Assembly (NCBI GenBank): GCA_036785375.1
Contig: JAWMAR010000731.1
Location: forward strand, 1-64,000
Direction of reading: 5' to 3'
DNA from: Leucoraja ocellata
Lineage: Eukaryota
Length of the DNA: 64,000 nt
Shown here piece after piece: positions 1-64,000 of the stretch; positions within the stretch are counted from its first letter, which is position 1; each line of letters begins with the position of its first letter. The position numbers and the translations under genes were made by a program. The notes under the pieces were generated by a model, which had not been told where the DNA came from, ran no database searches, and saw nothing but the letters and a program-made list of their open reading frames with translations.

Positions 1-705
1 GTCCCCATCCTCTTGTTCACCCATAGTCAGGCCTAATTGAGGCCTCCACAGTCGCCGTTACAGGGCCCGATGTTCCTGGCCGTTCTCGCCAGGTGATTGG
101 TGCTCCGGCGTCGGTAGAACCCTCAGCGGCTTGCGGTGCCAGGAACAGCCGCCCTCTTACCAGAGACCGCGGCCTCCAGGCCAACAGACCGCGCTGAACG
201 AAGCTTCACTCACTGGCAATCTCGGCGAGAGATCCCAGGCCTCCGAGATGTAAAGTTCAGCGCCGCAGCTGACCGCTCCACAGAACCACGGCTCCATGAT
301 GTTTTTATCGGCGGTCCCAGCATACTGGAGTTCCAGCGCGGCTACCCAGGCAAGGCATCGCCCGCTCCGCCCGCTACGCCTGCTCCGCCCGCTCCGCCCG
401 CTCCGCGACAGCGCCCCAGCGCTGCGCTGCCGCCAAAGCCGAGGTTCTGGCCAGGTCCCCTCAGAAAATGTCGCTCCAGGACCCGCTGGTAGGCCGCAAG
501 GACAGGTCGAAGGTGCTGCTCGGAGGAAGGCAGCCTCACCGACCAGGTAGGGACTTGAAAAGCAGTTTCCCCCTTCCCCCACCCCACCCCCACACATAAA
601 AAGATTAGACCCCCCCGACTACACACTTTAACGCACTAAAAATAATAAAAATGAAGAAAACGGACAGCTGCAGGACAGGCAGCCGTACAGGACAGCGCCC
701 CCTAC
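1..705 (-). mobile_element. GC-rich repeat, 5' part of a putative non-autonomous Rex1/Babar-derived element (truncated by window edge)
   Basis: The reverse complement starts GGCGCTGTCCTGTACGGCTGCC..., followed by a T-rich tract and GCGGCCTA, resembling the 5' ends of copies at 39052 and 48425. It has an internal (CCCGCTCCG)-type 9-mer array at about 361-406. Confidence 0.55.
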
Positions 706-710
706 TGGAA
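693..710 (-). promoter_or_regulatory. CTCF-like motif TTCCAGTAGGGGGCGCTG
   Basis: Matches the CTCF core CCASYAGRKGGCR; motif match only, no binding evidence. Confidence 0.45.
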
Positions 711-744
711 GATCTTTATCTCTCGCGATTCCCTAACCAGTCGA

Positions 745-840
745 CCAAGAAGGGTCTTGACCCGAAGCGTCACCCATTCCTTCTCTCCAGAGATGCTGCC
801 TGTCCCGCTGAGTTTACTCCAGATGTTTGTGTCTATCTCT
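745..840 (+). mobile_element. Penelope-like terminal-repeat fragment with degenerate hammerhead core
   Basis: AAGAAGGGTCTTGACCCGAAGCGTCACC...GATGCTGCC...CTGAGT..CTCCAG, the same unit found 3' of the GIY-YIG remnant at 6501. Confidence 0.65.
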
Positions 841-2487
841 GGTTGCCGCATCAGTCACCTCGAAACTGGGTGGATGCAGGTCATCCTGAATCCCAAGGGA
901 AGCTAAGGAACAAGGAGGTGTGAGGAAAGAGATAAAGGTTTTAAATCTGAGCAAGGGAGGGGGGGGGGGGGGGGGGGAGTGAGAGCCAGTGTAGGTCGGT
1001 GAGGAGGGAAGTGTCAGGGCAGTAGAGGGGGACAAGCATATTGCTGGGTGCAGGATTACAAAAACGGGAAGTTAGATTTGGATGAACTGATTTTATGAAA
1101 GCGGAGAATGAAAGAGAGGCAATGACCGTCTTGGAGATATCAATTTGCAGAAGACACAAGAGAATGTAGATGCTGGAATCTTGAGCAAAAAAACAAACAT
1201 TTGGAGGGAAACGTTCTATCGGAGGGTCTCAGCAGGTCAGGCAACATCTTAGATATGCAACCTGGCTCTCTGAGTCCTTCCAGCAACTAATTTGGAGGAT
1301 TTCTACATCTGAAGAGGAGGTGGTGATATTGTGGAAGAGGAAATAGAGACTTTGAAAATGCATCATAATGAAATAACTCCCTGTCACTATATAACTCTGA
1401 GCATCGCTAAACTGTTGATGGCAAAGCTAAGCCGTCTCATTGTATAACTTGTCATTAATGTCATAATTAATATATATTTGTAGTATCTAATCTTCTTGAC
1501 CTGTTTACATGGCTGCATCTTGCAGCTCTTGCCTGGGGCCGACACTGGAAAGATTAGCTTTCTCTTACAGACGCTGTTCAACCTGCTTCACATCTTCAAC
1601 ACCACTGTTCTGATTTACAATCTGCTGCTTTCATCGTTTTAATGTTTTTATCTCCAATACGCCAACTCCCCACAGAATAAACCCATTATATTGTTTCAAT
1701 CTTTGGACAAGATTCGAGACGTGACTTGAAAGATTATGGAGAAATCAGCAGCTGAAGTTGACCCATTGTGTCTGTGGAGAGGAGGGGGGGGGGGGGGGGG
1801 GGGGGGGGGGTTTGTGTCGGTGCCAGCGAACGACTTTGCTACAGTAAACAAAATCCTCTTTTATTGCTTCACTCTCAAAGCCTGGATGATCTACTCTGGT
1901 AATGGGGCCAGATGGACAGGTTGTTCTGAGATACTCTCATCCTAGAACACTTTCTTCATCAGCGAGCCTTCATCATGAATGCTGACAAGCTATCTGACAA
2001 TAGAGGCCAACACATCAAGGTTCTTGTATTAGCACAGATGGATAGGAATCACAACGGATTATTTCAACCTTGGGCACCATGGCTGAATATAGCACTTGAT
2101 CCATGTTTTTACAACCCACTACAGATTTATTAGAGAAATTCCCTAATCTGTGAAATCTGGAATATATTTGGGGGTTCATAGTCCTCTATCTATTGTAAGT
2201 TGGTCTGCTGCACACTTCCAACAAATTCTATTATGATTTGGGATTTATAGCTTCGTCTCCGCTGCAGTGGCTCCCGATAGTTTAAAGTAATTAGGAAGTT
2301 CTTACTGGGAGAGCATCTCTATATATCTCCATTGTATAAGGAAGGAATTATCTGCAGAGTGCCTTTGATGGCCACAGGATGTCCCAACGCACGTTAACGG
2401 CATTAAAGCATTTCTAAGGTGTTGTCATGCTGCAACGCATCCTTTTTATACTCAGCAATGGAAGCAAAGGGAAATGTATTTCAATAG

Positions 2488-2735
2488 CGGCACAGTGGTG
2501 CAGCTGCCAGAGACTCGGGTTCGATCCTGACCTTGGATGCTGTCTGTGTGGAATTTGCACGTTGTCTCTGTGACCTCGTGGGTTTCCTCCGGGTGCTCCA
2601 AAGACATGCGGATTTGTACGCTAATTGGCCCTCTGTGAATTGCCCCTGGTGTCGGGAGTGGATGACAAAGTGGGATAACATGGAACTAATGTGAATGAGT
2701 GATGTCGAAGGACCTGTTTCCGTGCTGTGTCTCAA
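2488..2735 (+). mobile_element. tRNA-derived SINE (HE1-like)
   Basis: A-box-like GCACAGTGG, B-box GGTTCGATCC, central GGGTTTCCTCCGGGTGCTCC, and a CR1-type tail GAAGGACCTGTTTCCGTGCTGT. Confidence 0.75.
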
Positions 2736-2814
2736 AAGTGAAGATGGTCAGGACTCTTGGGACAACACCCCTGCCCTTCAAAACATTGCCAAGGGATTAT
2801 CTTTTAGGTTAATC

Positions 2815-3025
2815 TAAGAAGGCATAGAACACGGGGACAGGTCCTTTTGCCCATAATATCTGTGCAAAACATGGTGCCGTTAAACTAATCTCCTCTGTCT
2901 GCAGGTGATCTATATCCTTGCATCCCTGCAGATTCATGTGCCTATTTAAAAGCTTCTTAACCGCCAATATTTTATCTGCTTCCATCACCACCTCTGGCAG
3001 CATGTTCCAGGCAAGCACCACTGTG
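2815..3025 (-). mobile_element. CR1/HER1-like LINE 3' fragment
   Basis: Translates as ...AWNMLPEVVMEA...KKLLNRHMN, the CR1 ORF2 C-terminal signature. Confidence 0.7.
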
Positions 3026-3699
3026 AGGATCATTTGAAAGCAAGGTAAATTTCTCCTCTCTTAATGTAAGGTAGCTAAGATATGTGGTCGTAATTACCAA
3101 AGTACTTGAACCTAATGAGTCAGTGTGAGTAATGTATGTAGATTAGATAACCCAAGTAAAAGACTCAGCTGGTTCATCCTAATAAATAAATCACAGGAGA
3201 TTAATAACCACAAAGCAGCCCATATGTGCATCTTGCAGGTTCCAGTGCACAAGTGTCTACATCAAGTGTCCTCTCTGTTGTTTACAAGGTGAAGTTATAC
3301 TAAGAATTTGAGCCGGTCACTGACATTTACGAGAAAGAAAGTGTGTGTGTCATTCTTGGACACACTCTCCGAGTGTCTTGGCTGTAATCTCAACAGTAGG
3401 GGGAGGGTTACCCCTTGTGAAGAACAATGCACATGCATCAATTCATGGCATAGTCACAGATACACAGCACGAAAACAGCCCTTTCTACCCTCCAAGTCTT
3501 TGATCACCTATTAACACTGATCCTACATTAATCTCATATTTTTATCGTCCCCCACATCCCCATCAATTTACCCAAATTCCACTGCTCACCTGAACATTCG
3601 GGGCAATTACAGGGCCCAATTAACCTGCCAACCCACATGTTGCCAATTCGATCAGGAGGGGCATAACGACAGTGTTTAGAGAGGATATTCTTCAGGAAT

Positions 3700-4150
3700 G
3701 GCCAAGTGAGGCTATTTGGGCAGATGTTTGACACAAGAAGGGAATGATGACTTTGATGGGACTGTATTACGGACTTCTCAATAGTCAGCTAGATATAGAG
3801 CAGGTGTGCAGGGAGAATCAGATAACTGTAAAAATAATAGGGTAGCAATAGGGGGAGGGAGCCACAGAAAATAGGGGAGATATTAACTGAATCTGTTTTT
3901 ACTGAAGAGAAGATAATGGAAGCTAATGAATTGAAGCATATGGGTTCTGATGCCTTCGATCATAAATGCATTACGAAAGAGCGGGTGGATTTGATGTACA
4001 TTGAGGTGGATAAATCCCCATGGCTTGACCAAGTGTATCTGCAAACCTGTGGGAAGCTTGGGAAGAAATTGTGGAGTGCCTTGCAGAGACATTTCCATCA
4101 CTTCAGCCACAGGTGAAGTTCCCGAAGACTGGAGGGTAGTTAAGGTAGTA
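3700..4150 (+). mobile_element. Decayed CR1 ORF2 fragment
   Basis: Frameshifted remnants VDKSP.LDQVY and TGEVPEDWRV. Confidence 0.65.
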
Positions 4151-4229
4151 ATGGGTTGTCTTTCTGATCGGAGAGCTGTGACCCTTGAAATGCCTCAAGG
4201 GATCTGTTTCTGTGCTGCATAGCGATGAC

Positions 4230-4380
4230 TGTCTGTGCAATGTCGATGGAAACCAAAGCACCTGAAGGAAACCATCGCAGTCACAGGACGAACGTGCAAA
4301 CTCCACGGTTGAGATCAGGGTGGATTCCCGGTCTCTGGCACTGTGAGGTAGCGGCTCTTCCAGTGTTTGTCACTGTGCGC
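4230..4380 (-). mobile_element. tRNA-derived SINE fragment
   Basis: Reverse-complement similarity to 2488-2735. Confidence 0.55.
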
Positions 4381-5938
4381 CCTTTTATTAGATCAATAAA
4401 AAGAGAATCACTGAAACATGTCTCAAATGTGTACACACTGTAAATGGCTCGATTGTAATCATGTATTGTCTTTCCACTGACTTGCTAGTACGGAAGAAAA
4501 GCTTTTCACTGTACCTCGTTACACATGGCAATAAACTAAACTAAACTCAACCCAAGCAGTTCTGTGGTCCCTCCTTTGAAAAATCCATTAGTCCAGCTGT
4601 CCTACCATATGGCCTAAAGTTATTTCTTTGGAACATCAATTAAAATTTCACTCAATAATTCATATTTAATTTGCTGCCACAAATCTTTTGAGAGGAAATC
4701 ATCCGGTCAATTGACCCAGTCAGTCCACTGCCACGCTTGTGCAATAGACAATTCAATTCTTCTGAGTCTGAAGAAGGGTCCTAACCTGAAATGTCACCTC
4801 TCCATGTTGTACAGAGATGGTGTCTGAGTTACTCCAGCACTTTGTGTCCAATGCTTCTCATCTACCTCCGTCTGCATTATCTTTTATTCCCTTCTCAATC
4901 GTTCACTTAGCTCGCAATCCATTAAATGCAATTTTTCCAATAGCCAATGCCTATGGAGACAGATTCCTATTCTCATCATTCCCTCGGGAAAGACATTTCC
5001 ACTGAGCTGCCCAGCGGAATGCCTGGTGGTTCTCACATTGAGATCTCTCTCCCAGTGTTTCTGCTGTCCCCAGTGCCTCCTCCATCGTCCTTTCATACTG
5101 TTAAAGGCCTCGTTTTAACCCCCTGCCTTCTCTTGTCTCCAGGGCTAAAATTGTGCAGCCCCCACAAAATGGTCGCAGGAATCCTGATCAGCCATTACTG
5201 TTGTGCCTGACGCAGGCACCACATCAGCTCCCTGCTGCCAGCTCATTTACATGCTTGCCGTGTAGACCCTGCACTAACTGCGCTGTTTACTGCCTCATCG
5301 TCTCAGCAGGGTTGCCAACATCTTCGGTGGCTTCTATAAGTTAAAGCAAGCGCACATTATTTAAAGTCAGCCTACACCTCTTCATTGGGGAGTGATATTG
5401 TGAATGCATTGTAGGTTCTGCAAAGGAATAAAAGAAAAAAGTGCTTAAAGATTAATTATCAAGTAGAATTTGGACTGAGAATAAAGGGGAAGGGTCACAT
5501 GACTACACTGTGCCATGCAGAACTGAAGATGACCTGGCAGACATTCAACAGTGAATCGAGGCAGCTCCCAGGTGAACCTTTATCTATTATAAATTGTTAG
5601 CCATTATATTGTTTGGCAGAGTGAGCTCACGGTCAATCCTTGATGACCATCAACAGCACACTGGAGGGGATGGTGGAGAAGCCTGTGCCAAAGGGCCTGT
5701 GCCATGAAGTTGTCTATGGACACTCATGGAAGGCAGAGATCGCTAATGCTTGGGCAATGACAAAAGTGAAGTCTGAAGAAATATCTCCTCAAATGCCACC
5801 AAACACAAGCACTAAACCAACTTTAGTATGCTCGCACTTTTGATGATGCTGGACTGGCAGATTTTCCAGATTATTGGTGGCTATTTTAGTAATTCTCCAA
5901 CATAAATTTAATTCACTATTTTGAAAAATCTTACACAA

Positions 5939-6118
5939 NNNNNNNNNNNNNNNNNNNNNNNNNNNNNNNNNNNNNNNNNNNNNNNNNNNNNNNNNNNNNN
6001 NNNNNNNNNNNNNNNNNNNNNNNNNNNNNNNNNNNNNNNNNNNNNNNNNNNNNNNNNNNNNNNNNNNNNNNNNNNNNNNNNNNNNNNNNNNNNNNNNNNN
6101 NNNNNNNNNNNNNNNNNN
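5939..6118. other. Assembly gap (180 N)
   Basis: Run of N. Confidence 1.
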
Positions 6119-6500
6119 AACATTGAAAGGTGACATTTCGGGTCGACACCCTTTTTCAGACAGGGTCAGGGGAAGGAGAGAGATATAGAAGGGTAAGGTG
6201 TGAAAATCAGACATCAACGGGGTTGCTTTTTCTATTTTCTTTCTGTTGGCCATTCATCATCATTTCATGCCTGGGTTTGGAGCACTCTGCAGCTTTAGAT
6301 AACCACATGCCCTTTCAATCGTTCTGACATGCGGGACTCCTGACCACCGCAAACAAGTGGATGAGATAGACCCTTGAATTTGCAGAGAACCTGAGATCCA
6401 TCTGAGATCCATCCTGAGATGTATTGAGAAATTTCAATGAGTTCTCTGATCCCCTGATTGTGAAGAAAGCAGCAATGATAGTCAACTGTTTCGTTCTTAG

Positions 6501-6805
6501 GACCACCGTAAATTGGAGGAGCAGCACTTCATATTTCGCTTGGGCAGTTTGCACCCCAGCGGTATGAACATTGACTTCTCTAATTTCAAGTAGTCCCTAC
6601 TTTCTCCTCCCCTTCTCAGCTCTCCCTCAGCCCACTGGCTCCACCTCTTCCTTTCTTCTTCTTCACCCTCACATCAGTCTGAAGAAGGGTTTCGACCCGA
6701 AACGTTGCCTATTTCTGTCGCTCCATGGATTCTGCCTCACCTACTGAGTTTCCCCTGCATTTTTGTCTAACTTTGAATTTCCAGCATCTGCAGTTCCTTC
6801 TTAAA
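6501..6805 (+). mobile_element. Penelope-like element 3' end: GIY-YIG C-terminus plus terminal repeat
   Basis: 6501-6593 reads DHRKLEEQHFIFRLGSLHPSGMNIDFSNFK*, followed by a pyrimidine tract and the hammerhead-bearing repeat. Confidence 0.8.
6675..6710 (+). ncRNA. Minimal type I hammerhead ribozyme-like motif
   Basis: CAGT-CTGAAGA-A-GGGT(TTCG)ACCC-GAAAC-GTT-GCCT: CUGANGA and GAAA boxes, a 4-bp stem II and a palindromic ACGU stem III; stem I is weak. Confidence 0.6.
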
Positions 6806-7794
6806 CAAATGTTTCATTCTTAGGTGGGTTGTAGTTGGCTTGTAATGGATCTGCTACATTCCCCAGGGTCTCAAAGGAGTGGTAGCGTTTTGCCATTTGG
6901 CCAATGAAATGCAGTACAAATAAGGAAACTGCCGGAGGAATGCAGTGATCAGACAGCATCTGTGGAGGGAAATGGAAATGGGAAATTGACACATTTTGGG
7001 TCAGTACCCTTCTTCAGACTGAAACAGATGCTGCCAGACCGACTGAGTTCCTCCAGCAGTTTGGTTTTGCTCAAAATTCCAGCATCCACACTCTATTGTC
7101 TCCAAATACACATAGTGGAGTCTTTAATTTTGCCTGCTCTAGTCTATCCTGCTTACCCAGATCAATACTCTGAGTAGTTTACTGTCCACAGTCTCCTTTC
7201 ATAAGACAAGTTACTCTCCTGGAACTATAGCAACCCGGCAAAATAACAGCGTTCACTCTTCCAGCGGATAGCCTTGTGCTATCTTTATCACCAAGCATCT
7301 TTTCTAACAGAGAAACATAAAATAATAGAAGCAGAAGTGAGCCATTCATTGTGATCATGGCTGATCCTCCACCTCAACAACCAATTAACCATTCCAATAA
7401 ATGTCATGGGTTCAGTAAACAAAGTCACTTAAAGAGAGCCTACACCCTTTCTCTGCAGCTCATCAGTTGCAAAGAAGCAAGAGGATAGATTCTACACAGG
7501 GATAGAAACGTTCTCAAAGCTTCTCCCTGACCATGACTGCACTGGACACACAGAGCAGTTGGCTACAATGCTTAAAGAAAGACACCCCCAATTTTACATA
7601 GGGAATGTGTTACAACAGCAAACAAAACTGCTTAGAGACACAACACTCACCATGAAAATAAACAAATTATTTTCTAGATGGTGGCTATAACCGATCGGAC
7701 CCCATAAATATCAGTCGTTGTTCTCGGTTATTATGAACTAGAATAGAGCAAGTGATGCAATGCACCCAAACTCATTGGCAAGGGAAAGCTGCAT

Positions 7795-7950
7795 AGAGAC
7801 ATAGAAACATAGGACATAGGTGCAGGAGGAGCCAACACCGCCATTCATTGTGATCATGGCTGATCGTCCCCTATCAATAACCCGTGCCTGCCTTCTCCCC
7901 ATATCCCTTGACTCCACTAGCCCCTAGAGCTCTATCTAACTCTCTCTTTA
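7795..7950 (-). mobile_element. CR1-like 3' end
   Basis: (ACATAGAA)n tail on the + strand followed by GCCATTCATTGTGATCATGGCTGATC; multi-copy in this window. Confidence 0.8.
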
Positions 7951-8659
7951 TAGGAAGGTAAGCTCTGAAGAAGACATTTTTAAAAAATCACCAAAGGCTT
8001 ATCATAAGGTGTGTAGTATGCAGGACGTTGGCAGAAAGAATATAAGCAGCAATAGGAGCTAAAGAGAATAGGAATATTTTTTGATTAGTGAAAAACTATT
8101 AAGCAGTTGGCATTCTAAGAGCTTTTGGATTCCTTGAACACATAGCATAGAAATTTAATGGGAAGATGTAGGAAGCAATTAGGAACAGAATGATATGTCA
8201 GCCTTTTTTTTGAAGCATACAAGGAGTAGAATAATTTTACTGCAAATCAGCAAAACATTGTTGAGACCACATTGAGTGTCTGTTGGTCTGTTTCTAAGAA
8301 ATAATAAATTGTTGCCTTAGAGATTTGCAGCAAAGATTCACCAGATTGTTTTGTGGGACGAGGGACTTGTTCTACGAGGAAAGATTGAGAAGGAAGGCCA
8401 TATCATTTGTGGAGTTTAGAAAAATAGAGTTGGTGAAATTGAGACGTGCTATGATAATGCTATGAATATTGAAGTAACCTTAAGGGATTTATAACCTAAT
8501 GCAGTTTCCACATCTTACGTGCCACTGCATAAAACAAATTCTCACTTTTCCCGGTTGTCTGGTATATGGACACACTTATCTGTTTTGTAGTAAATGCCTA
8601 CTATGTTCTGTGTGCTGAAGCAAAGCAAGAATTTCATTGTCCTATACAGGGACACATGA

Positions 8660-9386
8660 CAATAATAATAATAATAATAAATTTTATTTATGGGCACCTT
8701 TCAAGAGTCTCAAGGACACCTTACAAAAATTTAGCAGTTAGAGGAAAAACATGTAAGGGGAATGAAATAAATAGTAGAGACATGACTAGTACATAAAGTA
8801 AATACAGAATACAATTCAAAACACAATATGAGGCAATTAATGCACAGATGAAAAGGGAGGGGGACGTTGGGCTAAGGATAGGCAGAGGTGAAGAGATGGG
8901 TCTTGAGGCGGGACTGGAAGATGGTGAGGGACACGGAATTGTGGATCAGTTGGGGGAGGGAGTTCCAGAGCCTGGGAGCTGCCCTGGAGAAGGCTCTGTC
9001 CCCAAAACTGTGGAGGTTGGACTTGTGGATGGAGAGGAGACCGGCTGATGTGGATCTGAGGGACCGTGAGGGTTGGTAGGGGGAGAGGAGGTCAGTGAGA
9101 TATGGGGGGGCCAGATGGTGGAGGGCTTTGTAGGTGAGGATCAGGATTTTGTAGGTGATCCGGTGGGAGATGGGAAGCCAGTGGAGTTGTTTGAGGACTG
9201 GAGTGATGTGATGCCCGGATTTGGTGTGGGTGATGAGTCGGGCGGCTGCGGAGATGAAAGAAGGAGGTTTTAATGACATGGCGGATGTGAGGCTCAAGGG
9301 AGAGGGTGGAATCAAAGATCACGCCAAGGTTGCGGGCCTTGGGAGATGAGGAGACAGTGGTGCCGTCGATGGTGAGATGTTTATCG
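8660..9386 (-). mobile_element. L2-clade LINE 3' fragment inserted into a Rex1-like tail
   Basis: ORF 8872-9315 contains HITPVLKQLHWLP...GDRAFSRAAPRLWNSLP...LKTHLF. It has a (TTA)n tail and is flanked by CAATAA on both sides, inside a repeat matching 12060-12160. Confidence 0.8.
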
Positions 9387-10759
9387 CAATAAAGTCACTT
9401 GAACTTGAACTTGTCTAGGTTTATGCCAACTAATTGTCAACTCTTCTGCCAGTGGAAACCCACCAGTGCTTCGCAACTCATCGCAAATCTGTACCAATGA
9501 TCAAACTGTGAAGAATAGTCCATGCTTGCAAACGGCATGATATAGCCAACCTTCTGTCCAGGTTTGATGTGACGAGTAACATGTTGGCCAAACAAGTAGC
9601 AGGCAGTGACAACATCCAACACGAGGAGTTCAAAGTCTACCCTCTTGACATTTAACACCATTCCCATCGCTTAAACTAACTTGGCAGTAGAATGGGGTAC
9701 AGAATAGGAGTCTAGTAGGGCATGAGGAACAGCCAATGTTATGAACTTATCTAGGGGAGTACTTGAATTGCTAAGCCGAGTGTTGGGAAATGAGATTTGC
9801 CCAGATGTGTATTTGATGGCCAGCATGTTCATGGTGAGCTGAAGCATCTGTTATTGTGCTGTATAACTCTACAACTACAAAGCCTTCTTTGTGTTCAATA
9901 TTATGGAGTGTAAAGTAGATGAGTGAGGTTCCAGAGTTGATCATCCATACCTTAATTGAACTACTTTTGTGAATACTTTGGCTACAAGAACAGGTCGAAC
10001 ACTGAGAATCCTGGAGCATGTGACATTAATTGATCCTCCAAGGCTTTCTATCAGCCTCAAGGCACAAACATTGGTGGAAACGACTCAGTTGTGCGAATAT
10101 GCATCAGGAGACTTGACATTGGCTGGACCACTCGATTGTCTCCCTTTTAAAACGGTTGTGTGTTTCATCAACACAATGCATCAAACAGCCCTGAGCTCCT
10201 TTTCTTACTCAGCAAGGACGACATGCTAGTCTTGATGAGTTTCATTCATCTGTCAACAGCAAAAGACGACCCAGAAGTGAGACTCAAAATGACGCAGTTT
10301 GTAATGTGTCAATTTTACCTGCACCTCAAATTTGCTGAAGACTTTATTGGACTCTAGAAATTGTAGTTCAGTTGATTTCAATTCTGCCTGATTGAAGATA
10401 CATGGAGATAAACATAGTAATGACCATCTTCGGGCAACAAAAACAAACTGCCAGTAGAACTCGGCAAGTCAGGCAGAATTAGTGGATGGAAATGGACAGA
10501 CGACGTTTCGGGGCAGACACTCCTTCAGACTGATGCTGTTTCCTTCATTCAACTGGGCACTTTCCCAAGTGACTAACATGATCTCTGCATTAGATGTATA
10601 GAGTATGGGGGAGGGGTATTTTCTGTGAAAGACTACTTATTACTGCTTTGAAAACAATACTGGCAGAAGGTAGACACACCCTATAAAGGGGGCTACGCAG
10701 TGCACAAAACTACTGCCCGCATATGAGTGAGTACTGCATATAACATCCCAGGACCTAGC

Positions 10760-11045
10760 ATCATGGATAGTACAGGTTTAGAGAGATGTGGGGCAAATAC
10801 AGGCAGGTGGGATAAGTGTAAATGGATCAGTGTGGGCAAGTTGAGCCGAAGGGCCTGTTTCCAAGCTGTAAGATCCTGTGACCGAGTTAGATTTAGCTCT
10901 TAGGGCTAAAGGAATCAAGGGATGTGGGGGGAAAGCAGGAACGGGGTACTGATTTTAGATGATCAGCCATGATCATTTTGAATGGCGGTGCTAGCTCAAA
11001 GGGCCAAATGGCCTACTCTTGCAACTATGTTCTATGTTTCTATGG
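10760..11045 (+). mobile_element. Two adjacent CR1-like 3' ends
   Basis: GCCGAAGGGCCTGTTTCC tail, then GATCAGCCATGATCA...TTCTATGTTTCTATG tail. Confidence 0.7.
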
Positions 11046-11324
11046 CTATGAGAAATGAATTCAAATCTTGTTATTCTGGTCATGAAGGAAGTGGTTGGTC
11101 AGGGAGTGTATGATTTACAAGCTGAAGCTGCCACAACCTGTCACCTCCAGACTGATGTCACCATCGCCCAAAGGACAGCATTACGGAACACCAATTACAT
11201 GACCTGGGGACAATCGTTTTACTGCCTCCATCTTTGGACAATCAATCCAGTTGTCACACAAACAAGACTAACTGCTGCTCCGTAAATCAGGAGCGTGGCT
11301 GTGAGCAACAATCTCATCGCTTCA

Positions 11325-11420
11325 GTAGACTCAAAATGCTGGAGTAACTCAGCGGGACAGGCAGCATATCTGGAGAGAAGGAATGGGTGACCTTTCGGGT
11401 CGAGACCCTTCTTCAGACTG
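11325..11420 (-). mobile_element. Penelope-like terminal repeat with hammerhead-like core
   Basis: Reverse complement CAGTCTGAAGAAGGGTCTCGACCCGAAAGGTCACC. Confidence 0.7.
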
Positions 11421-11737
11421 ACAATCTCATCCCTTGGTTGTAGATCAATAATTCCCTATTGTACTATATATTATCCAAGTGCAGTATCTTTGAGAGGCTG
11501 TTACTTCGATGATTTTGTGCTCCATTCTGCACTATGCAATTATTATGAAAAATTGGGGTAATGCTCAGCAGGTCAGGTGGCCTCTGTGCAAAATGAAACA
11601 AAGTTCATGTTTCAAGTCTGACTTTTTAAAGTTTCAATCCAAAGTGTTGACTGCTTCTCTTCCCACAGGTTCAGCCTAACCTGCTGAGTGTCTCCAGCAT
11701 TTTCTGTTTTTATTTTATCTGCGATTGTTATCCTGAG

Positions 11738-12160
11738 CTACAAAAAGTAGTAAACACTGCCCAGTCCATCATCGGCTCTGACCTTCCTTCCATCGAGGGG
11801 ATTTATCGCAGTCGCTGCCTCAAAAAGGCTGGCAGTATCATCAAAGACCCACACCATCCTGGCCACACACTCATCTCCCTGCTACCTTCAGGTAGAAGGT
11901 ACAGAAGCCTGAAGACTGCAACAACCAGGTTCAGGAATAGCTACTTCCCCACAGCCATCAGGCTATTAAACCTGGCTCGGACAAAACTCTGATTATTAAT
12001 AACCCATTTTCTGTTATTTGCACTTTATCAGTTTATTTATTCATGTGTGTATATATTTATATTATGGTATATGAACACACTTATCTGTTGTAGTAAATGC
12101 CTACTATGTTCTGTGTGCTGAATTTCATTGACAATAAACTCACTTGAACTTGAACTTGAG
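11738..12160 (+). mobile_element. Rex1/Babar LINE 3' end
   Basis: Open frame LQKVVNTAQSIIGSDLPSIE...DPHHPGH..ISLLPSGRRYRS..RFRNSYFPTAIRLLN, then AATAAA and a (CTTGAA)n tail. Confidence 0.85.
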
Positions 12161-12849
12161 CTTGTACCCAGTGCAACACTCTCTGGTGCTTTCCCTGAGT
12201 CTGTACAAAAGGTCTAATCACTATCATTCACTCTGCGCTTTTACCTAGAATCCAACTCTCTGAATGCATCTCTGTGTTTCTCTGTTCTTCATCAGCTCTT
12301 GATGTGAATTCTAAACATACACCATGTACCCAACTCTGTGCCAGAGGATCTGAATCTATACCCAACAATACTAACCCTGGTGCACCGAGCTGCATCATTA
12401 TGGCGGAGGCCATTTAACCCACTGAGTACATGCTATCTGTCTGTAGAACAATCCGACCAGTCCTGTTCACATACCCTATTCTCATTGTCCCTGCAAGTTC
12501 TTTTCCCCTGAGTGGCTTTCCTCATTTCATCTCTGACACCAACATTGGATTCCTCGTGGCTATCTCTTGTCAAGTAAGAAAGGTCATCTATACGTTCTCA
12601 GAAGTCTCTTGCCTAAAACCGTAACCAGTGTCTTCTGGCCCTTGTTGTTTCAATTTACAGCGTTTCTTTGCAACATCCATCACATTCTTCCGCACCTGTC
12701 AAACATCTCCTCAACCTCCTATTTCTACAAAGGAAAATTGGAGCGAACTGGATGCAACACATTTCTCATCAAAACAGCCGGGTCCTTCTTGGAAAATAAA
12801 CAACGAGTCTCTTCATAGATGCCCATTGTGGTGGACTACAGGGCAGCCA

Positions 12850-13870
12850 AAAGTAGCGGAATCCTTTACGTTTCTTTACGCTGTGAGTTGACAGGTTGCC
12901 CGTGAGCCAGGATCCTTGATAAGTTCAACGCTGCTTTACCTGTGGCAGTGGTCCTATTCACATTAATGTTTTGTACTCATGCTGATGGTGAAAATAGAGT
13001 AGACTAGCTAGTGGCTGGATGGAATACTTCAAAGACCTCCTTATCTAAAATTCCCACCTTGTAGCAACGTATCGAGGCTAGGCAATGCAATTCCCGATGG
13101 ACACAAAGTCACGAGGGCTACATCCCAACGAAATAAAAATGACAAGACCATGGCAGCAGGCAGTATTCCCCATGAAATCCTAAAACCCAATGGTTATGAG
13201 CTGTGAAACCACAATCTCATTGTCTGCATCTGGGAAGAGGAGGGAATACGAAGATGATGCCATAATAATCATCATTCGAGAAAGAAGGCAAGTCTGGCTA
13301 TGGTAACTAGAAAGAGGCCTATGTACCTATAAAACAGGGAAGAACACAGAGGGTTTTCCTCATCTGCTGCCCATCAGTGGCTGAAGAGCTCGCTCCCATA
13401 AATTGAAATCCATCCATTCAGACACACATTGGACATGAAAACTCTCAGAAACATTCAGATAACTGCATTAGCCATTATTACTGCCCTTCCTTGACCTCAT
13501 TACTGCCATCAACTGCATCACACAGGCAGGATTACAGAGGCCTCTCCTTAAGTTCACGTCCACGTTGTTTTTGCTACAAGATGACGTGCAAACTATAATA
13601 AGAACCAACAGATATGCAACAGAACCATTCCCAGTGAAGACCAATGACAAACGAACTTCCTTAATCTTATTTCAATCTTTCTCGCTGTAAAGTTGCACTT
13701 CGTTTTCAACAAAGCTTCCCATAGGAATGGAGCTAATCTTCAGTATTAAATGGGAACTGTTCAGCCTGGACGAAGGTCACCTCCGTATTAGCAGTCAAGC
13801 TGCAATTTGCAGGCCACTCTTACAAGCACAAATGTATCAGCGACTCCCTCACTAGGCGTTACATACAATC
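12850..13870 (+). mobile_element. Old RTE-clade LINE fragment
   Basis: Decayed similarity to the RTE RT motifs IWEEE..DA.I..I.KKG.KS..GN near 13220-13310. Confidence 0.5.
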
Positions 13871-13899
13871 TTGGCAAGACTAACAAACTCCCCTTGCTG

Positions 13900-14170
13900 C
13901 ACCACACTGCCCTCCAAACTGAGACTGAGTCTGTGCCCAGAACACATACTGCCACAGTTTTCCTGAGTCCATACCCAGTATCCACACTACAACAGTGTTA
14001 CTGAGCCTTTGCCCTTCACTCACTCCAACAGTGTTACTGAATCTGTGGCTTATGCCCAAACTCTAGCAGTATTCCAGTCTGTGCCCACACTTTCACTCAC
14101 CATTCTTGTTATTGTGCATTTCCCTATTCTCCCACAGTGTTACCTAGTCTGTGCCCCATTCTACATTCTC
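13900..14170. repeat. Degenerate minisatellite (CAGTGTTACTGAGTCTGTGCCC-like unit, about 40 bp)
   Basis: CAGTGTTAC and GTCTGTGCCC recur several times. Confidence 0.5.
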
Positions 14171-14889
14171 CAATGCTGACTGTAAGGACAATGACTCACC
14201 TCCTGTCTTTGCATCTGGTAAATTCATGATCTGTTGTTCCCAACTGCTGAGTCAGAAGTTGATGGTGACTATGCTCTCCTAAAACACTCTAGGGAGTTGA
14301 TCATTCATCTCCAATAGATGTTCTGCCTATATTTAATCAGCTGCCATTCTGTTCTTACTGGTTGTATTTCAGAAAGTGATCCGATATCAGACCCTTTCGT
14401 GATTGCCAAAGGGCATTCAATGCATAGTGGGGCAACTATGCTGTGCAATGTCTCGGCTACGGTTGCAGTAACAAGGGGTCTCTCCACAGGCCACAGACTG
14501 GGGCCAACTCACTGGGTTTCGACTCATGGACCTCTGCACATATTTCCCTCCACCACACACACAGCTACTGCAGAATGGGTGAGGACATCTCACACCTCCT
14601 GCATCCTCTTGCCCACATTTGATGTCAGATTGTTCTTTTTGTTTGCAAGAGTGGACGAGGGAACCTCCTCCTCATTGTCACTAACTACCCTGCCCTTTCC
14701 TCAGCTGGTGAATCTGTTCTCCTCCAACAACACTTGGAAGAAGAGCTGACAGAACCAAGGACACAGAATGTACAGTGGGTGGGGACTTCATTGTCCACCA
14801 CAAAGTGTGACCTGAGGGCTCGCCCACAGAATGAGCAGGGCGGGCCATGATGGACAAACCATGTCTGTGGCAGATAGTAGGTGCCCAAC

Positions 14890-15170
14890 AAGGTCATGGG
14901 TTGAAGATAAAGGGGAAAAGATTTAATAGGAATCAATAAGGAAGGGATGGTGGATGTATGGAACAAGCTGCCAGAGGAGTTAGTTGAGGGAGGAACTATC
15001 CCAACATTTATGGAACAGTTAGACAGATACATGGTTAGGACAGGTTTGGAGGGACCTGGATCAAATATGGGCAAGTGGGACTGGTGTAGCTGGGACATGT
15101 TGGCCAGTGTGGGCAAGTTGGGCCGAATGGCCTGTTTCCACACTGTATTCCTCTATGACTATGATTCAAT
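14890..15170 (+). mobile_element. CR1/HER1-like 3' end
   Basis: VWNKLPEELVE...LDRYM and a (CTATGA)n tail. Confidence 0.85.
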
Positions 15171-17055
15171 TACTCTTTAACAAAGGACAACCCACATAAC
15201 CTTCCTTCACCAATCTACCTATGGTTGATGCTTCTGTGCATGATGACATTGTCCTTGGTGGAAAAAAAAGTCCCCTCTACATACCATGAACATCGGTGCA
15301 TCATTGGGAGCTCTGGTGTTATTGATGTCCATGGGTAACAAGGGAAATGCACTCCACTGGTTAGAGTGGTGATATTTACTGATAATTACAAAGTGCTCAA
15401 TACCATTTACAAATTCTCTGTATATAAATAGTTCATGGGAAATGCAGCAGTTTCAACATTCACACACCTGGCACCACTTTACTTGGAATGTATCATCATC
15501 CCTCATGGGCACTGGATCAGTCTGTGAGATCTCCACTCAAAATATCTATGGGAATAGTTTCAACACAGACTGAAGCAGTTCAAAAGAATATCTGGCCATC
15601 ATCTTCTTGAGAGCAAATGCGATTAGACAATAAACTTTGGTCTTAGCATTGATATCCACTTTCCAGTCGAAAGTACAACAATATGTAACACGTTGCTGGC
15701 AATTAATGTACAATATAGCAACGAATCGAACAATGGCCGTATAATGTGACAATCTGTACACTCAACAAACACATCCTAATGACAATCTCATTATTAGCAA
15801 AAATGTCTTTGATTTTGTGGGAGGGGAAAAATTCCCAGAGTCTGTGAAAAAAATCAAAGCAGAGATTGCCAGCTGTTTCTGGTCTATTTGATACACAAGG
15901 GGGGTGGTTTAATATGGAACCATATCTGCAAGCTACACTCCTGCAATATGGGTCTTTCTATGCAGCAGAATCCATGACTGTTCGAGCTCCAGTGTGGAGA
16001 TAGAGCAAGCGTCTGTGTCCTCCCGTTTCCAGCTGGACGTGAGGTTTCTGCACAATTTGGAGGATTTCTTGATCTAACCTTATCTCAGGTTGATCGGGTC
16101 TAAGTGCCAGATATTCTTTGAGGAATCTTTACATGGAGGTTTACCATTGCCCATTTTGCAAATGAATGTCATGGGAAGAGTAGTTGAGAATTAAGTTCAT
16201 TTTTACTTCAACACACCAGGGCCCATTAAAACCTGAGGCAGTTATTTTTCCAAAAAGTCAATTTAAAACGGAAGTCAATATTTGAATTGAAATTCTTTGG
16301 ATTGTTAGCCCAAGTGGAGTGAAGAGTATAATGATTAGACTTGTTTGAATGACTGTGAAGTCCTTGTAAACACCCATCAGTCACTTTTAACTGCCTCTTG
16401 AAGTGATCCAACAAGCCAGTGCTTCAAGAATGTCACTCGCCAACACTTGCTCAGAACTACTGTCAGGCTAGAAATGCAACTTTGTCAGCGATGCCTACAT
16501 TCTGGCAGTAAATTAAAAACAGATTAATGAGGGATAAAGTTTAAAACAGTCCATCAGAACAAAAAAAACAGGTAAAGATATCAAGACCATTCAAGATATG
16601 CAATTCATTGACAAGCTGGTAGATTGATAATTCTACCATCTTGAGTCAGAGGATAATGAAACTGGGTAATTATCGAAAAGCAGAATGAAGGGAAGTGGCA
16701 ACCGAAAGTGCCTTCAAATGCCACATGTTAACCTGCTGAGTGTTTCCAGCGTTTTCAATTTTTTTTCATTTCAGATTTTCGTGTTTAGATGAAGGAAAGG
16801 GATACCGGGGTGAAAGCACGGGAAGGTAAATTACAATAGTCCAAGAAATGAAGAGGATGTGAAATACCAATAAGGTCAAAATACCTTCAATGTATGAACT
16901 CCTCTCAGCTAATGATTTTGCCATGAGTCAGAAAAACTGGGTACAAACTGAAATGGAATGCCCGCCGCAGGTTTGCAGAAGTCTCCCGCTCAGTAATCAG
17001 GGAATGATATCGGCTCTTGTGGCCTGCGGAAGTCGTAAATAGCAGAGTAAATTAC

Positions 17056-17271
17056 CTGTAGAGTGTTGACTGGGAAGGATGGAATGGGTGGAAAGTCCAT
17101 GATCTGCAGGTCGTGCACATGCTCGTTCATGACCACCGCAGGCAGGTAGATGTGCCGTGCCTTTGTCGGCATGTAGCGGTCACTGTAATCGTTGTAGAGG
17201 AACTGGTGCACAATTGCTGATTTCCCAACCCCTTGCGCTCCAAGGATTGCTATTTTGAAAGTTGTCACCAT
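17056..17271 (-). CDS. RASL10B: Ras-like protein family member 10B, first coding exon (72 codons)
   Basis: [72 protein letters not shown] has P-loop GAQGVGKS and the RASL10B-type DFPP...FPVNTLQ. Strong Kozak GGCATGG; phase-0 donor CAG|GTAATT at 17055; located next to AP2B1. Confidence 0.95.
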
Positions 17272-17379
17272 GCCGTTGTAGGACACTTGGTGCAGATGGG
17301 CTGAGGTCACGCATATTCCAGGGGCTGCCAGTCAGATCCTCCCGAGAACCATGGTCACATAGTTCCAGTTGGCCGGCTT
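17272..17379 (-). other. RASL10B: 5' UTR portion of the RASL10B start-codon exon
   Basis: Acceptor CCTCTCTTTCTTGTTGCAG| immediately upstream of 17379. Confidence 0.75.
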
Positions 17380-17919
17380 CTGCAACAAGAAAGAGAGGCC
17401 ATTAAACACACACCCACACACGCACACATATTAAATGTGCTCCACAGTGGTTATGTCCATGAAAATAATTTGCAAAATAAATTGCAATGATTGCTTGCTT
17501 GTCACAGATCGAGAGGGTGTGGATTGAGACCAGGTGATTATGGGCTGATGGTTGGCGATAGTTAGTGGCAGATTGACAGATATTAACAACATCAATGGAT
17601 GGGGGTCAGTGCAGAAACTGGACCAGTCATGTTGTTATGGACCGGTGGAGCAATCACAAGGGGCTTCCATTACTCATGTAGAGGATAAAGGTAGTTGCTA
17701 GAATCCAGCAAATTTAACCGGCAATAGGGATAATTCCAGAATAAATAACCTGGGACAGAATTAGCAGAAGGAGGTCGTTTGCTGCCCGATCAATTCTCAC
17801 CAGGTCTATAGACCTACGGGTCACGGTATTTACGGTATACATCCAGGTGGAATTTAATTTTGATGAAGGCTCTGGACTCTTAGCATTCAGGCGACGAGTA
17901 AAAAATCCTTCTATGATCT

Positions 17920-18167
17920 TAGAAACATAGAAACATAGAAAATGGTGCAGGAGGAGGCCATTCGGCCCTTTGAGCCAGCACCGGCATTCATTGTGATCAT
18001 GGCTGATCATCCCCTATCAATAACCCGTGCCTGCCTTCTCCCCATATCCCTTGACTCCACTAGCCCCTAGAGCTCTATCTTACTCTCTCTTAAATCCATC
18101 CAGTGACTTGGCCTCCACTGCCCCCTGCGGCAGGGAATTCCATAAATTCACAACTCTCTGGGTGAAA
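17920..18167 (-). mobile_element. Young CR1-like 3' end
   Basis: Near-identical to 30592-30830, 32293-32523 and 49292-49506. Confidence 0.85.
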
Positions 18168-18549
18168 TTTTTTTGTTGTTGTTTTTTTTTTGTTGCCTCA
18201 AATCTTTCCACCAATTACTTTAAATCAACGGCCCTATTTTGAGCCCCTCTGCTGAAGGGAATAGTGTCTTCCTCTTAACTATATCTAGGCCCCTCGTAAT
18301 ATTATTCCGTTTTACTAACATAATTTCCTCTGTTTCAAAAGAAAACATTCCCAGATTACCCAATCCTCCCTCTCAACTACAAACTTGTAATCATGGCAAC
18401 ATCCTGGTAAATCTCCATTCCTTCATCTCTATTCCAATCCTGCAAGAATAGTTTTCTATGGAGCATCCGAGGCTGAAGAGCGGCATGGACAGGATAGATA
18501 GTTGAAGTGTTTCTCACAAGATGGAAATGTCAAATACTAGATTGACACA

Positions 18550-19050
18550 TGAGGAAGTGCAGATGCTGGAACCTTGAGCAAATCACAAAGTGCTGGAGTA
18601 ACTTAGTGGGTCAGGTATAATCTGTGAAGGGAATGAACAGGTGATGTTTCGGGTCAGAACTTTTTACAGACTGATAGCAGTAGGGGGAAGACAGCTGGTA
18701 AAGAGAGGTGGGGGGGAGGGGTGGGGGGGAGGACAAAGTCTGGCAAGTGATAAATAGAGATAGGCACAAAATGCTGGAGTAACTCAGCGGGTCAGGCAAC
18801 ATCTCTGGAGAAAAGGAACTGGTGACGTTTCGGGTTGAAACCCTTCTTCAGATAAATGTATACAGGTGACGTGGGCTTGACTGGCAGATGGGGGGGAATT
18901 GTGACAAAGGCTAGAGATGAAAAGGAGACAAAATGGTGTTAGGCAAAGAGGAGTGAAATGTGAAGTCAGAGGGAAGGACATAGTGGAAAGGGATGGGGAG
19001 GGGATAATGGGTGCATACTGGGGTGGGGGAACACAAGAAAGGGAGAGGGA
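18550..19050 (-). mobile_element. Tandem Penelope-like terminal repeats
   Basis: Two units; the second has an intact core CTGAAGAAGGGTTTCAACCCGAAACGTC (18821-18851). Confidence 0.65.
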
Positions 19051-19249
19051 GTGGAGGGGTATTAGGTGTGGTAGGTGCCTACAATGTTTAACAGGCATTT
19101 AGACAAGCACATGAGTAGGTTGAGAATTAAGGGATATAGACCACATGCACGTATAAGTGCAATTTAAATCAGCATAGTCTGTACAGATGTCACGGGCAGA
19201 AGGGCCTGTTTTTATGCTGGACTATTCTATGGATATGTTCGATGTAATA

Positions 19250-20700
19250 AGGTGACGAGAACTGAACACAGTAATCAAACTATGATGCTGCTAACATTGT
19301 ACACTGTTCCAACAAATATGGTTCTACTCTTTTATTCTGCACCTGAGCTTAATGAAAGAAAAGCGTCCATGTAGCCTTTTTAATCACAGTGTTGACCTTT
19401 CTCGCTTGTTTGAAGGATCTATGAATGAACAGTGCATCACCACTCTTATCCTCCACCCCACATATACATGCATTCTGGCATTATTGTAATTACCTGTCTA
19501 GCTGACCAGACCACATACATCTCTCTACAACATTCCTAACACTAAAAAGCGCACGAGTAATTCTTGTACGATCAGCAAAGGTCTCTATCATGACCTATAG
19601 ATTGAAGTCTAATTCATTAATATATCTTACCACAGCAAGGGACCAAATACTGAACCTTGTGAAACCCCATTGATAGCAGTTTCACTGTCACAAAATAAAC
19701 ACGCATCAATTGTTACCTTTTGCTTCCGACTGCTGGGCTAATTTTGGATTCTATTTGCCGCTCTCCCTTGGATCCCATTTTTGCCCAGTCTGTCATGTAG
19801 GATCTTGCTCTAATTCATATAGCTTACATCAAAGGCACCAATCTCTATTACCTCATAAAAAATTCAATCACGTTAGTCAGACATGACCTTCCATTAACAA
19901 ATCTATGCTGACTGTACCTAATTTACCTGTACCTTTCTGAGTGAAGATTTATAGCCTTCCTTAGAGTGGATTTGAATAAGTTACATCCGACTAAAATTAG
20001 ACAAACTAACTTGGTTTAGCCCTTCTCTCCTTTAAGAGCCTGTCCCACTTGGCGATTTTTTTCGACGACTGCCGGCGTCATTTCAGTGTCGCCAAAAGAT
20101 TTTGAACATTTCAAAACCCAGCGGCGATAAAAAAAATGTCGCGACACTTGAAAAAACACCGCGTGTCAATACGTCATTACGCCCCGTCACCGCCGCATCA
20201 CACCGCAACACGCCGCAAATTTTTCGGTAACCTGATGCGTCAGTCAATGATGCCGGCAATCGCCGAAAAAATCATCAAGGGGGACAGGACCTTTATGCTT
20301 TACCATCTGTGAGGCAACTCAATCCTTCCTTATGCACAGAGACCAGAACTACATTGTCAAAGCATCAGATATTCCAAGTTACCAACTCAACGTGGACTCC
20401 ATGTGACCTAATCTGGAGCAGCCTATCATGGGGGGCTTTGTCAAATGTTTGACTAAAGTCCATATAAACACCATCCACTGCCGTACCCTCTTTAAATCAT
20501 TTTTGTTATCACATCAAAATACTCAATCAAGTTTGTGAGACATGACCTCCCCTGCATAAAGCTATGCTCACTGTCCCGAACAAGTCTACATTTGTTCAAA
20601 TGTAAATAAATCCTATCCTGGGAATTTTCTTCAATAATTTACCTAACACTGTTGTAATGCTCAGTGGAATATCAATTTCTTGGATTATCCTGATTTTCAC
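19250..20700 (-). mobile_element. Decayed CR1 RT fragments (interrupted by a MITE)
   Basis: Recognisable RT-region remnants (TCAAGTTTGTGAGACATGACCTCCCC; GGGACCAAATACTGAACCTTG = GSVFGP). Confidence 0.55.
20035..20292. mobile_element. PIF/Harbinger-type MITE
   Basis: TIRs AGAGCCTGTCCCACTT / AAGGGGGACAGGACCT; TTA TSD at 20032-34 and 20293-95; CpG-rich palindromic interior. Confidence 0.8.
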
Positions 20701-20755
20701 TGAACCCTGTAAGTGAAGCATATTTAGCTTTGGGTAAAGAGACCAGTATCGTGCT

Positions 20756-20893
20756 NNNNNNNNNNNNNNNNNNNNNNNNNNNNNNNNNNNNNNNNNNNNN
20801 NNNNNNNNNNNNNNNNNNNNNNNNNNNNNNNNNNNNNNNNNNNNNNNNNNNNNNNNNNNNNNNNNNNNNNNNNNNNNNNNNNNNNNNNNNNNN
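20756..20893. other. Assembly gap (138 N)
   Basis: Run of N. Confidence 1.
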
Positions 20894-22504
20894 TTTGTTT
20901 TATGAACTAAAAATCTGTGATAAAAATTGTTATAACCTTCATGTTCAAAGATTCCAAGGTCTTTGAAATCTTTTAGAAATTGTTTTATTTTTCATTTACC
21001 TGCATTAAATTCCATCTGGCACTATCTGCTCACTGAGTTCACTGATCCATTTCAATTTGCAGTCCCTTGCTAAAAACCTTTTTCTTCCCCAACCAGCAAA
21101 CCCTCCCTCCCTCCCAATCCTTCCGCCACAATAAGGCGCTACTGATAATCAGCTTGGCAAGTGGCAGAAAACATCACTTACTAAAATCTGATTTGGTATC
21201 CGCTGACAGACTGCAGATACAATCTGGATAGCTGCCAGCAAATGTTAAGCCAATAATTTAGTCAGGGATATAATTTGATGAACACAAACCACCGTGGTTC
21301 ATGATATATCAGTTAATTCTTTGATTGGATTACTTCTTTGCAAATCATCAGTCACCTTATAACCACAAATAGACCTTGTGTTCTGTGTATTTCTTAAGCA
21401 TTATGTTGAAAAAAACATATCACAACCTTCCAGCAAGCTTGTAACATGTACTGCGAATCTGTCGGTTCAAAGATGTTGATAGAATGATGCACGGGGTCAC
21501 TGTTTGAAGTATGTTTTTATCTGTGTAGTTTAACTTTTATTGGATTTTGGGCTATCCTGATCAGAAACAGGGGAACTGAGAATTAGCACAATTCTGCTGT
21601 TCTGCTTCCAGTCACAATATTAAAAATAAAAGTCTGCATCCACCTTCATGAAACTTGCCTGTTGTTGATTTTGTCAACTGTTTGGCATGCTGTACTTTCA
21701 CTACGTAATATGATCGCCTGGAAATGGTTCAGAAGGCTTGATCAACATAAGTAGAAATGGATGGGCCGATCCTGTTGCTCAGAATCACAGCCCTCTTTGA
21801 TCAGGGGGACAACAGCCATGGTGGTAATGGGGAAATTGTCAGGGAAGTCCACAGCGACCTCCTAACTGCAAGAATTGGAAGGCCTGGGGAGGAAGACTAG
21901 GATCAATGATCATTTCTAAATATTCTCCACTCAGGTTAAACTGACTGGCCTCTCAATACCAATTTGAGCTTCTGCATCTTTCTGAGTCGAAGTGTGAAGT
22001 TCTTCATCCAGTCAGATCCCTGTCACCCCTCTATTTACACTTTCTCTACGGGGGTGTCCAGAACGAGAGGGTCTCAAGTTATAGGGGAAGGGAGTTCAGA
22101 GAATTCCCTTCACCTGGAGGGTGTTGACCCTGTGGAATTCACGCAATGCAGTCATGGACAAGGGGATAGCAAAAGGGATAGAAACATTTCTAGGCAAAAA
22201 AGGTACCAAGGGGAATGGGGGAGTATGTGGGAATGTGGTATCGAGATAACTGATCAGGCATGATTGTATTGAATGGCAGAGCAGTCTCAGAGAATGAAGA
22301 AAACTAGCTTTGTTCCTATATTTCTGTTATATTTAGTATCTCATTCTAGCTGTGGATGGGAGGCACCAACAAAGCTTGGACTTACCTCTCCAGATCAGTG
22401 TACTCTTGCCCCAGTGAGGAAGGAACTGTTGAATGCTACGTAAGGGAACACTTGGGGAATAGCAAGCATCATATCATAATATGTAACTTACTGATGGATT
22501 GTGA

Positions 22505-22880
22505 CACAGAACTGCAGGATAGACACAAAGAGCTGGAGTAACTCAACGGGTCAGGCAGCATCCCTGGAGAAAAAGAATGGGTGATGTTTTGGGTCGGGAC
22601 CCTTCTTCAGACTGAAAGTATAGGGGAGACAATAGACAACAGGTGCAAGAGTAGGTCATGTCTCTTTGAGCCAGCACGGCTGCTTTGAAGAGAAGAACTG
22701 CTTCGATCTGGCCTTTTCTTACCTTCAGTTCACTCCCCTGTACGTTTAATCTAAAGAAGGGTCTCAATCCAAAATGTCACCCATCCTTTCTCTTCAGAGA
22801 TGCTGCCTGACTCGCTAAGTTACTCCAGCACTTTGTGTCTATCTTAGATATATAACAGCATCTACATTTCCTTTCTACGC
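22505..22880. mobile_element. Inverted pair of Penelope-like terminal repeats
   Basis: 22520-22614 (-) and 22750-22845 (+) are reverse complements of each other. Confidence 0.65.
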
Positions 22881-23687
22881 AGAACTGCAGGAGGGCAGCA
22901 TGTGAAATGATATCTGTTGTCATATGGAGATTGACTCCACAGCATCTAATCCAGGTAAACGGAAATGAAAGGTGGGCAGGCAACAATGAGTCTGGCCACA
23001 TTTAATGAGGTGATGGCATGGGAGAGGTATGGCCATAAGGTGGGCCAAGCAGAAGAGTTCGTAGGATGGCAAGAGAGAGAGAGAGAGTAAAGTGAATCAG
23101 GGAAAGCAGGCGGTTGATGCAAATAACATTTATTGTTACAAATGAGACCCGGTTAAATATAAAGGCTCTGAAAGGAAGTAAAAAATGAGATAACAAGCGT
23201 GAAGCCAGCAAATGAGAATAGACATTCAGCTATCGTGAGTCAAATGGTTGATCAGCCTGACTCAGTTATGTGACGAGTTGAACAGGAGGTGATGAGAGTT
23301 TGTGGCATTGTCATGATTATGGATGTGCAATAGAGGCAGATTAACAACATAGAATTCCATGGAATAAAATTGTCAGCGGCAAAATAGATTCTAAATTGGC
23401 TTAGATTCAGAAAGCAGAGAGTAGATGTGTAACTAAGGTCCATGCAAGTGCCTCGGGCTATATCATTGATTAGCAGGAAGTGAGAGATGTCAAAAGAGAA
23501 GTTGTTCAGGGTAAGAAGAAGTAGAGCCAGGTACATGAGCGTTCTTGAAAAGCAAGGACATTTCAGATGTCCAGAAACACCTTTTGTAGCGACCTCATCA
23601 TCTACAACTCCCTGATCTGCCCATCTCTCCCCAATCATCCCTCCCTACAACTGTCCTCTGCAAACACAGGATGTGGAACACTTCGTA

Positions 23688-24240
23688 AGAATTAGGCCAT
23701 TCGGCCCAATCAAGTCTACTCCACCATTCAATCATGGCTGATCTATCAAGAATCTATCTATCTCTGCCTTAAATATATCCACTGACTTGGCCTCCTCAGC
23801 CTTCTGTAGCAAAGAGTTCCACAGATTCACCACCATCTGACTAAAGAAATTCTTCCTCATCTCCTTCCTAAAATAATGTCCTTTAATTCTGAGGCTATGA
23901 CCTCTAGTACTAGACTCTCCTACTGGTGGAAACATCATTTCCATATCCACTCTATCCAAGCCTTTCACTATTCTGTACATTTCAATGAGGTCCCCCCTCC
24001 AACGAGTACAGACCCAGTGTGTCAAATGCTCATCATATGTTAACCTACTCATACCTCGGATCATTCTTGTAAACCTCTGCACCCTTTCCAGATATGGTGC
24101 CCAAAATTGCTCACATATTCCAATTGTGGCCTGACAAGTGCCTCAGTATATGCCCTCTCGAAATAAATGCTAACATTACAATTTGATTTCTTTACTATTG
24201 GTTCAACTTGCAGATTAACTTTTTGAGAATCCTGCACCAG
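23688..24240 (-). mobile_element. CR1 ORF2 3' fragment
   Basis: ORF 23732-24082: QRFTRMI...RGDLIEMYRIVKGLDRVD...TRGHSLRI...FFSQMVVNLWNSL. Confidence 0.9.
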
Positions 24241-24319
24241 TAATTTCTGCTTTCTCTACACAACCTGGCCTTCCACCTATTTCTGTATCATTCACCCCTA
24301 TCCCTCCTTCCTCACCACC

Positions 24320-25200
24320 ATTGAGGGACCTAAACCTCCTTTCCAGGTGAGGCAAAGTGTGCACCTCCTCCTACCTCATCGGCTGCATATGATGCTCCTG
24401 ACATGGCCTCCTTTATTTCAGCGAAACCATTTGTTGACTAGGCAACCAATTTGCAGTGCACCTGTCATCCCCAAGCCATCCATGCCATGCCATCCCCTAG
24501 CTCCTGATTACATGTCATTTCCACTCCTCTTCCCATTTCCACACAGACCTGGCCATCTTCAACATTCCCCACTGCTGGAGTGTCCCCCTTTGCAAACTAG
24601 AGAAGCAGCGTCTCAAATTCTGCCTGGGCAGTGTACAACTGTCTGGTTTGAAGATTGCTTTTTCCAATTTCACACACCACCCCATTCCATTCATCTTCTG
24701 CTTGCACTTTTCCCCACAGTTTTCCCTCTGGCCCATCTAATTCTGCTTCAATTTGCCCTTCATCTTTGTCCTTAAATGGTTCCTATTATCATCTTCCTTA
24801 CTTATCAGTTTCCAGCACCAGCAGCCTTTGTGTTTGAGCTTATCACCCTTCACCTTCACCCTCCCCTTCCCCCATCTGACTCCATCTGCTATTTTCTTTG
24901 ACTGCCTCCATCGACCATCCACCTGCCTTTGTTTCACAACTCCACTCCGTCCCCTCACCTATCTGCATCATTTACCTACCATCTTCCATCCCTCCTCAGT
25001 TTATTAATCCACTTCTGGTCCCTCCATCTCTTCTCTTTATGCTGGTTCTCTTCCCTCACCACTCTGTCCTGCTCTCGGGTTTCAACCCAAAGCATCAACA
25101 ATTCCATCGCAACCCCCTCGCCAACGGATGCCGCTAGTTTCCTCCAACAGATTGTTTATTACTCCAGATTGTAGAATTTGCAGTTTCTTGTATCTCCATT
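24320..25200 (+). mobile_element. Old Penelope-like element (GIY-YIG remnant plus terminal repeat)
   Basis: GGACCTAAAC..TTCCAGGTGAGGCA and AAACTAGAGAAGCAGCGTCTCAAATTCTGCCTGGGCAG (KLEKQRLKFCLG), then a decayed terminal repeat. Confidence 0.6.
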
Positions 25201-27539
25201 AAACTCTCTTGTATTGTGCAACTATGTTACAGTTATCTTGGGACATTTTCCATTAATTTCAATATTAAGCACCAAATCTTGTTCAAATATTATTGTGAAA
25301 CTTTGAACCTGATTTCTATACCCGATGTATAGAAAGATAATCTAAACACAATGGATCTTGAGCAAATGTTATTGTCAATCATAGCTGAATGCAGACACCT
25401 CTCTCTCTGACTATGTACATAAATATCTACTGACCCTTTGGTCCATACACAGTAGAAGTACATTGGCATGTTTGAAAATAACCATTGGAAAGGAATTTGT
25501 AGAACTCTGCATAGTCAGCTGTGATAAGCCATAGACAAATTCATCAAACATATTTGCAACAAATCTTTCACATTATGGGTACATGCATAACTAAATCTCT
25601 TATAGACAAGACAGTAATAAATCCAATGGGTAATTCAGAAGTAACTCTTTCTCCCAAGAGTATGTTGAGTATACAAGCCATGCATCACATGAAGTCGTTG
25701 CAATGAATAGTTTTGATGCATTTAAGTATACGAGGGAGAAACAATGAGAACCTGCTATTGGATGATTGATATAAATAAGAGGACGTTTGTGCTCAGTACA
25801 TACGTATTTGGATGAATTGTTTGAAACAGATGATTAAACATAGTTTATGACCCCAACAGAGGCAATCTTGAGGTATAAAATGAGGATTTGGCATGGCAAG
25901 AGTTGGTTTGTTGCTTAATAAATGTCACCACTTAAAGCTTCACTGTCTAGACTTGTACCTTAAGACCATGCTCAGTCGTAATCATTTTGAATGACTGAGG
26001 ATGTCAACAATCACAACAGTTCAATCACAACACAAATATATTTTTTACTGGCATTAGTGGGCAGCCAAAGGACAAGGGCTGATATTGAAGGATTTATTTC
26101 GTCTGAAGTATCATAATATTACTGACCAAGCCCCTAATTGGTATTTATTAACAGTTGGCAATTAACTAACAGCAGGTTGTTACTGTTAATAAGGTCAATA
26201 TTAGCAGGCATGAAAACACTTCACATAGTCTATGAATGCTCCTCCACCCTACTTAACCCTCACTCCCCATAGAAAGGAAACATACCCACAACTGATACAG
26301 CACAATTTACCTTTCAGTCATGTTTTCCAACATCCATGTAGATTTCCCTATTTCAACCCCCCCGGGTTGTTTTCATTCACAACGCTATAAAATGGAACAG
26401 ATCCGAATAATATGCCCTTTGTTATCCTCTAAAACATCCCCTCGGATGTTCTTCGATTTTTATTCATATGCGCTTCTTGCTCGCAAAAGGTTAAGCAACG
26501 AGTCTATTATTAGAACAAGCCTGAAAATAGCCATGTGATGGATGTAATAGAGGAAACGTTTGACTTCATCGTAGATGAACCCTCTTCTCCTTGCCCGTAA
26601 TCGCATTATTCGCCCGCACTTACCCACGGGGATCATATGAAGTAATACTTGGCGCTGGAATCGGCCGTTCAGAACGGACAATGTAGAGGCGCGCATGCAA
26701 ACGAGTGAGCTCACACAAATACATACATGCACACACAGATACACAAACACACTCACGTACCTATATAAATATTCATTTATATTAACAACAAACATAACGT
26801 GACCCGAAGAAGCCCCAGGAACTATATATAGTAGAACACAATGTGAACACGTGAAGTCAAGTGCTGGATTATATAGTGGCGGGTTCCTGCAGCTGAAAAC
26901 AACCAGAATATTTTTATATTACAGTGCTAATTATAACAGCGTGTAAAATTATGCGGAACACCACTGTTCTATATAGGGAGCAGGCAAACGCAACTCATAA
27001 ATGAAAACAGGGAATACCTGGGAGCACTCGGCAGGTTAGGCAGCACCCACGAAGAGAAAAAAACACAGTTAATGTTTCAAGTCAACGACCTTTCATCAAA
27101 ACTGACCTACTGAGCATTTACAACGTTTTACTTCAGGTTTCCGGGATCTGCAGCCTTTGCCTTTTAGAAAGCCAAACTCATTATCAGAGACAATATGTCG
27201 GGAAGTAAAATCGCAACCTGCTCCAATAAATCTAGCCAGGTATCTGTTGCACCCTCTACCATTTTCCAACATCAAACCACCTGTAACTGCATCTGCCTTT
27301 GATTCCCAATGGGAGTCTCGTCAATTGGAATAACATAACGCGTGTAATTCTCCCTAACTTTATGGATATGAGCTTTCTCTCTGCTTCCAGATCTAATCAA
27401 CGGTGAATACACAATTCACTGATATGCTGAATAATTTAAAATTATGCCTTTATTTTGGTATTTCTGTTTGTATCGTGGTAAAGGAACGGATCGAGCAGAA
27501 AAAAAAAGCTGGTTAGTGATTTGAAGATGATGTTCTAAA

Positions 27540-27560
27540 TTCAGCACCGAGGACAGCAGC
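27540..27560 (+). promoter_or_regulatory. RE1/NRSE (REST site) 1
   Basis: TTCAGCACCGAGGACAGCAGC versus consensus TTCAGCACCACGGACAGCGCC; both half-sites intact with the 2-bp spacer. Confidence 0.85.
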
Positions 27561-27577
27561 ACGGTGAAAGGGGGGCG

Positions 27578-27598
27578 ATCAGCACCATGGATAGCTCC
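27578..27598 (+). promoter_or_regulatory. RE1/NRSE (REST site) 2
   Basis: ATCAGCACCATGGATAGCTCC. Confidence 0.75.
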
Positions 27599-29729
27599 CT
27601 GGTTAACTCCACGGTTAGTGCCTGATCAGCTTGCTAGAGAGCGGCAGACATCTGGGATTTAAAACCGCAGCGGCCTTCTGCCTTTTACATTGGAAGCCAC
27701 ACGGGACACACACAGTTTGTTCGCTCCAAAGCCATGATCAAAATATCCATCCCCACGCGTTTTCTGCAACGCTAGGAAGCATGCAGACCAAGAAGACAAA
27801 ACCCTACAGGCAGTCACAAACCCGGGCAAAATGTATGCCGACACAAACACGCGAATGCAGAGATACGAGCATATAGTGAACGTAGATGAAGAGTAACAAT
27901 ACTTTGAATGATGTAAATACAAACTAAACGTCAACACGACATGCTGGATGAAATATACACAATTGTTTAAGAGTAACTGCACACACACAGATGCACGCAA
28001 TCTACTCTAGCCCATCATATCCCATAACTGACAGACACATTGTGAACGCACACTCACTCTTACACACACGCACGCAGTTTACTTATAATACTATCATTCC
28101 GCTCATGATTTAATGGTTGGATGTTGAAAACATAAACGATTGTATGCAGCGTATCCGGGAAATGTCCACCGCCCTGCCAATATTCTGGGGCCGGCAGGGG
28201 TGGGAATGTGACCTGTATCCCATTCACCGGCCACGCACCAAGTCAGCACCCACCTCCCGCTTGGGTTAGGAGCGTTCCCTGGAATCTGCGAAAGTTCTTA
28301 CCGTCTGCACTCAGTTATCGCCGGAGTTTGAGATCAGGAGGCGAGGGGCACCTCGTGGGTAAAACAAACGCTCTCAGAATAAGGATCCTTTCCATAGGGC
28401 GATAAGTCCCAGTCACTTGGAAATCAGATGGTTGTCGGATAAAGCCCCAGTCAGCGCGTTTCAAAAATCCTCCCACTAAACTGTTTGAGAAGAGAAACAG
28501 TGTAATTTTTACTTCGCTGTTCTGCCTTAAGAGAGAATAGCGCTCTAACGCATTATTGGTGCATGTCCTGTCTCCTGTTCTCCAACGCACCAGCGTTTAA
28601 GCTTCTCCGTGGTCCTAAAGCCCATCAAATGCAATACCCCAAACACAGCCGCACTTTCGGAACGCAACTAGGCAGAGCCGTGACACTTGTCATCTCCTCT
28701 GGTTTCGAGTGGTGTCTTGCAGTCCAACTGCCACCAGTGGGGCAGGCACATGGTGATTGTTTCAGTGGCGGCGTTGAGTCGTAGGGAGGACTCCACTTCG
28801 GTTCGTTCACCATCTCTTCCTCGGTCAGGACGATGGGGGCAACCCTGTAACACCACAACCGAGAAACGGCGCCTCCAAGAGCCACGTTTTAATTCAGCAG
28901 CGAAATACTGGTCGTTATACCGGATCTTGAACCGCAAGCGACAGAGGTAACGGGAAGAGCGGTATCAACCGAGCCAAACGTAGGGATGTGTTACAATGGA
29001 GCTGATTTCGTTGTCACTCCCAAAGGAAAGTTGAATGTGAGAGAAACACATGAATGTCTGTGGGGAACTGAGCGGCGTATTGGATATAACATTAGAGCTT
29101 TTGCAAAGAGCGGGTACAGAAACAATGGACTGAATGGCCTCCTACTTTGCTGCCTGCTCCCACATAACGGGAAGGTGATAATCAATCCGACACCTACCCC
29201 GTTTACCCACACTCTCTGTTATTTTGGACTGTAACTGAAAATCTGCTTTCGTGAGTCTGTGGATTCCCCGGGGGAACACGAATGCCCACCTCTCCTTATG
29301 CATTGGAAAGACTCCACATTCATAGCCTATGCTCCCCCGATCTCTGTCATCTCGCAGTTTACATCTCATTGTGTCTAGCCCGGGGTTGCCCGCTCATCGG
29401 AACTCCCGAAGCCTCCACAAATCCATCTCCCGCACAGTACTGCCTGCACACACAGGAGTATGGGGAAAAAAAACATCCCTTTATGCCAAGATAATATTTG
29501 CTTTGTTTTTATAATTTAAGAGTGAAATACACTGGGGAGGGAAAGATCGATCGAGTTGATGAAATCCCCAGGAACAAATCCGAGCAAAACTCAGGGCACT
29601 GAGCCTGACTGCGGATGGGAAGATGAAAGAAGCATGATCACTAACCCAATCCACTGAAACATATATCTCTGAACCGCGGCCATTGATGTAACAAGGGGAA
29701 GCGAGTGCAAGAACAGGGAGCGAGAGAGA

Positions 29730-29865
29730 GATGTTTAAGAAAGAACTGCAGATGCTGGAAAAATCGAAGATAGACAAAAAAAAGCTGGTGACACGGGTGA
29801 GGCAGCATCTATGGAGCGAAGGAATAGGCAACGTTTCAGTACGAGACACTTCTTCAGACTGATGA
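29730..29865 (-). mobile_element. Penelope-like terminal repeat
   Basis: GAACTGCAGATGCTGG...CTTCTTCAGACTG on the + strand. Confidence 0.7.
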
Positions 29866-30089
29866 GAGAGAGAAATCGGGAGACTGGGGATGGATGTGGA
29901 AAGATAAATGGATTTAACATCTCGGGTCACTGAGCAGAATTCTCTGAGCAGAGCAACTGCCGTCGTGTGGAGCTTGGTCCCACAGCATGCAAGACCTTAA
30001 CTAGCAGGTTGCCCGCCTGAGGCCGATCAGTGGACAGATCTATTGGGCAAGCAACATTCTGCAGAACGCCGCGTTCCCGGGACCGGGTG

Positions 30090-30452
30090 GTGTGTGTATA
30101 AAACCATGAGAGGCATAGATCGGGTAGATGCACAGAGTCTCTTGCCCAGTGTAGGCGAATCGAGGAGCACAGGACAGAGGTTTAAGGTGATTGGGAAAAG
30201 ATTTAATAGGAATCTGAGGGGTAACTTTTTCACACAAAGGAGGGGGGGTGTATGGAACAAGCTGCCAGATGAGGTAGTTGAAGCAGGGACTGTCCCAACG
30301 TTTAAGAAACAGTTAGATAGGTGCATGGATAGGACAGGTTTGGTGGGATATGGACCAAACGTGGGTAGGTGGGACTAATATAGATGGGACATGATGGCCG
30401 GCGTGGGCAAGTTGGGCCGAATGGCCTATTTCCACGCGGTGTCACCCTATGA
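30090..30452 (+). mobile_element. CR1 3' fragment
   Basis: VYKTMRGIDRVD...NFFTQR..VWNKLPDEVVEA. Confidence 0.9.
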
Positions 30453-30591
30453 GACGGTCATTGTGTGAGCGGGTCTGTGGGGAAAGAGAACACACTGCCC
30501 GAGTGTGGGCGGGTGCCCAAGGCAGGGTCGATAGTCTTGGCAATAGGCAGATTGCAAGTGGCAAGTTTAGAGATGTTGCCTGAGGACAGCA

Positions 30592-30830
30592 AACATAGAA
30601 ACATAGAAAATAGGTGCAGGAGGAGGCCATTCGGCCCTTCGAGCCAGCACCGCCATTCATTGTGATCATGGCTGATCATCCCCAATCAATAACCCGTGCC
30701 TGCCTTCTCCCCATATCCATTGACTCCACTAGCCCCTAGAGCTCAATCTAACTCTCTCTTAAATCCATCCAGTGATTTGGCCTCCACTGCCCTCTATGGC
30801 AGGAAATTCCACAAATTCACAACTCTCTGG
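30592..30830 (-). mobile_element. Young CR1-like 3' end
   Basis: Same family as 17920. Confidence 0.85.
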
Positions 30831-31497
30831 GTTACTCCAGCAGTTTGTGTCTATCCTCGGTGTAAACGAGCATCTGCAGTTCCTTCCTACAGAAAACATT
30901 CCCCCTGGCCCGAGCCTTCACACAAAGGATAGTGTTAGGCTGAGCGGCCGGTAAGATTGGAGATGTGCTACTCTTGGCCTGCAAGGTGTGCTGCCCTGAC
31001 AAAAGGCATGACCTGAAATGATAATTGTTCCTCTTTCTACAGATGCTGCCTGGCTGGCTGAGTGTTTCCAGCGGTTTTTGCTTTTAATTCGGACTTCCAG
31101 CACCTGCAGTTTTTTGATTCTCATTTGCTTGTTCCATGGGTATCCCGTGGCCCAGGAAAATGTTACCGAACATTTTAAATTGCAACCATCCATCTCATCA
31201 GCCCAAGTTCCTAATCAAATTGTTATTAGAGATTATTGGTTTTCAAGAAAAAGTTGGAAAGTTAAATTGATCTGTGTATTTCCACCCCTGTCCTTTTCAA
31301 ACTATGTTTTTATATATTAATATACATAGAAAATGATAATTCAAATTGTGAACACAATTGTGAAGGTCTTATCAACCTTCATCCAAGTTACACCAACAAC
31401 CTGCCATCTCCCAGGCTATTACATTCACACAGTAAGTCAAGGGAAACTGTCTGGGGGTCTGATCTTTCATTCATGCCAGTTCCACTCCCTGTTCCTT

Positions 31498-31541
31498 GTA
31501 ACATAGCAACCCACCTTCTTGTTAATGGGTTACATAGCAAC
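31498..31541 (+). promoter_or_regulatory. Two RFX X-box-like motifs
   Basis: GTAACATAGCAAC (31498-31510) and GTTACATAGCAAC (31529-31541). Confidence 0.45.
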
Positions 31542-32292
31542 CAAATGTGTTTATTATACATTCTCATTGATGAAATTAGAGGATTGTTTACAGAATATTA
31601 TTTTGCAGTGTGGCCCGATGTGAATTTGGGATTATTCCTCCTCTGGGTCAAAGGAGGAAATTATGATTTTAACTGTGCAGTCTTCCTTCTGGATTTCCTT
31701 TCCAGTTCAGTGCATTCCACAGTTTCAGACTCTGTTGATCACAAACGAGCGGTCCATTTTCCTTCAAAGATCCACACAGCAATATTTGGTTGATAGTTTT
31801 TCTGTCAAGGCTGAGTGCCTATGCTAAGGGTGTAGATAAAATAGTGCTGGCGAGCAGGCAGTTGCTTCTTCACTGTCATCCATGGAACAGGCTTGTGAAA
31901 AACCAACTTGCATTCATGTGCCACTTTTCCAGATCCCGCAGCATCCATAAACATTCCACAGCCATTGAAGAAGTTGTGCGGTGTTGCGATGTTCAGGCAG
32001 TCAATTTGTGTACAGCATGAGCGGAAATCCCAGGTGGGACGGGGGAAGCCCGTCCCCTTCATGTTTTGAGAGGTGGGGGAGTAGCTGAGGTGAACTATTG
32101 GAAGAGATCACAAAATTGTGTTTCTGGAGAGGATGTTTTCCCTGCTCACTGTGATTGGGAATTCAGGAATTTCCAAAACACAGCTCGCCTGTACCACAGG
32201 AATTTCCTGTGTTTTCCATAAAGGAATCTGATGGATGCTTTCATGGATCATAAGAGAACATTCTCCCTGCGTGTGTCCCTGAAGGCTATTTC

Positions 32293-32523
32293 ATAGAAAC
32301 ATAGACATAGAAAATAGGTGCAGGAGGAGGCCATTCGGCCCTTTGAGCCAGCACCGCCATTCATTGTTATCGTGGCTGATCGTCCCCAATCAATAACCCT
32401 TGCCTGCCTTCTCCCCATATCCTTTGATTCCACTAGCCCCTAGAGCTCTATCTAAATCTCTCTTAAATCCATCCAGTGATTTGGCCTCCACTGCCCTCTG
32501 TGGCAGGGAATTCCACAAATTTC
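32293..32523 (-). mobile_element. Young CR1-like 3' end
   Basis: Same family as 17920. Confidence 0.85.
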
Positions 32524-35500
32524 ACCACAGGGAGTCACTAATCTTCACCCACTTGATACCCTCAAACATATTACTTTGCAGCATCAGCAATCATGTGGTG
32601 AGTCTCAGTGGAATTTCTCCCCATTCCATCCCACCAACATCAAGAACAAATTGAGCATCTTTAAGGCATCTTTGATTTGATGCCAGTTTCTTCTTTTTCC
32701 ATGTTTTCCTTTAAACGTCCGGAAAAGGGTTACATAGAAAAAAAATAATTTACTTTGCATCTTATCACATGCTGAGGTTCTGAGTTCAAAGAGTTTTCTA
32801 TTGTAAACAACAACAGAATATGACCAGTAATTTTGTGTGCGGCTTTGGTTAGCTAAGCAATCTGATCAACCTTCAGTTTTGCCCTCTATCTTTTTCTATG
32901 ATAAGTGCACCTAATTTTCCATCTGGGTGTGTTGCAGTGTATCCTATCACATCCACTCCCTCCTTTCTCTCCACCTTAAACACGTTTGTGTTCTTACTTC
33001 CCCAGTTCTGATGAAAGGTTACTTGATCTGAAGCATCAGCTCTGCTGACTGATGTTGCCTGACCTGCTGTGTGCTTCCAGCACTCTCCGATAGTGTACCA
33101 GTGACAGCACATCAATTAAATGTTGCAAAGCCCAGTTGATGGAGTTGCTGCTTCATGCTTGGTGGAATCTGTTTTCTTCCTAAAATCTTGATTATTATAC
33201 AATTATTTATTACTTCAGTCTAACAATTGCAGCAAAATCCTTGTGAGACAGATCAGATCGTTGGACAAAGAAATGCCCTTGGTTGACTCAATGCTGCCTT
33301 CAGTGGATGAATTCATTCTTTTGAGGTCATTTTAAGTTCTCATAGCAGAAAACTGTGATGCCTTATATAAAATATTTTTTAACTGGGGCTGAGTGAACAA
33401 CAGCTTGCTTCAATTTTTAAAAAATGTCACAGATTTAACTTGTAGTCAAAAAGTAAAGCAAAAGGGGCTGGTGGCGGAAGTGGTCCAAAAATGAGCCCAA
33501 ACGTGTTCAGCTTTATCTGGTCTATTACTTTTGATGGAAGAGTCTCTGCAATTTCCATAAATAGAGGGAAATTACCTCTTTTCACTTTACGTGGAAAACC
33601 AATGAAATACTATAATACTGTCTACAATACTGGAAAAATATTTAGGGATATGGTAAAGCAAAGGCATATGGTATTGAGATAGAGAATTAGGAATGATGGA
33701 GCAGGTTTAAAGGGCTGAATGGCCTCTTCCAACTTTCAATTTCCATGCTTTTTAAGTTTGAAAAAAAAAATTAAATCCATAACTTACATGGGTGAGATAT
33801 GAATGACTCATTACCAGTTTTTAATTTTACAACTAATGGAATTAGAACAGACCCCTCGCCAAATATGCCTCCACACCCACGCCCACTGCCTCGAAAGCAG
33901 ACATTAATAAAACTAGCTCTTTCATTAATCTGGGATTTTGGAACAGAGTTAACCAGGAGCAGACTGTGGCACTTTGTGAGTTTGTTCATGCTGATTCTTA
34001 CTGTGTATACGTTACTGAGACTGCTGACTGATACCTCGAATATTCACTGCATTCAAAAACAAATTGGATCAATTTTGCACCTGTAGAAGAGCAACAAGAC
34101 AGGAGTTAGGGATCAGAAAGAGATGTACCACTGTGATAAGAGTCAGATGATAATGCAACTTGAAAGGATAGTGAGCTCTGCAAGGCTGTTGTGAACAGCA
34201 GGTATTAGGGACAACAAGAGCTCGTGAAACCATCTAACATCAGCCCACATCATTAATAGTGAATGGGGAAGTGATATGATAGCAGCGATATACAATTTCA
34301 CTGTTTTGAAGGAAGGTCAGTCGCTGTGAATTCTGAGCAGGTCCTGATATCCAGCTGGGATAAAGCCATTTCTGTCTAGTTTATGGCCTACATTAAAAAT
34401 GTCAGAGAAAATCAATTCCTCACATTCTGTCTCATCGGCACACTGGAGGGATGGTTGATTGCATGCTTAATGTATTCAGCTTGTATGGAAGCTAATTTCT
34501 ATTGATCACATTCTGGGAATGAAATGTCTACTCTGTTGCCGGTTGTGCAAGTCAAGAATTCTAATTGCTTCTTTCCCAGCCTGAATGACACAGCCCCAAC
34601 AAGTGTTTGATAAAGAGCAATCTGCTTTGATTTTGCATAAAGCAAGTCAGTCATGTATTATCTTGCTCCCAATTTTCATTTAAGCCAATGAGTGAGATAT
34701 ATAATGACTAACTAATCTGATACTGCCCATATCGTCCAAATTATCCCCAGTGTTTATTCTGTTCAAATGCCATCTAAATCGACGTGATTCTTAAATTGCA
34801 TCTTGATTAATTTAGAGAACCATCTTCACGATGGAATACCATTACATCCAAATATATCACAACTAATGAAGAGCAAACTTCCTCATATTTAAAAGATAGA
34901 AATTCTGATCATTTTGATTAACAATTCTGATAATCTGAATGACCATTCTAGGATAATAAGCAGATTAAGCAAAATAGATTAATATTATATACAGCAGAAT
35001 ACAGAGATTGGTTTATGTAGAACTGTTCTTGTCTTTATAAATGAGTCATTAATTCTCCCAATAATCTTCCATAATGATCTGTCTCAATGCGTGAAATCTA
35101 ATGAACCAAAACTGAACAACACTAGGGATTCTTGTATCAAGAAGATTTCAGCCTCTTGAAGTGCAAATAAATCATTTTAAGTCACATCATCAAGATGTCA
35201 TACCTTTGCCCAAATTAAAGTGGTAACTCTAACAGTAATCTTCATGCCCAATCATTTGCGGACAGTAGTGGAATTCCTCTTTGTTCATCAGCATAGAGAA
35301 CTGCAAATAACAAACTCACAGCAAGGATTTAACATGGGTCCAATGCTTTTGATTAGTGGTGGTTTCAAGTCCGACACCAACTATTTTTACTGCACGGTGC
35401 TGAAATAACTAATTGTACTCAAATCATGACAAAGGCAGACTGCGACTGACGGATTCATTTCATATTGTTCTCTCAAAGCCAGGAGAGGAACTGTGTTCAT

Positions 35501-35659
35501 CCCACCAAGCAGTTGGATGTGAATTATGTGCATTCTGTGGATTATGTGCATTCTCTATGGCATCTCTCAATCATGTTTATAACATCTCTTTTTGGAGAGG
35601 TACATGGCGAGTTAATGATTTTCCACGTTGTGCTTTATTCGGACTGTATCTCTGGTGGG

Positions 35660-36080
35660 CAGTAGGCAGATGCTCTAGACCTGCACGGGAAGGTAGACGC
35701 TCCCGCCTCCACCCCCACGAGTCTCGGGCAGATGGGGCTCGTCAACCTGGGAAGGCAGTCCATCCAAGAGAGGGAAAACTTTGATTTAAACCTCCACTGC
35801 CTTGCGGTCATATCCAGTCATGGAAAAGGCTCCTCAAGAAAATCCGGAGTTGGAGCCCCTAAGTCAGTTCGTCATTGTCTACAACCTCGCTCTGGCAGCT
35901 CCTGTGATGGCGCTGGTGCCAAACTGTAACGGCCCTGCTGTTCCTTTGGATCGATCAGCAACGTGGAGAGGGGAGACGTGCTGCATGGGCAACAGCCTGT
36001 CCTCCATATGACATCCCCCAGGCTTGCATCCGACCAGGATGCATCACCCATGGTCAGTCATGACCGAGAGGGGCCTACAA
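35660..36080 (+). mobile_element. Probable RTE-derived short non-autonomous element
   Basis: GGGAAGGCAGTCCATCCAAGAGAGGGAAAACTTTGATTTAAACC resembles RTE 5' UTR motifs; a GC-rich island in AT-rich DNA. Confidence 0.45.
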
Positions 36081-38769
36081 TCTCTATTAAGGGAACATAT
36101 ACAAAGTTCAATGTAGAAATACACAAATTCAGGGAGCCAATCTACACTGGATTTCCGACTGACTTCCTCTCTGGAGCACTAGGTCAGTACACGATCTTTG
36201 TGGTGTTACAATTCCTCCACTGTTCCCATTAGGTCAAAACTCAGTCCCAAAACATTTAATATTGAAACTGTAAGCATTAGTCAAAGGCCAAAGTGGTACG
36301 AGGTGCCTTGTGTTCTGAAAAGTTAATTGAAGGTCTCAGTCACCAGCACTTCAATTTACAAATGAGTTCTGACACATTAGCTAATAAAAAAAGCCGTCAG
36401 AATATCCTGAGCTCTTGAATATTTTATATGTGAAATTAATGTCATTTTGAAAAGATAAATCTAAACCTTATTAATACTGAATTAAATGGCATGCAACCAA
36501 AATGACTGACAGTAAAGAGGGAAATACTAAATGTGAAGTAGGAAATAATTAAACATGTGTCAATACATTTATTTGCAAAATCTAAGTGAAAAGACACAAA
36601 GGCCTAGACGGCAGATTATTGCTATTAATTAATTAATTAAAGTCAAAAGAAAAACACAAGTCCAGAGCCAGGAGTTATGTGCTGCCAAGACTCTACGATT
36701 TGGTTGAAGGCAAGACAAGAGATTCCACCATTTTCTGGTGCTAAATGTCAAAAAGTTATTGTACTAAGTGGATGATCATAAGATGAACCAATCCATTTGG
36801 CTCAGTTCATCTTGAAGGTCCCAATAGTTTTTGAAACAATTAAACATAATGTTTAAAAGATAGTTGGATGACTATGTGAATCACCATGGCATAGACGTCA
36901 TGCTGGTAATTGCTGGCAAATAGGTTAATGTGCCAATGTGTCTCCATTTTACTGCAAGTAACTAGGGTTAATATGGATGTCTTCTTGATGGTTGGTATTG
37001 AAATGGTGAGCCTGAAGGGCCATATTACGTGCTGAATAAGTTGTGACAGCGCCCCCCTCCCTTGGATGCCGTTCTGATCTTGAGCCTCTAAGCCTGGGAC
37101 CGCCAGCACCTCCTCCAGGAGGCAAAGGTGAACTGCAGGGAGAGAAGCCTGAGATCGCCATGCCTCCTCCTTCGAGACTAGGACTGAGCTGCCGGGACAA
37201 GCCCGAGATGGCCAGCTCTGCCTAACATGCACGCTGATGAAGAGGGACAGCAACCCCATGCAGTCCTGGACTTACTTGTCACTGTATATAAAACATCATA
37301 TGAGTTCACCCCACTGCAAGTGTTGGTGTGATTATTGCCGGTGTCATCCCCGATGCCAGAGTCCATAACTCTAACTCCAGTGATTCACCAATGTATATGT
37401 ACGTGAATTTCAGATCCGCTCACTCTTTGTAGATCAGCATTAAATATCAGCGCAAACTCTAGTTAAAAACTAGACAGCAAATATTATGAGCTGATAACGA
37501 GAGGTGGACAAATGAATAGTGTATAATGTACATTGTCAACCTATATCAGAATTTTGTACATTGAGAAGCCTGGGTGAACTGTATTATCGGCATTGTGATT
37601 CCAGTATATATCAAAGTCATTGTTGTGATTATTTGCATATCAGAACTATGCACCAAAAAGAGTTAATGATGTTGTGGCAAATGTTTATAAATCAACAAAT
37701 ATCTAAGTACCTACTTATTCTGAAGATGTTTCTTTCCTATTAGAAGTAGGAATTGTTTAATATCACTGAATTTCCATCACCAAACATTTGCAGCCACAAT
37801 GCTGCAGTTTGTCAAGGCACCTTTACTGGAGTAATATATGCCCTTTGAAATGCAGATGTGGCTTGGTTAAATAGCAATGTGTTGGACTAAGATAACTGTG
37901 ATCCTTTAAACGTATTAAATTTCATTCTTGCATCCAATGTCAGCACTGATTATAAAACTGGCAGAACTTGTACATGCTCTCAAATATTAATATTGTGTCA
38001 TTATTCTCTGTAATGATGTGTCAATGAAGTAAGCGAGAGAATTAGCAGAGTATCTCCTTTTAAACACGAGCACCCCTTCCAACCTGTAAAGCTCAATTTA
38101 TGGAAACCACAGAGATTTTATCACAGAATACTTACCACTGAGGTTGTACGTGGCAACTCTGCTGAAGATCATCATTCTAGAGAATGTGCAGAAGAGATTA
38201 AATCATGTCAAGCAGATATTAGAGTTAGTTAGGATGTACAAGGATTATGTCAAGTTCCTGGTAGCTAGGTCTTCAGTTTCCAGTGAAAGTAAAACTGAAT
38301 TGTGGTCCTTTAGATATGTACGCCATTTAAATCTTCTTGAAGTGAAGATTGATTATAAGCATTTTCTTGCAAGTGAAAAAGCTCTTTGAAATATCCTTGA
38401 TCTAACCATTCTCTTATTTGCACTTCTTTAGGCTGATGAATAAAAGAGGATTCCAATATTGTCAGCTGTGGAATGAAGCAGACTGTCAGGGTCGCCATTA
38501 TAATTTGGGCAAATGTGTGTCTTTTTGATGAAGTGACTTAAAATAAATGACTTTGAACTTCAAGAGATTGAGGTTTTCTTGCAACAATGGTTCCCTCGTG
38601 CTCATTTTAGATTCATTAGATTTTGCACATTGAGAAGGATCTCTGAGACAATAAGTGAGTCATTAATAGTTAAAACAATTGAATAATTGAACATTATGAC
38701 ATAAATTTACTTTCTGATTTGGTTGTATGTAGTCTTAATCTTTTTCTTTAACCCAATCATTGAACTACC

Positions 38770-39050
38770 AAGAGTAGTTGCCTTTTGAATTAGATCTGGA
38801 TACCATCTGCATGTCCAGATTGATGTAAAATATCCCACAACACCATCTCAAATGGAAGAATTCCCCCCAGTATCCTACTCAATCTTTCCCCTTCAACCAA
38901 CATATCGAGGTACATTAACTGATTATCTATTATATTGTTCTTTGCCTAACATTGCCATATCTAAAATACGCGAGAGTTCTTCCTACATTGAAACATTAAT
39001 TACATATTAAACAAATACATTTACTTGTCAATTAAACATTGGAACTTTAT
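38770..39050 (+). mobile_element. Ancient Deu-domain SINE (SacSINE/AmnSINE-like) remnant
   Basis: GATGTAAAATATCCCA...CCCTTCAACCAACAT...TTCCTACATT resembles the Deu domain and tail. Confidence 0.5.
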
Positions 39051-39051
39051 A

Positions 39052-39762
39052 GCAGCCTCGCCTACAGTCTGTCTGTCTTTTAATTTTTTTTGTTATTTTT
39101 AGTGTGTTTTAAAAAGTATGTGTTAATGTTCTTTGGTTTGTTTGGAAACTTTTTATCAATCTCTTACCTTTCCGGAGATACATTTTTTTTCCCGGATCCT
39201 ATCTCCGCTCGCTCGGCGGCCTAACATCATGGAGCTGGAGGCCTTGCTCGAGACTGACTTTGAGCCCCACCGCGGGGTTGTGGGCACCATCGGAGTCTGT
39301 GATCCCTTGTCTGTGATCGGCGCTCCAACCGCGGCCTGCGGATTTTAACATTGAGGAGCTCGCAGTCTCGGGTAGAGACCGATGTCGGGAAGCTCCAAGC
39401 TGCAGGAGGTTCGACTAGCCCCGACTCGGGAGTCCAATCATCCGGTGCGGGGAGCTGAGATTCCCCAATGAAGCAGCTTGATCGCCCTGATGCGGAGGGC
39501 TCGACCGCCGGTTGCGGGAGCCAAGATCACCCCGACAACAGAAGGTTTGATTCCCCAACCGCGGGAGAACGAAGAAGGGAAGAAGATTGAACTTTTGTTT
39601 TTGCCTTACATCACAGTGAGGAATGTGGGAATGGCTGTGGTGGATCTTCATGTTAAAAATGTATTTGGGTGTCTTGTTGCTCTTCATTAGTATGACTGCA
39701 CGGCAATCTGAATTTCACTGTACCTTAATGGTACATGTGGCAATAAACTTACCTTGAAACCT
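39052..39762 (+). mobile_element. GC-rich non-autonomous Rex1-like element
   Basis: Shares its 5' end (GCAGCCTCGCC..CAG..TGTC), CATCACAGTGAGGAATGTG and its 3' tail (GGTACA.GTG.CAATAAA..CCTTGAAAC) with 48425-49172. Confidence 0.6.
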
Positions 39763-40869
39763 TAAGGCTATATAAAGGGAAATTACTAAACCTATGATTT
39801 GTGATTATGTCTGAGTAAAGAAGTCTCAGAACTTATATCACGTAGCAAGTTCATCTATGTTCTGAAACAAACAATTTGCACTGAGAGGGAGAGGGAGAGG
39901 GAGAGGGAGAGATTTCATAAATCCTTCTCCAATTAAACACAGGTTTACTATCAAGGCTAATGCTGTGAACAAACATGATAAAATGAATTGGATCGCATTA
40001 CGCAGGAGGTAGTTTGCAGTGAATGAGAAAGTGAACTGGGCCACAGTTTGAGGCAGGTAGTTTAGAGGAAACGAGTTAAGTGAAACGGCAAATCCTACTA
40101 ACAATTTACACAAAGCATATATCTGGAGAAAGGGAGAGGCGAGTGGAGCCAATGCCTGGAATATGAGAACAGCCGGTGTCCATGCATTGGTGTTGGCTCA
40201 ATTGGTGTCAATTCCCCACACTGCAGGCTCACTTTGAGCCTGGGACCAATGGCAGCCGTGGCATGAACCTGGGATCACTTGTCCCTGCAACATGAACCTG
40301 GGATTGCTGAAGCCCATCTCTTGTATATCTTCTTGTATGTTCTTGTATATCTGTGATCACCAGACGCAGGGACCATTTGGTGCTACTGCCTTCAACCTGG
40401 GATAATTGATGCCCATTCTTTCAATCTGGGGTCAAGAATAATTTAAAATGTATGTTGTGTTTCAATTAAATGAACTAAACAAAAGAAACCAATCAAAAAA
40501 CGAATGAAAAATATGGTCCTGGGGATGTTGGTCAAAACAACGTTGTGGCCTCTGCACTGCCCCGCTACATCTTCTCAGGGAATAAAATCATTAAAAAAAT
40601 TCCTGAAAATGGAAGGAAGCTCTCTCGGTCCTGTCTCCTTACAAAACTCCCAGGGGCTATAGTTATGTGAAAGGTACAAAGCAAAACTCTTTGAAAACTC
40701 AACTGCCAAAAAAATATTTTGGGAGATATGACAGAGCAAGCTAGGATCAGTAGGGGCATTGGAATTGAGAAGAAGACCTGTCAGTGTGTACTTTAATGTT
40801 GAACAATATTTTCTGAGTCAATCCACTCCTGATATATTAATCTTCAGCACAGAAGCTGGACTCTCACTC

Positions 40870-40968
40870 CTCAGTCTGAAGAAGGGTTTTGGCCCGAAAC
40901 ATCGCCTATTTCCTTCGTTCCATAGATGCTGCTGCACCCGCTGAGTTTCTCCAGCATTTTTGTCTACC
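40870..40968 (+). mobile_element. Penelope-like terminal repeat with hammerhead-like core
   Basis: CAGTCTGAAGAAGGGTTTTGGCCCGAAACATCGCC. Confidence 0.7.
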
Positions 40969-41983
40969 CTCTCACTCTCATTGTTTATTCAGGGACGCAC
41001 CAAGTCTATGGCTAGGTGAGGTACACAGTAATTGTATAATATTAATTCACCCTCTGAACTCTATTCACATTTTGGCATTTTGAGAGTGTGGGCTGGCTCA
41101 TATCTATGCGAACACCTGCCATGAATCAGTAATATGTGACATGTTTTTTGTGAATGGCACTGTCATTTTAACAGGTGCTGCTTATGAAGTGGAAATGACT
41201 GAATAAAATTCTGCATCACTCCATTATTTTTGGCTGAGCAAGCTGTGTAACTGAATTTCTAATCTCTTTGCCCGACTATTACCTTTTGTTTCCATCTAAC
41301 CAAATGATCTGCACAGTTCAGTTATTTGCAAAAAGCTCCCTGGGCCCTGCTCGAAAATCCCTTCTCATTTCCATTATGGTCATGATGATGCTCTTATACA
41401 TCAGTTGCTGTTATCCATTATTTTATGTACTGTTTCTCTATGCTGTGTGATGACGAGCATTTAGAGAATATTTACCTTGCTGTACATTACAATTCAAAAA
41501 AAGAAGTAACAAGTCATTAACATTTCATTTGGGACAAGATGAAATCCAAAGATGCTGCTACTTCTTGCTGTTGCTAAATAGAAATCAAAACTGAATCTGG
41601 AGTTACTTAATCTCTGTCCAGTCTAAACCTGGTACCTCATATCTTCACAACCTTCGACTTAAGCCAATGCAATCATAAACTGTTGTTTGTAAAGCAGTTC
41701 ATTTTCTGGTGCAAGTGTTATTTTTTTGGGATAGAGACTAACTGGTAGATCCTAGCAAAATCATTTCATAATATTATGATTACTTACATAATGGAAATAT
41801 ATCAAATCAAGTGAATTACAGACTTGTCAACCAACAGCTTACACCAGTAGTCGGAAAGAGAGAAAGTTCACTGTTACCATTTCACGTAATATTTCGAGTT
41901 GTAAGACATGTTAAAAAAATGTTAGTGTGGATTTCTTCATGAGACCAAACAATGAATTCCTTGAAGATTAAACATAAAGAGTG

Positions 41984-42121
41984 GTAGACAAAAATGCTGG
42001 AGAATCTGTCTATGGAGCGAAGGAATAGGTGACGTTTTGGGTCGCGACCCTTCTTCAATCTGAAGTTTCTGCAGCATTTTTGTCTACCTTCGATTTTTCC
42101 AGCATCTGCAGTTCTCTCTTG
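41984..42121. mobile_element. Fold-back mini-Penelope insertion with 13-bp flanking direct repeat
   Basis: GTAGACAAAAATGCTG...CAGCATTTTTGTCTAC; AACATAAAGAGTG at 41971-83 and 42122-34. Confidence 0.7.
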
Positions 42122-43711
42122 AACATAAAGAGTGAATGTGGCCAATGGAAGCTTGAATGGATTCTCAGTGGGCTTGTGATAGAGTGCTGCATCTAAACCT
42201 CAAGCAAAGGTTAGACATCTGCGGTTAGAAGTCAAGGCACCAGAATGGATTGAAAATATTAAAGAATATTTCAACTACTGCCATGAAGTGTGAGTAGTTT
42301 CCGTAGTTAATATGTTTTTCACAAAATATAAAAATGGTTTGGGTCAGAAATTGGAAGTATGATGTTGAAGCTTGCTGATCATACCAATGCAGAATGGGTG
42401 TATGGATAATAAAGTGACAGATTGTGTCAATGCAGGAGAAGACATGAACAAGTTTATCGAGTGTGGGAAAGTTAGGAAGTGATATTCAAAAAAGTGAATA
42501 TCATTTCTGTAGGAGAAATAAGGAATTCCACCTATTCCTTGGAAGAAAAAGGGGATAACAAAATAAAGAGTCTGGAAATCCGGCAACTCAAGGAGATTAG
42601 CCCATAAAGAAAGGAAATACTTGGAAAGAATTTCCTTACAAGAACTGTACATAAGTAGGCTAGTACCATGAGCATTGTTAACCATGTTGCTTAAACTCCA
42701 TTTTGAGTACTTTTTACAACCACTGGAGAAAATACAAAAAGGATATACAAAGACTTAACCACAAGTTGGAGAATGAAATTATCAGGAAAGATTGAGCAGC
42801 GGCAATTTTTCCACTGGAATGATTAGATATGAGGAGAACTTCGAAAGGAGTTTGGCAAGTTGAATCCTAAGAAAGGAGGCATAATTAAAACCATCTTGCT
42901 ACTTGTTTTTTTTAATTCATTCTCTACAAAATTAACAATCCACATGAATTGTCAATACATTTTGTAGTTAGTTTGGTTGTTTGTTTGTTTGTCTTTTTGC
43001 ACAAAGTCCACGGGCATTGCCACTTTTCATTTCACTGCACATCTCGTATGTGTATGTGACGAATAAACTTGACTTGACTTGATTTTGATTTGTAACCATT
43101 TCTGTGAATCACTTGAGTTGGCCTCTTTGGTATGAAATAGACATTGAGAAATACGTTGCAGATTGGATTAGTTGATTATCCATGTCATTCCTGACTATTT
43201 CAGGTAACATTTACGACCGAGACTACGAAGAGAATCGTGAAAGTAATTTGTAGCCCAGCAACAGCAGATGTTCGGCCAATATTGTCATTACTGAGATACA
43301 ACTGAGAATGAATTAATAGTCAAAGTCGGAAAATACAATGTAAATGTTAACATCGCTTGAGTTGAATTGTAGCTCATCTTTCGCACATGGCCCATAAATT
43401 TCCAGTTTTAGAATGCAATTTCATTCTCGAGTGTCGAATTATTTTTGTATGCTGTAATCTAATCAAGGAACTCATCTGACAAGAAACCTTATAAAACCAC
43501 CCAGATCCTGAGACAATTCTTTTTTTCTATCGTCTTAACAATACAAGCTTGAATATATTTACTATTTTATGTTTATTGCCACTTTTTACTGTTACCTAGA
43601 GAGCTAAAATGAATCAGAAGCTGTTGAGACTGATGTTCCACCTCATAGTTCCACTGCTACTGTTTATGATGGATAACAAGCACTGCATCTTCATTGGTAA
43701 CTGATGAGTTT

Positions 43712-44288
43712 CTTAAGTTCATATGTTAGGAGCAGAATTAGGCCATTTGGCCCATCAAGTCTACTCCACCATTCAATCATCGTTAATCTTTCTCTCTCAA
43801 CCCCATTCTCTGCCTTCTTCCCATAACCTCTGACACCTGTGCTAATCAAGAACCTGCCAATCTCCGCCTCAAAAATATCCATTGATGGCCTCCACAGCCG
43901 TCTGTGGCAATGAATTCCGCAGATTCATCACCTTCTGACTAAAGAAATTCCTGCTCATCTCCTTTCTAAAGGCACGTCCTTTTATTCGGAGACTATGTCC
44001 TAGACTCTCCCACTAGTGGAAACATCCTCTCCACATCCACTCAATTCATGCTTTTCCCTATTCGGTAAGTTTCAATGAAGGTCCCTTTCATCCTTCTAAA
44101 CTTCAGCAAGTACAGGCCCAGTGCTGACAAACTCTTATCACATGTTAACCAAATCAATCCTGGGATCATTCTTGTAAACCTCCTCTGGACTCGCTCCAAC
44201 ACCAGCATATCCTTCCTCAGATGTGGGGCACAAAACAGCTCATAACAATACAAATGCAGACTGATCAGGGCCTTATAAAGCCTCATCC
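43712..44288 (-). mobile_element. CR1 ORF2 3' fragment
   Basis: LYKALI..HL.YC...APHLRKDMLVLERVQRRFTRMIPG. Confidence 0.9.
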
Positions 44289-45792
44289 CAGGTTTAGGGC
44301 TTGGGAGAGCTGGACAGCGTGAAGGGTTGAGTAGGAGGATTGAATTTATCATTTAGAATTATTCTGTTTTTGTCTCCTCATTTTCCGGCAGGAGTAATGG
44401 GTGGGAACTGGGTAAGATATTTCTTACACAACACTGCTTTTGCCCACTGGGTTGATAATGTAAGTGTTTGAACTGTGCACAGCTGGTCCGGTGGAGAACA
44501 AATGTGGTTTAGGAAAGGTGCGGAAAAATTAGAAAGCATAGTATCACAGCGATATATCTTATTGAAGTCAAAACCAACAAGAGTCCTGAGAAATCAAGAT
44601 GGGAAACAAAACATGCAATCCCAGGAGGAGGGAAGAAAGTCTCCCTTGTCAATGAAGTCAAGGACAAGAAGATAGAAGCCAACATCACAGTTTAGAATTC
44701 AGTAGGATTCAATGGAAGGGGTCATTTCAGTGGGGATTTGAATTTCACACAGATAATTAAAAGCTGTCTGTAGGTGCATTTTGTGTGAATAGAATAGTTT
44801 TCTGCAACAATATGTTGTAGAACTAGCAAGGGAGGAAGCCAGATTAGATTCAGAAAATAATAATAAAACTCATTAACAGCTTAATGGTAAGTCTGTGAAT
44901 GTATGCCAACAGTGATAGAAATGTCAACATTGATATAATATATCGTCCAATAGAATGTTTGATCGGGAGAAATGCAAAAGCGCTGTTATAATTTTACTCA
45001 AACAACAAAAAATAAATTGTCTTGAAACATTGTTGGGGGAAGTTTGTTAATACACCAATGGTTGGAGCAAGATTCATGCCACCCTGCAAACAAGCAACAT
45101 GTTCGATATTGAGTTCCACTCACCAATACACTCTGTGGGCCTAAGGGCTAATTTCCCCAGAGTTGTTAAAAACAGGTAAAAAGATTTATTGTCTCCAACT
45201 GTACCCATTTACCCTTTCACATAACATTGTATTACAGATTTTAATCATACTCCCTTTAAAACAAGTGTTCCCCTCACATCCCAATGACTAGTTTTCTGTG
45301 CACTCTATTTTTCCTGCGCCCTCCCTGGCTTCAATAATTCCAGACAATGACACTTCTACTCCTAGGAGAACAGCCTTAGTGTCTCCAACACCTCAATGTA
45401 CCTAAATTAATTCAACCCTGCACTCCCTGGCAACTGTGCGGTGGCGCAGCTGTGGAGTTGCTGCCGTACAGTGCTTGCAGCGCCACAGACCCGGGTTCAA
45501 TCCCGACTACAGGTGCTGTCAGTACGGATTGTTTTGTTTTGTACGTTCTCCCTGTGACCGCGTGGGTTTTCTCCGAGATCTTTGGTTTCCTCCCACCCTC
45601 CAAAGGCGTACAGGTATGTAGGTAAATTGACTTGGTAAATGAAAAAAATTGTCCATAGTGTGTGTAGGAATTATCAACTACCTTCTGTGGAATTCTCTGC
45701 CACAGAAGGTAGTTGAGGCCAGTTCATTGGCTATATTTAAGAGGGAGTTAGATGTGGCCCTTGTGGCTAAAGGGATCAGGGGGTATGGAGAG

Positions 45793-46232
45793 TGTTTAAG
45801 AGGGAACTGCAGATGCTGGAGAATCGAAGGTTACACAGAAAAGCTGGAGAAACTCAGCGGGTGCAGCAGCATCTATGGAGCGAAGGAAATAGGCAACGTT
45901 TCGGGCCGAAACCCTTCTTCAGACTGATCGGGGGTGGGGGTGGGTGGGGACAAGAAAGGGAAAAGGAGGAGTAGCCAGAAGGCTGGAGGGTGGGAGGAGA
46001 CAGCAGGGGAGCTGAGGAAGGGGAGGAGACAGCAAGGACTAACAGAATTGGGAGAATTCGATGTTCATGCCCCGGGGGTGTAGACTCCCCAAACGGAATA
46101 TGAGGTGCTGTTCCTCCAATTTCCGGTGCTGCTCGCTGTGGCCATGGAGGAGACCCAGGACAGAGAGGTCGGAGGCGGAGTGGGAGGGGGAGTTGAAGTG
46201 CTGAACCACCAGGAGGTCAGCTTGGTTATTGC
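45793..46232 (-). mobile_element. Young Penelope-like 3' fragment with 12-bp TSD
   Basis: Open frame NNQADLLVVQHFNSPSHSASDLSVLGLLHGHSEQHRKLEEQHLIFRLGSLHPRGMNIEFSQFC* (stop at 46039-41); TSD GGGTATGGAGAG at 45781-92 and 46233-44. Confidence 0.85.
45891..45926 (-). ncRNA. Minimal hammerhead ribozyme-like motif
   Basis: CAGT-CTGAAGA-A-GGGT(TTCG)GCCC-GAAAC-GTT-GCCT. Confidence 0.6.
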
Positions 46233-48424
46233 GGGTATGGAGAGAAGGCAGGGATGGGATACCGAGTTGGATGATCAGCCATGATCATATCGAATTGCGG
46301 TGCAGGCTCGAAGGGCGTAATGGCCTACTCCTGCACCTATTTTCTATGTTTCAATGATAGTGTTAATGGGCGGGGATCGCTGGTTGGCGCGGACCAGGTG
46401 GGCCGAAGGGCTGGTTTCCGCGCTATATCTCTAAACTAAATAAACTGTTCTGCACTCTCAGTAAAGCTTTATTGATACAAGAACTTGGAAGAATAGTGAT
46501 CGCAGGCATATAGTAATGTGTAAAAAAACAGATTAATGGAGGGACTCATTAGGTCGGGCAGCATCTGCAGAGAGAAATGGACAGACAACATTTTGGGTTG
46601 GGACCCCCACATTTCCTCCACAGGTGCTGCATGACCCGTTGAGTTCCTCCGCAGTTTCTTTTGCTCAACATTCCTGCATCTTCAGTCTTTCGTCTCTCCA
46701 TTTTACTATGAAATATACTTAGTGTGCTCACCTCATTTCTCTCCAGATGTTGCCTGACCCGCTGACTTCATTCATCAGTCTGTTTTTGTTTTCCGCAAGA
46801 CTCCAGCACCTAGTCTCTATGAAGTAATACGTCCCTATTTATAAAGCCCAGTATCTTGTATGCTTTTTCAATTACATTACACCCATTTTACTAAGCCACT
46901 TGCAATGTTCTATGCATGCATATCTGCATCTTGCTGTCCCTATCCACCTCTTCAAATTGAGTGGTTTAGCAAGTTTCATTTCATTATTTTTACCAACAGT
47001 GCATTACATCTGCGTCACCTGCCATTTAGTTTACCAAGGTTGTCTCTGTTTCTTGAAGTGTATTGCACTTTTCAGCTTTGATGTCTTTGGGAGTAGAAAT
47101 TGTGCCCTGTACACCTGTCAAATTAAGACATCGCAAAGACCCCCATGTACAGTACAGCACAGTACACCTGCCTGTACTATGGAACTTTAAGCATATCCAG
47201 TGACTTGGCCTCAACAGCCATCTGTGGCAATGAATTCTCCAGATTCACCATCCTCTGAGTAAAGAAACTCCTCCTCATCTCCTTCCTAAAGGAACGTCCT
47301 TTAATTCCGAGGCTTATGTTACTGTCCCATTAAACAACTTCAGCGATATCATGTAGAATGTTCAGTAGCTGATAAATGAGCAGGGTATTGAGAGGAAATG
47401 TCCTTTTCATTTTCCACTCTTCCAATGAATTGTGTTGCCGGATGCTCCGGCAGAAGAAAACCTATTCCAATTACAGGAGTATTTGAAAATGGTGATCCTA
47501 CTGCAGATTCCATGGGAGCATTATGACTTCACTGGTTGACATGCGGGCAGCCAAAGTTACATGCTGTGTGCTTATGCCATGCCCCTACCTTCCGATGAGA
47601 AAGGCAGGTTTCAGCAGTAACTACCAGCTGACGGTTTGGACAATTGTTGTAGTCAACTTCCTGACAGTAGAGTTGGGAACTGTAAGAAATAAGTGGGTTT
47701 ACTGATGCAGTAAAAGCGGGAAGGTGGAGAGAGGGAAAAGGAATGCCGGGAATTAACAATAAAGGGTGATGCTGCAAGGCAAAGGCAGTGGCGATGGGAC
47801 AAGCGAGGAAACAGAAGACTAGAAACTCGGAACTGCAGACGATGGAATCTTGAGCAAACCACAAAGTGCTGGAGCAGCATCTGCAGAGGAAATGGAGAGG
47901 CGACGCTTCGGGTCGGGATCCTTCTCCACACAAGGTCAGGTTGAAGGTAAAAATGGAAGAAGCAGAATCATTGAGTTCATAAATGTTGCAGATGCTGCAA
48001 AACTGAAATAACAAGCAGTCGCAGCATCTACACTGAGCACAGAAGGCACATGTTCTTGACATTTTAACTATTTCTCGTTCCACACGTCTTCAAACATGTT
48101 GCGTATTTTCACCATTTTATATTTTTAATTCATATTTACAGCATCTGGGTATTTTGCTGTATATTTCCTAAATTCTCCCAATTCAGGAACTGTTCTCAAT
48201 AATTGGTAGATTGCATGGCTCTTTTATTATTTAAGACAGGTGGAAGCAAGGAATTGTACGTCATTTAGCTCAACATCTATTGTCTAGAAATCAATAGGTA
48301 CTATATTTAAGGATAGTGTAGGAGTAGGTCATAAGCAGCCAGCACAAATTGGTAAAGAGTAGGTTTTTCACTGAAGAACTTTAAGCCTTCCTCATTATTG
48401 GAACATTGGATAGTCATAGAGAGA

Positions 48425-49172
48425 CTGGGTGGCGTCGTAAGTGGCAGCCTCGCCAACAGCCTGTCTCGTCCCTTTCTTCTTTTGTTGTTTTTAGTCTTTT
48501 TTATTTGTATGTTTTAATGTATCTTTAGTTTTGTGTTATGTGGCAATCTCTTCCCCAGTCGGAGATACAACTTTTTCCATATTGTATCTTCGTCCGCACT
48601 GTGGCCTAACATCGTGGAGCTGGCTGTCCTTTTGTTAGGAATTGACTTCGGGAGCTCCAACCGCAACAGCTTCGACTGCCCCGACTGCGGATAGTTCGAT
48701 TGCCCTGACCGCGGGAGAAAAGGAGGAAGAAGATAAAAGTTATTTGTCTTCCATCACAGTGAGGAATGTGAAATTGCCCAAAAATAAGATGGACGTGCTG
48801 CCTGCGCTGGTGGAGGACTCGGAGGGATTGCCGTGAGTGCAGTGATCACAGTGTTTGCGGGGACATTGCTCCATGAGAACTTCCTGGAGTCTGGTGCGAG
48901 TGTGGACGACTTTCTGACTGTTTGGGCAGACAGAGACTGCAGAGTGACAGCGGTCGGTACAACTCTGGTTACATCACGGTGAAGGAGCATGCGTGTGGCC
49001 TGAACATTGAACTGATGGCTGTGGGTCTCCGCTTGTGCTGTGAGCCCCATGGATTCACACACGTCGCTGCGGTGGCTGTTTATGTTTAATCTTTATGTAG
49101 TTTAGCATATTGTCGCTATCTTGGTATGGTAAATCAAATTTCGGTACACGTGACAATAAAGGACCTTGAAAC
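48425..49172 (+). mobile_element. Internally deleted Rex1/Babar-like element (5' UTR, endonuclease stub, 3' tail)
   Basis: About 48760-48960 resembles the Rex1 APE N-terminus (NKMD.L ... LHE.F ... VD.F.TV.ADRD); the 3' end is GTGACAATAAAGGACCTTGAAAC. Confidence 0.6.
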
Positions 49173-49291
49173 AAGTTGAGCAGTGTGTTCCAACCTCTGG
49201 CACCATAGTCCCGCTGGTCACAGCTCTTCAAGTACAAAATCCAAGTGCTTTGCAAATCTGGTGCAGGTTTAGTTTTAAGTTTTACTGAGTT

Positions 49292-49506
49292 ACATAGAAA
49301 CATTGAAAGGTGCAGGAGGAGGCCATTCGGCCCTTCGAGCCAGCACCGCCATTCATTGCGATCATGGCTGATCGTCCCCAATCAATAACCCGTGCCTGCC
49401 TTCTCCCCTTATTCCTTGATTCCACTAGCCCCGAGAGCTCTATCTAAGTCTCCCTTAAATCCATCCATTGATTTGGCCTCCACCGCCCTCTGTGGCAGGG
49501 AATTTC
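49292..49506 (-). mobile_element. Young CR1-like 3' end
   Basis: Same family as 17920. Confidence 0.85.
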
Positions 49507-51088
49507 ATTCCAGCACAGTGTCTTTTCCAGTCTACCTAATCTTTCTTCGTGGGCTAGAAAATTTGTTGTGTTTTCATGTAAATTTCTTCTGCACATCATA
49601 AGTCCTGTCCTATCTTTCCAATAATCTGGTGACCAGCAGTTTACACAACACTTAAGCTGCAGTCTAACTAGTGTTATGTTCAAAGATAGACCCAAAGTGC
49701 TGGAGTAACTCAGCGGGACAAGCAGCATCTCTGGAGAGAAGGAATGGTTGACGTTTCGGGTCGAGACCTTTCTTTTCTACCATAGCATTCCTTCTCTTTT
49801 ATTCTATGCCCTGGCTAATAAAAAAAAAGCATCTTGATTAATTTATTTATTTACATGACATTCAAAAGGCATCTGATAGTCCCTCATAAGAGAACATCAG
49901 CTAAAGTTAAAGCTAATGGAATTGAAGGCAAATTATTGCTCTGCTTAAGGAATTGGAAGTATGGCAGGTGACAGATTGCATACCTTTAGCTTATCAATCT
50001 ATTCCTGTTGATTTATTCCCTCAGTTATACCATAAAGCAATACAGCACAGCAACAGGCCCTTCGGCCCACGACATCTGTGCCAAACGTGATGCCAAGATT
50101 TTACTCTCTGTAAAAAAACTTGCCCCGCTTATCACCTTCAATGTTTGCCCCTCACGCCTCTTCGAGTAATGCCCAACAGTGTGTGACCATCTTTGTGGGA
50201 ATCTCACTCCATGTAAACTATTTGCCACACTTCTTCTCAAAATAAACTGTTATATGTGAAGCTCTTTGGATTAATGAATAGACATGATCAGGCACTTTAT
50301 AAATTATAGTTTCTTTAGAATCAGTTCATTTATTCCATGAATACCTGACACTGGATGATAAAAGTTGAATAACATTTTTATGCACAGTAAAACATTAAAC
50401 ACTGCCGCCAAAAACCTTCACACTGCTGCAATGATGATGAACCAATTAACTCACACTTTATGCTCAGGGGAGTAATTTCTGTGGCCAAACTGCACATTAT
50501 GCACAAACATACGACTCTTAACAGCAGACAAAGAGACCAAAAAACATTTGGAAGCCAGATTTTAATGGACACATCAACGTATCAACTTTGACTAAATCTG
50601 GTTCAGTAACATTCAATGAAGTATTTTATTTATCAATTTATCAGAAAACAGAGTAATATGAGCCACGAGCATGTCAACAGTCAAATATTAAATTTGGAAA
50701 ATTAAATTTTACACACATCCTTACAGCAGACAAGTTATACAATATTTGGAATGCATTGAGAATGGAATGAAGCATCTTAAGTATACCAGCTTCACTGGGA
50801 TGAGAGTGAGTACAAGGTGAGAGTATTCTTCAGTTACCCAGTGAGGCAACTCAACAAATCTAGGAATCATTTTTAATTCTCTCCTAAAAACACAACCCAT
50901 TAAAAACCATTGTTCGAAAGCACATTGATAAACAATGACCTTACATTTAAGTTCCAATCCTGCAGTATTAGCAACTCTAAAATGGGTTAGCCTTGAGCTT
51001 TCCTCAGTCCTGCAGGAAACCCCCCCCCCTCCCCCGCCCTAACGTTTGGAGGATCATTATCTTTGAGGTGTGTACCTGCACAGCCTAA

Positions 51089-51309
51089 AGGACCTGTCCC
51101 ACTTACGCCACCTTTACGACCATAGGAGACCTCTCACGACCATCCAGCATGAATGGTCATGAGAAGTCTCCTATGGTCGTGAGAGAGGTCTCCAAAGAGT
51201 CGTAGCGTCTTTCTGGTCACCGCTGAATTTTCAACATGTTGAAAATTTCGGTGTCCTATCACGGGTGTCGGCAGTCGCCTTTAAAGGTCGCGTAAGTGGA
51301 ACAGGCACT
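51089..51309. mobile_element. PIF/Harbinger-type MITE
   Basis: TIRs AGGACCTGTCCCACTTACGC / GCGTAAGTGGAACAGGCACT; TAA TSD at 51086-88 and 51310-12. Confidence 0.85.
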
Positions 51310-53119
51310 TAATTGACGCAAGCCTGAAAGAATCCTGTTGCATTCCCCTTTTAACTATAATGTGGAAATGAGAATTTGGAATCATTTCATTCCTTCCCAA
51401 GAAACACAAACAACTGTTACATATGAAAAATAAATCGAGGAAACCACTTTTAATACAGGGTTTAAACTATTATAAGATGAGTTATAATAGACATAAAGCA
51501 GCAGCACATTGCAATAGATAAAGGCTCAGCACAGGGTGAACTGGAACTGTTTGATCACACAAGAAAAAGTGCTTTCATTGGAATTCTCACTATTAGATAA
51601 GCATATTCCTTGAAGTGGTGCACTGCCTACTAAATCAACTGCCTTAGTTATGTAAAGGTCAGAATTGTCAAGAAATGCGGGTTTTCATCCTGGCAATATA
51701 TTAGTGAACTTGTAAAGATTTTACATTGATCCAATGGCTTAATGTGCTTTTTAAATTGATACCAGCTTTTAGCTTGTCTTTTGTTTAAATTACATTCACA
51801 ATCTCAAATGTGTCATGATGAGATTTGAACTCCCATACTTAGGATTATCACTTAATACAACATTAATGAATTACAACTACTGGAAATTTGTGAAATATGT
51901 AGTTTGTTTTTGAAATTCCGATCACATCTAGCAAAAGTAGTCTGGCTGTCTAAACAGAATGAGCTATTCATTCACTGGATTTGATGCGAAAACCTTAAAA
52001 ATACAAGTAACTTTTTTTTACATACCAATTCAATTCCTCTCTTTCGTGAATATACATAGTTTCTTGGTGAGGCACACCTCCTACTCTCTAGAAGCATATA
52101 GACAAATGTTGCCAGGATATTAGACAATAGAAGACACAATTGAACATCATCATAACTGTGGGCTTTACATGCTTCTGACAAATTATATCTAGCTGTGATT
52201 TAAAGTGGCAGCCCTGGCTGATTAGCTCACTACTTTAGCCCAGCAGAGTTGATGATCATGAAAACCCAACTGGTACTTGAATGCAATCAGCCAATCCGGC
52301 ACAAAGAGAATCTAGGTCTGACAGTACCTTCTCCCGTCTTCCTATGACAGGAGACTTCTTCACTGAAGTCCTTCACTCATTAACATTAAATCTTCCAATG
52401 CATCACCAGAAAATAGCAAGCGTCTCTGAAAAAATGAAACCGCAGGTGCTAGCGATCTAAAACAAAAGCACAAAATGATGAGCATCTCTGAGAAACATCT
52501 GCCCCCTATCAGTGTTTCATCTGGTGCCATTGGAAACACGTGATAATCGTAAACCAGTGAATTAAATCAACGAGTTGACAAGGACACACAAAAAGAAAAA
52601 TGTTTAAAGTCTTGTGAAATATTAATACACAGAAAATGTAAAAATTCTCCAGGATATAAATCTGTGTTGTTCACCATTATGTGGTTTCCTCGTTATAGAA
52701 TTTGTTGCTTGGTGCATGCTTGCACTGCGGAGACTGCAATAAACATGTCCTGTTGGTGATTGATAGAGATTACAATCACAGACAGTTGTCTCAAACCAGA
52801 TTGTGCTCAACCGTCATAACATTAAAACCTCGGAAACTGTCAACATTATGAATGGGTAGAGTCATCTGTCCATTTTTTTTGGAGTAAAGGTGCTGGGGAA
52901 GATTACCTTGCTTGAAATAGAATACATTCATTGAAGCCAAACCTGATCCTGATTTTTGACTCACTATCCAGGTAACCACAGGAGAGAGAGAGACATGTCC
53001 ATCCACCTAACATATTAATGAGAGCAACAAAATAAATCCAATCAATACTGATACTACATTCAGCCACAACGATACAACTAAACGCTTAACTAACATTCTT
53101 TAAGATTGTCAGCAAGACA

Positions 53120-54311
53120 TTTTGCGAAGCTCAGTCCACTTTATTGACGTATGAACATAAAATGAGCTATATCTTAATGAGTATTAATATAAAGAAAAAG
53201 CCTTGGGGCAATAAGGATCAATCAGAATGCATCACCACCAAAATACAGTGAAAAGCTTTTTAGTGAGACCCTGCATCTGGTTAGCTATATTGCTATTTCT
53301 ATTTTGGCAAACAATTTATTGAAATATCAGGGATGGATTTAAAAACCATGTTTAAGGAAAAATGCAACAAGCACATCTACAAAAATTAAGCCTTTTGTAT
53401 GAGGACAATGCAGACACCATGTAGGATGCTGCTTACAATAAATGTTATTGTAAATAAAATCCTTAAATGGGAGACATGCAAAATACAGCCCTCCCGCCCC
53501 CCCCCTCCCCCCTCTCCTCTCCCTTCGTAAGGGGGAAAAGTCCTCAAGTTTCAGCACGATACAACATTATTGCTGAGCAGGTTTCAGGAGAAGTCGGACA
53601 TTGGTTGGTTTCAGTGAGAAACGTGAAGTCCTGAAAAAAAGACTCCACCCATCTCAGATTATCGTGAGCGACTGACACTGAAAAATTATGGCTTCTTCTC
53701 AGGAACACGTACAAAGTCCTTCAAGAGCCTGCAGGATTTTTGTGAAGAGGAGCCTTTAAAAGGAAATATTGTATAGGTTTGATTAAGTACAGCTTGGTTA
53801 AATAAACAAATTTTCTTATGGGGAAAGTAACTCTCATGGTTTATATATTTCAAGTACTTTCCCCATGACATTCTCAATGCTTTAAAAACACACCCGCATT
53901 TTGGCCACCCTCTATATTTTACACATCCTATGGACACTAGCACAGATGCTAACTTACCTAGTCTAATTATACTTTAGGTCTAAATTAATTAATAAAACAC
54001 AACAAACTTGGCACAGAACAAATATATCTGTTGAAATAATATCACTGAGTAGTGGTCTGAACAGTGGTTTTAAAAAAAAAAGCAAATAAAAGAACACAAA
54101 TTTCTGGCACTGAAAGTGACTATAGTTGACACCTTCTATCGAATGTATACAATTTTACGTTTCACCATTTCATCAGTGCATTTCCATTAAAAAACACCAA
54201 ATGGAGATCTTGGTTAGGATCCATTTCTAGTACGCACTGTTAGTGATATTTGCTGAGAGGAGTGCATTAAGATGGGTACATCCAGTACGATTGGGGAGCT
54301 GGTTCCGATCT
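53120..54311 (-). other. AP2B1: AP2B1 3' UTR (minimum estimate)
   Basis: Repeat-free, U-rich sequence from the stop codon to the first AATAAA signals. Confidence 0.6.
53140..53320 (-). terminator. Candidate AP2B1 polyadenylation signals
   Basis: AATAAA on the minus strand at 53315-20 and 53140-45; the latter is followed by GT-rich sequence. Confidence 0.5.
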
Positions 54312-54386
54312 TCAATTCTTCAGAAGAGTGTCGTAGACTTGGTAGACATACTGTGATACCTCTGGTGCCCTGCATTTTAGTGACAG
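54312..54386 (-). CDS. AP2B1: AP-2 complex subunit beta, terminal coding exon
   Basis: Acceptor TTCTTGTTTCCTTCCTCCCTCCCAG| then LSLKCRAPEVSQYVYQVYDTLLKN*, the beta-adaptin C-terminus. QY.YQVYD is closer to AP2B1 than to AP1B1, and the gene lies next to RASL10B. Absent from the ORF track because it is short. Confidence 0.92.
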   Translation of the reverse strand: MSLKCRAPEVSQYVYQVYDTLLKN

Positions 54387-55149
54387 CTGGGAGGGAGGAA
54401 GGAAACAAGAATTAACTGATAGTAAAATAGACAGAGTGAGCCCAACCAAACAACCAAAACAGCCATACTGGCACATTTGCTCATACATTGCTCAAGACAT
54501 TGTGATAGAAAATGTAAAACAAAAGTCAGTAATACCCAGCTAAGAGGGTGAGTTAACATTCAATCAAAATTTGGTGTACCAGCTGGCTTCGGGGAATTAA
54601 AATGTTCAAAATAAGCAACTTGCAAAGGTTGAGAAAACAGATTGCAAGCATCATTTGTATGTTAACTACTGTGATTCTGTGATACAAAACTGTTAGTGGA
54701 AAGATTTGATAATCGTTCAGTATGTGGCTCTAAAATACTCCGGTAGATAGTAAGATTCTTCCAGGGATTCTTCAAGTATTTACAGTACGGTTAAAGTTGT
54801 TTCAAAATAAACACTAACAAAAATAATCACACTCGCAAATGGGTTCCAGCATAATTATCTGGCAGAAGATGCGTGGGTGCGTACACAAATACATTCTGAA
54901 GTATATCAGGAAAGGATCGTTAAGAGTGGGTAATTGACAACTTTCTCAGGAATGCTGCATTCTTGCCTATGAACATTTTTGATTCGAGAATACGGAATAT
55001 AACCTGTCCTGATATGTTAGGATCAATAAGACAAAAGGTCTCCAGATTCACTATTCTTTTGGCAAGATCACCTAGAATATAGGGATCTCTATTTTCCCTT
55101 TAAATACATTGTAAGTTATAAAATGGAATTGCTTGTAAAATATTATGTT

Positions 55150-55380
55150 ATAAGAGATAGGAGCAGAATTAGACCATTCGGCTCATCAAGTCTACTCTGC
55201 CATTTAATCATGGCTGATCTATCTCTCCCTCCTAACCCCATTCTCATACCTTCTCCCCATAACCCCTGACACCCATACTAATCAAGAATCTATCTATCTA
55301 TGCCTTGAAAATGTCCATTGACGGCCTCCATAGCAGTCCATGGCAAAGAATTCCACAGATTCACCACCCTCTGACTAAAG
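55150..55380 (-). mobile_element. CR1-like 3' end
   Basis: Same subfamily as 23688 and 43712. Confidence 0.8.
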
Positions 55381-57699
55381 AGGCAGGTTTGTCACTGCAC
55401 TGGGACCTAAAACAAAAAGAGGTTCATACATAGGACCATAGGCTCACATTTATTAGGTATTATTAAAATTATATGTGTTGGGTATAATTCCCTGCATCTA
55501 TTGAGCATATATATAAGCAAGCTTGGCACACCAGCTACCATAAATAATCAACTTTTTTTCAATTTTTACTATTGCTTTCTTTATAGAAATATAACCTATT
55601 TTTTAAAATTGATAAATAAAAATTGAATTGCGCGATTTATCAGTCTTTTTGAATGAATGATTACTTTTCACAATTTTTAAATCAAGCTCAAAAACAAGGG
55701 AAAGAAAAGTTCCTCAATGTCAAAAAACTTGACACCAAATAAACATAAAAATGCCCTAAAGCAGTCTAGCACATTAACATTCATTAATATAGACATTAGC
55801 CCAGTTAACTGATTAACATGAATTGGTATTAGCTAGCAAACTCCTTCTATTGAAATTGACAAGTTTCGTTTGGACTTAAGTTTTGCAATTATTAGTGCAT
55901 AGCAGGGAGCCACCTGACACAAGTGGCTTGAAAACTGATTAGTGTATTTAAACAGAATTGATTAATAAATGTGCATACGTACATATTTGTTCAAAATGGT
56001 TTGAGACGGGAGCAGGAATTAATCTTATGACACATGGATAGCAAATGGGGAGATAACACAGAGCAAATCAGCAGATAATAGATTTAATAATAATATATAT
56101 TCCGAAGCTGCTGACAATGGCATTGGCAATACAATAATACTGAACTAGGTAAGGGAACACTTGGTAAGAAAAGACTCACGGTCAAAAGCTTAGTTGAACG
56201 ATGGGGTTATAAAGAACACGTTAAAGGAGGGGAAAACAGAAGATTCGAAAATTCAGATGTTAGACAGTTTAAATCATAATTATGAACGTTGGAGTGATGA
56301 ACGTCAGTGAGATGAAGGGGTCAGAGAAAATTGCCGAACAGAGATAGGATAGGTTAGACAGTTAGGTTGAGAGTTATACATGAATTAAACTGAAGATTTG
56401 ATGAACAATGATTTCACATAGTTAGCAAGCATAGAAGAGATGGTTAAAAGGAAGTTGTTGCAAGAAGAGTAAAGCAGGGTATTTTGGATGAGCTTAGGTT
56501 TACATAAGGTGCAACACAGGTGTCTGGCCAAGACAGCATGTAATAATCAAGTTTGGGAATAATAAAGTCTGAAGGTGTCAGCACAGATGAGGTCATGCCG
56601 GCATAGAAGCGGAAACGAGTAATTTTGGAGAGGATATGGACTTTGAGCTCAGCTTGAATGAAATTCTGTCAATTTGAATAGTTCATAAACGCTGTCATGT
56701 TTCATTATGAAATAACTCAGAGCAATCCCTCGCAATCTTTTCTCTCTTCCACCACCCACATACACCACATGATAACTTACAGCACGAATTCAGCCTACAA
56801 TTCTGCACATCTTTGGGAATGTGGGAGAAAACTAGAGCACCCATGGGAAACTTATATAAAGCATTAAACCAGTGATACCAACTTATATGGTATCATGTCT
56901 AAGTAAAACTATCAGTAGTCTTCAACTGATGTTGAGTACAGGATAAGGCTGTTGGAGGGGAGTGGGTGGGATTGGAGGGGGTAGAATCTATTTACATTGT
57001 TTTAGAGCATCACTGATTTTATAAAATAACGAAACAATGATGAGATGGTGTTTGTATCTAAACTGCTATTAGGTGTCTCCAAGGACCAAAAAAGGGTAAA
57101 AATAACAGGCTAAGGATAACAAAAGCTACAAAAGTTCAGAGGCAAATTATGACGTCAAATATAAGATCCCATCAGAGTTCCCAGCATTTTAAGAAGAAAT
57201 CCATTACTGCTGTACTCTGCACAGAAACTAGGTCATTAATATACTCTTAACATTTGTGTCTTCACAGACATGACTATAATATTAATATCTGCAAACATAA
57301 TGTTAAAATAAAACAGAACTTGTGCATGACCCTCAGAAATGATTTAAATTCACAATTTTGTGCAATACTGACTGAGCCCCAAAAAAACTGCTAAAGGCAT
57401 GTTACTTCATAGAATTACTGTTATGAATCCAGCTTTAGCTTCTAGGCTAATGTTATATCAATCATCTGTGTCTGCACAGGGCCCTCCATAATGTTTGGGA
57501 CAAAGACCCATCATTTATTTATTTGCCTCTACGCCACAATTTGAGATTTGTAATAGAAAAAAAAATCACAGATCAAAAGTGGAAACAGATAAAGGGGAAA
57601 AATATGGGCAGAAGGAGCGATTTGAGGAAGGAGAAAAAGTGTAGGGACAGAGGCAGAAGATGAAATGTGGAACAAAGGTGGGATGATGTGCTGATGGAA

Positions 57700-58210
57700 C
57701 TAAATGGAAGAGAGCATATGAAGGATAGGCAAAAGGGGGAAGATTGTAAACAACCCAAGGACATTTTTGTGTGTGTCTGGTTTGCGTTTGATATTGCTGT
57801 GGCATTGGAGAAGGCCAAGAACAGGTAGATTGGCGTGGGAATGGGACTGAAATAACTTGCAACTGGAAGCACAAGAGTCACATTGTGGACAGAGTGCAAG
57901 TCTTCTGGTCTTGGCTTGGTTTCGCTGATGTAGGAGGGTTATGCCGAGAGTACTAAATGCAATAAACAAGGTTGAAGGAGGTGTACTTGAATCTCTGCCT
58001 CACCTAGAAAGGTTGTTTAGGTCGCTGGGTGATGGTGAGGGCTGAAGTGTTGTACAGAGGAAATTGCCAGTGGATGGGTAGGAATGGATGGGGAGGGGTG
58101 AGTGAGTCACACAGTGGTCGCTGCAGGAAAGGGACGATATGGCTAGTGGTGGGGTCCTGTTGGAGCTGGCGAAAGTGACTAATGTGGAGGCTAGAATTGC
58201 GAGAAGTGAG
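57700..58210 (-). mobile_element. Old Penelope-like GIY-YIG remnant
   Basis: The reverse complement resembles 24320-24700 (LPVASYF..SHSHANL.VLGLLQC). Confidence 0.55.
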
Positions 58211-58299
58211 GACCAAGGGAATTCTATCTTTTTCATGTTCTGGTTGAAAGACTTGGAGTGCATCCTAACTTATGGAAAAACTGTTCAGAAGCCTGATAA

Positions 58300-58735
58300 C
58301 ACAGGGAAAGAAGCTATTTCTGGTGTTATGTGCTTTCAAGGTTTCATATCTTCTGCTCATCTTCTGGGAGATGAGGAAATGACTAGGGTGAGAAAGATCT
58401 TTGTTTATGTTGGCTGCTTTCCTGAGGCAGCGTAAAGTGCAGGTGGAGTCAGTGGTGGATAGTCAGGTCTATGCGATGGACTACGCTGCATCCACAACTC
58501 TGCAATTTCTTGCTGTCTTGGGCAGAACTACGGTGCAATTGTAGAAGGTTGCAAGAGTTGTTGGAGACATGTGAACTTTCCTTAGTCTCCTGAGGCAGTA
58601 GAGTTTTGGTTTGTTATTTTGGCCCACAGCTTCAATGTGATTGATCCAGGTCGGATTGTTGGTAATATTTATGTTTAGCAACTTGAAGATCTTGACCATT
58701 TCCATTTTGGCACCATTGAAGCTGATTGGAGCACG
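58300..58735 (-). mobile_element. Rex1/Babar RT C-terminal remnant
   Basis: FKLLNINITNNPTWINHI...LYCLRRLRKVHMS.TTL.TFYNCTV. Confidence 0.7.
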
Positions 58736-58803
58736 TTTAGTTTCGTTTTGAAATACTGCGCTGAAACAGACTCTTCGGTCCGAGTCTGCGCCAACCAACG
58801 ATC

Positions 58804-59006
58804 NNNNNNNNNNNNNNNNNNNNNNNNNNNNNNNNNNNNNNNNNNNNNNNNNNNNNNNNNNNNNNNNNNNNNNNNNNNNNNNNNNNNNNNNNNNNNNNNN
58901 NNNNNNNNNNNNNNNNNNNNNNNNNNNNNNNNNNNNNNNNNNNNNNNNNNNNNNNNNNNNNNNNNNNNNNNNNNNNNNNNNNNNNNNNNNNNNNNNNNNN
59001 NNNNNN
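58804..59006. other. Assembly gap (203 N)
   Basis: Run of N. Confidence 1.
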
Positions 59007-59192
59007 TTTTATCGAAGCCAATTAACTTACAGTCCATTACGATTTTGGAGTGTGGGAGGAGATCGGAGCACCCGGAAAAAACACACGCAGGTCACAGGGA
59101 GAATGTACAAACTCCGTACAGACAGCACCCATGGTCAGGATCGAACTCGGGTCTCTGGTGCTGTAAAGCAGCAACCTTACCTCAGCGCCATC
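59007..59192 (-). mobile_element. HE1-like tRNA SINE
   Basis: The reverse complement has B-box GAGTTCGATCC and the SINE body seen at 2488 and 45430. Confidence 0.75.
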
Positions 59193-59944
59193 ATGTCACC
59201 CTGGTTGTAACCAGCTCCATCCTCTTGCTGACATTGAGGGAGAAGTTGTGTTCTTGACACCATGTTTCTAAGTTCTCTACATCCCGCCTGTAATCCATCT
59301 CATCATTGGTCGAGATCCGGTCCTCTACAGTATGAATGTGGGGTCATCTGCAAGCTTATAGATGTTAAGTTTCTTGGAGATTAATACAGCTCATTTGGCC
59401 TCGAGCTCGAGAAGAGTTGGAGCAGGAGCACAGATGCATGATTGCACCAAATAATGTCAGAATGGAAACTTTAGGGACTTGTTCTATGTGTTATTTCCCA
59501 AGATGCAATCTTGCGTGGAAAAGTACGTGATAATGTGCAGTGCAATACAAATGATTGAACAAAAAATTCATAGAGTACATAATCCATGAAAATTGCATTT
59601 AAAACGGCTGCAAAAGCTGTAATTTGAGTTGAAACAATAAAACTATAATATAATGATACATTCCATCAGTACTAAACTGCTTTGTTTCACTGTTTGATGA
59701 ACTATTGTGATTTCATGCTTAGGCTATGATGACTTATTTATCAATTTACAATATATGGGCTAACAGTTCAAACAGGATTTTTGCAAGTAAGACAGTACAT
59801 ATGGATGATATTCGACAGTGCACTGTCTATCCTGCAGTATGATTTTATATTCTATAAACCTGCTAATACTCTGTGGGCACCTACTTCTCTGGGTGTGGGT
59901 TCACTGGCAACACCCGGAGAAGTGGCAGAAGTATGGCTTCTCAC

Positions 59945-60370
59945 GTGATTTTATATTCTTCCATCATCTAACCTCTCAGCCTGCGTCAGGGAAAACAGTC
60001 CTAGTCTATCAAGTATCTCCTCATAATTCAAAGCCTCCAATCCAGGCAACATCTGTGTGAATTGTTTCTGCACCCTCTCGAGCTTAATCGCATCCTTCCA
60101 ATCCGATAATGTGGCAATACAGGTAGACAAGGGTGGTGGGGAAGGCATGTGGTGTGCATGCAGTGGGACCAGAACTGGACAAATACTCCGAACCAAAGTT
60201 TTGTACAACTGTAACATGACATTGTTATACTAAATGCTTAAACTCTTATACTAAATGCCTCGGCTAACCACTGCATGCATACCACATGCCTTCCCCACCA
60301 CCCTTGTCTACCTGTATTGCCACTTTAACGGAACTATGTTTTTGTACCTCAAAATGTCTCTGTTCATCCT
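59945..60370 (-). mobile_element. CR1 fragment containing a 56-bp inverted duplication
   Basis: MLQLYKTLV...KDAIKLERVQKQFTQMLPGL; arms at 60111-60166 and 60268-60323. Confidence 0.75.
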
Positions 60371-61091
60371 GCTGGTAAAAGCCGTGACGCCAGACAACAT
60401 TTGCACAGAAAGTCTAAAGATCTCTGAAAATAACCACACTGTTTCAGTACAAATTGCAGTAATAACATCAACCTGACAATGTAAGAAAAAATACTCACGT
60501 GTATCTTATTCACAAGAAAGGGAGACCATTCTAACCCTGGTAATCACTACCCAATCAGTTGACTCGCAATCATCAATGTGATGCAAGTATTGGTGAAGGT
60601 GCTAATCAAGCATGGATCAAATTGCTGAATTCCAGAGGTAAAGCGAGTGATTGCCCTTGACATCAAAGTGGTATTCATTATTGGGTACCAATTATCCCAG
60701 CCACAGAATATCACTGCAGCAGCAGCTCAGGGCAGTGGTTTAGGCCCAATAAGGTCAGATGTGGGGATTTTTGGTAATTATAGCAAAGTACTCAAATCCA
60801 ATTGTAACTTCTCAGCAAATGACATACAACACAACCTAGATGACTTTGGTTGCAAGTCTTCCACAAAAATGCCAACCAATAACCATCTTTAGAAAGAGTT
60901 GTCACCATTCTGGAGGTCACCTCTCACCAGAAATTCAACTGGACCAGCCTCAACAGACATCAGGAGTGTGATGGTACATTTGTAATTTGCCTCAGTGAGT
61001 ACTGCTCTAATAGCACTCATGATGCTCAACACCAACCGGGACAATAGAATTATACACAGCTGTTGGCTCTTTGCCCCCTTGTTCCACTTTG

Positions 61092-61954
61092 TAGCAATGT
61101 TACAAAATTTTGAGATTTAAAAAATCAAGTCTGCAATTTATCCCATCAGATAAAGCATAACAATAAGTTTAATTTGACACCAAATTCACTTTCATATCTC
61201 AAGTATTAAAAAAGTTATGACCATTTTCATACTCGGAAATTAGCATCTTGTTCCCTATTGATTTTCAATGGACATTACAAAAAAGCTGTGATCTTGGATA
61301 GTCAACAGGCCATTTCTTAAGGAAAGATTAACATTTTTAAATAGCCTAAGTGTCCAAAGATTATTCACAAATAATTCACAATATAACATGATTTTTATAT
61401 CTAATTTACATTAATTTATAGGCCAAATGGAAGGAATTTAGTGTTCAATTGCTGTAAATAAATGCCCATTTAAATCGGCTTTCTAGTGGGTTCATGTGGA
61501 ACGCGCCGGTTTAGAATGTTGACAGCGCGCTGGATTAGTGCCCTCAAGTGCCGAGAAAAATACTGCGGGATATAAAAAGCCCAAAATGAGCTATTCGTTA
61601 TGGATAATTTGATATATAGGGTTATATATATGCCCCATTTAATGTAAAAATAAGGTACATACCTTTAATTGTTTGCTCTATAAAACCCTGGGGCTGCGAG
61701 AGGTTGCGAGATGAAACACTAATTTTAAATCTATTAGAACTATATTATCGAGGCCTATAAAACTAATAATACCTTTTGCGACCGGGTCTTGCAGCGATTT
61801 TTCGTTAATGATTTACTAGGCTGAACATGTGCGATTAGTACAGCCTAGTAAAAATCGCGTTTTAAACCCGCCCCCTCCAAACAGCGCCAACATCGCGGGC
61901 CTGGCTGAGGGCAGATTCCCAATGGCGATTCAGGTAGGTTTTGTAACATACCTA
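61092..61954. mobile_element. Non-autonomous DNA transposon with TAG...CTA termini
   Basis: TIRs TAGCAATGTTACAAAA / TTTTGTAACATACCTA; flanking CACTTTG at 61085-91 and 61955-61. Confidence 0.8.
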
Positions 61955-62659
61955 CACTTTGTCCTTCAATAACATCATGGTTATTAATTCACCCTATTGG
62001 AAATACATAATTGGCCATTCATCGTTGCCAGGTCTAAATCCCCCAGATCCTTGCTTGACACCATTGTAGGAGTACTTCCACCAGAAGGACTGCAGCTTAA
62101 CTTGCAGTAGCTCTACTTGCATTTCTTCTGACAAAGAACTATCAAATATTGGATAAAATAAACCATTTCCGTGTTGTAGATTTCTACAGCTTTTGAAATT
62201 TCTACATTTTTGAGATGTTTCATGCAGAAATATTGAGTGTCAAGCCAGGGAAATGGCTAAGATCACAATAATAGTTTAAGATCAGAGACACGTTGATGCA
62301 AATAATAGTTAGCGTTGTACAGCACATAAACAGACCCTTCATCCCACCTTGTCCATGCCAACCATTTTGAATTCTTAATTCTGAATTCTTAATTCTGATG
62401 TTTGTTGTGAATAGACATTTGACTGGTCAACCTATACTTGTCCAGATCCTGACACTTCTTCTCTTCAATAGGGGGTCTACGTTATCTACATGTCAGTCCT
62501 ACAGCCAATGTGAATAGTGAGAGGATTGAAAAATTAGGTTCTGAACCCATGCTATCTTCTTTCCATGAATTTTCAGATATTTCCGGAGTCTAATGACAAC
62601 AATATATTTGGCTTTAAGTTCAGCAATAAACTTACATAATTCCGCAACTGTATATCAAA

Positions 62660-62800
62660 TTCCACTGAATACCGAAGGAATGCTGGGAAGACAGCCTTTC
62701 ATTTAAGAGAGGTCAAGTTGATGTTATGTCTGTTTTTTCATTCAGATGTAAAAGAAAATCCCTTGGCCCTCATCCAAAGTGGAGCAGGGGCATTACAGGC
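62660..62800 (+). mobile_element. Ancient Deu-domain SINE remnant
   Basis: CAGATGTAAAAGAAAATCCCTTGGC...GAGCAGGGG resembles the Deu core. Confidence 0.45.
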
Positions 62801-64000
62801 AGTCTTTTAAACAACACCAAGTCAAATTTCTCAATGACTCCCATATTTTCCGAGCTTGGAAATTCCCCGACCTTCGGATCTCGCTGTACCTTCCAGCATG
62901 GACCCAGGCACTGTATCCTAATGTAGGTCAGCTCATATCATGGTGGACTATGTGGAGAATGCAGTTCATATTCTAAATCAATCATCTTCCTGCATCTTCC
63001 TCGTAAAAGTTAATTGACTCAAATCATTAATTGGTTCTCTCTTGGCCCACTTACAAGATATCTCCAGCATTTTCCGTTCCAGCATTTTAGCAGGTTAGAA
63101 GTAAGGAAAAGTGGTCAGAAACAAGAAACAAAAAGTACTTACTCTCCAATTTGCTTGCATCTAAAGTCCTTTTGTAAATTAGGTATGTACTGCATGGACA
63201 AGGTGGCTTGTGTACTTTCCCAGACTCCCTACCATCCAGATGAGTCTGTTCAGCCTGAATTAACAAGTGTGATGATCGGGTATGGGGAGAGTGTAAAGTT
63301 TGTATTTTGTACTTGCACATAGTGCTCTCAACTGCATATTTAAGCTGGGCACTGACCTTCCAAAATTTCTGGCAGTTATGGGTGTAACTGCTATTTATTT
63401 TAACGCCCGGAAAATCTGTCTCCTTTATCCCTCCATCAACATGGTGGGATTTGTTGCACACCAATCACCTCCGATATTATACAATCGACTATGACTACTG
63501 GGTATATCGTTTAAAGTACTCCTGTATGTCCTGAAAATGTGAACAAGACCATAAAAATACAAGCCTGTCCTCCTTTTAGTATTTGTAATGCCAAAGAATG
63601 ACTTGCAAATTAAAGGGATCTATGGTTAAATAATTCTCCTGGACAGACTGCACATTTTGTTGGATGTTAAAAGAGACCAGAGGGAAAAATGCAACGGACA
63701 TTGGCATGCATCAGGAAATTAATTACAGAGTACTGAAGGAACCTGAAAACATCGAATTTGTGTGCCTGTGTTTAAAAGGAGCAACGTCTCGACCTGGCAA
63801 CTACTGACTCATCTGCCTTATCTGACAGGCAAACTAATGGAAACTATTTTAATGGATAGGCTTGAGCAGACATCACAGACATTTACTTAAATAGGGAGCC
63901 ATGAAGAACGACAGCTAAGGAAGACCTCGTCTGACAAAAGGTCCTTGATTACTTTGAGAATATGCATTTAGTGGGAGGTAGGTCTGCCCGTAAAACCAGC

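Follow-up and report, generated by a model that had tools for sequence, protein, structure and literature searches.

Short copies of a hammerhead-bearing repeat in the Leucoraja ocellata genome as likely insertion products of Neptune-type Penelope-like elements

A 64,000-nt stretch of the Leucoraja ocellata genome (assembly GCA_036785375.1, contig JAWMAR010000731.1, positions 1 to 64,000; hereafter "the window") holds many short copies of a repeat with a hammerhead ribozyme motif. Are these copies a family in their own right, SINE-like or retrozyme-like as an earlier note on this DNA had proposed, or are they pieces of a larger element, and does the hammerhead make them? Judged by its sequence, the motif belongs to the minimal type I hammerheads and sits in the terminal repeat of Penelope-like elements (PLEs) of the Neptune type, a known class. 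What is newly added here is a spike of copy starts at position -2, a pairing of short with long arms in head-to-head insertions, and junctions of ORF-start sequence at the hammerhead front edge.

Hammerhead-bearing copies in the window

A 5′-truncated PLE copy occupies 6502-6809 (+). It is 75% identical over 336 nt to a copy at 45.8-46.2 kb and has a target duplication on both sides (15 bp each, 6487-6501 (+) and 6810-6824 (+), 14/15 identical). The copy contains about 30 last GIY-YIG codons, a pyrimidine-rich 3′ UTR, the hammerhead and the leader up to the long (tail) end. Its C-terminal codons and stop of the RT/GIY-YIG frame (6502-6593 (+)) share 86% identity with the C-terminus of P0001; this piece of frame alone had no Pfam match. 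The young copy at 45793-46232 (-), also 5′ truncated, has 63 GIY-YIG codons, an intact hammerhead (core 45922), the long end and a 12-bp target duplication, and is 98-99.5% identical to the ends of long-ORF elements. The frames stopping at 6593 (+) and 46039 (-) are the final 30 and 63 residues of the PLE GIY-YIG protein, and the hammerhead core follows their stop codons at 86 and 117 nt, respectively, so that the repeat does lie just 3′ of a GIY-YIG stop codon twice, as had been noted earlier. The 45.8-46.2 kb copy was inserted into one member of a second dispersed repeat, which occurs in the window at about 7341, 7838, 10925, 17986, 30650, 32354, 46230-46300 and 49346.

The minimal type I hammerhead at 6677-6708 (+) has the layout described in the text of PMC4209133. 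It consists of CUGAAGA (6679-6685), an extra A (6686), a stem II of 4 bp with a loop of 4 nt (6687-6698), GAAA (6699-6702) and an ACGU palindrome without loop 3 (6702-6705). The predicted cut falls between 6706 and 6707, after GUU in this copy and after GUC in other subfamilies. Stem I, previously given as 2-3 bp, has 2 bp (6677-6678 with 6707-6708; U-G or U-A, then G-C). The front edge of the hammerhead is TCAGTCT (6674-6680 (+)), where the starts of short copies fall. This heptamer also closes a polypyrimidine-CAG acceptor-like tract, and it matches an initiator consensus. The 3′ ends of 101 copies place the tail (6770-6809 (+)) between two end sites, near +92 and +130 counted from C3. An Rfam scan of the window gave no hammerhead match at E<=1 to this motif without helix III. 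The lowest-energy predicted folds of monomer and dimer differ from the active fold, and activity is doubtful, as the earlier note held. Dimeric PLE hammerheads were reportedly the subject of a 2017 RNA Biology paper. In the young subfamily (e.g., 45880-45922 (-)), the core GAAGG can pair with CCUUC 10-15 nt past the cut site in an inactive predicted minimum, a pairing that is absent from some subfamilies.

We defined a core as intact when it had the core, three stem II pairs, ACGT and H. There are three such cores in the window, at 6679 (+), 18851 (-) and 45922 (-), the same as those first reported at 6679 (+), 18821-51 (-) and 45891-926 (-). The two cores described as near-intact (11385-420 (-) and 40876 (+)) each have one helix III base changed, C15.2 in the core at 11416 (-) and G16.2 in that at 40876 (+). 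A search with a profile made from the repeat found 29 pieces in the window, which include every decayed site listed in the earlier note and about ten more. The core pattern and profile together delimit a short copy with an intact core of a second subfamily and a GUC cut site (18759-18853 (-)), a short copy with a broken helix III palindrome (11327-11421 (-)) and a short copy in which G16.2 was lost through CpG decay (40871-40971 (+)). The profile also revealed head-to-head copy pairs at 6926-7092 (an old pair, arms 7022-6926 (-) and 7024-7092 (+)), 22510-22881 (arms 22615-22510 (-) and 22745-22881 (+)) and 41979-42126 (arms 42063-41979 (-) and 42064-42126 (+)).

We identified coding exon 1 of a RASL10-like small GTPase gene at 17056-17271 (-) (Pfam Ras, E=8e-9); the readable part of the window yielded none of the later exons. 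The gene had been named RASL10B, with sense copies of the repeat in its introns. The exon agrees with a RASL10-like gene of type A or B, and the sense orientation holds only for minus-strand copies below 17056, in the presumed first intron; the copy at 6502-6809 (+) is antisense.

Abundance, conservation and decay

A 27-nt core pattern matches the 3.44 Gb genome exactly at 86,501 places, and its reversed control at none. Thus, the motif is not a matter of chance, and the very high copy number anticipated for it is real. The profile gave 240 pieces in 600 kb of partly selected loci; from this density and the 29 pieces per 64 kb, we extrapolate to a repeat total of the order of a million pieces in the genome. 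A large inverted duplication (G000:C1, about 0.2-1.0 Mb versus 2.1-2.9 Mb) repeats the copies together with their flanks (e.g., L032/L060, L033/L058). Local duplications of this sort occur on other contigs too and may be uncollapsed haplotypes, and genome counts are somewhat inflated. At locus L091:1900-3000, two direct copies 574 bp apart have a common downstream flank, which indicates local duplication and not a partial tandem.

For the analysis of boundaries, copies were chosen by a downstream anchor outside the hammerhead, which has 53,398 genome matches, and the first listed places were taken with their surroundings. After removal of duplicates, 101 of the 108 anchor-picked copies were retained. 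Most of these come from one young subfamily and from the opening 9.3 Mb of a single contig, with both arms of inverted pairs counted.

Across five subfamily majorities, 17/17 positions of the core and stem II are unchanged (11/11 and 6/6, respectively), compared with 41/58 downstream (p=0.008; for the core alone p=0.054). Among 86 unselected inserted copies, the core decays as do matched downstream positions (A/T 5.7% vs 5.8%; G/C 7.9% vs 8.8%), and G12, a CpG, is changed in 30/86. Intact copies make up 13/134 of the unselected copies. The excess conservation that the earlier note had set as a test is thus present, for core plus stem II, between subfamily majorities and not among inserted copies. 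As inserted cores decay at the downstream rate and the majorities are conserved, the pattern points to selection that keeps the hammerhead in source elements only, not in scattered copies. Stem changes between subfamilies retain pairing but are one-sided (U-A/U-G at 10.4-11.4 and 2.1-1.1). We rejected a compensatory A-U at 10.1-11.1, hinted at by two small old clusters of 4 and 8 copies. Its 209 genome matches reflect independent double decay, and those listed belong to G-C families.

The parent element

With the peptide that precedes the 45.9 kb copy as query, 127,426 first-look candidates were obtained, and open frames of up to 1,235 codons were found among 150 scored. Locus L081 is a partial tandem, comprising a 5′-truncated copy, the hammerhead, about 165 nt, an ATG, a frame of 1,211 aa and a 3′ repeat, and the whole insertion is enclosed by one target duplication. 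From its first Met, the 1,211-aa protein contains an RT (YIDD), a CX4CxxC linker and a GIY-YIG domain, with C-X4-CxxC before the GIY-YIG and CxxC plus two His after it. Its Pfam matches, RVT_1 (E=1e-4) and GIY-YIG (E=0.012), are both below the curated cut-offs; its neighbours in a protein atlas carry RT and GIY-YIG (score 0.98). A PDB sequence search with the element protein returned nothing meaningful. Within L081:2309-6013, 500 aa lie N-terminal to the RT and include a long Pro/Ser/Ala-rich stretch; the atlas relatives are shorter (730-830 aa). A circular monomer as the template of L081 was considered and set aside. The two repeats differ at 6/480 positions, four of them clustered, and two templates fit better in this one case.

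Inverted partners of the PLE type (inverted 5′ copies) occur at L082, L085-L087, L092, L096 and L100. The element has the features of endonuclease-bearing PLEs, namely a single RT and GIY-YIG ORF, pseudo-LTRs, partial tandems and inverted copies, and an optional 30-40 bp tail. The definition of Neptune in PMC8557442 is a CX2-5CxxC linker, common to Neptune and Nematis, with CCHH in the endonuclease. The element has both motifs and on that basis would be Neptune-type, its linker being one that Nematis also has. The repeats of these 1,211-aa RT/GIY-YIG elements carry the motif, in agreement with the PLE origin, minimal type I class and palindromic ACGU helix III proposed from the window. Four of the six subfamily clusters include GIY-YIG-linked copies, each with a different 3′ UTR, and all of those 3′ UTRs finish in a pyrimidine tract and CAGT ahead of the core. 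We found no convincing GIY-YIG link for the two oldest, small clusters.

Starts and ends of the copies

The 3′ ends of the 101 copies cluster at the two tail sites of PLEs, which are separated by about 36 nt, with 59 at +89 to +97 and 35 at +124 to +136 from C3. At the 5′ side, 15 copies are long (>=269 nt upstream), two start at -87/-82, five at -18 to -12, 69 at -8 to +12 and 10 at +14 to +44. About 80% of copies have no ORF sequence, and their lengths are near-fixed at about 95 and 132 nt.

Genome-wide, apparent starts number 1,963 at -1, 4,569 at -2, 2,656 at -3, 1,389 at -4, 1,399 at -5 and 1,309 at -6, where about 70 of 100 listed represent a long subfamily. After correction for chance matches, about 6,000 copies start at -2, 1,250-1,500 at -3 to -5 and about 100 at -6. 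The profile thus peaks sharply at G(-2) and falls away steeply at -6. No extra cap G is evident at the junction, since the base before G(-2) is G, T or C in 34, 31 and 35 of 100 copies and the base before A(-3) is G, T or A in 28, 24 and 48 of 100 (both by eye).

Copies predominantly contain the whole uncut motif and span the predicted cut site, at which 1 of the 101 copies starts exactly (3/101 at or within 2 nt). Only 1,564 matches have no GAAA ahead of the anchor. About 8 of 100 listed begin at the cut or within 2 nt of it (by eye), and starts at the cut site are no commoner in this list than at neighbouring palindrome positions.

Target duplications and head-to-head insertions

Exact target duplications of 7-17 bp flank 30 of 62 non-inverted short copies, compared with 1.1 (maximum 5) in shuffles. 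In 15 of those 30 the duplication extends 1-4 nt into the element as microhomology, 5 have flush junctions and 10 have 1-7 added bases. Because the flanks carry exact target duplications, they are target DNA and not spliced exons, and we ruled out host exons joined to the CAG acceptor as the origin of the junctions.

An inverted partner was detected on the 5′ side of 22/84 short copies. In 33 of 37 distinct head-to-head pairs a short arm is joined to a long arm, in 4 a short arm is joined to an intermediate arm, and no pair has arms alike (P=1.6e-11 under independence, using the overall 182:111 ratio of ends). The whole pair lies within a duplication in 32/37, a count that has no shuffle control. 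Six long inverted insertions follow the same pairing, and in some pairs both arms meet at -2 with no microhomology (L195; C2:4466267). Pairing of short with long arms, mostly within one target duplication, fits twin priming and not fold-back. In PLEs the tail is often at one end only, as PMC8557442 describes, and our searches of the literature on PLEs did not find the strict rule of short with long arms.

Template RNA and transcription

At 227 places in the genome, ORF-start sequence is joined directly to the hammerhead front edge. Among 28 distinct jump loci that were parsed, the upstream piece reaches +186 to +241 in 21, an upper limit partly set by the search pattern, and in 7 of those 21 it restarts at -6 to -1 (two of the seven are probably one duplicated locus). 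At L281, L304 and L310, one duplication surrounds the whole insertion. We read each such junction, from its sequence, as a single insertion during which reverse transcription would have extended to the front edge, switched onto ORF-start RNA and proceeded a second time. As solo short copies have no ORF-start sequence, the template at these loci was the leader of an ORF-bearing element. This establishes a leader-RNA template for at least some insertions, the 227 junctions standing against tens of thousands of copies. By analogy with an Anolis PLE, which needs about 55 nt of RNA beyond its start sites (PMC11167929), solo copies would be poor templates, as they stop at the RT start sites and do not include downstream RNA.

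A search of indexed sequencing runs gave no RNA run on record as a carrier of the sequence. In RNA reads of a related species the repeat is covered about 4,000-fold, compared with 5-30-fold at the ORF start, and 73-95% of mapped reads continue into unlike sequence, as passengers of host transcripts would. Three runs, from libraries not built for ends, had read starts and ends piled up neither at the front edge nor at the cut site, the latter being where the earlier note had suggested a search for 5′ RNA ends. In single-cell runs X22 and X23, one strand of L081:5500-6500 is favoured 3-4x on the repeat and also at the ORF start, a bias on which no reading here draws.

Proposed mechanism and alternatives

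The repeat is the PLE terminal repeat, and its short copies are, in our judgement, probably dead run-off products of internal priming on the uncut 5′ leader, stopping at the front edge of the RNA, a reading that we favour with some reserve. The element's protein would start cDNA synthesis within the uncut leader of the RNA that encodes it. The protein of the Anolis PLE is a predicted dimer (PMC11167929), and a dimer here could make staggered cuts about 15 bp apart in the two target strands and prime one cDNA per start site. Retention of one or both cDNAs would yield solo or head-to-head insertions. Each cDNA would run off at the physical 5′ end of the leader RNA, and template jumps, or else read-through or tandem RNAs, would account for the long copies. 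To cut, the hammerhead would require a second copy as partner and probably also the element's protein, and its own cut is not the source of the short copies. In vitro, single minimal motifs gave no cleavage and dimers gave weak cleavage (PMC4209133); the Anolis hammerhead cuts only with protein (PMC11167929).

The weakest step is the identity of the front edge, which might be a transcription start at the initiator-like TCA(+1)GT. A cDNA that usually ends one base short of a modified (methylated) cap-proximal A(-3) could then give the spike at -2. Against this step, the spike is at -2 and not at the initiator A(-3), and the one-base-short stop is an added assumption. The lack of a cap G and of piled-up read starts counts against it as well. 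Strict pairing implies an asymmetry between strands, whereas the Anolis protein in vitro had no strand difference in start site, an analogy that may count against the pairing.

A fuller joint reading, which we advance tentatively and are a little readier to doubt than to accept, is that the copies are a base-resolved fossil record in which a single protein dimer starts a cDNA on both strands, using a different RT start site for each. The uncut leader would be copied to its 5′ end at hammerhead stem I, followed by a possible jump into ORF-start RNA.

The same twin priming would also operate if the front edge were a block or a trimmed end and not a start site. Reverse transcriptase might be halted at the polypyrimidine-CAG by splicing or poly(C) factors or by a helix, or a 5′-3′ nuclease might trim the RNA to a protein-bound hammerhead. 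In keeping with this, the 2-bp stem I has G(-2) as its outer base, which also closes the acceptor-like CAG, the pyrimidine tract and CAGT are kept by all subfamilies, and a cap G is absent. In D. virilis, moreover, an intron runs up to helix I (PMC4209133), and the distance from the upstream start site to this intron is 46 nt (PMC2377424). However, 15 of the 17 copies that pass -18 run more than 250 nt further, as expected from two template classes, and the jumps depart from the front edge as from a physical end. Nor is there a splice joint to the front edge among the 15 best-supported of 102 joints, and the flanks are target DNA, not exons. We therefore regard a block or trimmed end as unlikely, though as a reading to be taken seriously.

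The proposal that the short copies are a self-propagating SINE-like or retrozyme-like family, transcribed, processed by the hammerhead and mobilised in trans, could draw on the preponderance of near-fixed, ORF-free copies with target duplications, on animal retrozymes being PLE derivatives (as described in bioRxiv 10.64898/2026.07.22.740005) and on a few haplotypes with 3-6 short and no ORF-linked copies, although the strict pattern used there dropped many copies. The evidence does not support it. The short copies match the repeats of ORF-bearing elements, with linked copies in four of six clusters, end at the PLE tail sites and have no fixed promoter head; no tRNA- or 5S-like head precedes the starts in the 101 copies or the Rfam scan of the window. 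Tandem unit arrays are absent from the loci examined. In the window and the fetched loci copies are solo or head-to-head, and direct dimers are rare jump products. Copies also cross the cut site, neither starting nor ending there, stop at RT start sites without the downstream RNA that the Anolis protein requires (PMC11167929), and decay neutrally, and the jump junctions carry ORF-start sequence. We consider such a family quite improbable.

A single cDNA might instead fold back and prime itself at the TCAG-T-CTGA or AACGTT palindromes, the hairpin tip setting the start. Self-priming has been proposed for rotifer PLEs (PMC3846280), and inverted-pair junctions here often lie on these palindromes. 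The palindromes could equally serve as microhomology joining two cDNAs, and fold-back predicts arms with equal outer ends, found in 0/37 pairs, so that it is disfavoured and has very little likelihood. Lastly, an origin of the short copies as cDNAs of hammerhead cleavage products, to which the few starts at or near the predicted cut might be ascribed, is refuted for the bulk of copies, most of which hold the entire uncut motif.

If the fossil-record reading is correct, the hammerhead front edge would be the transcription start or template boundary of the element, and the element would be by nature highly efficient at inserting RNA copies of 100-135 nt, its pieces numbering around a million on extrapolation. 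The start spike, strict pairing and jump junctions amount to quantitative predictions for PLE insertion, for whose chemistry we found one in vitro study in the literature. The results argue that the hammerhead does not process the RNA behind most insertions, a point relevant to why PLEs have retained it. That one vertebrate genome carries about 10^5 intact cores, many of them in transcribed regions, strongly hints at a monomer that is inactive unless a partner or protein is present. Both the motif and its connection with PLEs were already known (Cervera and De la Peña 2014); the value of the present record is its scale and sharpness.

Comparison with known systems

For hammerheads or Penelope elements of sharks, rays and skates we found nothing relevant in the literature, although the supplements of PMC4209133 and of a bioRxiv preprint may list some. 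We found no cartilaginous fish named in PMC4209133, and bioRxiv 10.64898/2026.07.22.740005 includes one chondrichthyan genome. The minimal PLE hammerheads described in PMC4209133 resemble ours in the CUGANGA/GAAA core, the extra base between 9 and 10.1, G10.1-C11.1, the palindromic 15.2-16.2 without loop 3, the short helix I and the occurrence mainly as single dispersed copies with few in full elements. Copy number differs, with 86,501 exact matches here against about 4,000 in coelacanth and 9,000 in Xenopus (PMC4209133). Unlike most minimal hammerheads treated there, ours has a stem II of 4 bp and a stem I of 2 bp, and in this it resembles the D. virilis variant (PMC4209133).

The Neptune clade, as described by Craig et al. 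(2021, PMC8557442), shares with our element the RT, CX2-5CxxC linker and C-terminal GIY-YIG, the partial tandems, the inverted 5′ copies and a 30-40 bp tail often at one end only. In contrast to the Neptune insertions of that account, those here are mostly 95-135 nt long with a sharp common start, their targets are not microsatellites, and the one-end tail is strict in two-armed insertions (33/37, none alike).

Animal non-LTR retrozymes (also the subject of PMC7229834), according to bioRxiv 10.64898/2026.07.22.740005, are likewise non-coding, derived from PLE repeats, equipped with a type I hammerhead and often present as monomers. Retrozymes are tandem units with a hammerhead in each, whereas the copies here are dispersed, solo or head-to-head, and bounded by RT start sites.

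The in vitro system of Anolis Poseidon, as reported by Frangieh et al. (2024, PMC11167929), likewise has two internal RT start sites that bound the tail, an uncut RNA template, cutting and extension of both strands, and no read ends at the cut site. Poseidon belongs to another clade and has its ATG inside the hammerhead and its start sites inside the ORF (PMC11167929); in the Leucoraja element the hammerhead and the RT start sites both lie in a 5′ UTR about 165 nt long.
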